From assembly GCA_934778125.1 (NCBI GenBank), contig CAKVOF010000002.1, forward strand, positions 1 through 60,703: 60,703 nucleotides of DNA, given 5' to 3'. The position numbers and the translations under genes are program-made. Below are positions 1 to 60,703 of this stretch, piece after piece. The notes beneath the pieces are model-generated. The model did no database searches. It had not been told where the DNA came from and saw nothing but the letters and a program-made list of their open reading frames with translations. This DNA is from an uncultured Clostridia bacterium (lineage in GTDB: Bacteria; Bacillota; Clostridia; Christensenellales; UBA1242). How positions within the stretch are numbered: position 1 is the first letter of the stretch; each line of letters opens with the position of its first letter.

Positions 1-1
1 T

Positions 2-970
2 GTTGAAACTACTGCTGATTCAAGCAACTCAACAAGGAAAAAAAAGAAAAAAGTTAAGATTAAATACGTTAAAAAGAAAGTTAAAGTCTCAGAAGAAGAT
101 ATAATAAAATTTAACCTTTCACTTGCTAAAGACTATCTACTATATCTTTTTATGTTTTTGCTTGTTATGGGCGCTTCCGCTTTTTTATTTTATATGGGAT
201 TTAAAACTCCAGATCCTAAGATAACATATTTTATTTTCTTAGGGATTGTTGGAGCTTTATCTGTTGTTATGTTTCTTATATGTTTATTTAAGTCCATTTT
301 TAAAAAACAACTTTTAACAAAAACTTTATATAAAGAAGTTATCAAACCAAAACTTTCAACAAAAAACATTAGTTCTTCGTTTAAATATAATTCATCTCAA
401 AAACCAAAAAAAGAACAAAATGAAATTCTTGGAACCGTTACAAACAAATACATAATAAAGACCGTTTTACAAAAATTGACACTAAAAGAAAAAAACATTA
501 AAACCATTTGCAACGCAATTATCACAAAAAATAATGACTCGCTTACATTATTTTTAACCAAACTTAAAGGTAATTTTCCCAAAATATATGGCGAAAACGA
601 GTTGCCTAAAAACGCCGTAAAAATTAAATCTATCTCAAACAGCAATTTAAGTTTTGATATAACCTCACCAGACAAAAATTATGCAAAAAACATCTTAAAT
701 GGCGAAATAACTAAATCAATTAGTAGACTTTTAAATAGTTATAAAGAGTTTTCATTGTATATCTATAAAAACCACTTAATAATAATACTAAGTGGGAATC
801 AATTATTTAATTTATGTGAAAAAACAAAAACAGATAGAGCAAAATCTATATTAAGTGAAATTACAAGACTAACCGACTTTATAAGTGATAACTTTACTCT
901 TGTTGATCAATTAAATTCATTGCATTTAAAAGATTTAATGCCAAAACTAAAACAATCTAAGAAAAAATAA
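2..970 (+). CDS. hypothetical membrane protein, 5' end lies outside the window
   Basis: Frame is open from nt 2, with no stop before the ATG at 152 used by the ORF track. Two hydrophobic helices (LLYLFMFLLVMGASAFLFYMGF, YFIFLGIVGALSVVMFLICLF) are followed by a K/N-rich soluble part. No family recognised. Confidence 0.5.
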   Translation, partial: VETTADSSNSTRKKKKKVKIKYVKKKVKVSEEDIIKFNLSLAKDYLLYLFMFLLVMGASAFLFYMGFKTPDPKITYFIFLGIVGALSVVMFLICLFKSIFKKQLLTKTLYKEVIKPKLSTKNISSSFKYNSSQKPKKEQNEILGTVTNKYIIKTVLQKLTLKEKNIKTICNAIITKNNDSLTLFLTKLKGNFPKIYGENELPKNAVKIKSISNSNLSFDITSPDKNYAKNILNGEITKSISRLLNSYKEFSLYIYKNHLIIILSGNQLFNLCEKTKTDRAKSILSEITRLTDFISDNFTLVDQLNSLHLKDLMPKLKQSKKK

Positions 971-992
971 TCTATCGTGTTAAATTAAAACA

Positions 993-1041
993 AACTTGAA
1001 TATAGGTTAAAACCATAATCATATTCAAGTTATTTTTTTTT
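993..1041 (+). terminator. rho-independent terminator of the upstream gene
   Basis: Perfect 11-bp stem AACTTGAATAT (993-1003) / ATATTCAAGTT (1021-1031) followed by a T-run at 1033-1041. Confidence 0.7.
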
Positions 1042-1066
1042 GTCAATTATAAAGTATTAATATTTC

Positions 1067-1083
1067 TTTATTTAAACTTTTTT
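1067..1083. repeat. 17-bp direct repeat, left copy (TTTATTTAAACTTTTTT); candidate target-site duplication or att core
   Basis: Identical 17-mer recurs at 13344-13360 in the same orientation. The two copies bracket the whole accessory block. Confidence 0.8.
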
Positions 1084-1110
1084 GTAAAGTTTTATTCTTA
1101 TAGCAAATAA
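1084..1110. repeat. left imperfect terminal inverted repeat of the element
   Basis: GTAAAGTTTTATTCTTATAGCAAATAA against the reverse complement of 13316-13342, GAAAAGTCAAGAAAATATAGCAAAAAA. 17/27 identical, in blocks G-AAAGT and TATAGCAAA-AA at the same offset from the direct repeats. Confidence 0.55.
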
Positions 1111-1182
1111 GGATGAAACTTTTTTTATTACATAAAACTGTTAGCCTTCGCCTTATTTAATTTAAGCAAAGGGGGTGTAAAT

Positions 1183-1380
1183 TTGGCATATCGCACTAGA
1201 AGAGCTTATAGCACTAATAAGCCTAGAAGAAAAAAGAGTTCTTATACAGAACTAGAAAGAATGGCTTACAATTTGGGTAAAGTTAAGCGTGGTTTAAACA
1301 ACCCAAACAGCAGAGTGTTTGAAAGTTACAAGAATGGTTGCACTGGTAAAACAACAAAGAATAGAAAACCATTAATTTAG
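1183..1380 (+). CDS. small highly basic protein (hypothetical)
   Basis: TTG start 7 nt after AAGGGGG. 65 aa, R/K-rich N-terminus (AYRTRRAYSTNKPRRKK). No family recognised. Confidence 0.55.
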   Translation: MAYRTRRAYSTNKPRRKKSSYTELERMAYNLGKVKRGLNNPNSRVFESYKNGCTGKTTKNRKPLI

Positions 1381-1399
1381 TTTATAAAGGAGAAAATGT

Positions 1400-1780
1400 T
1401 TGAGTATTCGCACAAGAAAAAAGAGTGGCTTTGCTAGGACAAAAAATTACCCACACAAAAGACACCCTGCAACTTATAATCGTATTGGAAATGATGAAAT
1501 AGAATACATTACTTTCACACATCATAACCCAGCAAGAATTAATGATAAAACTTATAACACACTACCCCTATCAACGAATATTGATGTTACAGAAAGGGGC
1601 AAAAGCAAGTCTTACGCATTTCCAAAAGTATTTTTAGGCAAAAGGTCGGCACTTGGTAAAGAAGATAAAAATTTAAGTTTAACAAAAGAAGATAAAAAAT
1701 TTGTTGATAGTTTATTTAAAACTTTACCAAAAGTAAAAGTCCCTTATTCCACTAATTCCAAAAAGAAAAAACGAAAATAA
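1400..1780 (+). CDS. basic hypothetical protein
   Basis: TTG start 7 nt after AAGGAG. 126 aa with basic N- and C-termini (SIRTRKKSGFARTK..., ...NSKKKKRK). Confidence 0.55.
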   Translation: MSIRTRKKSGFARTKNYPHKRHPATYNRIGNDEIEYITFTHHNPARINDKTYNTLPLSTNIDVTERGKSKSYAFPKVFLGKRSALGKEDKNLSLTKEDKKFVDSLFKTLPKVKVPYSTNSKKKKRK

Positions 1781-2078
1781 AAAAAGAAAGTGCCTACAAG
1801 TATATAAATACTTCATTTGGTAGGGGGCTACAAGGTTTTACAACCGAGCCAATCACTTTCAACAACTATTATACTCAAAAAAATTATAAAGTCAACCCTT
1901 TATAACAAAAAAGTTCCGACATCGTCACCAAATTCAATTTGGTGTTGTTCGGCACACAATTACAACTGAATAAAACTGTAAGTTTCCTATGAATGTAGTA
2001 GTAGGCACACAATCGGTAGTTATAAAGCCGATTACAAAAAAACTAGCCAATAAAAATAAAATATAAGGAGAATAAAAA
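1781..2078. other. non-coding structured intergenic region of the element
   Basis: About 300 nt without a credible ORF. Hairpins at 1793-1824, 1926-1944 (8-bp stem CACCAAAT/ATTTGGTG) and 2011-2033. Direct repeat GGCACACAAT at 1951-1960 and 2004-2013. GTGCCTAC (1790-1797) is inverted as GTAGGCAC (2001-2008). Confidence 0.5.
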
Positions 2079-2393
2079 ATGGCAAATAATGTTAAAAGAA
2101 TGATTAAAGAAGATGGAATTGTATTAGAAAAAATTTATAAAAAAGCTTCTGACACTATGAAGTTGTCTGATGGTCGTGTTATTGAAGCACAACCTGAAAG
2201 ATATTTCTTAAAATGTGTTAGTGGCGAAGATTTTGTAAAAGATACTGGTTTTTTGAACTCAACAATCTTGGAATATAAAGTGGACAAGCAAGTATTCGAT
2301 AAAGTTATCGCATACTCCCCTGTCATTGTAAGATATGAAGTTTCCAATTTTGGTGCAAAAGCAGTATCAGCAGAACTTAAAGAAAATAAATAA
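2079..2393 (+). CDS. hypothetical protein; its position ahead of the coat-like genes suggests an ssDNA-binding (gV-like) role
   Basis: ATG preceded by AAGGAG. 104 aa, soluble. The functional guess is positional only. Confidence 0.6.
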   Translation: MANNVKRMIKEDGIVLEKIYKKASDTMKLSDGRVIEAQPERYFLKCVSGEDFVKDTGFLNSTILEYKVDKQVFDKVIAYSPVIVRYEVSNFGAKAVSAELKENK

Positions 2394-2407
2394 AGAGGAG
2401 AATCAAT

Positions 2408-2605
2408 TTGACAGTATTTAAAAATTTTATGTTAGTGCTTTTAGGTATGGTGTGTGCAGCTGCAATTTTCTGTGCAACAGTTGGTATTGGCTGTGCAGTA
2501 AACGGTGTAACTTTCGGGCAACAAATTGTTGATTGGTTTGGCACAGCAAAACCCGCTGTTGATACTGGTGCAGAAGCACTTGCAATGATTAAACCAATAA
2601 TCTAA
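2408..2605 (+). CDS. small hydrophobic protein, candidate virion coat protein
   Basis: TTG start 7 nt after GAGGAG. 65 aa with a signal/TM-like N-terminus (FMLVLLGMVCAAAIFCATVGIGCA). Confidence 0.55.
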   Translation: MTVFKNFMLVLLGMVCAAAIFCATVGIGCAVNGVTFGQQIVDWFGTAKPAVDTGAEALAMIKPII

Positions 2606-2620
2606 TAAAGGAATTGTTCT

Positions 2621-2779
2621 ATGAAAAAAATATTACTAATTATTATAATAGTTGTTTTAGTAGTGTTGTTTGGAACATTCCCATTATCCATTCTATCTAA
2701 AATTTTTCAGTTCATTGGCAATGCTATTGAAGGGCTAGCAAAAGTATTAAATTTTTTCGGGTGGAATGGAATTGTGTAA
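2621..2779 (+). CDS. 52-aa hydrophobic protein absent from the ORF track, candidate coat protein
   Basis: ATG at 2621 after AAAGGAA. Translates to MKKILLIIIIVVLVVLFGTFPLSILSKIFQFIGNAIEGLAKVLNFFGWNGIV, with TAA at 2777-2779. A terminator follows directly. Confidence 0.5.
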   Translation: MKKILLIIIIVVLVVLFGTFPLSILSKIFQFIGNAIEGLAKVLNFFGWNGIV

Positions 2780-2785
2780 TAAACA

Positions 2786-2826
2786 AAAGCACTATCTAGG
2801 ACAACCTATGTAGTGCTTTTTATTTT
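2786..2826 (+). terminator. rho-independent terminator after the small-protein module
   Basis: Stem AAAGCACTA (2786-2794) / TAGTGCTTT (2811-2819) followed by a T-rich tail. Confidence 0.6.
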
Positions 2827-2853
2827 AATTAAAATTTATATAAAGGAGAAAAT

Positions 2854-4242
2854 ATGAAAATATTAAAAGTTTTAGGTAACTGTTGTTTAGTTTTCCTTGC
2901 AGTAATTAGTGTTTGTATCTCCCTTGCATTTTGTTATTATCATTTTTTTGTTGATGATATTATAATGGGTGTCAATTATATAGACAACCAAGTAGGCTTA
3001 GATATTGAAGAAAAATTAAAAAATGATACTACTATAACCGAAGAAGAGAGAAACGAACTAGAAGACAGATATTTTCTAGAAGTCAACTATTATAGCAACG
3101 AGAAAAAGAATGGTATCGAACTGCAAGAGTTAAAACTTAATTATTTTACAGATTATTCTTTGACTTCTTCTGCTTATCGTTCTACTGGTATGCAATATAT
3201 CGGCAATTACAAGGCACTTCCACTAGACACTTGGGATGGAAACAGTGAAGTTAAGTTTATGAAACTATTTGGTAATAACGATAGATATTACGGAACTTCT
3301 GATGAATGTGTTGCAATAGCAAACAATTATGTTGACCCAAACTTCTATTACTATGACTCAATAAATGGTGTCAATTTTAATGGTATAACCAACAATAATG
3401 GTAGTATCGCAACAGAACTTAAAAGAACAACTGGCTTTATTGTAAAGATAGATAATAGGGCTTTTGAAGTTAGACTTAACAAATACTTTGATAAAGATGT
3501 TGGCGATGTTAGAAATATCTTTGGTGTAGGTTGGAAAGTTGGCGAAAAATACAACCGTTATTATTACACCTATGGTAGTCTTTTCCAATCATGTTTACAA
3601 GCAACAAATATTCAAAGTGCTGGGAATGGAACATTTTATGTAACAGTAGATTTAAGTTCTTTATTTTCAATAAGAGAATACGACCTTACAACTAAAAAAT
3701 ACAAAGAAGATAATGTTACAGATGTTATTAAAAACTATGCTGTTATGAAATTCACAAAAAATGAAAATGGTGCAAGTAATAGCACTCAATCCATGTTCGG
3801 TATTATTGAAAATAGCACTAAATACGACTTAAAAGAAGACAAAATAGACACTACTTACTGGCAAGAAAGAATGCTTTATACATTATCTGAGAAAGACTTC
3901 ACTTATCGTTATAGTGATGTTTACAAGGGCTATTTTGCTAGTCTTAATTTAGACACTAAAAAGATGTTTGCAGATATGCCAAGAGCAAAAGTCAATATAA
4001 CCATGAACTTACAATCAAAATATTTGACAGATAACAAAATTAACATTGTTGGTTTTGATTATAACGGACTAGAAGATTTTGAAATTGATACGTTAACAAT
4101 TACTGGTAAAAGTCAAACATTTTATTTACTAGAAAAATCATTGTATAACACCAATTTACAAATACTTAAATATTCTAGTGGAATAACATTTGATTTTGGC
4201 TCTAATGCCATAAATAACGAATATACGGGGGTGGCTCTATGA
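2854..4242 (+). CDS. large N-terminally membrane-anchored protein (hypothetical, structural or adsorption module)
   Basis: AAGGAG RBS. 462 aa with an N-terminal TM (CCLVFLAVISVCISLAFCYYHFF). Its stop overlaps the next start (ATGA at 4239-4242). Confidence 0.65.
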   Translation: MKILKVLGNCCLVFLAVISVCISLAFCYYHFFVDDIIMGVNYIDNQVGLDIEEKLKNDTTITEEERNELEDRYFLEVNYYSNEKKNGIELQELKLNYFTDYSLTSSAYRSTGMQYIGNYKALPLDTWDGNSEVKFMKLFGNNDRYYGTSDECVAIANNYVDPNFYYYDSINGVNFNGITNNNGSIATELKRTTGFIVKIDNRAFEVRLNKYFDKDVGDVRNIFGVGWKVGEKYNRYYYTYGSLFQSCLQATNIQSAGNGTFYVTVDLSSLFSIREYDLTTKKYKEDNVTDVIKNYAVMKFTKNENGASNSTQSMFGIIENSTKYDLKEDKIDTTYWQERMLYTLSEKDFTYRYSDVYKGYFASLNLDTKKMFADMPRAKVNITMNLQSKYLTDNKINIVGFDYNGLEDFEIDTLTITGKSQTFYLLEKSLYNTNLQILKYSSGITFDFGSNAINNEYTGVAL

Positions 4243-4751
4243 AATGGTATTCTTATGTAATCTGCTTTATTTTAATAGTTGTAGGCACATTTTGTGGTAT
4301 TCAGTTATTTAAAGAAGTTAAAGCTGAAAGTTATGTAAATGGCACAATAGATATTTCTAATAAATTTAGTCAAGAAAGTTTCTTTTATTCTGACCAAAGT
4401 GTAGTGTTTTATCACGATACTTACGATGATACAGACACATATTCTTTTGAAAAGGACTTGTTAAAGGTTGAAGATTTTAACGGAACTGATAAAGAATATA
4501 AGATTGTTCTTAATAACTATGTATTGACTAATTGCGATATTAAGGCTGGCTCTATCTTCTCTACTATTTTAATGGACTTTTACAACACTGATGGAGAACT
4601 TGTTTGCCCCGCAACAATGCAGATGTCTATCAAATTTTTAAGCAACAAAACACAATTAACCTTAACAACAAAAGGTAACAAAAATTCAAGTTTCTTTGAA
4701 CAGTATTTCAAAGATAATGGCATTAAATTACAAGTTATAGAAATTTTATAA
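4239..4751 (+). CDS. N-terminally membrane-anchored hypothetical protein
   Basis: 170 aa with TM YVICFILIVVGTFCGIQLF. Translationally coupled to the upstream gene. Confidence 0.65.
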   Translation: MKWYSYVICFILIVVGTFCGIQLFKEVKAESYVNGTIDISNKFSQESFFYSDQSVVFYHDTYDDTDTYSFEKDLLKVEDFNGTDKEYKIVLNNYVLTNCDIKAGSIFSTILMDFYNTDGELVCPATMQMSIKFLSNKTQLTLTTKGNKNSSFFEQYFKDNGIKLQVIEIL

Positions 4752-4761
4752 AGGAGAAACT

Positions 4762-6882
4762 ATGGAAACAAAAAAAGTTTTAGGTATTATATTTAGCCTA
4801 CTCTTTGTTGGTGCATTTGCTTTTGTTCTTTCTTGGGGAATTATAAACTTCAATAAAATTAAAGATGGAATGTCTGGAACTGGTGTTTATACCAAAGAAG
4901 ATATAAACAAGTCGTACGAAGATGGTTATAATACTGCTCTAACAGATAAAGAAGAATATACAAAGCTTATTGCTAGTTATAGAGATACAATCACAACATT
5001 AAATGATAATATCTCACAACTTAATTCACAAGTTACTATTCTTCAAAATAACAACAAAGATTATTCAAATCAAATTGACAAATTGAACACACAAAAAACT
5101 TCTCTTGAAACACAAGTAAATAATCTTACTACAATCAAAACAAATAATGAAACCACTATTGCAAGTTTGAATAGTCAAATCGCAAGTTTGCGAAATCAAG
5201 TTACTAATCTTACAAATAGTGGCGAAGATAAAAGCGAACAAATCAAAACTTTGAACAGCCAAATTACGACATTACAAAACACTGTTTCACAGTTACAAAC
5301 CATTAATAATATGAATGTTGATACTATCACAAGTTTGAATACACAAATTACTAATCTTAATACTCAAATAAGTGATATGACTTTACAATCTCAAAATTCA
5401 CAAAGTCAAATCAATGCTCTTAACAACAAAATCAGCGAACTACAAACAAGTGTAACTTACTATGAAAGTTATATTGCACAACTTGAAAATGGCGAACAGG
5501 TCGTTGCAACATTCGAGTTTGATGGAAGTGTCTATAATATTCAAATCGTAAATAAAGGTTCTAAACTTTCTGTAACAACTCCAACAAGTACTGACTATAA
5601 AATATTTAATGTTTGGACTGTAAATGGTTCTGCTATTGATTTATCTACTTACACAATTACTACCAACACAAAAATTGTTGCAGATGTTACATATAAATAT
5701 GATGTTAAATTCAAAGTTGACAATACAATTTACAATAGTCAAATAGTAACTAAAAATTGTTATGCAACAATACCCACAAATCCAACTAAAACTGGTTATG
5801 AGTTTGATGGTTGGTCTTTGAATGGTGTTGATGTTATATCAGATATTACAACTAGACAAGTTACACAAAATGTAACATATATTGCCGTGTTTACTAAAGT
5901 TCATAATGTTACTTTTATTAATGGAGACAATGTTATTTCAACTCAGATGATAAGAAATGGTGAATATGCAGAAACTCCTTCCAAACCTTTTAAACCTGGA
6001 TATCTTTTTAATGGTTGGACTATAAATTCTTTACCTGTGGAATTGACATCATATAAGATTTTTAACGATGTTGTAATTAATTCTAATTTTTCTCAATTAA
6101 CTTGGAAAGAAACTGACACCGGTATTTATACTCCTGGTCCTGTTGTAACTTTTAATTCAAAACAATATTCAATAATTGATGGTAATGTTCATGTTTTTGA
6201 CAAAGACAACAAGCAATGGAATTTGATTATAACAAATCCAGATACAACTTTGACTTCTGTTTCTTTATGGACTGATAATACACATTTATTCATTTCATAT
6301 AATAATAGCAATGGACTAAAACCACACAATTATTTTATAGATACTGAAAAAAATCAATTAATTGAAACCCCATTCTTTAGTAAAAGTGTAATTTTTATAT
6401 ATAATACAATTATTAATATTGATGGTATTATTTATTTAAATTCTTCTAATCCTTTAGATTCTTCACATTCTACAGAAGTGTTTAATAGCGAAACTATGCA
6501 GTTTGAAGAAAGCGAAATAACTTTACCTGTTGGTGAATATTTCACTTTTAAGGGTATTACTTATGTATTTTATCAAAATATTCTTTACAAATATAATAAA
6601 AACACTAATGCTTTAGAAGATATTGGATTTACTAAAAGGTTTACTTCTGTTTCTGGCTTTTGGACTGATGGTGATACTTTATATTTTAGTGCTCCGGGTT
6701 ATAGTGATGATGTAAATGTTTGTCTAAATGAAATAACTAATACTTGGGTTGAAATAACTTGGGATACTGCTTCTCAAATACGTGGTATGGATGTTTGGTC
6801 TGATGGAGAGAATGTTTATGTTTCTTGTAAAAATCCATATACAAACACTACGTATGCGTATGTTTTATCAGTAAAAAATTAG
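4762..6882 (+). CDS. TM-anchored coiled-coil protein with Listeria-Bacteroides-type repeats and a repeat-rich C-terminal domain; candidate host-adsorption (gIII-like) protein
   Basis: AAGGAG RBS. N-terminal TM, then a coiled coil of about 190 aa with recurring LNSQI/LNTQI heptads. Three units of about 65 aa contain G(Y/F)xFxGW (GYEFDGWSLNG, GYLFNGWTIN, FNVWTVNG). The C-terminus has repeated W(T/S)D..xxY(F/I/V)S blades. Confidence 0.6.
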   Translation: METKKVLGIIFSLLFVGAFAFVLSWGIINFNKIKDGMSGTGVYTKEDINKSYEDGYNTALTDKEEYTKLIASYRDTITTLNDNISQLNSQVTILQNNNKDYSNQIDKLNTQKTSLETQVNNLTTIKTNNETTIASLNSQIASLRNQVTNLTNSGEDKSEQIKTLNSQITTLQNTVSQLQTINNMNVDTITSLNTQITNLNTQISDMTLQSQNSQSQINALNNKISELQTSVTYYESYIAQLENGEQVVATFEFDGSVYNIQIVNKGSKLSVTTPTSTDYKIFNVWTVNGSAIDLSTYTITTNTKIVADVTYKYDVKFKVDNTIYNSQIVTKNCYATIPTNPTKTGYEFDGWSLNGVDVISDITTRQVTQNVTYIAVFTKVHNVTFINGDNVISTQMIRNGEYAETPSKPFKPGYLFNGWTINSLPVELTSYKIFNDVVINSNFSQLTWKETDTGIYTPGPVVTFNSKQYSIIDGNVHVFDKDNKQWNLIITNPDTTLTSVSLWTDNTHLFISYNNSNGLKPHNYFIDTEKNQLIETPFFSKSVIFIYNTIINIDGIIYLNSSNPLDSSHSTEVFNSETMQFEESEITLPVGEYFTFKGITYVFYQNILYKYNKNTNALEDIGFTKRFTSVSGFWTDGDTLYFSAPGYSDDVNVCLNEITNTWVEITWDTASQIRGMDVWSDGENVYVSCKNPYTNTTYAYVLSVKN

Positions 6883-6883
6883 G

Positions 6884-7714
6884 TTGATACGAATTATGAT
6901 AACAATAATTTTTGCACCGCCAAGAACTGGTAAAACTTGCTTTATGACGCATATGTTAAACATTCAAGCATTCAATAGACAACGAAACAGACAAATGCAA
7001 GTAGAACTATCAAACAAAGTGCAAAACGGCTTTACAAATATAAAGACTATACCTATTCACTGTGTTTCAGCCAACTATGACTGCAAATTCAAAAAGTTTG
7101 GGTATAGTCCAAGATTTAGCCGTAGAATAAACCCATATAGACTAGGCTTTGCAAACAAGTTTGTAAAAACACATTTCAACTTACCTTTTGAGTGTATCGG
7201 CATAACGGAAGCCCAAAAGTATTTGAATAGTAGAATGTCAATGTATTTTCCCGAATGGCAAAGCCGTTGGTACGAACAGCACGGACACAATAATTTAGAT
7301 ATATTCCTAGACACCCAAAGACCAATGCTAATCGATGTAAACATTCGAGAACTAGCACAGTTTATTGAAATTGTAAAACTTGACATTGATTATGATGAAT
7401 ATGACAAAGTTAAAAGTTTAACTTGGAAAATTAGAAAGATTGAAAATAGTAGCCTATTTGATAGATATATGGCAAGCGGAAAGAAAGATAAAGAGTGCTA
7501 TACCGAAGAAACAGTAACAGCAAACTACAATGTATTTGAGTGTTATGATAGTCAAAATTGCAAGCCAAAGTTCTATGAAGGTCACTTTGATGAAGATATT
7601 GACTATAACGAAAGTGAAAATACGGAAGAGACACTGCAAGGCTATATCAAATATTTACAAGGAAACGATGATGAGCTACCCGAAAATTATTATCAAAGGA
7701 GAAAAGCAAGTTGA
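6884..7714 (+). CDS. Zot / pI-like filamentous-phage assembly ATPase
   Basis: N-terminal Walker A, IIFAPPRTGKT. The ITEAQ and HGHNNLDIFLDTQRPMLIDVNIRELA blocks match the DEAQ and hRHxGxDiixxtQ...iR pattern of the Zot family. TTG at 6884, or ATG at 6896 (MITIIF...), is the start. Confidence 0.7.
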   Translation: MIRIMITIIFAPPRTGKTCFMTHMLNIQAFNRQRNRQMQVELSNKVQNGFTNIKTIPIHCVSANYDCKFKKFGYSPRFSRRINPYRLGFANKFVKTHFNLPFECIGITEAQKYLNSRMSMYFPEWQSRWYEQHGHNNLDIFLDTQRPMLIDVNIRELAQFIEIVKLDIDYDEYDKVKSLTWKIRKIENSSLFDRYMASGKKDKECYTEETVTANYNVFECYDSQNCKPKFYEGHFDEDIDYNESENTEETLQGYIKYLQGNDDELPENYYQRRKAS

Positions 7715-8094
7715 TAAATTTTAATAAAAACAAACTTATAAACAAAACCCTAGACAAGTATTATGAAACCTTTTCTCACACCCTAGACACTGCCGACTAT
7801 GTTCCAGAAAAGTTTAATAATAAAATACATAAATACATTTACAAAAATATGAAAAAAGCCTTTCGCAAAATAGACAAAGAAGACAACAAGTATCAGAAAG
7901 GCTTAAAACGAAAACTCAAACTGAAACAACAAGAAGAAAAAGCAACCGAAGACAAACCAAAGAACAAACTTGCTTTATTCTTCCAAAAGTTGTTTTCATG
8001 CAAAAAGCGAAGTGAAATTGTCAAGGAAAAAGCAGATTATTTTTTGGAACAAAAAATCAACGAGTGCGATAGCACTTCTGCCCTTGACAAGTGA
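7711..8094 (+). CDS. lysine-rich hypothetical protein
   Basis: TTG start 9 nt after AAAGGAG, overlapping the stop of the ATPase gene (TTGA). 127 aa, no TM. Confidence 0.5.
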   Translation: MINFNKNKLINKTLDKYYETFSHTLDTADYVPEKFNNKIHKYIYKNMKKAFRKIDKEDNKYQKGLKRKLKLKQQEEKATEDKPKNKLALFFQKLFSCKKRSEIVKEKADYFLEQKINECDSTSALDK

Positions 8095-8335
8095 ACAAGC
8101 GAACTAAACTCTTGCAATGCAAACCACAAACAATAACATTGTTTCGGGGTTTGGTTGCCTAACGGCGAGTGTGACATTAGGTCAAGGAATGTTTTCCTTG
8201 CGGGTTTGGGCAGAGCCCAAGAAAAGAAAGCAAGTAGTCTAACGATAGCATTTTCGCACCGGGGCCAAGGGCTTGCCCGAGCCCCGTGCGAGAGTGTTAC
8301 TCTACTTGACAATAGTAACACTCAACGGAAAATAT
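8095..8335 (+). other. GC-rich, hairpin-dense non-coding island (candidate ssDNA origin or packaging signal, or a structured RNA)
   Basis: 86 G+C in the 160 nt at 8141-8300, against 15/60 in 8341-8400. Nested or serial hairpins at 8120-8153, 8158-8181, 8183-8200, 8206-8220, 8255-8290 and 8292-8323 (10-bp perfect stem). The track ORFs here overlap each other and lack an RBS. Confidence 0.6.
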
Positions 8336-8356
8336 TTTATAGATGGAGATTTAATT

Positions 8357-8596
8357 ATGTATTTTAGCGAAAAAGATGTTCATATACAAAACAACAAACA
8401 ATTAGAAAATATAGAGAGAAGATACCCTATTGTTAATAAAGTTCGTAGTGTTTTTGAATTATTTTTTGAAGATAACGGACAGTTAAGAATAGTAGAGTGT
8501 TGCGATGGTTATTTTAATGAAACACTTTCAGTTGAAGAATTAAAACAATTATCTCAATATTTTTTAGAAGTTGCAAAATATATTGAACATAAATAA
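8357..8596 (+). CDS. small hypothetical protein
   Basis: ATG at 8357, 7 nt after GGAG. The longer track ORF (8273) would begin inside the GC-rich hairpins. 79 aa. Confidence 0.5.
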   Translation: MYFSEKDVHIQNNKQLENIERRYPIVNKVRSVFELFFEDNGQLRIVECCDGYFNETLSVEELKQLSQYFLEVAKYIEHK

Positions 8597-8618
8597 AAAT
8601 TTATTTTGGAGAAATAAA

Positions 8619-8846
8619 ATGGTTATAAGAGATAAAATAATTACTTTAAGAGTAAACAAAAAAATATATGAAAGAGTTCTTGAAATAATTGAAAACAATA
8701 CAAGAACTTATGAAACAAGAGCAACAAGGTGTTCTTTTAATGAATTGAAAGGCAAATACTCTCAAGGTTTAAAGTATTATAGAAAATTCTCTGTTGGCGA
8801 TTTATTAGAAATTGCTATGAATGAATTTATTAGAGATAATGAATAA
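8619..8846 (+). CDS. ribbon-helix-helix (CopG/Arc-like) DNA-binding protein
   Basis: ATG at 8619 after GGAGAAA. The N-terminus IITLRVNKKIYERVLEII fits the RHH beta-strand plus helix pattern. 75 aa, directly upstream of the iterons and rep. Confidence 0.55.
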   Translation: MVIRDKIITLRVNKKIYERVLEIIENNTRTYETRATRCSFNELKGKYSQGLKYYRKFSVGDLLEIAMNEFIRDNE

Positions 8847-8853
8847 CTTCAGT

Positions 8854-8898
8854 TTATTTGTAATACAAATTGCTTCAGCGAAAAAGTATTACAAATAA
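8854..8898. repeat. 13-bp perfect inverted repeat (hairpin) downstream of the RHH gene; candidate nick-site hairpin or terminator
   Basis: TTATTTGTAATAC (8854-8866) / GTATTACAAATAA (8886-8898) with a 19-nt loop. The arms contain the TAATACAAA iteron core. Confidence 0.6.
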
Positions 8899-8910
8899 TT
8901 CGAAAAAAAC

Positions 8911-8968
8911 TAATACAAAAATACCTGGTTTAAAAGTAATACAAAAATACCTGGTTTAAAAGTAATAC
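8911..8968 (+). repeat. 26-bp tandem direct repeats (2.2 copies), candidate Rep-binding iterons
   Basis: TAATACAAAAATACCTGGTTTAAAAG at 8911-8936 and 8937-8962, then TAATAC at 8963-8968. Located 25 nt upstream of rep. Confidence 0.75.
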
Positions 8969-8993
8969 TTTTGTTCTTAAGATAAATATAAAA

Positions 8994-9992
8994 ATGGGAG
9001 TTTTTATGGAAGAATTAGAAAAACAAAAAACTGCCTATTACTTGTTCCAAAAAGATAGAATATATAGAGATAAAACATTAACATCGCTATACTTTCAATC
9101 TAATAAAGAACGAGTAGACAAAAAAAGTCAACCATACGATATTGATGGCATAAGGTATAAACTAATTAAAGAAACTGGTGAGTTAGAATACTATACAAAA
9201 AGTGAAATTCAAAACTCCCTCGCATGTTCATTAAGGCGTACAAAAATATTGTTAAATATGTTGCTAGAAATGAATGATTTTGATTGGTTTGCTACATTAA
9301 CTTTTGATAAAGAAAAAATCGACAGGACTGATGATAATTTAGTTTATGGTGCATATGTTAAATACATCAATAATATTAAACATAAGTATCCAAATTTTAA
9401 ATATATTACTGTTCTAGAAAGACACGAGGATATGTGTATACATTTTCATTTACTCATCGCTGGAATGACATCACAACAATTAGGGCTAGTTAATTCTGGA
9501 AAAGTTTGTTGTTCTTGGGCTTATTATAAAAACAAAATAGCAAGCCGTGAGTTTTTTGAAAAAACTAAAAGTGAACACGAATTAACAGATACTGATGGAC
9601 TGACTGTATATAATGTTACATCATTCCCTTATGGACTTACTACTGTTACTAGAATAGCAAGTCGTGAAAGATGTAATAGTTATGTTAAAAAATATATTAA
9701 TAAGGATATTGGAAAATCAACTGAGATTTTTAAGAAACGATTTTTTTATTCTAAAAATTTAAAAGTGCCTAATATTGTTAGTAGGCTTATAGGTGCAGAT
9801 TTTGACACACCAAAAAACATAAAAGACATTATGTCAAACAACCCACATTTTCAAAATGCTGACTTCACTAATTACAACGAAGAACATAACATTTTGCAAT
9901 ACTGGGAAGACAACAGTGTTAAAAATTGTATTGATAAAGGTTATATTCCTTTATCACAAAAAATAATTGAGGAATTAGGAGATATATTTTAA
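8994..9992 (+). CDS. HUH-superfamily rolling-circle replication initiator (Rep)
   Basis: All three RCR motifs are present: WFATLTFDK (motif 1), CIHFHLLIAG (HUH motif 2) and NSYVKKYINKD (Tyr motif 3, two Tyr spaced YxxxY). The likely true start is the ATG at 9006, 5 nt after GGGAG. Confidence 0.8.
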   Translation: MGVFMEELEKQKTAYYLFQKDRIYRDKTLTSLYFQSNKERVDKKSQPYDIDGIRYKLIKETGELEYYTKSEIQNSLACSLRRTKILLNMLLEMNDFDWFATLTFDKEKIDRTDDNLVYGAYVKYINNIKHKYPNFKYITVLERHEDMCIHFHLLIAGMTSQQLGLVNSGKVCCSWAYYKNKIASREFFEKTKSEHELTDTDGLTVYNVTSFPYGLTTVTRIASRERCNSYVKKYINKDIGKSTEIFKKRFFYSKNLKVPNIVSRLIGADFDTPKNIKDIMSNNPHFQNADFTNYNEEHNILQYWEDNSVKNCIDKGYIPLSQKIIEELGDIF

Positions 9993-10399
9993 TGAAGAAT
10001 AAATATATAAGTGTACATGATTTATTTAATATCATTGATAACGAATTAGAGTTTTTAGATACTTTAAATAATGAAATAGAACATATTAAAAAAAGAATTA
10101 CTTACTTAAATGCTTTACAAAATTATTTAATTGAAAGTGATTTTTGTCCTATTATCAGAAGAAAAATAATTGATAGTGATATTTTGTTACAAGAATTTGT
10201 AACACCAATATTATTAAAAAACAATTCAAAGTCTTATGCTTTTATTGGTAGTGTAAATTCAAAAGATTATGGTGTTGAATTTGACACTATTGATATTTTG
10301 CTACACGATTTTGTAAATTATGTATGTAAATGCAAAGGACACAAAATCGGTGTTGGAGATTTACTTATTGACAAATTCATTAAGGAGATGTGCAAGTAA
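9992..10399 (+). CDS. hypothetical protein
   Basis: Start overlaps the rep stop (TAATG). 135 aa. No family recognised. Confidence 0.55.
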   Translation: MKNKYISVHDLFNIIDNELEFLDTLNNEIEHIKKRITYLNALQNYLIESDFCPIIRRKIIDSDILLQEFVTPILLKNNSKSYAFIGSVNSKDYGVEFDTIDILLHDFVNYVCKCKGHKIGVGDLLIDKFIKEMCK

Positions 10400-10680
10400 T
10401 GGATGAATTTATAAAAAGTGATTTTGATTATGGCGTAGTGATTTATGAGCATAGATTTAGTATAAATAGGTCTTTGGATGATTATGTTGAAACAACATTA
10501 AATAAATGTATTCGTATGGGACTGGTTTATAAATATAAAACTATGGCTTGTGATAAACTTATTGCAGAAATGCAAATTGTATATAAAGATTTTAATAACA
10601 AATTGCAGTGTTTATGTTTAGACTTGCACGATTGGACTTTCAAAATTATTCATAAAGGTAATATGTTGGTTGAATTATAA
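10399..10680 (+). CDS. hypothetical protein
   Basis: ATG at 10399 (TAATG overlap with the upstream stop), 11 nt after AAGGAG. The track's GTG at 10390 is only 2 nt from the SD. N-terminus MDEFIKSDFDYG. Confidence 0.5.
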   Translation: MDEFIKSDFDYGVVIYEHRFSINRSLDDYVETTLNKCIRMGLVYKYKTMACDKLIAEMQIVYKDFNNKLQCLCLDLHDWTFKIIHKGNMLVEL

Positions 10681-10723
10681 AATTTGTTAACAAAAATTAT
10701 ATCTTAAAGGAGAAATGTAAATA

Positions 10724-11350
10724 GTGGAAGAATTTATAAATAGTGATTTAGAATTTGAAGATAACGAACTGTATTGGTTAGTTGAAAGATTAAGATTAAA
10801 TTTTAATCATTCACAACTAAATTTTGCTAAAACTTGTGAATGTATTTATAACATTTGGAAATACTGCAAAGGCAATTACTATAAAGCCAAAGACAATGAA
10901 TATTATAATTCATACAAGTTGCTTGCAAAGTTTGGCTTTGATAAAAAAGCTGTAAATAGATACAAAAATTGTTATGAAAGATATGTGAACCCACAATCTT
11001 GTAGTTTATACCCTATATATGAAGTTTTTACAAGTAGCAAACTTTTTGAATTACTTGTATTGTCCGAAGATACTGCAAAAAATTCAATTATTAATGGTTT
11101 AGTATTGCCAACTATGACAGTTAAACAAATTCGTGAACACATCAAAACATTAAAAGATGGTTCTAACAAAGCAGAAAAAGTCATTGAAGATACAACAATA
11201 AATGAAGATGAAATTCCAATGGCTTATGATCCAAAACAAGAATATGAATATTCATATTTTGAAACAAAAACAAAAAATCAACTATTGAATATAGTTTGGG
11301 AATTACAAAAAGCATATCAAAAATTAAAAAATAATAAGGAGAAAAAATAA
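10724..11350 (+). CDS. hypothetical protein
   Basis: GTG start after AAGGAG. 208 aa. The N-terminus MEEFINSDLEFED resembles that of the preceding ORF. Confidence 0.55.
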   Translation: MEEFINSDLEFEDNELYWLVERLRLNFNHSQLNFAKTCECIYNIWKYCKGNYYKAKDNEYYNSYKLLAKFGFDKKAVNRYKNCYERYVNPQSCSLYPIYEVFTSSKLFELLVLSEDTAKNSIINGLVLPTMTVKQIREHIKTLKDGSNKAEKVIEDTTINEDEIPMAYDPKQEYEYSYFETKTKNQLLNIVWELQKAYQKLKNNKEKK

Positions 11351-11354
11351 AAAA

Positions 11355-11555
11355 ATGATTAAGACTAATACAAATACATTTGATTATATAAAACAACTAG
11401 AAAATGAAATAGAATTATTGAAACACAGATTGATAGAAGAAATAAGAAGTTCCAATAGGCTCATTATGGGCGAAAAAATCAAAAACGAACAATTAGCAAA
11501 AGAAAATGCTTTTTTACGACAACGAAACAGTTATTTAACTTTGTTTACAAAATAA
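11355..11555 (+). CDS. small coiled-coil hypothetical protein
   Basis: 66 aa with heptad-like sequence LENEIELLKHRLIEEI...NEQLAKENAFLRQRN. Confidence 0.45.
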   Translation: MIKTNTNTFDYIKQLENEIELLKHRLIEEIRSSNRLIMGEKIKNEQLAKENAFLRQRNSYLTLFTK

Positions 11556-11582
11556 TTTAATATCAATAATAATTCTCTTTAT

Positions 11583-11614
11583 AAACTAGGTTGTTTAATG
11601 ACCTAGTTTTTTTT
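11583..11614. terminator. bidirectional terminator between convergent genes
   Basis: Stem AAACTAGG (11583-11590) / CCTAGTTT (11602-11609) followed by a T-run to 11614. The stop of the minus-strand lipoprotein gene lies inside the 3' arm. Confidence 0.6.
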
Positions 11615-12040
11615 AGTTAAATTATTATCACTAATATATAAAGTATCTTCAATGATTAGTTCGTTATTATATTTTATAGACATATAATTATAATCTTTGT
11701 TTTTTATATTTGTAACAACTCTTATGCGAATATTAAGTTCTTGTTTGCTTTCTACTATTGCACTTGCATAAAAGACTTCTTCAAATTCATACAATAAGCC
11801 AACAGTTGTAAATTCTTCTTCATTTACTTGAACTATAAAGTCTGTAATATTTATAGCAATATCATTATTTGTTTGATTGTTAAATTTTAGTGTAAAATCT
11901 AAATAGTAGTCATTTTGTCTTTGTCCTATACCAAATCTAACAAAACTAACAGTTAGTTGTTTATTTGAACACCCAACAAAACAAAAACAACTTAATAATA
12001 TTGCAATACATAAATAAGTAATTTTAGAAAACTTTTTCAT
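11603..12040 (-). CDS. lipoprotein (hypothetical), opposite orientation to the phage genes
   Basis: MKKFSKITYLCIAILLSCFCFVGC is a signal peptide with a lipobox (FVGC). The start is taken at the ATG giving MKKF. Confidence 0.65.
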   Translation of the reverse strand: MKKFSKITYLCIAILLSCFCFVGCSNKQLTVSFVRFGIGQRQNDYYLDFTLKFNNQTNNDIAINITDFIVQVNEEEFTTVGLLYEFEEVFYASAIVESKQELNIRIRVVTNIKNKDYNYMSIKYNNELIIEDTLYISDNNLTKKN

Positions 12041-12112
12041 AATACCCACCACTTAAAATTTTAAATATAATACAATAATGCTAAACAAAAGTCAAACAAA
12101 GGAGAATTAGTT

Positions 12113-13144
12113 ATGAAAAAAAGAAGAAATTTAACATTTACACAAAGATTACAAATAGAAACATTATATAATGCCAAGAAGACTAAAAAAGAAATTGCCC
12201 AAATACTTGGTTTACATCTCTGCACTATATACAGAGAATTAAAACGGGGTGCTTATGAACATACCACAAAGCAAGACACATTTTGGTATGGTGTTAGAAT
12301 TAAAAAACAAATAAAATATTCTGCTCAAATATCACAAGATAGATATGACTTGCTTTGCTCTGGTAAAGGCAGACCAATTAAACTTGGTAAAGACTTTGCT
12401 TTTGTTAGGTATATGGAAAAGAGAGTTATAAAAGACAAAATATCTGCTTGTGCAGTTCTTGGTGAGATTAAGTATAAGAATATGCAGTTTGATACAAACA
12501 TAAGCAAAACCACTCTATATAGATATATTGAAATGGGCTTATTTCCACATATCAGATTAGAGAAACGAAAGAAAGAATATAAAAAAGTCAAAATTAAACG
12601 AGCGCCAAAAGGTACAAGTATTGAAAGGCGACCAAAAGAGATTAAACAAAGAAATTCATTTGGACATTGGGAAATGGATTGTGTGTGTGGTAAAACAAAG
12701 CCCGTGCTTCTAGTGTTAAGTGAAAGACTTACACGAAAAGAAATAATTTTCAAAATGGAAAATCAAAAAACAATTAGTGTTGTTAAGTGCTTAAACATAT
12801 TGGAAAGAAGATTTGGTAAAACATTCAAAAAACTATTTAAGTCAATTACAGTAGATAACGGAAGCGAATTTGCAGATTTTCACGGCATAGAAAAGTCTTC
12901 TTATGGTCACGGTAAGCGAACATCTGTCTTTTATTGCCACCCTTATTGTTCTAGTGAAAGGGGCACAAACGAACGACTTAATAGAGAAATACGAAGACTA
13001 ATACCAAAAGGCTCTGATATTGGTAAATACACAATACAAGACATACAAAGAGTTGAAGACTGGGTAAACAACTACCCGAGAGAAATATTTAACTATGCTA
13101 CATCTTCTGAACTCTTTGAGAAACATTTACAAGCAATAGCCTAA
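12113..13144 (+). CDS. IS30-family DDE transposase
   Basis: N-terminal HTH (LTFTQRLQIETLYNAKKTKKEIAQILGLHLCTIYRELKRG) plus the catalytic blocks HWEMDCV, TVDNGSEFADF and ERGTNERLNREIRR typical of IS30-type transposases. AAGGAG RBS. Confidence 0.85.
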   Translation: MKKRRNLTFTQRLQIETLYNAKKTKKEIAQILGLHLCTIYRELKRGAYEHTTKQDTFWYGVRIKKQIKYSAQISQDRYDLLCSGKGRPIKLGKDFAFVRYMEKRVIKDKISACAVLGEIKYKNMQFDTNISKTTLYRYIEMGLFPHIRLEKRKKEYKKVKIKRAPKGTSIERRPKEIKQRNSFGHWEMDCVCGKTKPVLLVLSERLTRKEIIFKMENQKTISVVKCLNILERRFGKTFKKLFKSITVDNGSEFADFHGIEKSSYGHGKRTSVFYCHPYCSSERGTNERLNREIRRLIPKGSDIGKYTIQDIQRVEDWVNNYPREIFNYATSSELFEKHLQAIA

Positions 13145-13168
13145 AAAACAAAATACAGCCACTTTTTA

Positions 13169-13194
13169 AGTGTGTTAGATGCACACTCTTTTTT
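13169..13194 (+). terminator. probable terminator after the transposase gene
   Basis: 6-bp stem AGTGTG (13169-13174) / CACACT (13182-13187) followed by CTTTTTT. Confidence 0.45.
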
Positions 13195-13231
13195 GCATAT
13201 CATAAAAAAGAAAAGTCAAAGAAATTTTTCC

Positions 13232-13259
13232 TATTCATACCCTTGCAAGGGTATGAATA
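13232..13259. repeat. perfect 28-bp palindrome
   Basis: TATTCATACCCTTGCAAGGGTATGAATA is its own reverse complement. It lies between inverted copies of the GAAAAGTCAA(A)GAAA motif (13210-13224 and 13328-13342). Confidence 0.8.
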
Positions 13260-13315
13260 TATGGTTACAACAACCATTTTACACAGTTCTTTAACTTTTT
13301 TTAAAATTTTTCAAT

Positions 13316-13342
13316 TTTTTTGCTATATTTTCTTGACTTTTC
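13316..13342. repeat. right imperfect terminal inverted repeat of the element
   Basis: Its reverse complement, GAAAAGTCAAGAAAATATAGCAAAAAA, pairs with 1084-1110. It ends 1 nt before the right 17-bp direct repeat. Confidence 0.55.
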
Positions 13343-13343
13343 A

Positions 13344-13360
13344 TTTATTTAAACTTTTTT
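13344..13360. repeat. 17-bp direct repeat, right copy (TTTATTTAAACTTTTTT)
   Basis: Identical to 1067-1083. Confidence 0.8.
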
Positions 13361-13434
13361 CATATTGATTGATAGTTAATAAAAACCGCAACCCAAAGCC
13401 CATTTGCTATATATTTTAGTAATTCTATAATCCC

Positions 13435-14709
13435 TTACACAACTTTAACAATATCATATAAATCATTTAAAACCAGCCAATTTTGCGGATAATATTGGTT
13501 AATTGTCCAATAGCTAACTCCTGCCAAATTATATTCATCAACTAATTTTAACCTTGCAAAATAACTTCTTGCATCATCAAACCACACTATATGTTTTACA
13601 TTTTGTGAATAATAAGTGAAAAATGGTGATTGATCTTTTTCATTATACTCTATATTTGCACCAACTTTTCGCGCTAATTTCACTGCACCAGTGTTTGATA
13701 ATGTTTTTGCTGGCGTTCCTTGTTTATACGGCAAAGTCCAATCATATCCATAGTTACTCATTCCCATAAGTATCTTTTCACTTGGAATTACTTTAACTGC
13801 ATAATTTAGCACATTTCTTATTGGATTTATTGGCGAAACTGCTTGTGGCTCTCCATATAAGTAACCCCATTCATATGTCATCAAAACTATCCTATCAACA
13901 TACCTGCCGTGAAACGCATAATCGTGTGCTTGGTATAACAAGCCTGTTTGGCGTTCGGATTCCTTTGGTGCTAATGCCGTGAAGAGCTTTAGATTATTTA
14001 ATGCTAACTGCTCAGATAACTCTTGAACAAATGTGTTGTATGCTTCCCTATCTTCAGGATAAATATATTCGAAGTCAACATTTAAGCCATAATATCCCTT
14101 ATTTTTCATTGTAGTTATAAGATTTTGAATTAGACTAGTTCTGATTTCTTGGTTATTCAATATCGCCCTAGTTATGTTGCTATCAAATCCTCTATCTCCG
14201 ATATTTGTTATCACCATAAGTGGTGCAACGTTAAATTTTTTTGCTTCATTAATAATTTCTTCATCATCAATAGGATCAAATGTGCCATCATTTTTGATTT
14301 GGTAAGAAAAAATACTTATATATGTTAAATTTGGTAAAGTTTTTATAAGCACATCGTAGTCAATGCCCGGTAGAGCATAGCCATTCACTTCTATACTTCT
14401 TAGTTTGCCGTTTGTGTCTTCTATAGTTAACTTATCACCAATTCGTATTTGAGCAGGATTAGTTATTTGCGGGTTTGATTTTACTAACGACTCAAGCGGA
14501 ACTTTTAATCTTTGAGCAATTGAGTATAAAGTGTCTCCACTTTTAACTATGTATTCCATTGTGTTTGTGGGTATAACTAATGTTTGCCCTATAACTAATG
14601 TGTCGTTAGGATCAATTTCATTAATCTTAGTTATTTCTTCAATTGAAACTCCATAAGTTGATGCTAGTTTATATAATGTGTCACCATCATTTACAGTATG
14701 TATTATCAT
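13435..14709 (-). CDS. LysM-LysM-glycoside hydrolase family 18 protein (YaaH/SleL-like peptidoglycan or cortex hydrolase)
   Basis: Two LysM units (DGDTLYKLASTYGVSIEEITKINEI..., SGDTLYSIAQRLKVPLESLVKSNP...) and a GH18 core with GLNVDFEYI (the D-x-E catalytic block). Confidence 0.75.
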   Translation of the reverse strand: MIIHTVNDGDTLYKLASTYGVSIEEITKINEIDPNDTLVIGQTLVIPTNTMEYIVKSGDTLYSIAQRLKVPLESLVKSNPQITNPAQIRIGDKLTIEDTNGKLRSIEVNGYALPGIDYDVLIKTLPNLTYISIFSYQIKNDGTFDPIDDEEIINEAKKFNVAPLMVITNIGDRGFDSNITRAILNNQEIRTSLIQNLITTMKNKGYYGLNVDFEYIYPEDREAYNTFVQELSEQLALNNLKLFTALAPKESERQTGLLYQAHDYAFHGRYVDRIVLMTYEWGYLYGEPQAVSPINPIRNVLNYAVKVIPSEKILMGMSNYGYDWTLPYKQGTPAKTLSNTGAVKLARKVGANIEYNEKDQSPFFTYYSQNVKHIVWFDDARSYFARLKLVDEYNLAGVSYWTINQYYPQNWLVLNDLYDIVKVV

Positions 14710-14894
14710 AAATCACCTCAATATTCATTTCCATATTATATATGAAACTAACTATGGTATTGTTAAAAATTATCAACCATATTTAAAAATTAAATAAAAT
14801 AAGCTAAATCAACTTACTTTATGATGAATTTTAAATTGATAATAAAAAAACAAAATCTAATATTCTCTTAACATAATTAAACATTGATGATATA

Positions 14895-15902
14895 ATGAAA
14901 TATATGGAAACTAAAATATGCAAATTAACAAATAAATTTAATAAATACTGTGTCTCGTTAATTAAAAATGGCGAATTAGTTGCATTCCCAACTGAAACCG
15001 TTTATGGGCTTGGGGCAAACGCTATGAATGGCGATGTTGTAAAAAAAATCTACGAGGTTAAAGGAAGACCACAAGACAACCCACTAATAGTCCACATCGC
15101 AAACAAAAAAGATATAGAAAAATATGCATTAGTTAAAAACGATATCGAACGAAAAATTATAAGAAAATGTATGCCTGGGCCTATAAGTTTAATCTTAGAG
15201 AAAAAGGATACTATTTCCGATGTTACGACTTGTGGATTGAAATCCGTTGCGATAAGATTTCCCAGCAACAAAGTTGCTCAGAAGTTTATAAAAGCTACTA
15301 ATTTGCCAATATGTGCACCTAGTGCAAACACATCTAAAAGACCAAGTCCAACAAGAGCTAAAGATGTTTTTGCGGATATGAATGGAAAAATTCCCGCGAT
15401 TATTGATGGTGGTCAATGTACAATTGGCGTTGAAAGCACTGTTTGCAAAGTTGATAGTGGAATTATATATATTTTAAGACCGGGAAAATATAGTGCTAAA
15501 AAGCTTCAAAAAATGATTAAAGTTCCCGTTGTTGATAAACTTCAAAACACTAGCATTGTGGAAAGCCCTGGCACTAAGTACACCCACTACGCCCCTAAAT
15601 GCGAGATGTTGTTAGTTAAAAATAATATTATTAAAAATATCAATCTTCTTTACACAACATTAGTTGATCAAGGTAAAAAACCGATTATTCTATGCTCAAA
15701 AGATAATTTAAAAAACTTTAAAAATTTTAATAGAGTTTCGATTGGCAAAAATTCTGATGAAGCTTGTAAAAAGATTTTTAAAACTTTAAGAGATGTTGAG
15801 AATAACTACGATGTTATTATTGCAGAATTTATTCAAAGTGGGAATATGGCAGATGCTTTGTTCAATAGAATGATTAAATCTGCTAGTGGTAAAATTGTTT
15901 AA
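14895..15902 (+). CDS. tsaC: L-threonylcarbamoyladenylate synthase (Sua5/YwlC/TsaC type with C-terminal Sua5 domain)
   Basis: FPTETVYGLGANA, KGRPQDNPLIVH and SANTSKRPSPT motifs. 335 aa. The start could be the ATG at 14904. Confidence 0.8.
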   Translation: MKYMETKICKLTNKFNKYCVSLIKNGELVAFPTETVYGLGANAMNGDVVKKIYEVKGRPQDNPLIVHIANKKDIEKYALVKNDIERKIIRKCMPGPISLILEKKDTISDVTTCGLKSVAIRFPSNKVAQKFIKATNLPICAPSANTSKRPSPTRAKDVFADMNGKIPAIIDGGQCTIGVESTVCKVDSGIIYILRPGKYSAKKLQKMIKVPVVDKLQNTSIVESPGTKYTHYAPKCEMLLVKNNIIKNINLLYTTLVDQGKKPIILCSKDNLKNFKNFNRVSIGKNSDEACKKIFKTLRDVENNYDVIIAEFIQSGNMADALFNRMIKSASGKIV

Positions 15903-15952
15903 AAAAACTTGCACAAAACACACTTAATTTAGTATATTTTGTGCAAGTTTTT

Positions 15953-17056
15953 TTAGCAATTTATTTTTAAAGTTTTAACCTTTTCCCAAGAAAACTCATT
16001 CCTTCCAAAATGACCAAAACAAGCCGTTTTCTTATAAATAGGCTTATTTAAATCTAGTTCTTTTATAATATTTGAAACTGAGAAATCAAAATTATCATCA
16101 ACAATTTTTTGTATTTGTTCTAGTTCAACTTTATTTGTTCCAAAAGTATCAATTGTCATATTGATTGGCCTTGGTTCACCTATTGCATAACTAACTTGAA
16201 TTTCACACCTATCTGCCAATTCATTTGCAACAATATTTTTAGCCACGTATCTACTATAATAGGCCGCACTTCTATCAACTTTTGTTGCATTTTTACTACT
16301 AAAGCATCCACCTCCAACATGACCAAATCCACCATATGTGTCAACAACTATTTTTCTTCCAACACATCCGCTATCACCAAAACTACCCCATATGGTAAAT
16401 TTTCCGCTTGGATTAATTATTGCTTTGTAATTATTTGTTTTTGGATACCTGCAACTTTCTAAAACTGGATTAATTACATTATTTAGTATATCAACTTCAA
16501 TTTCCTCATGCGTTAAATTCTCATTATGAGAAACAGATACAAGAATTGTGTTTACTGAAACAGGTCTTTCGTTTTCATATTCAACAGTTACCTGTGACTT
16601 AGCATCTGCAAAATATTTATCTGAATTTACCCTTCTAAATTCATCATACTTTTTCATAAGTTTATGAGCCATTATAACTGGTAAAGGCATAAATTCTGGC
16701 GTTTCATTAGTTGCATAACCAAACATCATTCCTTGATCATTTGCATTTAATTCTGAACGCACAACTGCTTGATTGATATCTGGTGATTGCTTAGAAATTA
16801 TCTTAACAAAACTAAAATCATTTTTATAACCGATATCTTTTAGTGTTTCCTCGGCTATTTTCTCATAATTAATATCCGCTTTTGTTGTTGCTTCCCCATA
16901 TATCATTAAAACATCATTTTTAATAGCACACTCCACTGCCATTTGCGAATTTTCATCTTGCCTTAATGCTTCATCTAGAAATGAATCTGCGATAACATCG
17001 CAAGTTTTATCTGGGTGACCAATGTTAACACTTTCGCTCGTGTGTAAAACTTTCAT
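15953..17056 (-). CDS. metK: S-adenosylmethionine synthetase
   Basis: N-terminus TSESVNIGHPDKTCDVIADSFLDE, plus GDSGCVGRK, DTYGG and GGCFSSK blocks. Confidence 0.9.
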   Translation of the reverse strand: MKVLHTSESVNIGHPDKTCDVIADSFLDEALRQDENSQMAVECAIKNDVLMIYGEATTKADINYEKIAEETLKDIGYKNDFSFVKIISKQSPDINQAVVRSELNANDQGMMFGYATNETPEFMPLPVIMAHKLMKKYDEFRRVNSDKYFADAKSQVTVEYENERPVSVNTILVSVSHNENLTHEEIEVDILNNVINPVLESCRYPKTNNYKAIINPSGKFTIWGSFGDSGCVGRKIVVDTYGGFGHVGGGCFSSKNATKVDRSAAYYSRYVAKNIVANELADRCEIQVSYAIGEPRPINMTIDTFGTNKVELEQIQKIVDDNFDFSVSNIIKELDLNKPIYKKTACFGHFGRNEFSWEKVKTLKINC

Positions 17057-17065
17057 ATATTTCTC

Positions 17066-17503
17066 CTAAAACTTGTTTAACATAATTATTGTAACAGTGG
17101 CTATCCCAGCAATTGCAACGAAGAATAACGCCATAGCTACCCAGCCAATAGCCTTTTTATTTAATCTCAATTGATAAATCCAACATGTTAGAGATGCTAT
17201 TATTAAGTAGGATCCGCCCCAAATAGTTAGAACAATTAAAAATACTAACAATATTATTAAACCAATAACAACCATTATAGCATCTTGATTTAAAACTGAA
17301 ATTATCCAAACCACACCGGCAACACCAGCACATATAACCGCAAGCATTGCAATAGTAAACCAGATTGAACGAACGCCAAACATCTTACTTTTTGGCTTTA
17401 ATTCAGGATCGCCCTTAACTTGCTCAAAAGTTGATCTTGCTTTAACCTTAAAATCTAATATTGCAAAAATTAATTTTAAAAATGAAAATGAATTATCTGC
17501 CAT
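17066..17503 (-). CDS. hypothetical multi-pass membrane protein
   Basis: 145 aa with 3-4 hydrophobic helices. Lies 9 nt upstream of metK in the same orientation. Confidence 0.6.
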   Translation of the reverse strand: MADNSFSFLKLIFAILDFKVKARSTFEQVKGDPELKPKSKMFGVRSIWFTIAMLAVICAGVAGVVWIISVLNQDAIMVVIGLIILLVFLIVLTIWGGSYLIIASLTCWIYQLRLNKKAIGWVAMALFFVAIAGIATVTIIMLNKF

Positions 17504-17514
17504 AAACCTTCTCC

Positions 17515-18495
17515 TTAATATAATTTACCTGATTTCCAAATTTGAGTTCTATTGTATGATTTTATGAATGCGCGTTTTCTTTGCCTAGAATTAATAATTT
17601 TTATTGCCTCTTTAAATTCTGCTTTTTCCTCTTCACTTAACTCGTTAAATTTTTTTCTGGAAATAATTAATTGAGTAATATATAAAATTGCTGATATGAA
17701 ATATCCAACAGAAATTGAAATAAATGCAATAAGAAATAAGCCATTTATTTTCAATATTGGAATAATTATAAGAGCCAACACTAAATATAAAATAGCTGAA
17801 ATTATTATTCTATAAACTATTGTTCTATTAAAATAACTTAGTGCAATTTCTTTGTCATCTCGCTTAATAGATTTAAATAATCTTGTTGTAAGAATAATTG
17901 AATCAATTAGCGCATACAAAAATAACAACAACAAAACAACAATTACACAAAACAGAAAGACAACACCTACAGAACCCATTAAACTGGAAAACCCAAAAGA
18001 TTTTATCATAGTTTCTTTCTCTGCCGTTATGTTTGACAAATCGCCAAGTGTGCCACATAGAGGAATAACACAAACAATAGTATAATAACAGCAAAAGAAT
18101 GCAATCACGCTTAAAACCAATGCTGAAATGATTGCCGAAATTAACAATATAGGCTTTAATTTATCGTGTTTAGGTGGATTTTTTAGGTTTGCAAGAAGCT
18201 TTTCTTCTTCTTTTTTTAATTCTTTAGAACTTAGTTTATAAACCGAATTTTTATCTATCAACGAACTGTTTGTTGAGGCTAGTTCTTCATGAGTGTTAGT
18301 TTTAAATGAACTTTGCATATTTTTCGAACTATTTTCATCATTTTTTTCAATTTCATTATTTTTGCTATTAATTTGATTTAAAGAGCTTTCATCTTGAGAA
18401 TTAGTACTATTTGGCTCAGTTTCGCCATTTTTTTTATCAGCAAAAGCTTCGCTCAATTTAGAAAAATCAACCTTTTCCTGCTCGTTATTTTTCAT
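17515..18495 (-). CDS. hypothetical membrane protein with N/S/E/K-rich N-terminal low-complexity region
   Basis: 326 aa. About 110 aa of polar low complexity, then several TM helices. Overlaps the galE stop by 11 nt. Confidence 0.6.
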   Translation of the reverse strand: MKNNEQEKVDFSKLSEAFADKKNGETEPNSTNSQDESSLNQINSKNNEIEKNDENSSKNMQSSFKTNTHEELASTNSSLIDKNSVYKLSSKELKKEEEKLLANLKNPPKHDKLKPILLISAIISALVLSVIAFFCCYYTIVCVIPLCGTLGDLSNITAEKETMIKSFGFSSLMGSVGVVFLFCVIVVLLLLFLYALIDSIILTTRLFKSIKRDDKEIALSYFNRTIVYRIIISAILYLVLALIIIPILKINGLFLIAFISISVGYFISAILYITQLIISRKKFNELSEEEKAEFKEAIKIINSRQRKRAFIKSYNRTQIWKSGKLY

Positions 18496-19510
18496 TATTC
18501 TCTCCTAAATTTTTGAATATAAAATTATAGGCATCTTTGCACATATCTTCAATAGTTAACTCCGACTTCCAGCCTAATTCTTTTTCGGCTTTGTTTGGAT
18601 CTGTGAAAATTGCCTCACTATCTCCTTCCCTTCTTTCCACAATTTCATATTTAATATTTGTGTTATTAACTTTATTGAAAATATTTACTAATTCTAAAAC
18701 ACTAGTTCCTCTTCCAGTTCCAAGATTATAAATGTTTAACCCACCATTTTCAAACAATCTATTTAGTGCACACAAGTGCCCTTTTGCTAAATCAACCACA
18801 TGAATATAATCTCTAACACCTGTGCCATCTTTTGTTTTATAATCATTACCATAAATGCTTAAGTGGTCAAACTCTCCCGTTGCAACTTTTAAAATGTATG
18901 GCATTAGGTTGTTTGGAATATTATTAGGATTTTCTCCAATTAACCCCGATTTATGTGCACCAATTGGATTGAAATATCGTAGTATAGTTGCATTGAATTT
19001 AGGGTTAGATTTATGAACATCTTCAATAATATTCTCTATCATTAATTTTGTTCGACCATATGGGTTGATAACCTGATTTGGTGCATCTTCTTTTATTGGG
19101 ACTATTTTACAATCACCATACACGCAAGCGCTTGAACTAAACACTAGATTATTTACATTATGAGCAATCATACATTTTAGTAAATTAATTGTTCCGCTAA
19201 CATTATTTTCATAATATTTTAATGGTTCTCTAACACTCTCACCAACAGCTTTTAAACCAGCCAAGTGAATAACGGCATCAATTTTATTATCATCAAAATA
19301 ACCGAATAATTTATTGTAATCAGTTATATCAACAATATCAAAGTTTGGTTTAACACCAGTTATTTCCTTTATTTTATCAACCACTTCAATTTTACTATTT
19401 ACTAAATTATCAATAATAAAAACATTATAATTTTTTTCTATAAGTTCAACAGCAATATGTGAGCCAATAAAACCTGTTCCACCTGTTAATAATATATTTT
19501 TCATTTTCAC
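18485..19510 (-). CDS. galE: UDP-glucose 4-epimerase
   Basis: Rossmann motif TGGTGFIGSH, SSSACVYG and the YGRTK catalytic motif. 341 aa. Confidence 0.85.
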   Translation of the reverse strand: MKMKNILLTGGTGFIGSHIAVELIEKNYNVFIIDNLVNSKIEVVDKIKEITGVKPNFDIVDITDYNKLFGYFDDNKIDAVIHLAGLKAVGESVREPLKYYENNVSGTINLLKCMIAHNVNNLVFSSSACVYGDCKIVPIKEDAPNQVINPYGRTKLMIENIIEDVHKSNPKFNATILRYFNPIGAHKSGLIGENPNNIPNNLMPYILKVATGEFDHLSIYGNDYKTKDGTGVRDYIHVVDLAKGHLCALNRLFENGGLNIYNLGTGRGTSVLELVNIFNKVNNTNIKYEIVERREGDSEAIFTDPNKAEKELGWKSELTIEDMCKDAYNFIFKNLGENNEK

Positions 19511-19648
19511 TCCTTACGCTTTAATACACAAAGTATATCATAATAATAAAAATTTACAAAATAAAATATAACACAAATCTTGTTACATAAAAACACTTTG
19601 AGCTAAAAACTAGAAATGTTATCAAGTTTCATATAAATATTTTATTAC

Positions 19649-20482
19649 TTAATACCAAATTTTTAACAACATTTTAAATTTAAATAAAGAACACTGTCCA
19701 TTAATTTTTATTCTATTAATTTTCATAGGGTTGTTTTTTCTTGTTGATGGAATGTATGGTCCAGCAAAGGAAAATGCTAGTTTATAGTTAAAATCATTCG
19801 CTGTGTTTCTAACCAATTCATTTGATGCACCAAAAGGATATGCCATGTATTTCATATCATATTTTTCCATTTGCTTAAAATCATTAATAATTTGTTCTTT
19901 TGTCATTGAATAAACAACTGGCTTGTTATTATTACTCATATGATGCATATTAAAGGTATGACTTTGAATATCAAAATTAGGATATTCCGTTTTAATTAAA
20001 TTAATTTGTTTTTCACTTATATGTACTTGTTTTGTTTGACCTTCATTCCACACAGCATCTTTTTCAATTTCAGAAGCAATTACAAATAATGTTGCTTTTA
20101 AATTGTATTTTTTCAAAATTGGCAAAACTATATAATAATTTTCAATGTCTCCATCATCAATAGTTATAACACAAGTTTTTGATGTGTTATAATTAGTTTT
20201 GCCTGTGTACCAATCATAGTATTCATCTAAAGATAATGTTCTATAACCATTGTCCGCCAAAAAACTCATCTGTTTTTCAAACATCGTTTCTGAATGAACC
20301 CATTGATTATTTTTATAATATTGATTTTTTACATTGTCTTTGACCACTCTATGAAAAGTTAATACCACCATCATATCATCACCCTTTTTAGTAAAACAAC
20401 AAACAAATCTATATATAGCCAATGAAAAAAGAATAGAAACTGAAATTAAAAAAATTGCAACAACATAATTAATTTTTCTCAT
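19649..20482 (-). CDS. polysaccharide deacetylase (NodB-homology) with N-terminal TM anchor
   Basis: VITIDDGD (the TFDDG-type motif 1) and later His motifs (QSHTFNMH). N-terminal TM. Confidence 0.7.
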   Translation of the reverse strand: MRKINYVVAIFLISVSILFSLAIYRFVCCFTKKGDDMMVVLTFHRVVKDNVKNQYYKNNQWVHSETMFEKQMSFLADNGYRTLSLDEYYDWYTGKTNYNTSKTCVITIDDGDIENYYIVLPILKKYNLKATLFVIASEIEKDAVWNEGQTKQVHISEKQINLIKTEYPNFDIQSHTFNMHHMSNNNKPVVYSMTKEQIINDFKQMEKYDMKYMAYPFGASNELVRNTANDFNYKLAFSFAGPYIPSTRKNNPMKINRIKINGQCSLFKFKMLLKIWY

Positions 20483-20497
20483 AATGGTTTTACCTTT

Positions 20498-20529
20498 TAA
20501 AAAATAAAAAAGTGGCTAACACTAGCCAC
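20498..20529 (-). terminator. rho-independent terminator after the tRNA pair
   Basis: On the minus strand, stem GTGGCTA / TAGCCAC (20512-20518 / 20523-20529) with a 4-nt loop, followed by TTTTTTATTTTTT. Confidence 0.7.
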
Positions 20530-20532
20530 GTT

Positions 20533-20609
20533 TGGTAGGAATGAGTGGACTCGAACCACCGACCCCCACCTTATCAGGGTGGTGCTCTAACCTGCTGAGC
20601 TACATTCCT
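20533..20609 (-). tRNA. tRNA-Ile (anticodon GAU), CCA encoded
   Basis: Reverse complement is AGGAATGTAGCTCAGCAGGTTAGAGCACCACCCTGATAAGGTGGGGGTCGGTGGTTCGAGTCCACTCATTCCTACCA. It folds as a cloverleaf with anticodon loop CTGATAA. Confidence 0.9.
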
Positions 20610-20619
20610 ATATAAAATT

Positions 20620-20696
20620 TGGTGGAGATAATCGGATTCGAACCGATGACCCCCTGCTTGCAAGGCAGGTGCTCTAGCCAACTGAGCTATACCCCC
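20620..20696 (-). tRNA. tRNA-Ala (anticodon UGC), CCA encoded
   Basis: Reverse complement is GGGGGTATAGCTCAGTTGGCTAGAGCACCTGCCTTGCAAGCAGGGGGTCATCGGTTCGAATCCGATTATCTCCACCA. The G3:U70 pair is present and the anticodon loop is CTTGCAA. Confidence 0.9.
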
Positions 20697-20735
20697 ATAT
20701 ATATAAAATGTTTGTTTTCACAAACACGTGACTAT

Positions 20736-20764
20736 ATATTATCAAAGTTTAAAATTATTGTCAA
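20736..20764 (-). promoter_or_regulatory. sigma-70-type promoter for the tRNA pair
   Basis: Minus strand reads TTGACA (20759-20764), a 17-nt spacer, then TAATAT (20736-20741), about 40 nt upstream of tRNA-Ala. Confidence 0.65.
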
Positions 20765-20865
20765 TATTTTTTCAACATTTTTTTTGGAAAAAATATTTTT
20801 TTTATTATTTTTACTTATTGTCTTTTAACAATTCTTAAACAACTTTTAATATTACAATATATTTT

Positions 20866-20901
20866 AAATTCAAGGAGTAAAATATTTCACTCCTTGAATT
20901 T
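20866..20901 (-). terminator. hairpin terminator downstream of trxB
   Basis: 13-bp perfect stem AAATTCAAGGAGT (20866-20878) / ACTCCTTGAATTT (20889-20901), 7 nt after the trxB stop. Confidence 0.6.
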
Positions 20902-20907
20902 AATCTT

Positions 20908-21816
20908 TTAATTTTTAATTTTATCTACATACGAACATGCCATAATACTTGCAACAGTTCCATCTGACACAGCTGTTGTTAGTTGGCGACATTTTTTTGT
21001 TCTGCAATCACCAGCAACAAATACTTTTGGGTTGCTTGTAAGGCAAGATTCATCAGCTTTTATATAGCCAAAATCATCTAATTCTACCATATTTTTAACT
21101 ATTTCATTTTGCGGAACTTGACCAATTGAAACAAACAAACCATCAATATTTAACTGTGAAATATTATTCCCCGTTTTAATTTGAACAGCTTTTAGTTCAT
21201 CTTCACCAATTAATTTGGTAACAACAGAGTTTAATATTACCGAAACATTTTCCTTTGCACTAAGTTCATCAAGTAAACTTTTTTCAGCCGTTAAATAAGT
21301 TAAATTTTGAATTATTTTCACACTTTTACAAATGTTTGAAAGATACAATGCACTAATAATTGCACTATTACCTCCACCCACGACCGCAACATCTTTACCT
21401 TCAAAAAACTCACCATCACAAACAACGCAATAACCAACACCGTTGCCTATTAACGATTCTTCATTTTCTAATCCTAAATGACGGTGTTTTGCTCCTGTTG
21501 CCACTATTAGCGATAATCCTTCAAATGTGCCATTATCAGTTTCAACAACAACTCCCCCATTAGCATCACTAACCTTTTCCACGTTTGCAAATTCAAATTC
21601 TACATTTAATGCACTTGCCTGGTCATATAATTTTTCTCCAAAGTCAGCTCCCGAGATACTCTTAAAACCAGGAAAATTTTCAACTTTAGGTGATGATGTT
21701 ATCTGACCACCTAAAGTTGCTCCTTCAATTACTAAAACTTTTTTTCCAGCCCTTGCAGAATAAATACTTGCAGTTAAACCAGCTGGGCCTCCACCAATTA
21801 TAATTATGTCAAACAT
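20908..21816 (-). CDS. trxB: thioredoxin-disulfide reductase
   Basis: FAD motif IIIGGGPAGLTASIY, redox CxxC as CVVCDG, and NADPH motif VVGGGNSA. 302 aa. Confidence 0.85.
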   Translation of the reverse strand: MFDIIIIGGGPAGLTASIYSARAGKKVLVIEGATLGGQITSSPKVENFPGFKSISGADFGEKLYDQASALNVEFEFANVEKVSDANGGVVVETDNGTFEGLSLIVATGAKHRHLGLENEESLIGNGVGYCVVCDGEFFEGKDVAVVGGGNSAIISALYLSNICKSVKIIQNLTYLTAEKSLLDELSAKENVSVILNSVVTKLIGEDELKAVQIKTGNNISQLNIDGLFVSIGQVPQNEIVKNMVELDDFGYIKADESCLTSNPKVFVAGDCRTKKCRQLTTAVSDGTVASIMACSYVDKIKN

Positions 21817-21827
21817 TGAAATTTCCT

Positions 21828-24197
21828 TTATCCTTTTTTCTCAACATATGCTCTAATATTTGAAACATTTACTATTTTCTCAACCATATTTCCATTAACA
21901 ACAATTAATGTTGGTGCTTGCTTAATATCAAATTTAGCACATAGTTCTTTGTTTTCATTCGCTATAATCGTTTGATATTTTATTCCTGCTTTGTCTAAGA
22001 ACGTTTTTGCCATTTTGCAATTTGGACATGTTTTTGTTGTGAAAAGCATTACCGCATCTTCGCATTCGCAACTATCACACTCACACTCTTTATGTTCTTC
22101 AACCTTCTTATCTTTATGAATGATTGAAGAGCCAATATCATAAGTTTTTCTTGCCTTAAATTCTTGTGCTTTACCATCGTTCCAATTTTGAACTGGTCTA
22201 TAATAACCTGTGATTCTGCTATTTACCTCAGTTGCTTCACCACATTCTGGGCAAATTGGTTGATTTCCAACCAAGTATCCGTGATTCTTACAAATTGAAT
22301 ATGTTGGACTTAAAGTATAGTATGGAAGTTGATAGTTTTCAGCAATTTTCCTTACTAAACTAGCTGCCGCCTTCCAATCTGGAAGTCTTTCACCTAAGAA
22401 TGTGTGGAAAACAGTTCCAGATGTGTAAAGTGTTTGAAGTTCATCTTGAATATCTAATGCCTTAAACACATCTTCTGTGAACCCAACTGGTAAGTGAGAA
22501 CTATTTGTGTAGTAAGGTGTTTCACCTTCGCCAGCAGCGGTTATAATATCTGGATATTTTTCTTTATCGTGTTTTGCAAATCTATATGTTGTACTTTCAG
22601 CTGGTGTGGCCTCCAAGTTATATAAATCACCATATGCTTCTTGATAATCAGATAGTCTTTCTCTCATATGATTTAAAACTTCTTTAGCAAAAGCTTGAGT
22701 TTCTTCGTGAGTTAAATCAGCTCTTAACCATTTAGCATTTAAACCTACTTCGTTCATTCCAATTAAACCTATTGTTGAGAAGTGATTAGAGAATGTTCCA
22801 AGATATCTTTTTGTGTATGGATATAATCCTGCTTCAAGTAAATTTGTTATAACCGTTCTTTTGATTTTTAATGACCTTGCTGAAATATCCATTAATTTAT
22901 CTAAACGCTTAAAGAAATCCTCTTTATTTTCTGATAGATAAGCAATTTTTGGTAGGTTAATTGTTACAACACCCACTGAGCCCGTTGACTCACCACTTCC
23001 AAAGAAGCCTCCTGACTTCTTTCTTAATTCTCTTAGGTCTAATCTTAGCCTGCAACACATACTTCTAATATCACTTGGTTCCATATCTGAGTTAATATAA
23101 TTTGAAAAATATGGAGTTCCATATTTAGCAGTCATTTCAAATAACATTTTATTGTTTTCAGTTTCAGACCAATCAAAATTCTTGGTGATTGAATATGTTG
23201 GAATTGGGTATTGAAACCCTCTTCCATTAGCATCGCCCTCAATCATAATTTCAATAAAGGCTTTATTAATCATATCCATTTCTTTTTTGCAATCTTTATA
23301 CTTAAAGTCCATTTCTTTTCCGCCAACGATTGCGTTTAATTCAGCCAAGTCGTTTGGAACAACCCAATCTAAAGTAATATTGCTGAATGGAGCTTGGGTT
23401 CCCCATCTTGAAGGAGTGTTGACACCAAAAATGAATGATTGCAAACATTGTTTAACTTGTTTGTATGTTAAGTTATCAACTTTAACAAATGGAGCAAGAT
23501 ATGTATCAAAAGATGAGAAAGCTTGAGCTCCAGCCCATTCATTTTGCATAATACCCAAGAAGTTTACCATTTGGTTGCATAGAGTTGATAAGTGAGATGC
23601 TGGAGAAGAACTAATTTTACCTGGAACACCACCTAATCCTTCTTTAATTAGCTGTTTTAAACTCCAACCAGCACAGTAACCAGTTAGCATAGATAAGTCG
23701 TGGATATGAATATCTGCATTTCTATGAGCATTAGCTATTTCTTCATCATACACTTCGCTCAACCAGTAATTTGCTGTTATTGCTCCAGAGTTAGATAGAA
23801 TTAATCCACCAACTGAATATGTTACAGTTGAATTTTCTTTAACTCTCCAGTCGGCAATTTTTAAATAACCATCAACAACATTTTTGTAGTCAATTAAAGT
23901 ATTGTTTATATCTCTAATTTTTTCGTGTTGTTTTCTATATAAAATATACGCTTTAGCAACTTCCGAATAGCCCGCTTCAATTAAAGCCACCTCCACGCTA
24001 TCTTGAATATCTTCAACATTAATAATATTATCCTTTATTTTTTTCTCAAAATCAGCCGTTGCTCGAAGTGCTAACAATTGAATAATATTATCATTGTAAT
24101 TTTTACTTTGAGAATCAAACGCCTTTTTTATTGCTGTTTCAATTTTTTCAATATTAAAATCAGAAACTTCTCCACTTCTTTTTAAAACTTTATACAT
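21828..24197 (-). CDS. nrdD: anaerobic (class III) ribonucleoside-triphosphate reductase with C-terminal Cys-rich linker and glutaredoxin/NrdH-like domain
   Basis: N-terminal ATP-cone (VLKRSGEVSDFNIEKIETAIKKAF), Zn-site cysteines (CKNHGY...CPECG) and the glycyl-radical motif SRITGYYRP. The extra tail is HKECECDSCECEDAVMLFTTKTCPNCKMAKTFL.... Start chosen at 24197, 8 nt after GGAG. Confidence 0.85.
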   Translation of the reverse strand: MYKVLKRSGEVSDFNIEKIETAIKKAFDSQSKNYNDNIIQLLALRATADFEKKIKDNIINVEDIQDSVEVALIEAGYSEVAKAYILYRKQHEKIRDINNTLIDYKNVVDGYLKIADWRVKENSTVTYSVGGLILSNSGAITANYWLSEVYDEEIANAHRNADIHIHDLSMLTGYCAGWSLKQLIKEGLGGVPGKISSSPASHLSTLCNQMVNFLGIMQNEWAGAQAFSSFDTYLAPFVKVDNLTYKQVKQCLQSFIFGVNTPSRWGTQAPFSNITLDWVVPNDLAELNAIVGGKEMDFKYKDCKKEMDMINKAFIEIMIEGDANGRGFQYPIPTYSITKNFDWSETENNKMLFEMTAKYGTPYFSNYINSDMEPSDIRSMCCRLRLDLRELRKKSGGFFGSGESTGSVGVVTINLPKIAYLSENKEDFFKRLDKLMDISARSLKIKRTVITNLLEAGLYPYTKRYLGTFSNHFSTIGLIGMNEVGLNAKWLRADLTHEETQAFAKEVLNHMRERLSDYQEAYGDLYNLEATPAESTTYRFAKHDKEKYPDIITAAGEGETPYYTNSSHLPVGFTEDVFKALDIQDELQTLYTSGTVFHTFLGERLPDWKAAASLVRKIAENYQLPYYTLSPTYSICKNHGYLVGNQPICPECGEATEVNSRITGYYRPVQNWNDGKAQEFKARKTYDIGSSIIHKDKKVEEHKECECDSCECEDAVMLFTTKTCPNCKMAKTFLDKAGIKYQTIIANENKELCAKFDIKQAPTLIVVNGNMVEKIVNVSNIRAYVEKKG

Positions 24198-24213
24198 AAT
24201 CATTTCTCCTTTT

Positions 24214-24900
24214 TTAATCCACACCACGCACGTTAGTGTTTTGAACATACTTTTTTGCAACATCTTGGAATTTCAACATTTCTTCTTTTTTGAAGCCATG
24301 TAATCCACTTTGCATAATATTTCCTGAATCTTCAAAGTTTTGCAAGTAATATGCTTCTGCACCTTTGATTCTTTTGGCAATTTTTTCTATATCAGATAAG
24401 GTATGATATTCCGAAACTAGTGTTGTTCTAAATTCATAATCAATTCCACTATTCATAATTAAATCAATACTATCTTCAATATGCCCTATATTAACGATTG
24501 TTCCTGTTATTTCGGAATATTTCTCTTTGGAATTTTTTATGTCCATAGCAATATAATCAAGCAAATTTTTATCGAGCAAGTTTTTCAAGACTTGCGGTGC
24601 ATATCCGTTTGTATCGAGTTTAACTTTAAGCCCTAAACATCTTATTTTAGTTATAAATTCTTCTAAATCCTTATGAATAGTTGGTTCTCCACCTGAGATG
24701 CAAACTCCATCAAGCATTTTTTTCCTTTCTTCAAGATAATTTAAGACATCATCTTCAGACAAGTTCTCATATTCATCTTTAGCAATAGATGAATTATGGC
24801 AAAATGGACATCTAAAATTACAATCAGACAAAAATATCGTTGCACAAACTAAACCAGGATAATTTAGAAGAGAGACTTTCAATAGCCCACTAATTTTCAT
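24214..24900 (-). CDS. nrdG: anaerobic ribonucleotide reductase activating protein (radical SAM)
   Basis: CNFRCPFCHN is the CxxxCxxC radical-SAM cluster motif. GGEPT is present. Immediately upstream of nrdD. Confidence 0.85.
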   Translation of the reverse strand: MKISGLLKVSLLNYPGLVCATIFLSDCNFRCPFCHNSSIAKDEYENLSEDDVLNYLEERKKMLDGVCISGGEPTIHKDLEEFITKIRCLGLKVKLDTNGYAPQVLKNLLDKNLLDYIAMDIKNSKEKYSEITGTIVNIGHIEDSIDLIMNSGIDYEFRTTLVSEYHTLSDIEKIAKRIKGAEAYYLQNFEDSGNIMQSGLHGFKKEEMLKFQDVAKKYVQNTNVRGVD

Positions 24901-24953
24901 CTTCTATAGCTCCTATCTTTTGAAACTAATATATATGAGTTATTTTGCATAAT

Positions 24954-25001
24954 AATCAATATATAGTATTACTCAATGCAATAAAAAACTAAATATAGTT
25001 A
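24954..25001. promoter_or_regulatory. two candidate NrdR boxes upstream of nrdG-nrdD
   Basis: CAATATATAG (24957-24966) and CTAAATATAG (24989-24998) fit the CwAtATaTwG core of the NrdR operator. They are spaced 32 bp centre to centre and lie 55-100 nt upstream of the nrdG start. Confidence 0.45.
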
Positions 25002-25288
25002 TTATCACGTTTGTATGCTATCACTATTTAATGATCATAGTCAAACAAAAGACTATTAATTTTTCGGTTAACTTAACCAAAAAATTAATTCATATTTTTT
25101 TAATTTTAGAAACAAACAAAATTCAAAAGTGACTTTTTGACAAAAAACCACCTATTTAAGTGACAATTATTGATATGTTTATCAAAAAGGCATTAAATTA
25201 TAAAGTTATAACAAATAAATAAAAAATGCATTAGGTTTTATTTCCTAAATGCATTTAAATTTTAATATTCTTATTTGTTTTTAGAATT

Positions 25289-28015
25289 TTATTCAGTTCT
25301 TAAAGCCACAACTGGATCTTTTTTAGAGGCAATTCTTGCTGGAATTAAACCTGCTATAAATGTTAATCCCATACTAATAGCAACTAAAATTACCGCGCCT
25401 AAAACTGGAAGTTGCGCAACTGATGCTATGCCTGCTAAGGCGTTAACAATTATATTAATTGGAATACAAAGTATTAAAGTTAAAAGTATTCCAAACACCC
25501 CTGCTGTGAATCCTATAATTAAACTTTCAGCAGTAAACACTCTTTTAACATCTCTTTTGCTTGCACCAATTGAACGCAAAACTCCAATTTCTTTTGTTCT
25601 TTCAATAACCGAAATATAGGTTATGATTCCAATCATTATACTTGAAACAACCAATGATATTGAAACAAACGCTATTAACACATAACTTATTGAATTAATT
25701 ATTGTTGTGATAGAACTCATTAGAACATCTATTGTGTTGTTATAAGTGATAGCTTTAGACTCATCTTCCCTAGAGTTATTATAAGTGTCTATAAAATTAT
25801 TTATCACTTTTTTATCATCAAAGGTTGCAACATATATTGCTATAGAACTTGGATTAGATTTATCTATAATTTTAATCTTCCCATCGCGAACAGCTTGTGA
25901 TGAATTATATTCTGAGATCAATAAATCTGTTAGTTTTTTAGAGTATGCTAATCCTGATTTTAAGCATGCATTTGTTACATTTTTCTTAGGCCTAATGATG
26001 CCACTTATCTTTATCTCTTTTGAATGAGAATTAATAAAATTAACCAATTCTTCACTGGAGTAAACTTGCTTTAATTTTTCAACATAATCTGCTTCACTTA
26101 TGGTCCCTCTATCCACACTTGCGGTTGTTTCATTATAGTAACTAGTTGGCAATATCAATTTATATTTTATTTCACTTGTTGGGTTAACAATATCTTCATA
26201 TTTAACTGAAACACTATTTTCCTGATTTGTTACCGTTTTCTTTATAGAAGTTATCATTTCTTCATATGATAACATCCCAAGCGAATACAAAACATAATCA
26301 TCAATTTCGTTATTAGAATCAAGAACTAATAATACATCCTCTTCATTTTGAACCCAATTACCCGCAACAATATCATACTGAGATTTGATTAATTCTTCAT
26401 TATCAATCATCTCATATACTGCACCAAGGTCATATTCATAAAACATTCTTATTGAATACGAACTCATAGCACCCATACTTGAAGATGACTTTTTAAATAT
26501 AATATTGTCAATAATATCTATTAGTTCACCATTAGTGATAGTAAGTTTATCTCCATCAGCAATAAACTTATTCATACTTTCTTCATTAATATACGTTTTG
26601 ATAAAACCATATGTTTTAGTTTTTTCTTCAGTTGTTGTTCCCCTACCTTGGATCTCATAGTTTTCACCAATTTGAACAATTTTAACATTTGCAAGGTTTT
26701 CAAAATAGATTGTTGAATATGCTAGAATCACGTTGAATAACGCTTTACTTTTAGGCAATATTTTTTCATTGCGCTTATTATATAACTCTAAATTCAAATT
26801 ATATGTGTATTGAATAGCATTAACATTGTTTTCAATCTCATTATAATGCTCTTGAAGATAACTATAAAAACTTTTTATGTCGTTTGGCTTTGCAGCATCT
26901 GCCACCGTGCTGAAAAGTGATGTTATTGCCTCAGATGCATAAACTTCATCATTGGTATGGTTAGCCTTTTTTTCGTTTGATGAAAACATGCTAGATAGCA
27001 TTGTCATTGGATTAAATGTTGATTCTTCAATTGTTATTGGATATGAAGATAAACTATCTTCTTGAATCTTATTTATATATGTTTGAAATCCACTAGAAAC
27101 TGAAAGAATCAATGCAATTCCAATAATACCAATACTCCCAGCAAATGAAACTAAGAATGTGCGTGCCTTTTTTGTTAGAAGATTTTTAAAACTTAATGCT
27201 AAAGCCGTGAAGAAGCTCATTCGCTTCTTTTTACCTTTCTTAATTAAATCCTTTTTACTTAAGTCTTTATCATTTGCCACACTTAAAACAACATCATCTT
27301 TAATTTCGTTTTTACTAGAGTCATATGGATTTGAATCATCAATTATGCTACCATCTAGAAGTTTTATGATCCTAGATGAGTATTTATCTGCTAATTCTGG
27401 ATTATGGGTAACCATAATAATTAATTTATCCTTTGAAATCTCTTTCAATAGTTCCATAATTTGAACACTAGTTTTACTATCTAAAGCCCCAGTTGGTTCA
27501 TCGGCTAGAATTATTTCTGGATTATTTACCAAAGCTCTTGCAATTGCTACCCTTTGCATTTGACCGCCAGACAATTGATTTGGTTTTGTGTTTATTCTAT
27601 CTTTTAGCCCAACCTTCTCTAAAACCTTTATAGCTCTTTTCTTTCGTTCTTCCTTTGAAACACCAGAAAGTGTTAGTGCCAATTCAACATTTTGCAAAAT
27701 AGTTTGATGAGGAATTAAGTTATAACTTTGAAAAACAAATCCTATCGAATGATTCCTATAAGTATCCCAATCTGAATCTTTATATTTTTTTGTTGATTTA
27801 TTATTAATAATTAAATCACCAGAAGTATATTTATCTAAGCCACCAATTATGTTTAACATAGTAGTTTTTCCGCAACCACTAGGACCTAAGATAGAAACAA
27901 ATTCATTTTTTCTAAATTCTAAATTTATTTGTTTCAATGCATGCACAATTTGATAGCTTTTATCTTTTTTCTTGCCAATTTCATAATTTTTAGAAATATT
28001 TTTTAAAACTAGCAT
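25289..28015 (-). CDS. fused ABC transporter: ATP-binding domain plus MacB/FtsX-type permease
   Basis: Walker A GPSGCGKTT, signature LSGGQMQRVAIARAL and Walker B ILADEPTGALD. These are followed by a TM, a large extracytoplasmic region and a C-terminal FtsX-like 3-TM bundle. Confidence 0.8.
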   Translation of the reverse strand: MLVLKNISKNYEIGKKKDKSYQIVHALKQINLEFRKNEFVSILGPSGCGKTTMLNIIGGLDKYTSGDLIINNKSTKKYKDSDWDTYRNHSIGFVFQSYNLIPHQTILQNVELALTLSGVSKEERKKRAIKVLEKVGLKDRINTKPNQLSGGQMQRVAIARALVNNPEIILADEPTGALDSKTSVQIMELLKEISKDKLIIMVTHNPELADKYSSRIIKLLDGSIIDDSNPYDSSKNEIKDDVVLSVANDKDLSKKDLIKKGKKKRMSFFTALALSFKNLLTKKARTFLVSFAGSIGIIGIALILSVSSGFQTYINKIQEDSLSSYPITIEESTFNPMTMLSSMFSSNEKKANHTNDEVYASEAITSLFSTVADAAKPNDIKSFYSYLQEHYNEIENNVNAIQYTYNLNLELYNKRNEKILPKSKALFNVILAYSTIYFENLANVKIVQIGENYEIQGRGTTTEEKTKTYGFIKTYINEESMNKFIADGDKLTITNGELIDIIDNIIFKKSSSSMGAMSSYSIRMFYEYDLGAVYEMIDNEELIKSQYDIVAGNWVQNEEDVLLVLDSNNEIDDYVLYSLGMLSYEEMITSIKKTVTNQENSVSVKYEDIVNPTSEIKYKLILPTSYYNETTASVDRGTISEADYVEKLKQVYSSEELVNFINSHSKEIKISGIIRPKKNVTNACLKSGLAYSKKLTDLLISEYNSSQAVRDGKIKIIDKSNPSSIAIYVATFDDKKVINNFIDTYNNSREDESKAITYNNTIDVLMSSITTIINSISYVLIAFVSISLVVSSIMIGIITYISVIERTKEIGVLRSIGASKRDVKRVFTAESLIIGFTAGVFGILLTLILCIPINIIVNALAGIASVAQLPVLGAVILVAISMGLTFIAGLIPARIASKKDPVVALRTE

Positions 28016-28055
28016 ATTTTCTCCTTTTCACAATATTTTTCTTTGTAATAAAAAA

Positions 28056-28098
28056 TATCATAACAATGTATTATGATAATTTTTATAAAAATTGTCAA
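28056..28098 (-). promoter_or_regulatory. promoter with overlapping palindromic operator upstream of the ABC transporter gene
   Basis: Minus strand reads TTGACA (28093-28098), a 17-nt spacer, then CATAAT (28070-28075). An 8-bp inverted repeat TATCATAA / TTATGATA (28056-28063 / 28071-28078) overlaps the -10 region. Confidence 0.45.
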
Positions 28099-28115
28099 GC
28101 AAAGTTTTTTTTAAT

Positions 28116-29234
28116 TTATAATTTGATAAAGTTGTTTTCTTGAAAAAATTTGAGATTATTTAAATAGCTTTTATCGTTAGGTTTATACTTTCCTGCTAGG
28201 TTGTTATATTTTATCGAGTTTTCAATATCACCTAAATTATAATAGCAAACACATAGTTCAATGCAAGGCAAATAATTATATGCATCTAGCATACAAAACG
28301 CCCCTGATTTTTGATTTATTGGAATACTTAGAGCTTGCTTATACCAATATATTGCAAGTTTATATTGTTTTCTAAGCTGAAAAACATACCCTATTTGGCA
28401 CACAATTTCAGCCCTTGGATTATCTGATAAAAAACTTTTAAATAATGCAACCAAGGCGTTGTTTAAATCTTTTTTTATAATATAGCAATAGCTTAAATCT
28501 AAACAGGCATTTATGCTATTTTCAACCCAACCTTCATTAGAATTTATAAATTCATTAAAAGATTTGATTGCTTCATCATATTTTTCATTATAGTATAATT
28601 CTCTAGAATAATAAAACTTTTGCCTTGGCGTTAGAGTTTTTCCACTAGAAATAATCTTTTCATATATCCTTAGGTTTCTATCACTAACTCCATTCTTTAT
28701 TGAGCGATGTTCAATTTCTATATCACAGTATTTAATATTTCCTCTTGGCGTGATGGCTTCATGAACCTCATCTTTCCATTTAAAATTCATTGTTCTTTTT
28801 AAGATACGTTCTCTATAATACGAAAACGTTGGCTTATTGTTTTCATCAAAAGCTGTGTTATATTTCAACATATACACATCAACATCTTTCGAATTATTTG
28901 ATTTGATTTCAATTAGTTTTTTTCTATTTATATCACTCACAACATCATCTGCATCTAACCACATAATATAATCACTTGTCGCTTTTGAAAAAGAAAAGTT
29001 GCGTGCATATGAAAAATCATCAATCCATTCTATTTCAAACACTTTATTTGTATATTTTTTTGCAATATTTATAGTTGAATCAGTGGAACCTGTGTCCACT
29101 ATTATAATCTCATCAAAAACTCCACCTACTGAATGTAAGCATCTTTCTAGCACCTTTTCTTCATTTTTTACTATCATACACAAACTTAATGTTGCATTTT
29201 GTTTATTTTTATTTATTTTCTTATTTTTAATCAT
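28116..29234 (-). CDS. family 2 glycosyltransferase fused to TPR repeats
   Basis: LSLCMIVKNEEKVLERCLHS...DEIIIVDTGSTDST and WLDADD are GT2 motifs. The C-terminal half is TPR-like (YYNLGDIENSIKYNNLA). Start taken at MIKNKK (29234) rather than the track's 29312. Confidence 0.7.
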   Translation of the reverse strand: MIKNKKINKNKQNATLSLCMIVKNEEKVLERCLHSVGGVFDEIIIVDTGSTDSTINIAKKYTNKVFEIEWIDDFSYARNFSFSKATSDYIMWLDADDVVSDINRKKLIEIKSNNSKDVDVYMLKYNTAFDENNKPTFSYYRERILKRTMNFKWKDEVHEAITPRGNIKYCDIEIEHRSIKNGVSDRNLRIYEKIISSGKTLTPRQKFYYSRELYYNEKYDEAIKSFNEFINSNEGWVENSINACLDLSYCYIIKKDLNNALVALFKSFLSDNPRAEIVCQIGYVFQLRKQYKLAIYWYKQALSIPINQKSGAFCMLDAYNYLPCIELCVCYYNLGDIENSIKYNNLAGKYKPNDKSYLNNLKFFQENNFIKL

Positions 29235-29446
29235 AGTGATATATATGAAAAGATTTAAATAAATGACATTAGTATAATTTTGTTGATTTAAAAAACATAT
29301 AATTAAATTCAAAATAGCAAAATCTATCTTATGAGAAATTTAAACAACTTTTAACTTAATAAGATTTTTTATTGAATATATTTATTTAAATTACATTAAC
29401 AACATAAAAAACCAGTTAATCTTTTTAACTGGTTTATATAACTATT

Positions 29447-31003
29447 TTATTTTATATTTTCCATATCTATAACTTTAGTTGCAACTTCCCGAACAAATTC
29501 CTTACTATGACTAACAAAAATAATTGCGCCAGTATACTCAAGCATCGCTTCTTTTAATCTTTCAATTGCTAAAACATCTAAGTGATTTGTTGGCTCATCT
29601 AAAAATAAAATATTAGATGGGCTAATTGTCAACTCACATAATTTCATTTTACTTTGCTCACCACCACTCAATTTTCTTACTTGATTTCGCAAATGTTCTT
29701 GAGTTAAGCCACACCTAAATAGCGATGCTCTTAATTCTTTCTCACTTAGTTTTGGAAATAAATTTTGAATAAAATTTAATGGCGTGCCTTCATAATCTTT
29801 AAAATTATTCTCTTGTTCATAGTAACCAGTTATTGTGTTTCTAGCATAAGAAAACGAGCCTGAAATTGCCGGAATTTTATTTAATAGTGTTTTTAAAGTT
29901 GTTGACTTACCTATTCCATTAAAACCCACAATAGCAATTCTATCCCCTTTGCACAATTCAAATGAAAGCGGTTTTTTCAATAGTGATTTCCCATTATAGC
30001 CAACTTGTAAGTTATCAACTTTTAGCATTAAGTTTCCAATAAATTCCTTTTCTTTAAAAGAAAACGTTGGTTTTGTTAGTTCCTTAGGCGGAATCACAAT
30101 CTCCATTTTATCAAGTTTTCTTTCTCTACTTCTCGCCATTTTAGCAGTTGAAGCTCGGGCTTTATTTTTTTGAATATAATCTTCAAGTTTTTTAATTTCT
30201 TTTTGCTGATTTTGATAAAGTTTGCCTTGCAACACTGCTTGGCTTTCCTTTATAGCCTTTACTTTTTCAAGATTGCCGAAATATTTAGTTATAACCCCAT
30301 TTTCCACATCGCAAATATGCGTTACAATACTGTTTAAAAATTTCTCATCGTGACTAACAACTATAAATGATTTATCGCTAGATTTTATAAATTTTGATAG
30401 CCATTCAATATGATTTACATCAAGAAAGTTTGTTGGCTCATCTAAAATCATAACATCAGGTTTTGCAAGCAATAACTTTGCAAGCATAACTTTAGACCTT
30501 TGCCCGCCTGAAAGAGTTTTAACATTTGTATCCATTCCAAGAGCTGTTACTCCCAATCCAGCAGACACTTTATCTATATTGCTATCTAGTGAGTAAAAAT
30601 CATTTGAATCCAATATCTCAAAAAAATTGCTACTTTGTTCAAAAAGTTTTTCCAACTTGTTTGGATTCGTTTCAGTTGCCATTTTCTCATTCACTTCGTG
30701 ATATTTTTTCTCAACATCAAAAAGGTAAGAAAAAGCCCCCGCAAGATATTCGCGAATTGTGCAATCCATATTAATTTCTGCGTGTTGGTCTAAATACTCA
30801 ATTTTATATTTGGGATTTTTATAAATCTTCCCTGAATCTAACAGAACATTTCCTGTTAAGATTTTAATAAGAGTACTTTTGCCAGCACCATTTAATCCTG
30901 TTATTCCAATTTTTTCACCAAGATTTAAAACAAAGTTCGCATGCGAATATAAAGGTTTATCACCAAAATCTTGTGAAAAGTCCGTAATTTCTATTATACC
31001 CAT
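29447..31003 (-). CDS. ABC-F family ATPase (two ABC domains, no TM)
   Basis: Two Walker A motifs (GLNGAGKST, GFNGIGKST) and two signatures (LSGGQRSK, LSGGEQSK), with a charged linker between the domains. Confidence 0.8.
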   Translation of the reverse strand: MGIIEITDFSQDFGDKPLYSHANFVLNLGEKIGITGLNGAGKSTLIKILTGNVLLDSGKIYKNPKYKIEYLDQHAEINMDCTIREYLAGAFSYLFDVEKKYHEVNEKMATETNPNKLEKLFEQSSNFFEILDSNDFYSLDSNIDKVSAGLGVTALGMDTNVKTLSGGQRSKVMLAKLLLAKPDVMILDEPTNFLDVNHIEWLSKFIKSSDKSFIVVSHDEKFLNSIVTHICDVENGVITKYFGNLEKVKAIKESQAVLQGKLYQNQQKEIKKLEDYIQKNKARASTAKMARSRERKLDKMEIVIPPKELTKPTFSFKEKEFIGNLMLKVDNLQVGYNGKSLLKKPLSFELCKGDRIAIVGFNGIGKSTTLKTLLNKIPAISGSFSYARNTITGYYEQENNFKDYEGTPLNFIQNLFPKLSEKELRASLFRCGLTQEHLRNQVRKLSGGEQSKMKLCELTISPSNILFLDEPTNHLDVLAIERLKEAMLEYTGAIIFVSHSKEFVREVATKVIDMENIK

Positions 31004-31017
31004 TTTTTATACCGTTA

Positions 31018-32085
31018 TCATTCAATTGTTACATCTATCACTGCGTTATAATATGATTTTAAAATATTAAACTTAAAGTTGACCATAAATTCATAGTCAG
31101 CCCTTTTTGCATTAACAAATCTTGAAATATATGATTCTACATTCGCCCCTGCAAAACCGTTAAGCCTATTCATTTCTAAATTAAACATATCAAAACCATC
31201 ATAAATAGTTTTATAAACTTTAAAGTTTTGGTCATAACTTGATTTATAATATCTTAAATTTTCAATTTTCTCTATATTAACTGGAGTTAGCGAATTGATT
31301 TTTAATAAATCTAAAAGTAAAATATACTTTGAATTATCAAAAGAAGAATCATTTTGCGATGCAACCACGCATTCTAGGTCACAAACACCATTTGTTCCAC
31401 TAACATTGTTAAGAGATTTAAAGTTTTCATAAAAACATAATCTTGAAATATCAAATTTTGCTTCTTCAAAATTTCTAATTAATGCGTTTATATCATTTTG
31501 TTCTTCACCAAAAATTTTCTTTTTATGAATATTAATAAAACTATCCATGAAGCTGATCGATTTTTCAACTAATTTATTATACTCATAAGCAAAGTTGGTG
31601 ATCGTTAAAGTTGGTGGATTCTCCACTCCTAATATAGCCAATTCTTCTTCAAGTTCCCTAACCACAGAATTAAAAGATTTCAACTCGTTAGATAATTGGT
31701 TTAATTTATTATAAATTTCATTAAGTTCATTTTTAGATAATAGTGCTTCACTATTGTAAAAGCTATCTGCATAAGTTTCATAATAACTAAATATGCCTTC
31801 AAATAAAGAGTCGTAGTACTTTAATGCAACATATCGCCTTTCATATGCATTTGTTGGATTTGATTTGTTTATGGAATTTTTTAATGTTGCCAAGTTGTAT
31901 TTAATATTGATAGTGTTTTTATTAAATCTTAAGTTTTCCTCTCCGCTTTGATACTCTTGAATCATTTCAGAATGTTTTTGAATGATATTTTCAAGCGTGT
32001 AGTCAGTTTTGTCACAAGATGTTAAACAAAAACAAACCGAAACAAATATTAAGATGAATACAAAAATTTTAAATATTTTTTTCAT
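31018..32085 (-). CDS. lipoprotein (hypothetical)
   Basis: MKKIFKIFVFILIFVSVCFCLTSC is a signal peptide with a lipobox (LTSC). 355 aa, helical and coiled-coil-rich. Confidence 0.65.
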   Translation of the reverse strand: MKKIFKIFVFILIFVSVCFCLTSCDKTDYTLENIIQKHSEMIQEYQSGEENLRFNKNTINIKYNLATLKNSINKSNPTNAYERRYVALKYYDSLFEGIFSYYETYADSFYNSEALLSKNELNEIYNKLNQLSNELKSFNSVVRELEEELAILGVENPPTLTITNFAYEYNKLVEKSISFMDSFINIHKKKIFGEEQNDINALIRNFEEAKFDISRLCFYENFKSLNNVSGTNGVCDLECVVASQNDSSFDNSKYILLLDLLKINSLTPVNIEKIENLRYYKSSYDQNFKVYKTIYDGFDMFNLEMNRLNGFAGANVESYISRFVNAKRADYEFMVNFKFNILKSYYNAVIDVTIE

Positions 32086-32098
32086 ATAAAATCCTTTA

Positions 32099-33145
32099 CT
32101 AAACTAGTAAACTAAATATAAGTTTATTAAGTGAATTGATATTTTCTAAACAATCAGCAAAAGTTGAAGTAACAGTGTTAATTGTTTCTTTATAAAGCAA
32201 ATATTTATTCTCTCTTGTTAATTCAAAATAATTAAATAATTTCTGGTTAAATTGAGTTTGCATAGTAGTGTAGTTATAAATTAATTCCATTTCACTTATG
32301 CTAGAAGTTGCATAAATATCTTCCCCAGCATATACCTTTTCTTGAAGAAGGCAGAAAAGTTCTAAATCAACTATTCTAAACACTTCTTTTTCAGAATCAT
32401 CTTTTGAGACTTTAAATGTTTCAAAGGCTTGATATATAACGCAATCGTTTATAATTGATTGTGTTGTGTTGATTTGAACATCAAAAGCATATTTGGTGCA
32501 AATATTTTTAACAGCAACGGTTAAATCCGAAAGGCTATAAAGCATACTTCTATAGTTTGAATTAATATTATTGCAATAAGATTCAATATTTGCAAACCAA
32601 GCAGACCAATTTGGATCAGCTGGATCAGGAATATTATCTTCACTATATCTCAAATTTTCTTTTAGTTTGTCGAACTTAGCCTTTAAATTTTTCATCTCAG
32701 TATCGTATTTAGATGTTTTACTTTTTATAGTTCTCAAATCTTTGCTTGAGATAGACTTAATGCTTCTAGAGTAAACAGCATAAAAATTATATACCTTTAA
32801 AATTCTTTCTTGATAATAATTATAGTTTTTATAAGAATTATATTTTTCATCGTATGTTTCACTATGTTCTACTTCAATATTATAAGAAAATAATTTATCT
32901 AATTGAACTTTAACATTTGATGGCAATGCTTTTCCATTAATTCCATTTTTATAAATTAATTCTAATTCATCTAGATATGTTGGAATTTCATATTTTTCAG
33001 CGATTCCATTGGCATTCATTAATCTTTCATTTACTGAAACTTTTTTATCAGGATTAAAAAAGATTGCCCAAACACCAAATATAACTCCAGCCAATACTAA
33101 CCCAGCAACGATAAACCTTAATGTGTTCTTCATTAAATCAGCCAA
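32099..33145 (-). CDS. N-terminally membrane-anchored hypothetical protein, possibly a distant paralogue of the downstream lipoprotein
   Basis: TM FIVAGLVLAGVIFGVWAIFF. 348 aa, with similar size and composition to the neighbouring gene. Confidence 0.6.
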   Translation of the reverse strand: MADLMKNTLRFIVAGLVLAGVIFGVWAIFFNPDKKVSVNERLMNANGIAEKYEIPTYLDELELIYKNGINGKALPSNVKVQLDKLFSYNIEVEHSETYDEKYNSYKNYNYYQERILKVYNFYAVYSRSIKSISSKDLRTIKSKTSKYDTEMKNLKAKFDKLKENLRYSEDNIPDPADPNWSAWFANIESYCNNINSNYRSMLYSLSDLTVAVKNICTKYAFDVQINTTQSIINDCVIYQAFETFKVSKDDSEKEVFRIVDLELFCLLQEKVYAGEDIYATSSISEMELIYNYTTMQTQFNQKLFNYFELTRENKYLLYKETINTVTSTFADCLENINSLNKLIFSLLV

Positions 33146-33190
33146 CTCCTTTTTGTTATTATATCAATATAATTTTTAAAAATCAATTAT

Positions 33191-33937
33191 TTAGTTATAT
33201 TGAACCGATTTTAAAAATAAACCTTTGGATTTTGCAGTTCTACCTGCTTTAGTTCTATCTTTTAATTTGATTATTTTTTCGAATTCTTCAATCGATAAAA
33301 CACCATATCCCACCTGCAATAGCGTGCCAACTATAATTCTAACCATATTATATAGAAACCCATTTCCACAAATTTCAAAAGTGTATAAACCATCAATTAT
33401 GGGGTTTTTTATTATTTTTGCGTAGTATATCGTTCTCACTTTTGAAACAACATCAGTGTTTGAAGCACAAAATGCACCAAAATCTTTCTCTCCCACCAAA
33501 TATTCACAAGCTTTTTCCATATTTTCAATATTTAGGTTACTACCAACATGAAAGGCAAAAGAATCAATCATTGGAATTTCAGCTGAAGAAACATAGAAAT
33601 TATAACAATATGTTTTTTTCTTTGCATTAAACCTTGAGTGGAAATCATCTGGAACCACTTCACTTTTCAATATTCTAATATCTTCTGGCAACATCACATT
33701 CATTCTTCTATATAATTTTGACACATCTTGGCTATATCCTTCAACTTCAAAATGTGCAATTTGATTTAGAGCACTAACGCCAGCATCTGTTCTTCCACTA
33801 GCGATTAATGATACTTTTTTATTAAATATTTCACTTAACACTCTTTCAATTGTACCTTGAATTGTTAGTTTATTTTTTTGCACTTGATACCCTGAATAAT
33901 TTGTACCTAAATATGATAATACTAATTTTATTTTCAT
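33191..33937 (-). CDS. truA: tRNA pseudouridine(38-40) synthase
   Basis: YLGTNYSGYQ.Q and the catalytic block ASGRTDAGVSA. 248 aa. Confidence 0.85.
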   Translation of the reverse strand: MKIKLVLSYLGTNYSGYQVQKNKLTIQGTIERVLSEIFNKKVSLIASGRTDAGVSALNQIAHFEVEGYSQDVSKLYRRMNVMLPEDIRILKSEVVPDDFHSRFNAKKKTYCYNFYVSSAEIPMIDSFAFHVGSNLNIENMEKACEYLVGEKDFGAFCASNTDVVSKVRTIYYAKIIKNPIIDGLYTFEICGNGFLYNMVRIIVGTLLQVGYGVLSIEEFEKIIKLKDRTKAGRTAKSKGLFLKSVQYN

Positions 33938-34109
33938 TTCTAACCTTCTTTATTAAATATATTAACATAATCTGCCCATATTATTAAATGTTTTAGAAAA
34001 TATTTTTTAAAAACTAGATTGATATAATCTTTAATTTTACTTATTAATTGACTAAACTAGAATTGAATTATATAATATTTATTGAAATTTAAAATATAGG
34101 AGAATACAA

Positions 34110-37100
34110 TTGAAAAAGATTACTATTGATGGCAACACTGCCACCGCAACTATTGCATATGCATATAGTGATGCAACAACAATATACCCTATCACTCCAT
34201 CTAGCCCAATGGCTGAACTTTGCGATGAATGGGCATGCGCTGGAAAAGAAAATGTTTTAGGAAATAAAGTTAAGGTTTTGGAACTTCAATCAGAAGGTGG
34301 TGCGAGTGGTGCACTTCACGGAAGCTTAGCTGGTGGCGCATTAACCACAACCTTCACCGCTAGCCAAGGTTTACTTTTGATGATTCCTAATATGTATAAA
34401 ATTGCCGGTGAATTATACCCTTGCGTTATGCATGTTAGTGCTAGAGCACTTGCAACTCACGCGTTATCAATATTCGGCGACCATTCTGATGTTATGGCAA
34501 CAAGGCAAACTGGTTGGGCTATGCTTGCTTCTGCAAGTGTTCAAGAGTGTATGGATTTGGCACTAGTTGCACATATCTCTGCCCTTAAAGGAAGCGTACC
34601 TTTTGTTCATTTTTTTGATGGATTTAGAACAAGTCACGAAATCAATACTATTGAACAAATTGATGATGATGTTTTGAAAAAACTATTTCCTAAGAAAGAA
34701 TACGAGGCCTTTAAGAAAAGATGTTTAAATTCTTTTAATCCTCATCAACAAGGTACTGCACAAAACCCTGATATTTATTTTCAAAATCGTGAAGCATCTA
34801 ACAAGTTTTACAACGCCATTCCTGAAATTGTTCAAAATACAATGAATGAAGTTGCTAAACACACAAATAGGCAATATCATTTATTTGATTATGTTGGTGC
34901 ACCCGATGCTGAAAGAGTTGTTGTGTTGATGGGTTCTGGAAGCGATGTTGCTGAGCTTACTGTTAAATATTTATTTGAAAAGTTTGGTGAAAAAGTTGGC
35001 GCTGTTAAAGTTAGATTATATAGACCTTTCGCATCAAATAAATTTATTGATGCTTTACCAAAAACTGTTAAAAAAATCGCTGTTTTAGATAGAACAAAAG
35101 AACCTGGTAGTGATGGTGAACCATTATACAAAGATGTTGCATGTGCTGTTTTGAATAGTAATTTGAAAAATGTTAAAGTTGTTGGCGGAAGATATGGGCT
35201 TGGAAGCAAAGAATTCACCCCTTCTATGCTAAACGCAGTGTTTGAGAATTTAAACTTAGATGAACCTTTAAATAACTTTACTGTTGGAATTAATGATGAT
35301 GTTACTCATTTGAGCTTGCCAATAATTAAAGAAATTAATGCAAGCGATGAATCAATAACTGAATGTAAATTTTATGGTTATGGTGGAGATGGGACTGTTA
35401 GTGCCAATAAAAGTAGCATAAAAATTATTGGAAACAACACTGATTTAAATGGACAAGCGTATTTCGAATATGACAGCAAAAAAAGCGGGAATGCAACTAT
35501 ATGTCATTTGCGATTTGGCAAACATAAAATAAATGAATGTTTTCTCCTTAACAATATTGACTTTGTTAGCGTACACAATCAATCTTATGTTTACAAATAC
35601 AACATTTTAAAAAATGTTAAGAATAATGCAATTATGCTTTTAAATACTAGTTGGGACTTAAACGAGTTTGAAAAAATGGCTCCCAATAATATAAAAAGAG
35701 AGCTTGCGATCAAAAACATTAAATTGTTTACTATTGATGCTTATAAAATTGCTAAAGAAATTGGGCTTGGAAATAAAATCAACTTAGTTATGCAATCCGC
35801 ATTCTTTAAATTAATCAACATTATGCCTTATGAAAAAGCAGTTGAAGAAATGAAAAAGTTTGCCGAAAAGAACTACGCCAAAGCTGGAACGGTTGTTTTG
35901 GAAAAAAACTTCAAAGCAATAGATAGTGTTAAAACTGAAATAAAGGAAATACAAATTCCTAAAAAATGGGGAAATTTAGAAGATATAAATAATACTAAAG
36001 CAAACTCAAAAGCAGAGTTAAAATACTTTAAAGACTACATTGATCCTATTCAAAAACTCGAAGGTGAAAAACTCCCTGTCAGTTCTTTTGATCCTAGCGG
36101 TTTTGTTCCAACTGGAACGACTAAGTTTGAAAAACGCGGAGTTGCAAGTGACTTGCCTTGCTGGAATAGCGAGAAGTGTATTCAATGCAATATGTGTTCA
36201 TTTGTTTGCCCTCACGCAGCAATAAGACCATATTTGATTAAAGAAGAAGATTTAGTTAATATGCCAGATAGTTTCGTTACCATACCTGCAACAGCAGAAA
36301 AGGGTTATAGATTTGTTATGCAAGTTAGTGCTAAAGATTGCACAGGTTGTGGTGTGTGCGCAAGTGTTTGCCCTGCTAAAGAAAAAGCAATAACAATGAA
36401 ACCAGCATCAGACTTAATGGAAACTCAAAGCAAAAATTATGAATATGTGGAAAGTTTACCACACCAAAAATCAAATATATTTAAACCAAATTCAATTAAA
36501 GGCAGTCAATTTAATCAACCATATTTTGAATTCAGTGGTGCGTGTGCAGGTTGCGGTGAAACGCCATATATTAAAGTTATTTCACAGCTTTTTGGAGAAA
36601 AAATGGTTATTGCTAATGCAACTGGATGTTCGAGTATTTATGGTGGCTCTTCCCCTACTTGCCCATATACTAAAGATAAAGATGGTCACGGAATCGCATG
36701 GGCAAATAGTTTATTTGAAGATAATGCGGAATTTGGGCTTGGAATTAAATTAGGATTAAAATTTAATAGAGAACAATTGTTTAAAAATGTTGATGCATTA
36801 TGTGAATCAACAAACAATTCGGAATTAAAAAATATAGAAACCGCAATATTAAATTCTAAAGATATTAAAGAACAAAGAAAATTAGGTGCTGAGCTTTTAG
36901 ATAAGATTAAAACTCTAGAATTAGATAGTGAAGCAGTAAATTATGCTAAAAATATTGAAAACTTAAAAGAACATTTTGGTGAGAACTCTGTTTGGATTGT
37001 TGGCGGAGATGGCTGGGCTTATGATATAGGATATGGCGGTCTTGATCATGTGTTGGCTAGTGGCGAAAATGTTAACATCTTGGTTTTAGACACTGAAGTT

Positions 37101-37625
37101 TATTCAAACACTGGTGGTCAAGCTTCTAAATCAACCCCTATTGGAGCCGTTGCAAAATTTGCCAGTTTTGGAAAAAGAACTAATAAAAAGGACCTTGCTT
37201 TAATTGCTTCAACATATAAAAATGTTTATGTTGCAAAAGTTGCAATGGGTGCCAATATGAATCAGTTTTTAACTGCAGTTCAAGAAGCAGAAAGTTATGA
37301 TGGTGTTTCAATCATTGTTGCTTATGCCCCTTGCATAAATCACGGCATTAATATGAGCAACTCTCAACTTGAGATGAAAAAAGCGGTTGAAACCGGTTAC
37401 TGGCATTTGTGGAGATATGATCCTAGAAATGTGGCAAACGGTAAAAACCCTTTCATGCTTGATAGCAAAGAACCAACTTTAAATTATGAAGACTTTTTAA
37501 ATGGAGAAAATAGATATACTGCCCTAAAGAAAAAAGATGAAAAATTAGCTCAAATGTTATTTGATGAGGCTAAAGAATTGGCTAGAAGAAAATATGAAGA
37601 ATATGCTATGCTAGCTAAAAAATGA
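34110..37625 (+). CDS. nifJ: pyruvate:ferredoxin (flavodoxin) oxidoreductase
   Basis: 1171 aa. Two ferredoxin-type clusters (CIQCNMCSFVCPHAAIRP, CTGCGVCASVCP) and a TPP domain (GGDGWAYDIGYGGLDH). TTG start after AGGAGAA. Confidence 0.9.
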   Translation: MKKITIDGNTATATIAYAYSDATTIYPITPSSPMAELCDEWACAGKENVLGNKVKVLELQSEGGASGALHGSLAGGALTTTFTASQGLLLMIPNMYKIAGELYPCVMHVSARALATHALSIFGDHSDVMATRQTGWAMLASASVQECMDLALVAHISALKGSVPFVHFFDGFRTSHEINTIEQIDDDVLKKLFPKKEYEAFKKRCLNSFNPHQQGTAQNPDIYFQNREASNKFYNAIPEIVQNTMNEVAKHTNRQYHLFDYVGAPDAERVVVLMGSGSDVAELTVKYLFEKFGEKVGAVKVRLYRPFASNKFIDALPKTVKKIAVLDRTKEPGSDGEPLYKDVACAVLNSNLKNVKVVGGRYGLGSKEFTPSMLNAVFENLNLDEPLNNFTVGINDDVTHLSLPIIKEINASDESITECKFYGYGGDGTVSANKSSIKIIGNNTDLNGQAYFEYDSKKSGNATICHLRFGKHKINECFLLNNIDFVSVHNQSYVYKYNILKNVKNNAIMLLNTSWDLNEFEKMAPNNIKRELAIKNIKLFTIDAYKIAKEIGLGNKINLVMQSAFFKLINIMPYEKAVEEMKKFAEKNYAKAGTVVLEKNFKAIDSVKTEIKEIQIPKKWGNLEDINNTKANSKAELKYFKDYIDPIQKLEGEKLPVSSFDPSGFVPTGTTKFEKRGVASDLPCWNSEKCIQCNMCSFVCPHAAIRPYLIKEEDLVNMPDSFVTIPATAEKGYRFVMQVSAKDCTGCGVCASVCPAKEKAITMKPASDLMETQSKNYEYVESLPHQKSNIFKPNSIKGSQFNQPYFEFSGACAGCGETPYIKVISQLFGEKMVIANATGCSSIYGGSSPTCPYTKDKDGHGIAWANSLFEDNAEFGLGIKLGLKFNREQLFKNVDALCESTNNSELKNIETAILNSKDIKEQRKLGAELLDKIKTLELDSEAVNYAKNIENLKEHFGENSVWIVGGDGWAYDIGYGGLDHVLASGENVNILVLDTEVYSNTGGQASKSTPIGAVAKFASFGKRTNKKDLALIASTYKNVYVAKVAMGANMNQFLTAVQEAESYDGVSIIVAYAPCINHGINMSNSQLEMKKAVETGYWHLWRYDPRNVANGKNPFMLDSKEPTLNYEDFLNGENRYTALKKKDEKLAQMLFDEAKELARRKYEEYAMLAKK

Positions 37626-37641
37626 CTTGATTAATTAAAGC

Positions 37642-37672
37642 AAAAGAACTTGATTTATTCAAGTTCTTTTTT
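37642..37672 (+). terminator. rho-independent terminator after PFOR
   Basis: 12-bp perfect stem AAAAGAACTTGA / TCAAGTTCTTTT with a 5-nt loop and a T-run. Confidence 0.8.
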
Positions 37673-37830
37673 CACTCTACAATTGGTAGACCTGCATTTT
37701 ATTAATAGTAGAACAACTATATTTAATATCTACTTTTGTGTGTTTAACTGTGGATTTTGATGAGATTAAATTAGCGTGTTTTTTATAAACAAATCCAATA
37801 TAATAATTATAAGTTAAAGGAGATTAAATT

Positions 37831-38568
37831 ATGTGCAATTTAAATGTTACAATTTTTGGAGATTCAATTACAAAAGGAATAGCACCAAAAAATAATAAAC
37901 TTAATAAACTTAAGGAAAATGCCGTTGATTTAGTAGGAAAATACTTAAATATTAATATAAACAACTTATCTTCTTTTGGTCAAACACTTTCACGTGCAAT
38001 TAGCAAAAATTGGTTTAAAGATTACATTGATAATATTATTATTGATGATGAAAACTTAAACATTGCTGTGATTGCACTTGGTGGAAATGATAGCGACTAT
38101 GATTGGAAAAAAGTTTCAGAAAATCCACGCTATAGTCATAAGAATGTAACTCCCATATCTCAATTCGAAAAGAAACTAGATAATGTAATAAAAGAACTTA
38201 AGGCAAGTGGTGTTGAAGTGGCATTAGTAAGTCTTTCCCCTATTGACTCAAATAGATACTTTAAAAATTGCATTTCAAAACAAGGTGATGAAAAAAGAAT
38301 CTTAGAATTTTTAAGAAAAGATATTTCAAATATTTATAAGCAAGAAGAAAGATACAACCTTGCAATATTAAAATGTGCAAACAAAAATAACTGCCGAGTA
38401 ATTGATATTAGACCAACCCTTCTTATGAATAGAGCTTATATTAAAAGCCTTTGCTTTGATGGAATTCACCCAAATCAAAATGGTCATAAATTAATAGCAA
38501 AAGTTGCTTTTAAAGAAATAAAACAAAAATTTAAAACTGAATTAAAAATGTTGAACTATATAAAATAA
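37831..38568 (+). CDS. SGNH/GDSL-family hydrolase
   Basis: Block I IFGDSITKG, block III GGND, block V DGIHPN. Confidence 0.75.
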   Translation: MCNLNVTIFGDSITKGIAPKNNKLNKLKENAVDLVGKYLNININNLSSFGQTLSRAISKNWFKDYIDNIIIDDENLNIAVIALGGNDSDYDWKKVSENPRYSHKNVTPISQFEKKLDNVIKELKASGVEVALVSLSPIDSNRYFKNCISKQGDEKRILEFLRKDISNIYKQEERYNLAILKCANKNNCRVIDIRPTLLMNRAYIKSLCFDGIHPNQNGHKLIAKVAFKEIKQKFKTELKMLNYIK

Positions 38569-38601
38569 AAAAGGTGCATAATATATTTGATGCACCTTTT
38601 T
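38569..38601. terminator. bidirectional hairpin terminator
   Basis: Stem AAAAGGTGCAT (38569-38579) / ATGCACCTTTT (38590-38600). Confidence 0.7.
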
Positions 38602-38690
38602 AAAGCAAAACATTTAAAAACCTAAATGATTTTTTTGTGTTGCCTATATTATATTTTTCAAAATTAATTTAATTATTCAATTTTCTATAA

Positions 38691-40694
38691 TTAATTAAAA
38701 ACAGAATAAGTTTTTGTTCTGTTTTTATTAATCACATTAACGGTTTCCTTAACAATTCTATCAATAGTTATATCATATTTTTTAAATAAAACATCTTGAG
38801 GAGCACTCGCACCAAACTCATCTATACCTATGCAAGCTCCCGTTTTCCCCGCATATTTAAACCAACTTTGCGTTGATCCTGCCTCAACGGTAACAACCGC
38901 AGAAAAATTAGATGGAAGCACTTTTTCTTTGTATTTTTTAGGTTGGGATTCAAACACTTCAACACAAGGCATAGAAACAACTCTAACATTAAAGCCCTTA
39001 TCTAAAAGTAATTTTTGAGCACTTATTGCGAGTTGCACTTCACTTCCAGTTGCAACTAGTACTGCGTGGAGTTCAGATTTCACTTCCCTTGAGATAACGT
39101 AACCACCTTTAACAACATCTTCTGCATTTTCCCCAGAAGATATTATTGGTAAATTTTGCCTTGTTAAAGCAATTATTGATGGAATTTTATTAATCAATGG
39201 ATATGCATATGCAAAACACGTTTCTTCATAGTTACAAGGCCTGAATACTGCTAAATTTGGAACGCTTCTAAAGGTTGATAATTGCTCTATTGGTTCGTGG
39301 GTTGGGCCATCTTCTCCTACTGCAATGCTATCGTGCGTTAAAATATATGTTACTGGAAGTTTCATTAATGCAGATGACCTTATTGCACTCTTCATATAGT
39401 CACTAAATACTAAAAATGTGCTTGCAAATGGCATAAAATCTGAAAGAGCTAATCCGTTTGTTATGCACGCCATCGCAAACTCCCTAACGCCATAAAGTAT
39501 GTTTCTACCACTAAAGTCTAATTTAGAAACATCATTTCCATTTTTTATGTATGCTTTTGTTGAACTAGATAAGTCAGCAGTGCCACCAATAATTTGGCTA
39601 TATTTTTCAGCCAACGCATTCAATACACTGCCACCCATTTCACGTGTTGATTTACCAACTGGTTGATCCAAATTTATAAGATATTTATAAGCATCTCTAT
39701 AATTTTCGTTATAAAAATCTATTAGTTCTTTATATTCCATTTTATATAATTTATGATATTCACTTATTCTGCCATTTAGATTTTTTTCAACGATTTTAAA
39801 ACGCTTTTGAACTTCTATCAAGTGGTTTTGCACTTCTCTTTCAAATTCAAATGGTAAATTATCAACTCTTAAAACTTTTTTTAAGTCATTTAGCCCTTCT
39901 TGATTTAAAACAAGCCCATGAGCTTTATTCGTGTTTTGAACAGCTGAGCCAAATCCAATGTTTGTTTTTATAATCACGAAACTAGGTTTTAAACTTTTCT
40001 TGGCTTCTTGGATAGCAATATCAATCTCTTGAACACTATTCCCATCGTTTACCTTAATAACATTAAAGCCCATTCCTTGCATAATTTGCTCTGTGTTTAA
40101 AGCAAACGTCTTGTCCGTTCTGCTATCTAGAGAAACATCATTTGAATCATATAAAACAACTAAGTTATCTAAGCATAAATTACCTGCAAAACTTAGAGCT
40201 TCTAAAGCCACACCCTCCATCAAACAACCATCACCAATTAACGCATAAACCTTATTATCAAAAAGTTTACAATTAGGTTTATTAAATCTTGCCCCCATCA
40301 TTTTGTCAGCCAATGCCATTCCTACTGCAGTGGCAACACCTTGCCCAAGAGGTCCTGTTGTGCACTCAACGCCTAGTTCTTGACAAAGTTCTGGGTGACC
40401 TGGCGTTTTGCTATCTAACTTTCTAAATTTCTTTAAATCATCACTTGAGATATCGTAACCCATTGCGTGTAAAGTTGTGTATAATAAAGCACTTCCGTGC
40501 CCAGCAGACATAACAAACTTATCCCTTAATATATTAAGAGGTTTATACGGAACTACATTTATGTGTTTTGCAAACAATGTGTAAAGTATTGGTGCTGAAC
40601 CTAACACGATTCCACTATGCCCACTATTTGCGTTTGAAATAGTTTCGCACGCCAAAACTCTTATATTATTAACGGTTTTGATATCTATACTCAT
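38691..40694 (-). CDS. tkt: transketolase
   Basis: SGHSGIVLGSAP, GHPE, the TPP motif GDGCLMEGV and EDGPTHEPIEQL. 667 aa. Confidence 0.9.
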   Translation of the reverse strand: MSIDIKTVNNIRVLACETISNANSGHSGIVLGSAPILYTLFAKHINVVPYKPLNILRDKFVMSAGHGSALLYTTLHAMGYDISSDDLKKFRKLDSKTPGHPELCQELGVECTTGPLGQGVATAVGMALADKMMGARFNKPNCKLFDNKVYALIGDGCLMEGVALEALSFAGNLCLDNLVVLYDSNDVSLDSRTDKTFALNTEQIMQGMGFNVIKVNDGNSVQEIDIAIQEAKKSLKPSFVIIKTNIGFGSAVQNTNKAHGLVLNQEGLNDLKKVLRVDNLPFEFEREVQNHLIEVQKRFKIVEKNLNGRISEYHKLYKMEYKELIDFYNENYRDAYKYLINLDQPVGKSTREMGGSVLNALAEKYSQIIGGTADLSSSTKAYIKNGNDVSKLDFSGRNILYGVREFAMACITNGLALSDFMPFASTFLVFSDYMKSAIRSSALMKLPVTYILTHDSIAVGEDGPTHEPIEQLSTFRSVPNLAVFRPCNYEETCFAYAYPLINKIPSIIALTRQNLPIISSGENAEDVVKGGYVISREVKSELHAVLVATGSEVQLAISAQKLLLDKGFNVRVVSMPCVEVFESQPKKYKEKVLPSNFSAVVTVEAGSTQSWFKYAGKTGACIGIDEFGASAPQDVLFKKYDITIDRIVKETVNVINKNRTKTYSVFN

Positions 40695-41215
40695 TTTTTA
40701 TCTCCTAATAGAACGTTTTTATAATAATTTGTTATTTCAATTTTGGCCAAATTTGCCACTTGAAGATAACTTTTTCCATTTGAATCTATAGAAATTTCTG
40801 CAATTGATTCACATATCTTATTTCTTTCATTAAACATAAACACATCCAAAATTTGCCTTAATTTTTTAGTTTTGTCTTTATTTAACTTTTTTTCATAACT
40901 TTCCTTAGATAAATTTACATATATTATTAAACATTCTTTTTTTACTGCTTTCAAATTTTCCTTATCATTTAGAAGTGTGTAGTCCATCGTTAGAAGTGAA
41001 TTTTCAAATGAAACAGCTCTTTTAACGCAATCACGTTGCAGTTTTGCTAAATAATCTACCCCACATTGCATCTCAATATATGCTGGATTAACAATCTCAT
41101 ATTCAACAAGTGCATCAACATCAAGATAAAACATATCTAGCTTTTTCGCTAGATTTTCAGCAATTTTATTTGTATATTCTTTGGAAAGCCCTAAAATGCA
41201 AATTCTTGATTTCAA
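40691..41215 (-). CDS. shikimate-kinase-like small protein with degenerate P-loop
   Basis: ICILGLSKEYTNKIAENLAKKLDMFYLDVDALVE aligns by eye to the start of shikimate or AAA kinases, but the GxxGxGK(S/T) motif is replaced by GLSKEYT. Its stop overlaps the tkt start (ATGA). Confidence 0.4.
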   Translation of the reverse strand: MKSRICILGLSKEYTNKIAENLAKKLDMFYLDVDALVEYEIVNPAYIEMQCGVDYLAKLQRDCVKRAVSFENSLLTMDYTLLNDKENLKAVKKECLIIYVNLSKESYEKKLNKDKTKKLRQILDVFMFNERNKICESIAEISIDSNGKSYLQVANLAKIEITNYYKNVLLGDKK

Positions 41216-41339
41216 ATATATTACTCCTTAAAGAAATTATACTTTAATATTCAACTATTTTCAATTAAAATAACAAAATTAAATAAGTCCATACTCGAAA
41301 ATCAATTAGATAAATCCAAGATTGTATAAAATTGTTGAA

Positions 41340-42443
41340 TTATTCTTTATCTTTACTTTCACTTGCTTTTAAGTTTTTCTCATACATTTTATTTATAACA
41401 TATTTTCTTGCAAAAACAAAATATAAACTATATGACAACACAAAAATTAAAACTATCACCCACCACGAAATTATAAAATAGTCATTTATGTTACTTAGTG
41501 TTGAAACACTTATATCATTATTTTTGAAATTTAAAATTATGTTTCCTAATTTATCAGTTCTTAAGATTGAAATTTCTTTATTATGCGTTAAGTTGAAATC
41601 AGCAACTCTTTCAATCAATTCACTGCTTGGATGACCATATGTATTTTCACCAACACTTATTATTAAATAATTAGGAGTTGTTTCTTCTAAAATCATTTTA
41701 CCCGTGCTACTTTTACTTCCATGGTGCCCAGCTTTCAAAACATCAACATTTTCAATATTATTTGCGTATAGCAATAAGTTTTCACTTTCAATATTTAAGT
41801 CTCCAGTTAAGAGCATTTTCTTTCCATTTAGATTAAAATATAGCATTGGACATAATGAGTTATCATCTAATAAATCAGTTCCTGCCATATACCAATTTAC
41901 CGTATTTTCTTCAAACTCCAACTTCAAACCATCTATATTTTCTTCAATAGTAATTTGCTTCCTATTAACAGTATTCTTTATCTCATTTATTGATGTAGAT
42001 TCGTTATAATTTGGTGGCACATAAAATTTACCAATATTATATCTGGACAAAATCAAATTCATATTTCCATAGTGATCAATATCTGTGTGGGTTAAAATTA
42101 CATAATCAAATATTTTATCATAACCTTTAAAAAATATTTCATCTAGATATTTGATTAATTTTTTCTCTTGATTGGCCACACCACTATCAATTAACATTGT
42201 TTTTCCATTATTAAACCTAACCGCAATGCAATCGCCTTGACCAACATCAATAAAATGCACTTGTGCTGTTTGATTGTCTTTTTCAAATTGAGGCACTTTC
42301 AATTTTAACAATAATTCAATTGGGTCCGAAAAGAAAAGTGTTGCTATTGCTAGGCATATAACACACAAATATTTAATAATATTTCTAAAACAAATTTTTT
42401 CAATTTGCCTTACTTTAAAATAATTAAAAACTTTTAGTTTCAT
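41340..42443 (-). CDS. membrane-anchored metallo-beta-lactamase-fold protein (ComEC C-terminal-domain-like)
   Basis: HFIDVGQGDC, LTHTDIDHYG and KAGHHGS motifs. N- and C-terminal TM helices. Confidence 0.7.
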   Translation of the reverse strand: MKLKVFNYFKVRQIEKICFRNIIKYLCVICLAIATLFFSDPIELLLKLKVPQFEKDNQTAQVHFIDVGQGDCIAVRFNNGKTMLIDSGVANQEKKLIKYLDEIFFKGYDKIFDYVILTHTDIDHYGNMNLILSRYNIGKFYVPPNYNESTSINEIKNTVNRKQITIEENIDGLKLEFEENTVNWYMAGTDLLDDNSLCPMLYFNLNGKKMLLTGDLNIESENLLLYANNIENVDVLKAGHHGSKSSTGKMILEETTPNYLIISVGENTYGHPSSELIERVADFNLTHNKEISILRTDKLGNIILNFKNNDISVSTLSNINDYFIISWWVIVLIFVLSYSLYFVFARKYVINKMYEKNLKASESKDKE

Positions 42444-43297
42444 TTTGATTTGCTTTTAATTCTAAAAATTCGCTTTATAAAACTTTTTTTATTTTTCTTT
42501 TTTATTAGTTCTAGAAGTTCTGGCATAACTTCCATCGCAGATTTATAACCTTCTTCTATCATCTCATCGATTCCTGCAAATTTCTTAGAACTGAATCTTT
42601 TCAAATCAGGTGCAATCATTAAATCCGCATTTAAGTATCCCTTAATTGCATTACTTTTCATCATAATACCAATTGAAGCCATCATTAGATCAACATATTT
42701 TGTTGACTTCGCGCCACTTCCTCTCGATGAGTTAATATCAACTGCGATTGTTCTTTCGCAACCTTGAAGCTTAGGAACATTGCTCGGAATGGTGTTTTGA
42801 AGGCCACCATCAAACAGTAAGTAGTCACCAAATTCAACTGGATTGAAAACAGCAGGAACTGCACAAGATCCAGCAACAGCTTTTGCCAAATTTCCTTTTG
42901 TTAGATGAACTTCTTCTCCTTTCAAAACATCAACTGCAACAGCACAAAATGGTGTTTTTAAATCTAAAATATCTATATCTCCTAGATTATTTTTTATTAT
43001 TCTTTCTAAACCCTCAGTTTTACTTGGCATAAAAGGAATCAAATTTGTTTTTATGTCACTTTCTTTAGTATTCCTAGCAATTTCCTCCATTTGCTTTGAT
43101 GATAAACCAGCGCAATAGAACGCTCCAATTAGTGCGCCAACACTAGTTCCCGCAACATAATCAAAAGTTATATTATTCTCTTCAAATGCTCTAATAACAC
43201 CAATCAAAGATAAACCCCTAGCCCCTCCACCACCAAGAGCTAGTCCTAATTTTTTTATTTTTTTCTTTGTTTTAACTACTAAATTTATTTTTTCCAT
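42440..43297 (-). CDS. patatin-like phospholipase
   Basis: GGGGARG oxyanion motif, GTSVGA nucleophile elbow and the DGG catalytic Asp block. Confidence 0.8.
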   Translation of the reverse strand: MEKINLVVKTKKKIKKLGLALGGGGARGLSLIGVIRAFEENNITFDYVAGTSVGALIGAFYCAGLSSKQMEEIARNTKESDIKTNLIPFMPSKTEGLERIIKNNLGDIDILDLKTPFCAVAVDVLKGEEVHLTKGNLAKAVAGSCAVPAVFNPVEFGDYLLFDGGLQNTIPSNVPKLQGCERTIAVDINSSRGSGAKSTKYVDLMMASIGIMMKSNAIKGYLNADLMIAPDLKRFSSKKFAGIDEMIEEGYKSAMEVMPELLELIKKKNKKSFIKRIFRIKSKSK

Positions 43298-43437
43298 ACT
43301 AATATGTTACCACAACTTTAATTTTTATTCAATTTTTATAGCCACTTTCATTAAACAAAATACCTTTTTTCGTATTTTATTGTTTTTATCAAACTAATAT
43401 GTTATAATGAATATATTAGATATCTTGTGAGGATAAA

Positions 43438-44112
43438 ATGTTTTTAATAACAAAAAGTTGGTACAAGCTTCTTGAAAAAGAATTTGAAAGTTCTGAATAT
43501 AAAAATTTAACGGAATGGCTAAATAAGGAATATTCCAATAAAATTATCTACCCTAAACCAGAGAATGTTTTTAGAGCATTAAACTTGGTTAAGTATGAAG
43601 ATGTTAAAGTTGTTATAATAGGCCAAGATCCGTATCATAATCCCAACCAAGCACATGGACTTTCATTTTCTGTTGAAAATGGTGTGAATCTTCCGCCATC
43701 TTTAATCAATATTTTCAAGGAAATAACTTCAGATATTGGTGGAGAAATGCCTAAAACAGGAAATTTAACAAATTGGGCAAAACAAGGAGTGTTATTACTA
43801 AACTCAGTTTTAACAGTTGAACAAAGCATGCCTAATAGCCATAAAGGAAAAGGCTGGGAAATAATTACCAGCAAGGTTATTGATTTATTAAACAAAAGAG
43901 AAGATCCTGTTGTTTTTCTCGTTTGGGGATCAAATGCAAAAAATTTAGTAAAAAATGTTGATAGATCTAAACATTATGTTTTTACCGCAGTGCACCCTAG
44001 CCCAATGAGCGCAAATCAAGGTGGTTGGTTTGGTTGCAAACATTTCAGCAAAGCTAATGAAGTTTTAGTTAAATTAGGCAAAAAGCCAATTGATTGGTTA
44101 AACTTAGAATAA
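43438..44112 (+). CDS. ung: uracil-DNA glycosylase
   Basis: VIIGQDPYH, LLLNSVLTV and HPSPMSA motifs. 224 aa. Confidence 0.9.
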   Translation: MFLITKSWYKLLEKEFESSEYKNLTEWLNKEYSNKIIYPKPENVFRALNLVKYEDVKVVIIGQDPYHNPNQAHGLSFSVENGVNLPPSLINIFKEITSDIGGEMPKTGNLTNWAKQGVLLLNSVLTVEQSMPNSHKGKGWEIITSKVIDLLNKREDPVVFLVWGSNAKNLVKNVDRSKHYVFTAVHPSPMSANQGGWFGCKHFSKANEVLVKLGKKPIDWLNLE

Positions 44113-44123
44113 GGTAGGGTAAA

Positions 44124-44669
44124 ATGATAGATAGTAAAGTATTTATTCCATTAATTATTGTTTTGGTTGGTTTATGTATATTTATACTAACAATAGTAAT
44201 GTTAAAACGCCAACCTAAAAAGAAAAAAACCTCTATTAAATCAACAAATTTATCGTTGGAATTGAATCAACATTACTGCTCGGAGGCGGAGATGAAATTT
44301 CTAGAAGCTCTACATAAAGCTTTACCAAGAGATTTTATTGCTTTCCCTTATGTTGGAGTTGATAATATTGTGAATCCAATTGGCGACAAAAATATGTACA
44401 ACAAAATATTGAGTAAATATGTTGATGTTTGCGTATTTTTGAGAAGAACAATGACACCCGTTCTTGCTATAGATTTGTTCAATTCTAACCCAATTGTGCA
44501 AGCACTAAAAAAGATGGATAGAGATGTTTATGATGCTTTAAAATGCGCTAAACTTCCAATTGTTGAAATAAGAATGGCTGAAACCTATGATTTAAATATT
44601 TTGAAAAAAAATATTATAGATAATTTGCCAAACAATGTTTATCTATTGATTAAAGACCAAAACAAATAA
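44124..44669 (+). CDS. TM-anchored DUF2726-like protein
   Basis: N-terminal TM. E..FLEAL...LP and VDVCVF....PVLAIDL resemble the DUF2726 (nuclease-fold) pattern. Confidence 0.45.
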   Translation: MIDSKVFIPLIIVLVGLCIFILTIVMLKRQPKKKKTSIKSTNLSLELNQHYCSEAEMKFLEALHKALPRDFIAFPYVGVDNIVNPIGDKNMYNKILSKYVDVCVFLRRTMTPVLAIDLFNSNPIVQALKKMDRDVYDALKCAKLPIVEIRMAETYDLNILKKNIIDNLPNNVYLLIKDQNK

Positions 44670-44750
44670 ATTTGATGCATATTTATGCGTGATGTGTTAT
44701 TTTTATAATTATGTTTTATTATTATTTTGCATTAATTTATGATCATTTGA

Positions 44751-44779
44751 TTGACACATTATTTATAAAATGATATGCT
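44751..44779 (+). promoter_or_regulatory. sigma-70 promoter with extended -10
   Basis: TTGACA (44751-44756), a 17-nt spacer ending in TGA, then TATGCT (44774-44779). About 25 nt upstream of the next start. Confidence 0.6.
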
Positions 44780-44802
44780 AACATAAAGTAAGGAGAATGA
44801 AT

Positions 44803-45075
44803 ATGAGAACAAAACCACAAACAGTTGTTACACTTTCAAACGATAAAAAATTTATTGTTGTTGATGTTTTAAAAAGTGGAAAAGAAGAATATGCTTATCT
44901 TTTAGGAGAAGAAAACAAAAAACCAATTTTCACATTTTGCACAGAGGTTATTGAAAATGATAAAGTTTTCTTAAAACCTGTAACTGACCAATACATGATT
45001 AAAAAACTTGCCACCCTATTTTCAAATGATTTGCAAGATCAATTAAAAGATGATGAAAACAATGGTGATAAGTAA
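44803..45075 (+). CDS. small acidic protein (DUF1292-like by pattern)
   Basis: Start taken at the second ATG (44803), 7 nt after AGGAG. 90 aa. Confidence 0.5.
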   Translation: MRTKPQTVVTLSNDKKFIVVDVLKSGKEEYAYLLGEENKKPIFTFCTEVIENDKVFLKPVTDQYMIKKLATLFSNDLQDQLKDDENNGDK

Positions 45076-45106
45076 AAAACTGCAAAAATAAGCAGTTTTT
45101 TCTTTT
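45076..45106 (+). terminator. rho-independent terminator
   Basis: Stem AAAACTGC / GCAGTTTT with an 8-nt loop and a T-run. Confidence 0.7.
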
Positions 45107-45194
45107 TCTAAACAATTTTAATAAATTCATATCTAATCATTAATTATAAATATGCTACCTAAAAATTTGATTGTTTTAAAACCTTATAAACTAA

Positions 45195-46532
45195 TTAATT
45201 TGTTTTATTATGCTTATCAAATAAATCAGTTATTTCTTTTATTACAATATTGTTATGCTCAACAGAATCACTTTCAACCATTATTCTAAAAACTGGTTCA
45301 GTTCCACTTGGTCTAACAACAATTCTAGCATCATTTTTATGATTTTCTTCCAGTGCTTGTAGTTCGTTCAAAAAATTAACATTTGTATTGTATTTGCCTC
45401 TAAACGATTTAGAAACATTTAAGTTTTTAATAGTTTGAGGTTCTTTTTTTATTCTTAAAAGTAAGTCTTGAATAGAGATTTTTCCATTAACAACTATATT
45501 CATAAAATAAACAGCATTAAATAGAGCATCACATGTTGTGTTATAATCGTGCATACAAATATGCCCGCTAGTTTCTCCACCAATTGAAAAATGCTCATTT
45601 TTCATAAGTTCAATAACATTTCTATCTCCCACTTGCACTCTTTTCAATGAAATACCGCACTTATTTAAACTTTTCTCAGTTCCTACGTTTGTCATAATGG
45701 TTCCAACCACACTAAGCGAATTAAGTCTATTTTTAATCTTCATATAGTTTGCAAAAACAAAAAGTATGTCATCACCATCTAATATTGTACCATCATTTAA
45801 AACCACCCTTAATCTATCGGCGTCACCATCAAACGCAAACCCTATATCACATTTATGATACAGCACTTCTCTTTGAAGATTTTCAACATGTTGTGCCCCA
45901 CATCCATTATTAACATTCAATCCATCGTTAGCATATGCTATTGGAACAATATTTGCGTGTAATTTTTTAAACACATCTAAGGCAATTTGATAATTTGATC
46001 CATTTGCGCAATCGATTGCAATATTAAATCCACTCAAATCAACTTTATTGGCCTCTAAAATTGATTCCTTATATATCTCAACTAAATTTTTATCTTCATA
46101 AAAACTACCCTTTATATTGCCATCAATTTTAGGAATATCATCAATAAATTTTTCTATCTCTTCTTCATCAGAGATGGGTAATTTATAACCGAGATTATTG
46201 ATTATTTTAATCCCATTCATATCATAGGTATTATGTGATGCCGTTACCATGATACCAATTCCTACTTCAGTTTTTGATGAAAGATAAGAAACGCACGCGG
46301 TTGGCACAATCCCAACATAACAAACATCAATTCCGTAGTTCAATAATGCACTTGTTATTGAAAAAACGAGCATATCTCCACTTATTCTTGTATCTTTACC
46401 TATTATAACTTTTCGTGGCAAATTATGAGCATAAATAAATCCAGCAACACCACATCCAACTTTATACGCTAAGTTACTATCTAAGCCATCATCAATATAT
46501 CCTCTAATACCATCAGTCCCAAAATATTTCAT
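45195..46532 (-). CDS. glmM: phosphoglucosamine mutase
   Basis: MKYFGTDGIRG, the active-site loop VTASHNTYDMNGIK, the metal loop FDGDADR, and GETSGH. Confidence 0.9.
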   Translation of the reverse strand: MKYFGTDGIRGYIDDGLDSNLAYKVGCGVAGFIYAHNLPRKVIIGKDTRISGDMLVFSITSALLNYGIDVCYVGIVPTACVSYLSSKTEVGIGIMVTASHNTYDMNGIKIINNLGYKLPISDEEEIEKFIDDIPKIDGNIKGSFYEDKNLVEIYKESILEANKVDLSGFNIAIDCANGSNYQIALDVFKKLHANIVPIAYANDGLNVNNGCGAQHVENLQREVLYHKCDIGFAFDGDADRLRVVLNDGTILDGDDILFVFANYMKIKNRLNSLSVVGTIMTNVGTEKSLNKCGISLKRVQVGDRNVIELMKNEHFSIGGETSGHICMHDYNTTCDALFNAVYFMNIVVNGKISIQDLLLRIKKEPQTIKNLNVSKSFRGKYNTNVNFLNELQALEENHKNDARIVVRPSGTEPVFRIMVESDSVEHNNIVIKEITDLFDKHNKTN

Positions 46533-46659
46533 ACAATTTCCCCCTATAATTAAACTATTTAAATATATGTTTATAAAGGGACTTTTGCTAGTAAAAAATG
46601 CATTATTAATAATTTGCTATTTATTAATTAATGCATTTGTTTAGTAAATTTAAAATCAA

Positions 46660-47247
46660 TTATTTATTTAAATATAAATCAAGTTTATTTAATATCTCTT
46701 GCTTGCAATAATTATTTTCAGAGCTAGAACCTAAAACATTATCCTTAGCAAGACCTAGGCTATTGGCAATTTTTAATAGTTGCGGTTTAATTTTTGATTT
46801 TGGAATTTTATCGCACTTTGTGGCAATAACTATGAATGGAATAGCGTAGTAACTCAAAAAATTAATCATTTGTTTATCTAAATCAGTTGGAATTATTCTT
46901 GAATCAACCAACACACAGACACATTTTAATTTTCCATTATTAACCAGATATGGCTCTAGCAAGCTTTGCCAGCCTTCAATTTCAGTTTGACTTGCTTTAG
47001 CATATCCATACCCTGGCAAATCAACAAAATAAAAACTATTATTTATTAAAAAATAATTTATTAATCTTGTTCTTCCTGGAGTTGAACTTGTTCTAGCTAA
47101 TTTTTTATTAGAACATAACATATTTAATAGAGAGCTTTTCCCAACATTACTTCTGCCAACAAAAGCAATTTGGTCTTTTTCATCTATCTTAATTTTAGAA
47201 CTATCAGCAACACTTATTATAAATTTACTATCATCTATACTTAACAT
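46660..47247 (-). CDS. engB: ribosome-biogenesis GTPase YihA/YsxC (EngB)
   Basis: G1 GRSNVGKSSLLN, G3 DLPGYG and G4 TKCDK. Confidence 0.85.
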   Translation of the reverse strand: MLSIDDSKFIISVADSSKIKIDEKDQIAFVGRSNVGKSSLLNMLCSNKKLARTSSTPGRTRLINYFLINNSFYFVDLPGYGYAKASQTEIEGWQSLLEPYLVNNGKLKCVCVLVDSRIIPTDLDKQMINFLSYYAIPFIVIATKCDKIPKSKIKPQLLKIANSLGLAKDNVLGSSSENNYCKQEILNKLDLYLNK

Positions 47248-47771
47248 AAAACACCTTTTTCCATTAAATCAATTAAAATGTTTGTTTCGTTATCGGTGTG
47301 GACTAGACCATTATCAATCATTTCTTTTAATTCATTTAGATTTATAAGTTTAAACGCCTGAACCTCTTCCTCTTGGATTTTCACATCATTTTCATCAAAA
47401 CTTGTTTTAACGCAAAAAACATCAAAAAACAATCTTTCTATTGAGCCTTCTGCAAAGTATTCTCTTCTAAATGAATAAATATATGACAAATCCTTCTTTG
47501 AAATTCTAAGACCAACTTCTTCGCCAACCTCGCGAATTGCTGTTTCTATAGATAACTCGCCAGCATCAACATGACCAGTTAAGCACATTTCCCATGAATT
47601 TGGGAAGAAAACTTTTGTGCTTGCACGCTGTTGAACTAATATTTTGCCTTTACTATTTATTATTAAAACAACAACAGCTCTATGCCACAATCCCAATTTA
47701 TGAATTTCTTCAATTGTTCTTATGTCATTTAATTTATTACCATTTTCATCTAAAATATCTATTTCTTCCAT
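47241..47771 (-). CDS. NUDIX hydrolase
   Basis: The Nudix box GHVDAGELSIETAIREVGEEVGL fits GX5EX7REUXEEXGU. Confidence 0.8.
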   Translation of the reverse strand: MEEIDILDENGNKLNDIRTIEEIHKLGLWHRAVVVLIINSKGKILVQQRASTKVFFPNSWEMCLTGHVDAGELSIETAIREVGEEVGLRISKKDLSYIYSFRREYFAEGSIERLFFDVFCVKTSFDENDVKIQEEEVQAFKLINLNELKEMIDNGLVHTDNETNILIDLMEKGVLC

Positions 47772-47996
47772 GTGTTATTACCTTTTATACTAATAGTTTA
47801 CCATATTACCCCAAAAACTACAATTTATAATTGAAACAATTTGTATTTAAATAAAAAATACATATTTTCAATCTTCAACCAAAACGCTTGTGTGCATAAT
47901 GATACATATATTTGTATTGTTATTCATATATTTAGACAAAAAAAGTCAACAATGAATATATTTCAAAATCGACTTTTTTAATACAAATTATTTTAC

Positions 47997-48500
47997 TTAA
48001 ATTAATTCAATTAAAGCAGTTTCAGCACAATCGCCAACTCTAGTTGACAATTTGACAATTCTCGTGTATCCACCACCAATCTTTAATTCTTCTGCACGCT
48101 TAGCGTATTTTGGTGCATATTCGTTAAAGATTTTTTCAATTAATGGATGATTGATATTCTTTGTTCTAGCAACAAAATTTGCTTTTGATTCTTTATCAGC
48201 TCTAACTTCTTGAATATCATATAATCTGCTCATAATTTCTCTTCTAGCAGCTAATTTTTTAGCACCATCGTTTATAACTTCTCTTTTAGAAGTAACGCCT
48301 TTAGCATCAACTGTGTTCTTTGTAACTTTAACTGTGTCTGTGTAAGTATTGATGGCAAGAGTTAATATTTTTTCCGCATATGATCTAACTTCTTTTGCTT
48401 TTGGAAGAGTTGTTTCAACTTTACCGTACCACAATAAATCAGTAGCTAATTTTTTAATAACTGCCATTCTTTGATCAGTTGGTCTACCTAGTTTTCTCAT
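47997..48500 (-). CDS. rplQ: 50S ribosomal protein L17 (with internal insertion)
   Basis: MRKLGRPTDQRMA... N-terminus and GGYTRIVKL C-terminal block. At 167 aa it is longer than the usual size of about 120 aa. Confidence 0.9.
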   Translation of the reverse strand: MRKLGRPTDQRMAVIKKLATDLLWYGKVETTLPKAKEVRSYAEKILTLAINTYTDTVKVTKNTVDAKGVTSKREVINDGAKKLAARREIMSRLYDIQEVRADKESKANFVARTKNINHPLIEKIFNEYAPKYAKRAEELKIGGGYTRIVKLSTRVGDCAETALIELI

Positions 48501-48514
48501 TGTTTTTCTCCTTT

Positions 48515-49468
48515 TTAGTCTTCATCATTTCTTAAAGATAATCCATAACTTTGAAGTTTTGCAGCAACTTCATCAAGAGATCTCTTACCTAAATTCTTAA
48601 CTTTTGCCAAATCTCTTTCAGATTTTCTTGTTAAATCTTCAACCGTACAAATACCTGCTCTTTTTAAGCAGTTATAACTTCTAACAGATAAATCCATATC
48701 TTCAATAGTCATTTCTAGAACTTTAGTTTGTTTATCTTCTTCACGATTTATTAATAAATCCATTTCAGACATACTTTCAACTAAATCAACAAACAATCCA
48801 ATATGATCTTGAACAAGTTTACCGCTTAAGCTTATAACTTCCCTTGCAGATAATGTTCCATTAGTTTCAACTTCAATTGTTAATTTGTCGTAATCAATAC
48901 TGTGTCCAACACGTGTATTTTGAACATAATAGTTAACTTTTTTAACTGGAGTAAAGTTTGAATCAACACTAATATAACCAATTGGAGCATCTTCTGGCTT
49001 ATGGTCATCGGCTTGAACAAAACCTCTACCTCTACCAATAAACACTTCTAATTCAAACTTTGCATCAGCATCTAATGTGCAGATATGAAGGTCTGGGTTT
49101 AAAATTTCAACCAAATCATTTGGCTCAAAATCTGCTGCAGTAACTTCCCCTGCACCATATTTATTTAATCTTAAGATTGTGTTGAAATCTTTTGATGTAT
49201 CCATTGATTTAACTGTTAAGTTTTTGATATTTAAAACAATATCAACAACATCTTCAGCAACTCCTCTAATTGTGCTAAACTCATGTTGTACACCATGAAT
49301 TTTAATCCCAACTGGAGCAGCACCTGGAAGTGCAGATAAAAGTACTCTTCTTAAGCAGTTTCCAAGAGTTATACCAAATCCTCTATCAAGAGGTTCAACT
49401 ATAAATCTTGCAAAACATCCATTATCAGTTTCCTCGCAAGTAATTTTAGGTTTTTCGATTTCCATCAT
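48515..49468 (-). CDS. rpoA: DNA-directed RNA polymerase subunit alpha
   Basis: EPLDRGFGITLGNCLRRVLLS and the C-terminal domain LSVRSYNCLKRAGI. Confidence 0.95.
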   Translation of the reverse strand: MMEIEKPKITCEETDNGCFARFIVEPLDRGFGITLGNCLRRVLLSALPGAAPVGIKIHGVQHEFSTIRGVAEDVVDIVLNIKNLTVKSMDTSKDFNTILRLNKYGAGEVTAADFEPNDLVEILNPDLHICTLDADAKFELEVFIGRGRGFVQADDHKPEDAPIGYISVDSNFTPVKKVNYYVQNTRVGHSIDYDKLTIEVETNGTLSAREVISLSGKLVQDHIGLFVDLVESMSEMDLLINREEDKQTKVLEMTIEDMDLSVRSYNCLKRAGICTVEDLTRKSERDLAKVKNLGKRSLDEVAAKLQSYGLSLRNDED

Positions 49469-49509
49469 ATTGAAAATTCCTCACTTTTTTGGATTTTTTT
49501 TCTTAATTA

Positions 49510-50130
49510 TTATTTAGAGTATAACTCGATAATTAAGTGTTCTTTAACATTTAGATCAATATCATCTCTTTGTGGTAAAGCAACAACTTTGCCTGTTAAA
49601 GTTGAAGCATCGAATTCTAACCATTTTGGAAGAACAATTTTCATATCTTTTAATTCTTTAAACATAGGAAGTTCTTTTTTATTATCACGAACTGCGATAA
49701 CATCATCAACTTTTACAAGGAATGAAGGAATATTAACTTTCTTTCCGTTAACAGTTATATGACCATGGTTAACAATTTGACGGCTCTCAGCTCTAGATGA
49801 GCCAATTCCCATTCTATAAACAACATTATCTAAACGGCGTTCTAATAATGAAAGCATATTTTCACCAACAATACCTTTCATATTCTCAGCCATATTGTAA
49901 TATTTCTTGAATTGTTTTTCTAAAAGACCATAACTTCTTTTAACTTTTTGTTTTTCTCTTAATTGTAAACTATATTCTGTTGGTTTCTTTCTAGCTGCAC
50001 CATGAACACCTGGAACAACAGGATTTCTTTCAATAGAACATTTACTAGATAAACATCTTTCGCCTTTTAAGAAAAGTTTGCAACCTTCTCTACGGCATAA
50101 TCTACAATCAGCGCCTGTGTATTTAGCCAT
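49510..50130 (-). CDS. rpsD: 30S ribosomal protein S4
   Basis: [16 protein letters not shown]..., SLQLREKQK and an S4 domain. Confidence 0.95.
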
Positions 50131-50259
50131 TTATAATTTCTCCTTTAAATTTATAAAACGAAAGTTTAATTTTAATACTTTCAAATATCTATTCTATTAA
50201 TTATTTAAAGCAATATGTATTGCTAAAATATTAACCATTCAATTAAATTAATAATTGGA

Positions 50260-50664
50260 TTATATTCTTCTGCGTTTTGGTGGTCTGCAACCATTGTGTG
50301 GAATAGGTGAAACATCTTGAATCATTGTGATGTTGATACCTGCAGTTTGGATTGCTCTAATTGCAGTTTCTCTTCCATTGCCTGGACCTTTAACAAAAAC
50401 ATCAACACTTCTAACACCCAAGTCCGCAGCAACTTTAGCAGCTTGTTCAGCAGCTTGTTGAGCAGCATATGGAGTGCTTTTTCTAGAACCTTTTAAACCC
50501 AAACTTCCTGCACTGCTCCAAGAAATAGCATTGCCAGCTTGGTCGGTTATAGTAACGATTGTGTTATTGAAAGAAGCATTAATATAAGCACAGCCTTTAT
50601 CAATATTTTTAGTTACTTTCTTTTTTCTAGTTGTAACTTTCTTCTTACTTTGTGTACTAGCCAT
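50260..50664 (-). CDS. rpsK: 30S ribosomal protein S11
   Basis: The C-terminus [18 protein letters not shown] is diagnostic. Confidence 0.95.
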
Positions 50665-50683
50665 TGTATTCTCCTAACAAAAA

Positions 50684-51061
50684 TTATTTTTTAGCTTTTT
50701 TGCCCTTTGAAACAGTTTTCTTTGGACCTTTTCTTGTTCTTGCATTTTGTTTTGTGTTTTGACCACGAACAGGTAATCCTTTTCTGTGGCGGATTCCACG
50801 ATAACAACCAATTTCTTGCAAACGTTTAATATTTAATGAAATTTCTCTTTGCAAATCTCCTTCAACAACACAATTCTTTTCGATATAAAGTCTGATTTTT
50901 GCAACTTCATCTTCTGTTAAATCTTTAACACGTGTGTCAGGATTAATTTTGGTTTCATTCAAAATTTTAATAGCAGTTTGTTTACCAATACCATAAATAT
51001 AAGTTAAACCAATTTCAACTCTTTTTTCTCTTGGTAAATCAATTCCAGCGATACGAGCCAT
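50684..51061 (-). CDS. rpsM: 30S ribosomal protein S13
   Basis: [26 protein letters not shown]. Confidence 0.95.
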
Positions 51062-51200
51062 TTAATTTCCTCCATAAAATTTTCTTAAATAAAATAATTA
51101 TATATATAAATGTGGTGTGTTAATTCAGCCGCACACAAACCACAGTTATTTTCAAAGCCAATATTAAGCACTTAAACAGCACTTAAATAATAAACACAAA

Positions 51201-51317
51201 TTAGCCTTGTCTTTGTTTATGTTTAGGATATTTTGAGCATATAACCATAACGGTTCCATCTCTTTTAATAACTTTGCAGTTATCACACATTTTCTTAACT
51301 GATGGTCTTACTTTCAT
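51201..51317 (-). CDS. rpmJ: 50S ribosomal protein L36 (zinc-binding form), absent from the ORF track
   Basis: The reverse complement translates to [38 protein letters not shown] followed by a stop. Confidence 0.9.
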
Positions 51318-51318
51318 A

Positions 51319-51561
51319 TTACTTTATCTCCTCTGCTTTTTGTTGTTTCATACGCCATACTATACGGCCTTTTGTTAAATCATAAAGCGACATCTCGACT
51401 TTAACTTGGTCTCCTACTAGAATTCGGATATTGTTTAAATGAAGTTTACCAGATAAATAGGCAGTTATAACAAATCCGTTAACTAACTTAACTTTAAAAT
51501 TTGCGTTGCGAAGTACCTCAACAACAACGCCCTCAGTTTCCATAACATCTTGTTTTGACAA
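51319..51561 (-). CDS. infA: translation initiation factor IF-1
   Basis: [28 protein letters not shown] and [25 protein letters not shown]. Confidence 0.95.
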
Positions 51562-51563
51562 AA

Positions 51564-51842
51564 CTAATTGCCTCCTAGTTCTTTGTTTTTATACTCTTTT
51601 AAGAGTTTAATGATATGTGCATCTGTTGCTTTATTATTTACGATTAACTCTTTTAGATCGGTGTTTTTTAGTAAAAGATAAATATGCTTTAAATTTTTCT
51701 TTTTAGGTTTTTCTATCTTACGTGATTTCCCATTAACAATAAACGCATTGCTTTCGTTAACACTCAAAACCACAAATAGTTCACCTTTATCATGACCATA
51801 TGTTGATTTAACAACACTTCCTACATCAAATTTTGTTTGCAT
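51564..51842 (-). CDS. KOW-domain small RNA-binding protein (the map-infA spacer gene common in Clostridia-like Bacillota)
   Basis: GSVVKSTYGHDKGELFVVLSV is a KOW-like motif. Conserved position between map and infA. Confidence 0.6.
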   Translation of the reverse strand: MQTKFDVGSVVKSTYGHDKGELFVVLSVNESNAFIVNGKSRKIEKPKKKNLKHIYLLLKNTDLKELIVNNKATDAHIIKLLKEYKNKELGGN

Positions 51843-51851
51843 AAATACCCT

Positions 51852-52598
51852 TTATAAAGTTAAAATTTCTACACCATTTTCAGTTATTAAAATAGTATTT
51901 TCATAATGAGCTGCAGGAAGCCCATCTCTTGTTGCACAAGTCCAACCATCGCTTTTAAAAACAACATTTCTTTCGCCCATGTTTACCATAGGTTCAATAG
52001 CGATTGTTGCACCTGCATTAAGTTTTGCACCGCTTCCAGCTCTTCCATAATTAGGAACCATAGGATCTTCATGAAGATCTCTGCCAACACCATGCCCCAC
52101 CAATTCTCTAACAATTGAGAAACCGTTTTTTTCAACATAGGTTTGAATTCTATGTGAGATATCTCCAACAAAAGCTCCTGCCTTTAAGTCTTTAATACCT
52201 TCAAAAAAACTTTTTTCAGTTACTTTGATTAGTTTTGCAGTTTTAGCATCTATTTTTCCAACTGGAAATGTTCTTGCAGCATCTCCGTGGAAGCCATTGT
52301 ATTTAGCTCCAACATCAATGCTAATTATATCCCCTTCTTTTAAAATTACAGATTCACTAGGGATGCCGTGAACTATAACATCATTAATTGAAGTGCAAAG
52401 CGAACCAGGAAAGCCAGCATAATTTTTAAATGATGGTTTTGCACCTTTACTTTTGATAAACTCGTTTGCGAGAGTATCTAATTCCTTTGTGGAAATACCT
52501 GGTTTTATTTTAGTTTCTATATATTTAAGTGTGTCACCAGTGATTTTACAAGCAACACGCATATCAACTAAATCTTTTTCACTTTTTAATTTTATCAT
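51852..52598 (-). CDS. map: type I methionine aminopeptidase
   Basis: VHGIP, DVGA..NGFHGD, GHGVG and EPM metal-site blocks. Confidence 0.95.
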   Translation of the reverse strand: MIKLKSEKDLVDMRVACKITGDTLKYIETKIKPGISTKELDTLANEFIKSKGAKPSFKNYAGFPGSLCTSINDVIVHGIPSESVILKEGDIISIDVGAKYNGFHGDAARTFPVGKIDAKTAKLIKVTEKSFFEGIKDLKAGAFVGDISHRIQTYVEKNGFSIVRELVGHGVGRDLHEDPMVPNYGRAGSGAKLNAGATIAIEPMVNMGERNVVFKSDGWTCATRDGLPAAHYENTILITENGVEILTL

Positions 52599-53239
52599 TA
52601 TTTATTTGCATCCAATTCTTTAGTTATTATATTGAAAATTTCTTCAATTTGAGCACTAGCTTCAGTACTCTTAACATCATTAGTGTTGATTTCAAAAATC
52701 AAACCTTTTTCTTTAAAATAATTAACCAATGGGAATGTTTCTTTATTATAAGTGTTAATTCTTTCTTCAATTTTACTATCTTCAGCACGTACAATCAAGT
52801 CGCCACCACACTTTGTGCAAGTTTTACCAAGATTTCCGTCATCAATATAAATTTCACCGCAATTAGCGCAAGTTCTTCTTGCAAGAATTCTTTTTATAAC
52901 TGTTTGTTCATCTATATTAAAATATAGGATTCTATCGAAAGAATTATCTTTTAGGAAAGCTTCAGCTTGAGCGACTGTTCTTGGAAAACCATCTAAAATA
53001 AATCCATTTGCACAATCAGCCTCTTTAACTCTTTCTTTTACTAAGCCGATAGTAATTTCATCAGGAACTAATTTGCTCATATATTTTTCAGCAAGTTTTC
53101 CTAATTCAGTTTGTTCTTTTATTGCTTTTCTAAAAATGTCACCAGTTGAAATGTGTGGAATATTATAATAAGCACTTAGTTTTTTTGCTTGAGTACCTTT
53201 ACCACAACCTGGAGCACCTAACATTGATAATTTCATCAT
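52598..53239 (-). CDS. adk: adenylate kinase (zinc-lid type)
   Basis: P-loop GAPGCGKGTQ. The lid has CANCGEIY...CTKCGG. Confidence 0.95.
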   Translation of the reverse strand: MMKLSMLGAPGCGKGTQAKKLSAYYNIPHISTGDIFRKAIKEQTELGKLAEKYMSKLVPDEITIGLVKERVKEADCANGFILDGFPRTVAQAEAFLKDNSFDRILYFNIDEQTVIKRILARRTCANCGEIYIDDGNLGKTCTKCGGDLIVRAEDSKIEERINTYNKETFPLVNYFKEKGLIFEINTNDVKSTEASAQIEEIFNIITKELDANK

Positions 53240-53347
53240 TTTCCATTCCTTTGTTTTTTATTTTAATTTTTCCAAATGTGAATATCAATTTCTTTGGTAT
53301 TGGGAATTTTTAAATTATTGATATTCACATTTAAAAAGATTAATTAA

Positions 53348-54628
53348 TTATTTTAAGAAACCTTTATAGTTTCTCATTAACATTTGTGCATCTAATTGTT
53401 TATCAATTTCAATTGCAACTGAAACAACGATTAATAGTCCAGTTGCGCTAAATGCACCAACTAATCCACCTGTTCCAATTCCTTTAAATATTAAACTTGG
53501 AACTATTGCAATAATTGCAAGGAATATAGCACCAAATAATGTTATTCTATTAGATATTTTCTTTAAATATTGAGCTGTTGGTTTTCCTGGACGAATACCT
53601 GGAATGAAACCACCATTTTGCTGAATATTTTTAGATACATCTTCTGGATTAAATGTTATTTGAGTCCAGAAGTACGAGAAGAATGTGATTAATAAACCAA
53701 CAAGGATTATATAAACCCAACTGCCAGTTCCTAACCAGTTACTATACCATGTGTAGAACCCACTTTTAGGAGCAACAATACTCATAATTAATTGTGGGAA
53801 AGACAATATTGACATAGCAAAAATTATAGGCATAACACCTGTTGCGTTAACTCTAATAGGAATATGTGTGCTTTGCCCACCATACATTTTTCTTCCCTTA
53901 ACTTGCTTAGCATATTGAACAGGAATTTTTCTTTCAGCCATATCCATAAACACGATAAAACCGAAAATAAAAATTAATGCAACAATAAACAATACTAATT
54001 CCCAGATTTTTTCAGTGTTTCCACCTGCAATATCTTTGATAGTTGCAAGAATTGAAGAAGCAGCAGTAGATAGAATACCAACGAAAATCAATAGTGAAAC
54101 ACCATTAGAAATTCCGTATGCAGTAATTTTTTCACCTAACCAGTATGTGAACATAGCGCCAGCTACTAGAATTAAAACTACCATAGCACCAACTAACGCA
54201 CCTGGAAGAACATTAGTGTTTAATATTTCTTTATATCCTAGAACTATACCAATAGCTTGAACAAACGCTAAAATTAATGCCGTATATTTAGTGTATTCAG
54301 CTATTTTCTTCCTACCTTCCTCACCCATTTTAGAAAGTCTTTCTAATCTTGGGATTGCGATAGTAAGCAATTGAATAATAATAGAACTTGAAATATATGG
54401 GCTAACACCTAGTGCAAAAATCGCACCATTTGCTAATGCGCCACCACTAACAGAACTTAGCAAATTTAAGAAATCTTGACCTTGAATTTGCTCAGCGAAG
54501 CCATCTAAGTTTAATCCTGGAACTGGAATCCAGCAACCTAGGCGATAAACTAAGATTAATAGAAGTGTGATATAGATTTTAACTCTAATTTCTTTTACTT
54601 TAAAAGCGTTAATTAACGTTTTAAACAT
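53348..54628 (-). CDS. secY: preprotein translocase subunit SecY
   Basis: 10-TM protein in the canonical position. GALANGAIFALGVSPYISSSII motif. Confidence 0.95.
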   Translation of the reverse strand: MFKTLINAFKVKEIRVKIYITLLLILVYRLGCWIPVPGLNLDGFAEQIQGQDFLNLLSSVSGGALANGAIFALGVSPYISSSIIIQLLTIAIPRLERLSKMGEEGRKKIAEYTKYTALILAFVQAIGIVLGYKEILNTNVLPGALVGAMVVLILVAGAMFTYWLGEKITAYGISNGVSLLIFVGILSTAASSILATIKDIAGGNTEKIWELVLFIVALIFIFGFIVFMDMAERKIPVQYAKQVKGRKMYGGQSTHIPIRVNATGVMPIIFAMSILSFPQLIMSIVAPKSGFYTWYSNWLGTGSWVYIILVGLLITFFSYFWTQITFNPEDVSKNIQQNGGFIPGIRPGKPTAQYLKKISNRITLFGAIFLAIIAIVPSLIFKGIGTGGLVGAFSATGLLIVVSVAIEIDKQLDAQMLMRNYKGFLK

Positions 54629-55074
54629 TATAGCACCTCTGCTTTTCCACCCGCTTCATTGATTTTTTGTATTGCACTTTCAGAAAATTTATTTGCTTTA
54701 ACAGTTAAAGCCTTTGTTAAATTTCCATTACCCAACACCTTTAAACCATAAGGGGCGATTTTATTAATAATACCTTTCTCTTGAAGAAGTTCGACTGTTA
54801 CAACTGTGTTTGCTTTGAAATTTTCTAAATCAGAAACGTTAATAACATTGTATTCTTTTTTGAATAAAGCATTACTGAATCCTCTTCTAGGCAATCTTCT
54901 AACAAGTGGCATTTGACCACCTTCGAATCCTAATCTAACTCCACCACCACTTCTAGAGTTTTGACCTTTTGTTCCTCTTCCGCTTGTTTTACCAAGACCA
55001 GAACCAAGACCACGGCCAACACGTCTAGCACTAACTTGTGAATTAGGAGCTGGAGATAATTGATGTAATTTCAT
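54628..55074 (-). CDS. rplO: 50S ribosomal protein L15
   Basis: [12 protein letters not shown]...[18 protein letters not shown]. Confidence 0.95.
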
Positions 55075-55085
55075 AATTTTTCCCC

Positions 55086-55547
55086 CTAGTTCATTTCTTC
55101 AACGCGAACTAAATGTTTAACTTTGAAGATCATACCTCTAATGCAAGCGTTATCAACTAGTTCGTTTGATGAATTTATTTTATTTAAACCAAGAGCTTTA
55201 ACAGTTCTTGCTTGGTCTTTATTGTAACCAATGTAACTTCTAATTAAAGTTACTCTAATCATTTTACCTTTTTTAGCAGGTTTTGTTGTTTTTTCAACTT
55301 TAACTTCTGCTTTTTTTGGTTCAACTTTAACTTCAGCAGATTTTGTTGTAGCTTTCTTTGCTGGTGTTTTAGCCACAGTTTTTGATGCTGTTGTTTTTGT
55401 TGCTGTATCCTTTTTTGCAGATGTTGATTTAGCTACTGTTTTTGCTGGAGTTTTGGTAGCTGTTTCTTTTTTTACTGCTGTTGATTTAGCTGAAGTAGAT
55501 TTTGTAGCAGTAGTTGATTTTGTTGTTGTTTTCTTAGTTTCTGCCAT
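55086..55547 (-). CDS. rpmD: 50S ribosomal protein L30 with a 95-aa K/A/T/S-rich N-terminal extension
   Basis: The canonical L30 core ([26 protein letters not shown]...) begins at residue 96. A strong GGAGGT SD lies 5 nt before the upstream ATG at 55547. Confidence 0.8.
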
Positions 55548-55557
55548 AATTTACCTC

Positions 55558-56121
55558 CTATAAAATTTCCTCAACAGATTTTCCGCGAAGAAGTGCAACT
55601 TCTTCTTTTGATCTTAATTGTTGTAAAGCATTTAAAGTTGCTTTAACGCAATTAATTTTATTTCTTGAACCATAAGATTTTGCAGTGATATCTTTAATTC
55701 CACAAAGTTCAACAACTGGACGAACTGAACCACCAGCGATAACACCAGTACCTTCTTTAGAAGGAAGTAATTTAACCATACTTGTTCCGAATTTACCAAT
55801 AACTTCGTGTGGAATTGTTGTTCCATCTAATGAAATTTTAACCATATGTTTTTTAGCAAGTAATGTTGCTTTTTCAATAGCATTTGGAACTTCAGCTGCT
55901 TTAGCGTGACCTAAACCTACTTTTCCAGCTCTATCTCCAACTACGATTAGAGCACTGAAACGCATATTTCTACCACCCTTAACAACTTTAGTAATTCTAT
56001 TAACAGTTACTAACTTGCTAGCAATAGGATCAACTTCTTTTTCTCTTTTAACAAATTTCTTATCAGGTCTTTTTTCGAATGGTTTCTTCTCAAATGTTTT
56101 CTTTTCATTATTATTTTGCAT
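55558..56121 (-). CDS. rpsE: 30S ribosomal protein S5 (basic N-terminal extension)
   Basis: VNRITKVVKGGRNMRFSALIVVGD and the S5 C-terminal domain. Confidence 0.95.
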   Translation of the reverse strand: MQNNNEKKTFEKKPFEKRPDKKFVKREKEVDPIASKLVTVNRITKVVKGGRNMRFSALIVVGDRAGKVGLGHAKAAEVPNAIEKATLLAKKHMVKISLDGTTIPHEVIGKFGTSMVKLLPSKEGTGVIAGGSVRPVVELCGIKDITAKSYGSRNKINCVKATLNALQQLRSKEEVALLRGKSVEEIL

Positions 56122-56133
56122 GTGACCTTCTCC

Positions 56134-56502
56134 TTAAAACTTCAAGCCTGCATTTCTAGCGCCATCAGCTAATGCTTTAACTCTGCCAGTGTAAACATAA
56201 CCTGCTCTATCAAATACAACTGCTTTGATTTTAGCATCTAATGCTTTTTTAGCAACTGCTTCGCCTACTGCAAATGCAACCTCTTGTTTTGTTTTACCTT
56301 TTAAACTTTGTGCAAGATCTTTATCTAAAGATGAAGCACTAACAAGTGTTACACCTTTAGTGTCATCAATAATTTGACAAGATATATTGCTTAAACTTCT
56401 GAAAACATTTAAACGTGGAACTTTACGAGTGCCGGAAACCTTACGTCTAACTCTTTTAGCTCTGATTTTTCTTTCAGCATTTTTATCTACTTTATTAATC
56501 AT
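56134..56502 (-). CDS. rplR: 50S ribosomal protein L18
   Basis: [18 protein letters not shown]...[24 protein letters not shown]. Confidence 0.95.
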
Positions 56503-56522
56503 AATAGTTTACCTAACTCCTT

Positions 56523-57062
56523 TTATTTTTTTCCACTTTTAACTTCTTTTCTAACGATGACTTCATCATCGTAGCTAATGCCATATGCGTGATATGGTTC
56601 AACTGGTTTAATATCTCTAACATTAGCAGCAAATTGACCAACTTTTTCTTTATCGATGCCGGTTACGATAATTTGAGTTTTGTCACAAGAAAGTTTAATT
56701 CCTGGAACTGCTTTTAATTCAACTGGGTGAGAAAAACCAATATTCATAGTTAAGTTTTCACCGTTTTGAGTTACTTTATAACCAACGCCATTAATGTTTA
56801 ATTTTTTAGTGTAACCTTGGCTAACACCAACAACCATGTTATTAATTAATTGGCGTGATAAACCATAAATAGCTTTTAGTTTTGGATCAGTTGATTTAAC
56901 ACCAACTATAATTTCAGAACCTTCTTGCTTAATATCAATTCTAGGATTGATTTCACGAGAAAGAGTTCCTAGAGGACCAGTAACGGTAACTTTATTATTA
57001 TCATCAACTTCAACTTTAACATTTGCTGGAATTGAAATTGGTAATCTTCCTATTCTACTCAT
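56523..57062 (-). CDS. rplF: 50S ribosomal protein L6
   Basis: Start set at MSRIGRLPI (57062), preceded by AGGAGG. The track ORF starts 45 nt further upstream, inside rpsH. Confidence 0.9.
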   Translation of the reverse strand: MSRIGRLPISIPANVKVEVDDNNKVTVTGPLGTLSREINPRIDIKQEGSEIIVGVKSTDPKLKAIYGLSRQLINNMVVGVSQGYTKKLNINGVGYKVTQNGENLTMNIGFSHPVELKAVPGIKLSCDKTQIIVTGIDKEKVGQFAANVRDIKPVEPYHAYGISYDDEVIVRKEVKSGKK

Positions 57063-57072
57063 ATCTTTCCTC

Positions 57073-57471
57073 CTACCAAACGAAAGCCAAAACTTCACCA
57101 CCAACATTTTCTTGGCGTGCTTGTCTGTCTGTCATTAATCCTTTATTTGTTGAAACAATTGCAATACCTAAGCCATTAATAACTTTTGGAAGGTCTTCTG
57201 CACTAGCATAAATTCTTAAACCTGGTTTAGAGATTCTCTTTAATCCATTAATAACTTTTTCGCCATTAGGACCAAATTTAAATTCTATATTGATATTTGC
57301 TTTTGTGCCTTCACCATCAACATTATATGAAGCGATGAAACCTTCATCAAGTAATAGTTTTGCAATTGCTAATTTTGTTTTTGAAACTGGAACGGAAACA
57401 CTTTTATGTTTAGCACTCAAGCCATTTCTCATTCTTGTTAGCATATCTGCGATTGGATCTGTTACTATCAT
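57073..57471 (-). CDS. rpsH: 30S ribosomal protein S8
   Basis: Start set at [17 protein letters not shown] (57471), after AAGGAGA. Confidence 0.9.
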
Positions 57472-57485
57472 AAACTTATCTCCTT

Positions 57486-57671
57486 TTACCAACTTGACTT
57501 CTTAACACCAGGGATTTCGCCTTTGTATGCCAATTCTCTGAAGCAAATTCTGCAAATTCCGTATTTTTTCAAAACAGAATGAGGTCTGCCACAGATAGAG
57601 CAACGAGTGTATTCTCTGGTTGAGAATTTTTGTTCTTTTTGTTGTTTAACTTTTAATGCTTTTCTTGCCAT
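57486..57671 (-). CDS. rpsN: 30S ribosomal protein S14 type Z (zinc-binding, 61 aa)
   Basis: [23 protein letters not shown] has the CxxC...CxxC pattern. Confidence 0.95.
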
Positions 57672-57680
57672 TGCTTCCTC

Positions 57681-58229
57681 CTATTTCCTTTTAAAAGGCA
57701 TTCCCATATAATCTAAAAGTAACTTTGCGTCTTCATCTGTTCTAGCGTTTGTTACGATAACAACATCTAGACCACGAACTTTATCAATTTTCTCATAACT
57801 AATTTCTGGGAAAACTAATTGTTCTTTAAGACCTAATGCGTAATTTCCTTTTCCATCAAATGCCTTTGTTGAAATACCTTGGAAGTCTCTAACACGAGGA
57901 AGAGCGATAGAAATTAATCTATCTAAAAATTCATACATCTTTTCTCCTCTAAGAGTAACTTTTGCACCAACTTTATTCCCTTCTCTAACTTTGAAGTTAG
58001 CGATAGATTTTTTTGCAAAAGTTACAACTGGTTTTTGACCAGTGATTTGAGCTAACTCATCAACAGCTTTATTAAAGCTTTGAGCATTATCTTTGCAATC
58101 ACCTAAACCACGGTTTAAAACGATTTTTTCAATTTTTGGAACTTGGTTAACATTTTTATAACCTTTTTCCTTCATAATAGCAGGAACAACTTCTTCTAAA
58201 TATTTAACATGTAATCTGTTTTTTTCCAT
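57681..58229 (-). CDS. rplE: 50S ribosomal protein L5
   Basis: [18 protein letters not shown] and [16 protein letters not shown]. Confidence 0.95.
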
Positions 58230-58244
58230 AAATAATTATTCCTC

Positions 58245-58781
58245 CTATTTACCTGAACTCTTGCTAGAAGTCTTTCTAGTAGATGTTGTTGTAGATTTTT
58301 TTGCTGTAGTTGCTATATTTGCTTTTTCGCTCTTTGGAGCAGATTTTGTTGCAGTTTTGGTTGTTTTTGCTTTTGATGCTGTAGCAGACTTAGTTGCTGG
58401 TTTAACTGCTGTTTTAGTTGTAGATTTTTCAGAAGAAGCTTTAGTTGTTTTCTTGGCAACAACAGCTTTATCTAAAGAAGCTCCGCACTTTTTGCATACT
58501 CTTGATTTTTTGTCCCCTTCAATTGTGTGAGCAACTCTTGTTGCTTTACCGCAAGCTGGGCAAATGATTTGAGCATTTGAAGCATCAACTTTATTTTCTC
58601 TTTTGAAGATACCGCCTTTATCTTCAGCACTTCTTGCTTTTTTATGTTTAGAAACAATATTTACACCAGTTATAACAACAGCATTGTTTGCTGGATCAAC
58701 TGATAATACTTTTCCTGATTTACCTTTGTCTTTTCCAGCGATAACTAGAACGTTATCACCTTTTCTAATTTGCATAGCCAT
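58245..58781 (-). CDS. rplX: 50S ribosomal protein L24 with a CxxC...CxxC insert and a K/A/T/S-rich C-terminal tail of about 70 aa
   Basis: KOW core IRKGDNVLVIAGKDKGKSGKV, then ICPACGKATRV...RVCKKCGASLDK, then the low-complexity tail to residue 178. Confidence 0.85.
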   Translation of the reverse strand: MAMQIRKGDNVLVIAGKDKGKSGKVLSVDPANNAVVITGVNIVSKHKKARSAEDKGGIFKRENKVDASNAQIICPACGKATRVAHTIEGDKKSRVCKKCGASLDKAVVAKKTTKASSEKSTTKTAVKPATKSATASKAKTTKTATKSAPKSEKANIATTAKKSTTTSTRKTSSKSSGK

Positions 58782-58795
58782 ATAAACACCTTCCT

Positions 58796-59164
58796 TTAAA
58801 GAACCTCAGGAGCTAAAGAAATTATTTTCATAAATCCTTTATCTCTAAGTTCCCTTGCAATTGGTCCAAAGATACGAGTACCTTTTGGTAGTTTTTGGTT
58901 ATCAATGATAACTGCGGCATTATCATCAAATTTAATGTAAGAACCATCTGGTCTTGAAATACCTTTGTTTGTTCTTACGATAACGGCTTTAACAACGTCA
59001 CCTTTTTTAACAGCGCCACCAGGAGTTGCAGATTTAACAGAAGCAACGATAATATCGCCAATGTTTCCACTTCTTCTGAATGAACCACCTAAAATTCTAA
59101 TACACATTATCTTTTTAGCACCGCTATTATCGGCAACCTTAAGTATTGTTTGTGGTTGTACCAT
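58796..59164 (-). CDS. rplN: 50S ribosomal protein L14
   Basis: [28 protein letters not shown]. Confidence 0.95.
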
Positions 59165-59175
59165 AATTTAACTCC

Positions 59176-59454
59176 TTATTTTGCTCTTTCTATTATTCTT
59201 ACTAATCTGAAATGTTTGTCCTTGCTTAGTGGACGTGTTTCCATAATCTCAACTGTGTCGCCAATATTGCATTCGTTCTTTTCATCGTGAGCTTTGAACT
59301 TCTTTGTTGATTTATAAACTTTGCTATAAAGTGGATGACGCTTGTTTGAAACAATAGAAACTGTGATAGTTTTGTCCATCTTATTGCTTGAAACAACACC
59401 GATTCTTGTTTTTCTTAAATTTCTATCAGTTGTTTTTTCTAAATCTCTTTCCAT
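59176..59454 (-). CDS. rpsQ: 30S ribosomal protein S17
   Basis: [19 protein letters not shown]. Start at the ATG at 59454, 5 nt after GGAGG. Confidence 0.9.
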
Positions 59455-59471
59455 AATTTCCTCCATAGCGA

Positions 59472-59678
59472 TTATGCCTTAACCTTTATATTTAGCTCAC
59501 GTTCAGTTAAGATTGTTTTAATTCTTGCAATTTCTTTCTTGCAAGCATTAATTTGCATAGGGTTAGATAATTGCCCTGTTGCATTTGAAAAACGAAGGTT
59601 AAAAAGTTCTTGTTTTAATTCAACTAACTTTTTGTTTAGTTCTTCATTTGTTAAATCTCTTAAATTCTTATTCTTCAT
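59472..59678 (-). CDS. rpmC: 50S ribosomal protein L29
   Basis: Start at [30 protein letters not shown] (59678), overlapping the rplP 3' end by 11 nt. Confidence 0.9.
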
Positions 59679-60117
59679 GATCGTCACCGCCTTCAACAGC
59701 TTCCATTTGAGCTTTAGCTACAAATTTTGTTTTGCAAGGAAGTTTGTGTGAAGCAAGCCTCATAGCTTCTCTAGCTTGTTCTTCAGCAACACCAGCGATT
59801 TCAAATAGAACTCTACCTGGTTTAACAACAGCAACCCAAAATTCTGGAGCACCTTTACCTTTACCCATACGAGTATCAGCAGGTTTTTTAGTAACTGGTT
59901 TATGAGGGAAAATATTTATCCAAACTTTTCCGCCTCTTTTAGTGTAACGGTTAATTGCAATACGCGCAGCTTCAATTTGGTTGGCTTTTAACCAGCAAGG
60001 TTCAGTTGCAACTAAAGCATATTCACCATAAGCAATTTTATTTCCTCTTGAAGCAACACCAGTCATTCTGCCTCTATGTTGTCTTCTTCTTTTAACTCTT
60101 TTTGGCATTAATAACAT
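59668..60117 (-). CDS. rplP: 50S ribosomal protein L16
   Basis: Start at [16 protein letters not shown] (60117), 11 nt after GAGGGAGG. Confidence 0.9.
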
Positions 60118-60118
60118 A

Positions 60119-60703
60119 TTAATTGTTACCTCCCTCTGTTGATTCAGGAGCTTCTGCAATAGTTACAGATTTTTTGCCTAGAATTTCACCCTTGCAAATC
60201 CAAACTTTAACACCAATAACACCGAAAGTTGTGTGTGCTTCACAAGTTCCGTAATCGATATCACTTCTTAAAGTTTGAAGAGGAAGGCGACCTTCATGAT
60301 AATGTTCGCTTCTAGCGATTTCTGCGCCATCTAAACGACCACTAACCATAACTTTGCAACCTTTAGCACCTGCTTTCATAACTCTTTGCATAGCCATCTT
60401 CATTGCGCGACGGAAGCTCATTCTTTTTTCAAGTTGTTGAGCAATTGTTTGAGCAACTAATTCGGCATCAAGATCAGGTCTTTTAACTTCTTTAATGTTT
60501 ACATTAACATTTTTAATAGAACTTATAGCAGAAATATCTTTTTTAAGTTCTTCAACGCCTGCACCCTTAGTTCCGATGATAACACCAGGACGAGCAGTAA
60601 AGATGTCAACTGTTAATCTTCCAGCAGTTCTTTCAATTTTAACATCAGAAACGCTAGATGCGGCATGCTTTTTATTGATTAATTTTCTAATATCATGGTC
60701 TTC
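60119..60703 (-). CDS. rpsC: 30S ribosomal protein S3, 5' end outside the window
   Basis: The frame is open to the window edge. It translates to ...[30 protein letters not shown]...[16 protein letters not shown]... Confidence 0.9.

Follow-up and report, generated by a model that had tools for sequence, protein, structure and literature searches.

The closest described counterparts of the locus analysed here are the single-strand origins (sso) of Gram-positive rolling-circle plasmids, the viral-strand origin of phiX174 and the origin regions of filamentous phages. Experimentally defined sso lie at 6349-6549 in pTA1060 and at 5109-5307 in pTA1040 (PMC4595007), and an sso is functional only on the leading strand, being orientation-specific (PMC5703833). 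In phiLf, an integrative phage of Xanthomonas, a short GC-rich DNA hairpin beside the origin is the packaging signal (bioRxiv 10.1101/2023.12.30.573655). The rep_origin of phiX174 is annotated at the A after CTTG, with the nick at 4306. In the Ff phages (M13, f1 and fd) packaging is directed by the hairpin that comes first after the assembly genes.

The window, by which we mean the whole 60,703-nt stretch of DNA analysed, contains a GC-rich island that a sequence-only reading had placed inside a phage-like element. We read this island, with a probability of about 0.85, as a region that serves replication in cis within an integrated, filamentous ssDNA element of inovirus-like type, and as composed of three modules. 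These parts belong to known kinds and are met here in a new setting. The island is not a new RNA and reveals no new kind of mechanism; an unexplained GC-rich island becomes three assignable cis elements of an uncultured filamentous prophage family. The island resembles the Ff region in lying after the assembly genes and before rep, in holding both origins and in their 5'-to-3' order, the complementary-strand origin preceding the nick hairpin; unlike Ff, the element in the window integrates. The Ff-type interpretation offered by the sequence-only reading is borne out for this intergenic position and fails for homology: our covariance model of the first module (R2) gave no match to M13 5400-6100 (L073) at E<=1, the Ff minus origin (hairpins B/C) is not homologous, and no hairpin comparable with the 78-nt Ff hairpin A was identified in the island. 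The features discussed below are as follows.

6884-7714, + strand: Zot-like assembly ATPase, pI analogue (Pfam Zot; P-loop FAPPRTGKT), ending the morphogenesis module
7711-8094, + strand: 127-aa ORF rich in lysine, the gene nearest the island on its 5' side (ORF list; homologues in L071 and L064)
8081-8119, + strand: conserved stretch bordering the sso module on its 5' side, CCCTTGACAA-N-ACAAGCGAA(C)TAAACT
8112-8227, + strand: H1-H4, candidate single-strand (complementary-strand) origin of ssoT type (covariance model R2)
8120-8153, + strand: H1, CAAAC..GTTTG stem with triloop AAC
8157-8182, + strand: H2, CCTAA/TTAGG stem with loop CGGCGAGTG
8183-8200, + strand: H3, inverted repeat
8206-8220, + strand: H4, inverted repeat with triloop AGA
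8221-8254, + strand: A-rich unpaired linker, seen in the sequence
8255-8290, + strand: H5, GC-rich bulged stem (5+5+3 pairs) with apical GGGC-TTG-CCC (covariance model R1)
8292-8323, + strand: H6, perfect inverted repeat with a 10-bp stem GAGTGTTACT/AGTAACACTC and a 12-nt loop holding the predicted Rep nick site
8302-8330, + strand: putative plus-strand (double-strand) origin core, CTACTTG+ACAATAGTAACACTCAACGGAA, predicted nick G8308/A8309
8357-8596 and 8619-8846, + strand: two small ORFs (79 and 75 aa) between origin and rep (blastn synteny breaks at 8338/8985)
8994-9992, + strand: rolling-circle initiator Rep, judged by its Pfam match (PF23343 REP_ORF2-G2P, E 7e-11)

The element and its GC-rich island

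With 86 G+C, the segment 8141-8300 is the top-GC 160-nt stretch of the 60.7-kb window (mean 48, s.d. 8.8 per 160 nt; background 30%), and the only comparable stretch is a tRNA pair near 20.5 kb. The next 60 nt contain 16 G+C; the sequence-only reading had the first count exactly and gave 15 for the second. Inspection located all six inverted repeats that it had listed, and both TTGACA hexamers (8084-8089 and 8306-8311) and the TAAACT 15 nt past the first lie where it put them. Its description of almost every base as part of a stem was too generous: the six stems take up 110 of the 204 bases of 8120-8323 (54%), and the linker 8221-8254, which is kept only among close relatives, is unpaired. This linker contains CGATAGCA at 8243-8250, with a second copy at 8067-8074; the motif loosely resembles TAGCGA/T, and we make no claim concerning the CS-6 or RSB motifs of ssoA. 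The folding z-score of the island is -5.2 on the + strand and -4.95 on the - strand, a level equalled by none of 200 shuffled sequences.

A scan of the island against Rfam 15, which had been suggested as a check, yielded nothing at gathering thresholds, and even at E<=10 no family matched beyond noise (mir-132 at 16 bits and similar). Outside the island, the Rfam match HPnc0260 at 20445-20571 overlaps a tRNA. The island contains no tRNA or tmRNA fragment that could serve as an attachment site, no intrinsic terminator and no DnaA box. Two further foldings were considered and set aside. A long-range pairing proposed by RNAalifold between CGAGTG (8166-8171) and CACTC (8319-8323) was rejected because the CGGCGAG(T/G)G loop to which the first segment belongs is an ssoT motif, also present in plasmids that lack this nick site. 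An alternative fold of AACTAAACTC with GGGGTTTGGTT was ruled out by relatives carrying CAATTCCCC/GGGGAATTG, which are unable to form it.

The phage-like nature of the element is upheld by the genes on either side. The Pfam Zot match of 6884-7714 is weak (E 6.5e-4, 19.6 bits, just under the 20.3 cutoff), and a Zot-like homologue lies upstream of the island in all related loci. Rep, encoded at 8994-9992, falls in the same Pfam family as that of Ff, G2P included, and carries the motifs FATLTFD, HFHLLI (HUH) and YVKKYINK (two Tyr), of which Y230, Y234 and K237 are invariant across 30 homologues; it is a two-tyrosine HUH initiator of superfamily I. The 3' end of the 127-aa ORF overlaps conserved sequence of non-coding type: the position of its stop codon shifts among relatives, and CCCTTGACAA...TAAACT is kept. 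The two small ORFs at 8357-8846 have no Pfam match and are both missing from L001-L003 and L010, where the origin abuts the start of rep.

The order Zot, intergenic region, core and Rep is found in >50 prophages and in the GenBank Inoviridae genome PQ006139. In total, 51 species-level genomes were matched, and gut Christensenellales, like other Clostridia, commonly carry such prophages. The element apparently integrates by means of an IS30-like DDE transposase, and it encodes no relaxase in the window. Short contigs checked for terminal repeats gave no circular (episomal) contig of this lineage, protein scans of IMG/VR (Zot and Rep singly, then an alignment of Rep) gave no relatives, and blastn of the island against 50,697 GenBank phage records gave nothing relevant.

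H1-H4 and the single-strand origins of plasmids

The ssoT of pBAA1, pTA1060 and pTA1040 and sso1 of ICEBs1 present the same series of hairpins as H1-H4. Motifs common to the island and ssoT are the CAAAC..GTTTG stem of H1, the GCCnAnCGGCGAG loop, the H3 stem and GGGTTTGGGCAnAGCCCAAG. We apply the name ssoT to the pBAA1/pTA1060 type on the assumption that this usage is right; the literature has an ssoT class and describes the sso of pTA1060 separately. Searching with the island by blastn retrieved 86 small plasmids of Bacillus and Lactobacillus, with the matches in non-coding DNA. In the window, too, H1-H4 are placed in non-coding DNA, downstream of the stop codon at 8094 and ahead of the ORF that opens at 8357, and the carrier is again a rolling-circle replicon, as indicated by the HUH/two-Tyr Rep and by the nick-site core at 8302-8330. 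The carriers differ in kind: those of ssoT are plasmids or an ICE, whereas here the carrier is a filamentous prophage of Christensenellales-like gut Clostridia.

The covariance model R2 was built from 18 prophage islands only and contains no plasmid sequence; as with R1, its E-values are rough owing to a short calibration. It matches pLP41P-5 with 58.5 bits, pGI1 with 49.1 bits, pTA1060 at 6423-6556 with 35.4 bits (E 2e-8 in 82 kb, 2e-7 in 796 kb) and pTA1040 at 5183-5310 with 33 bits (E 1e-7). The scores of the last two (33-35 bits) are moderate, and H2 there has a large insertion: H2 is short in the island, with just five Watson-Crick pairs plus flanking G.T, whereas pTA1060 and pGI1 have an extra hairpin of 30-40 nt within it. 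The matches in pTA1060 and pTA1040 fall in the published sso regions (PMC4595007). This agreement, reached from prophage sequences, substantiates the complementary-strand origin that had been suggested for the island, and the comparison of sequences and hairpins shows that H1-H4 belong to the ssoT-type family of Gram-positive rolling-circle plasmids. A lagging-strand origin family is thereby common to these phages, small Bacillus and Lactobacillus plasmids and ICEBs1. A search for co-occurrence within one literature library found no paper there linking inoviruses of Gram-positive hosts with a single-strand origin.

The compensatory changes looked for in the proposed stems are present. In the alignment of H1-H4 from 18 islands, pairing is kept in 96.5% of cells, with compensatory changes at 20 of 28 pairs; none of 500 shuffles paired as well, and slid controls reached 28-66%. 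Mismatches are asymmetric (76 G.T cells vs 15 A.C), and therefore it is the + strand that folds; that strand is also the more stable one in 16-18 of the 18 islands. This asymmetry is unable to separate ssDNA from RNA because the + strand is the mRNA-sense strand as well. The sso and rep are on the same strand in the window, in pTA1060 and in pLP41P-5, plasmid ssoT having the same orientation to rep as the island, and matches of R1 and R2 share the rep strand in every locus, which fits the leading-strand-only rule for sso (PMC5703833). Altogether, these observations show selection for pairing, strand and orientation of the island elements. From family membership and by analogy with the plasmids, we infer that H1-H4 have sso activity and are primed by host RNA polymerase.

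The module possibly extends in the 5' direction to include the flank 8081-8119, which is kept in all 18 family-A islands regardless of reading frame; the plasmid ssoT compared (pTA1060 and pTA1040) have GGAGTTGAC in the corresponding position. Plasmid sso as published also include a 5' stem-loop, GAGTCAACGG...GTTGACTC or GAGTCAACGG...GGAGTTGACTC, upstream of the segment covered by R2; in the window it is matched weakly, by TCAACG (8057-8062)...CTTGAC (8083-8088), which allows four pairs only and lies within the end of the ORF.

The predicted nick hairpin H6 and the conserved hairpin H5

The loop and 3' arm of H6 make up a core, CTACTTGACAATAGTAACACT, that hardly varies. Each element has a single copy, confined to the Rep strand, and the core remains near-invariant while the Reps range from 27 to 100% identity. 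The stem of H6 covaries around a fixed loop in the distant relatives L024, L049 and PQ006139, the nick hairpin of the last being AAGTGTCCTT-TACTTGACAAT-AAGGACACTT. The core lies 15-330 nt upstream of Rep; where extra ORFs intervene, which is the case in the window, the distance grows to as much as about 1.3 kb. In one locus, L062, a second 11-mer of the core is found on the other strand.

The core is 17/21 identical to CAACTTGATATTAATAACACT of phiX174, that is, in 17 of the first 21 positions of the gpA site CAACTTG+ATATTAATAACACTATAGACCAC at the viral-strand origin, including CTTG/A and TAACACT. This site is the best ungapped match in 3981-5386 of phiX174, the runner-up reaching 12/21 (P=0.0005 from shuffles). 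The two initiators are alike in the FxTLT motif and in the two-tyrosine motif, YVKKYINK of Rep aligning with YVAKYVNK at 343-350 of gpA, and show no detectable overall similarity (BLASTP E 0.58). The settings differ: the phiX174 site is inside gene A, whereas here it is non-coding, upstream of rep, and spans the 3' arm and the loop of a hairpin with a 10-bp stem. The M13 pII site, CTTT followed by AATAGTGGACTC (nick position per PMC11962056), has a nick context similar to the core. Taken together, the sequence comparisons show a link between the core and Rep and a similarity of the core to the phiX174 origin, a nick site of phiX174 type thus being kept nearly unchanged while Rep diverges to 27% identity. 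The nick sites of pC194-type plasmids, presumably with the consensus CTTG/ATA, may be likened to it as well. By the similarity to phiX174, Rep is predicted to cleave at the H6 core, the inferred nick position being G8308/A8309.

The last hairpin is no promoter mimic: the TTGACA in its loop, taken earlier for a promoter hexamer, is part of the near-invariant CTTG/A nick motif. A promoter TTGACA(8306)-16-GAAAAT was called by the scan and discarded, its second hexamer not being conserved in relatives. The sequence-only reading, correct in proposing a complementary-strand origin, had not proposed a plus-strand one.

H5 is always immediately 5' of H6. The model R1 finds it joined to the nick hairpin in 57 loci, once per locus and always on the Rep strand, and H5 is also present in the GenBank inovirus PQ006139. 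All 13 of its 13 pairs are compensated, the outer two helices being 97-98% paired and the apical helix 88%, with G.U in about 1% of cells; its structure is universal and its sequence variable. H5 is absent from the plasmids that share H1-H4.

Our best guess, drawn from analogy, is that H5 is a packaging (morphogenetic) signal. The ori/PS region of phiLf (SL1-SL4) is, like the island, a compact run of DNA hairpins, one of which carries the CTTG recognition/nick motif of a superfamily-I Rep, and its adjacent, dyad-symmetric and GC-rich packaging hairpin is a precedent for such a role. The arrangements are not the same: the phiLf packaging hairpin is 3' of the origin hairpins and measures 20-26 nt, whereas H5 is 5' of the nick hairpin and measures 36 nt, and H5 lacks the Xanthomonas consensus GGX(A/-)CCG(C/T)G. 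Otherwise, H5 could be an accessory element of the plus origin, an accessory site for Rep or a transcription barrier.

In the mechanism that we propose, the island would act as DNA, mainly with its + strand single-stranded. Rep would recognise the core and nick CTACTTG/A (G8308/A8309) in the H6 loop; rolling-circle synthesis would begin at the nick and displace the + strand, and the round would end at the same site. Once the + strand is displaced, or inside a new cell, H1-H4 would fold within an sso module spanning 8112-8227 and perhaps starting near 8081. By analogy with plasmid sso's, RNA polymerase would be recruited to H1-H4 and make a short primer, from which the complementary strand would be made. 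H5, always joined to the nick hairpin at its 5' end, would be selected for shape and not for sequence.

Other readings of the island and the sister lineages

The island might instead be a structured RNA, either a 5' leader of roughly 230 nt of an mRNA for rep or a regulator, or a small RNA, which would start from TTGACA-N15-TAAACT at 8084-8110 and control the expression of Rep. The folding strand is indeed the mRNA-sense one, about 13% of the pairs in H1-H4 are G.T (G.U-type), some of them invariant, each of the 18 family-A islands keeps the promoter-like motif a short way upstream of H1, and in close relatives the island leads directly into the ribosome-binding site of rep. However, the spacer of that motif is 14-15 nt, too short for a sigma-A promoter (16-18 nt), and the scan did not call it. 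The homologues of H1-H4 in plasmids are elements that function as DNA, in the role of single-strand origins, and do not precede rep there; H5 is nearly free of G.U despite heavy variation; and the island lacks both an Rfam family and a terminator. Triloops are more typical of DNA hairpins, and those of H1 (AAC) and H4 (AGA) add a weak argument from general knowledge. The replacement of the module by DnaA-box hairpins in sister elements, described below, also disfavours RNA, and we regard this alternative (leader, ribozyme or sRNA), which the sequence-only reading had left standing, as improbable.

A second possibility is that the hairpins are inverted-repeat sites in double-stranded DNA (operators, iterons or cruciforms) bound by Rep or a repressor, controlling transcription or origin firing without any single-stranded function. 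H5 and H6 are almost entirely Watson-Crick paired, such that both strands could extrude as a cruciform, and iteron-like repeats are present: GAGTGT(G/T)AC is direct at 8167-8175 and 8292-8300 and inverted at 8315-8323, and CTTGACAA occurs twice, at 8083-8090 and 8305-8312. On the other hand, the arm sequences vary freely yet stay complementary, and therefore selection is on pairing and not on a protein-specific half-site. H1-H4 contain strand-specific G.T pairs, and the CGGCGAG(T/G)G loop is conserved also in plasmids with unrelated Reps and is therefore no Rep iteron. Sites acting purely as duplex DNA are thus very improbable; extrusion of H6 as a cruciform is compatible with the replication-region reading and no rival to it.

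That H1-H4 are a packaging signal or an origin of transfer (oriT) in place of a complementary-strand origin is highly improbable: a mobilizable type is assigned to 80 of the 86 plasmids matched, the pGI1 match is about 100 nt upstream of mobV and the Ff packaging signal occupies the equivalent first hairpin, but a plasmid is not packaged, no relaxase is encoded by the element in the window, and the oriT reading of the plasmid matches was dropped on the coordinates of pTA1060, where the match falls on the published sso, at a distance of 2.5 kb from mobV.

Returning to the island as a replication region, sister prophages whose Reps are 75-77% identical carry, at the sso position, hairpins full of DnaA-box-like motifs (4.4 per kb vs a background of 0.32 per kb). 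DnaA-box hairpins occupy the same slot as the sso module, and therefore this slot holds replication DNA signals. We tentatively suggest, as a possibility that we would not yet call probable, that filamentous phages of Firmicutes exchange lagging-strand-origin cassettes in this slot, which lies downstream of the assembly genes and ahead of the nick site. If so, some lineages, the window included, carry a plasmid/ICE-type ssoT, and the long + strand hairpins of the sisters, with DnaA boxes in their stems, would be a DnaA-dependent priming signal of a kind not described for such phages. H5, which never moves, would then be the packaging signal of Gram-positive inoviruses, and this uncultured group of gut phages would have a plus origin, a minus origin and a packaging signal as its first cis elements to be defined.

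The locus also carries a caution, in that strongly covarying, "RNA-like" islands of prophages can be ssDNA signals. It offers a minimal origin cassette for phagemids or ssDNA-producing vectors in hard-to-manipulate anaerobes, and the 22-nt marker ACTHGACAATAGTAACACTYAA finds such elements in metagenomes.

The island and its prophage

The GC-rich, hairpin-forming island (about 8095-8335) lies in a filamentous, inovirus-like prophage with the following features.

5' of the island: large structural-type ORFs
6884-7714: Zot-like P-loop ATPase (weak Pfam Zot match)
Upstream of the island: lysine-rich ORF of 127 aa
8120-8153, 8157-8182, 8183-8200 and 8206-8220: hairpins H1 to H4
8255-8290: hairpin H5
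8292-8323: hairpin H6
8357-8596 and 8619-8846, downstream of the island: small ORFs of 79 aa and 75 aa
8994-9992: rolling-circle initiator, Rep (PF23343 REP_ORF2-G2P, E 7e-11)
12113-13144: IS30-like DDE transposase (HTH_38 + rve), in a syntenic block at 12085-13344

The protein collection contains 297 homologues of the Rep, and a scan of species-representative genomes retrieved 51 related loci, nearly all from gut Christensenella/Clostridia MAGs; each sits within a larger contig and is therefore a prophage. Among GenBank phages, the nearest are unclassified Inoviridae found in the faeces of rodents and lemurs (bajarodino and Dulem viruses), with Rep identity of ~30%. The IS30-like gene occupies the same relative position in loci L001, L002, L004, L006 and L039 (DNA identity 66-94%) and is probably the element's own integrase, not an independent IS. 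By blastn, ~40 of the 51 loci have the island upstream of Rep. It stands directly against the rep start in L001-L003 and L010, with the nick site 15-40 nt away; in the window, a 650-bp insertion (8339-8984) that these loci lack separates origin from rep. The two small ORFs of this insertion may be a regulatory cassette, and the N-terminal ITLRVNKKIYERV of the 75-aa ORF is ribbon-helix-helix-like.

The window is AT-rich (30% G+C), with a mean of 48 G+C per 160 nt (sd 8.8). The compositional jump at 8141-8300 described in the sequence-only reading (86 G+C) is the top 160-nt stretch of the 60.7 kb, and the 60 nt that follow hold 16 G+C rather than the 15 first counted. The sole other place comparable in G+C, near 20.5 kb, is an adjacent tRNA-Ile(GAT) and tRNA-Ala(TGC) pair (20445-20696, minus strand), arranged as in an rRNA operon spacer; opposite it, an HPnc0260 Rfam match of 60 bits against a 59-bit threshold is probably spurious, resting on the tRNA overlap. 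All six inverted repeats proposed from the sequence are present, and both strands of the island fold far better than dinucleotide shuffles (z = -5.2 and -4.95). The statement that almost every base lies in a stem was too strong, as the six stems take up 54% of 8120-8323, and an A-rich linker at 8221-8254 is left unpaired. Short direct repeats also occur: CGATAGCA at 8067-8074 (in the loop of a short hairpin, AGTGC-GATA-GCACT, within the final part of the 127-aa ORF) and 8243-8250; CTTGACAA at 8083-8090 and 8305-8312, the second copy being the nick motif; and GAGTGT(G/T)AC at 8167-8175 and 8292-8300.

The island is real and non-random, and under strong structural selection. Its conservation is uneven: the 3' end is near-invariant, the hairpin before it is conserved in structure only, and the 5' two thirds exist in alternative versions. 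Known kinds of element explain it, namely a single-strand origin (sso) of the ssoT family, a nick site of the phiX174/pC194 type for a Rep of superfamily I, and the conserved hairpin H5.

Predicted nick site and hairpin H5

The core sequence CTACTTGACAATAGTAACACTYAACGGAA spans 8302-8330 and provides both the loop and the 3' arm of H6. We read H6 and the core as the site that the Rep recognises and nicks, with a nick predicted at G8308|A8309, because of the likeness of the core to phiX174, the motifs of the Rep, and stem covariation around a fixed loop. The core is identical at 17 of 21 ungapped positions to the phiX174 viral-strand origin, CAACTTG|ATATTAATAACACT, annotated in the GenBank record at the A after CTTG. 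On both strands of phiX174 3981-5386 the top match of the core is 17/21 and the runner-up 12/21, and 0.05% of shuffled queries score as many as 17. The M13 pII site reads CTTT|AATAGTGGACTC (cut position as in PMC11962056). The Rep carries the motifs FATLTFD, HFHLLI and YVKKYINK, the last aligning with YVAKYVNK of gpA (343-350), which holds both catalytic tyrosines; across 30 homologues, Y230, Y234 and K237 do not vary. Among distant relatives, both arms of the H6 stem change and the loop does not, for example GTTGCT/AGCAAC in L024, GTGTGTCTT/AAGACACAC in L049, and AAGTGTCCTT-TACTTGACAAT-AAGGACACTT directly 5' of the Rep of Bajarodino virus 1. This plus-strand origin had not been proposed in the sequence-only reading, which placed the TTGACA hexamers correctly; the hexamer in the H6 loop, taken there for a promoter element, belongs to the nick motif instead.

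A 22-mer taken from the core retrieved 21 further loci in a metagenome scan. Several are from higher-GC hosts (41-51% G+C; L058:6171, L059:11712, L060, L065, L068 and L070:6854, oriented coordinates), where this 22-mer has a Zot-like P-loop gene on one side and, on the other, a Rep 27-34% identical to that of the window, and other, large hairpins stand before it; L058 has a tyrosine-recombinase-like ORF in place of the IS30-like gene. The predicted nick site is conserved in sequence far beyond its Rep. The core occurs once per element, on the Rep strand only, except in metagenome contig L062, the sole locus with two exact copies of CTTGACAATAG, at 5364-5374 (-) and 7141-7151 (+); the extra copy lies ~1.8 kb from the origin copy, on the opposite strand.

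A covariance model of H5, H6 and the core, R1, finds 57 loci with a single match each, and every match is on the Rep strand. All 13 H5 pairs are compensated; the outer two helices are 97-98% paired and the apical helix 88%, percentages that lean high as the alignment was fitted to R1, and single-sequence folds independent of R1 give the same hairpin. G.U cells make up ~1% despite very free sequence change. The circular inovirus genome PQ006139 (GenBank) has H5 as well; the plasmids with H1-H4 lack it. Having no U tract, H5 is ruled out as an intrinsic terminator. The packaging signal of phiLf has been mapped experimentally to a short, GC-rich hairpin with dyad symmetry that adjoins the origin hairpins (bioRxiv 10.1101/2023.12.30.573655). 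Conservation of shape only, restriction to phages and adjacency to the origin would fit such a signal, which by analogy makes H5 a candidate for one; an accessory function at the origin, in its firing or in termination, is about as plausible.

H1-H4 and the exchangeable slot

Homologous islands bear out the stems seen in the single sequence. In a MAFFT alignment over 8079-8343 of the 18 distinct prophage islands that carry H1-H4 (family A), the six-hairpin structure has 93.5% paired cells and 13 compensated pairs; none of 500 shuffles was as good, and slid controls were 28-54% paired. The folding strand is the + strand, because G.T cells exceed A.C cells (76 versus 15) and + folds better than - in 16-18 of the 18 islands.

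By homology, H1-H4 is an ssoT-type single-strand origin, the decisive evidence coming from plasmids in PLSDB. By blastn, window 8150-8222 matches non-coding DNA of 86 small plasmids (80 mobilizable) from Bacillus thuringiensis and lactobacilli, which keep the same hairpins with compensatory changes, as in tgcctaacggcgagtgattaggtggtcaagcgaacttcgcttgtgggtttgggcaacgcccaaga of pLP41P-5. An oriT reading of these matches fails on the pTA1060 coordinates. The functional sso of pTA1060 (6349-6549) and pTA1040 (5109-5307) is of the pBAA1 type, and its activity requires three stem-loops (Wright et al. 2015, PMC4595007). R2, a covariance model of H1-H4 built solely from prophage islands (alignment A5: 113 positions, 28 pairs), finds both.

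Matches of R2 in plasmids and IMG/VR contigs
pLP41P-5 (L084): 1469-1576, 58.5 bits, E 8e-15
pGI1 (L085): 1923-2051, 49.1 bits, E 3e-12
IMG/VR contig L077: 2595-2709, 36.3 bits, E 1.3e-8
pTA1060: 6423-6556, 35.4 bits, E 2e-8
IMG/VR contig L079: 6180-6285 (-), 34.1 bits, E 5.3e-8
pTA1040: 5183-5310, 33 bits, E 1e-7

In the pooled alignment, which was fitted to the model, 96.5% of cells are paired and 20 of 28 pairs compensated. An sso functions on the displaced leading strand only (PMC5703833), and the orientation of the window element conforms, its sso and rep being on the same strand, as in pTA1060 and pLP41P-5. L079 (IMGVR_UViG_3300025834_000086), a 6.3-kb viral contig, combines a strong Zot match, a Rep_1 initiator (PF01446, pC194/pUB110-type) and the ssoT-like element on the gene strand; inovirus-like elements with unrelated Reps therefore have the sso cassette in common. 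The earlier proposal of a complementary-strand origin, by analogy with the Ff intergenic region, was right in substance, as the pTA1060 and pTA1040 matches indicate; since R2 finds no match in the M13 intergenic region, H1-H4 would be a functional analogue, not a homologue, of the Ff minus origin. The mechanism itself is not new. In the literature searched we found no report tying inoviruses of Gram-positive hosts to a single-strand origin, so the setting may be unreported.

Many loci, including L005-L008 (Rep 75-77% identical to that of the window), lack H1-H4 and have in their place two to four long + strand hairpins with DnaA-box-like arms, such as TGTGGGTAA...TTATCCACA and TTTTCCACATTTCCA (L006:5700-5880; L005, L007, L008, L012, L014, L015, L021-L026, L029-L033, L037, L039-L045, L050 and L064). 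Allowing one mismatch, TTATCCACA recurs at a density of 4.4 per kb within the 270 nt 5' of H5 versus 0.32 per kb in the rest of the loci, and family A islands have none. These hairpins carry G.T wobbles on the + strand, which folds better in 21-23 of 23. In E. coli plasmids, hairpins with a DnaA box in the stem are known as signals for priming on ssDNA (ABC primosome), and the hairpins of these loci may be a DnaA-dependent complementary-strand origin of filamentous phages of Firmicutes. The remaining loci have further, unclassified modules here; the slot 5' of H5 is a holder of exchangeable DNA replication signals.

This exchange disfavours the other reading first offered, that the island is a structured RNA, which we consider very unlikely. 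The folding strand is indeed mRNA-sense, wobble pairs reach ~13% in H1-H4, and TTGACA-N14/15-TAAACT is kept just 5' of H1; however, the 14/15-nt spacer is wrong for a promoter, H5 is almost wholly Watson-Crick, H1-H4 have homologues among validated DNA origins, which in plasmids are not placed 5' of rep, and searches of the island found neither an Rfam match nor a terminator. Less probable still are duplex operator or iteron sites, which would leave unexplained the free change of sequence with complementarity kept.

Beside the ssoT-type matches, 25 nt of a DnaA-box locus (L006:5744-5768) match exactly in 25 plasmids (e.g. NC_001774 3557-3581; E 1e-2), almost all small and mobilizable, from Pasteurella, Actinobacillus, Mannheimia and Glaesserella; either a common DnaA-box hairpin or chance may account for this.
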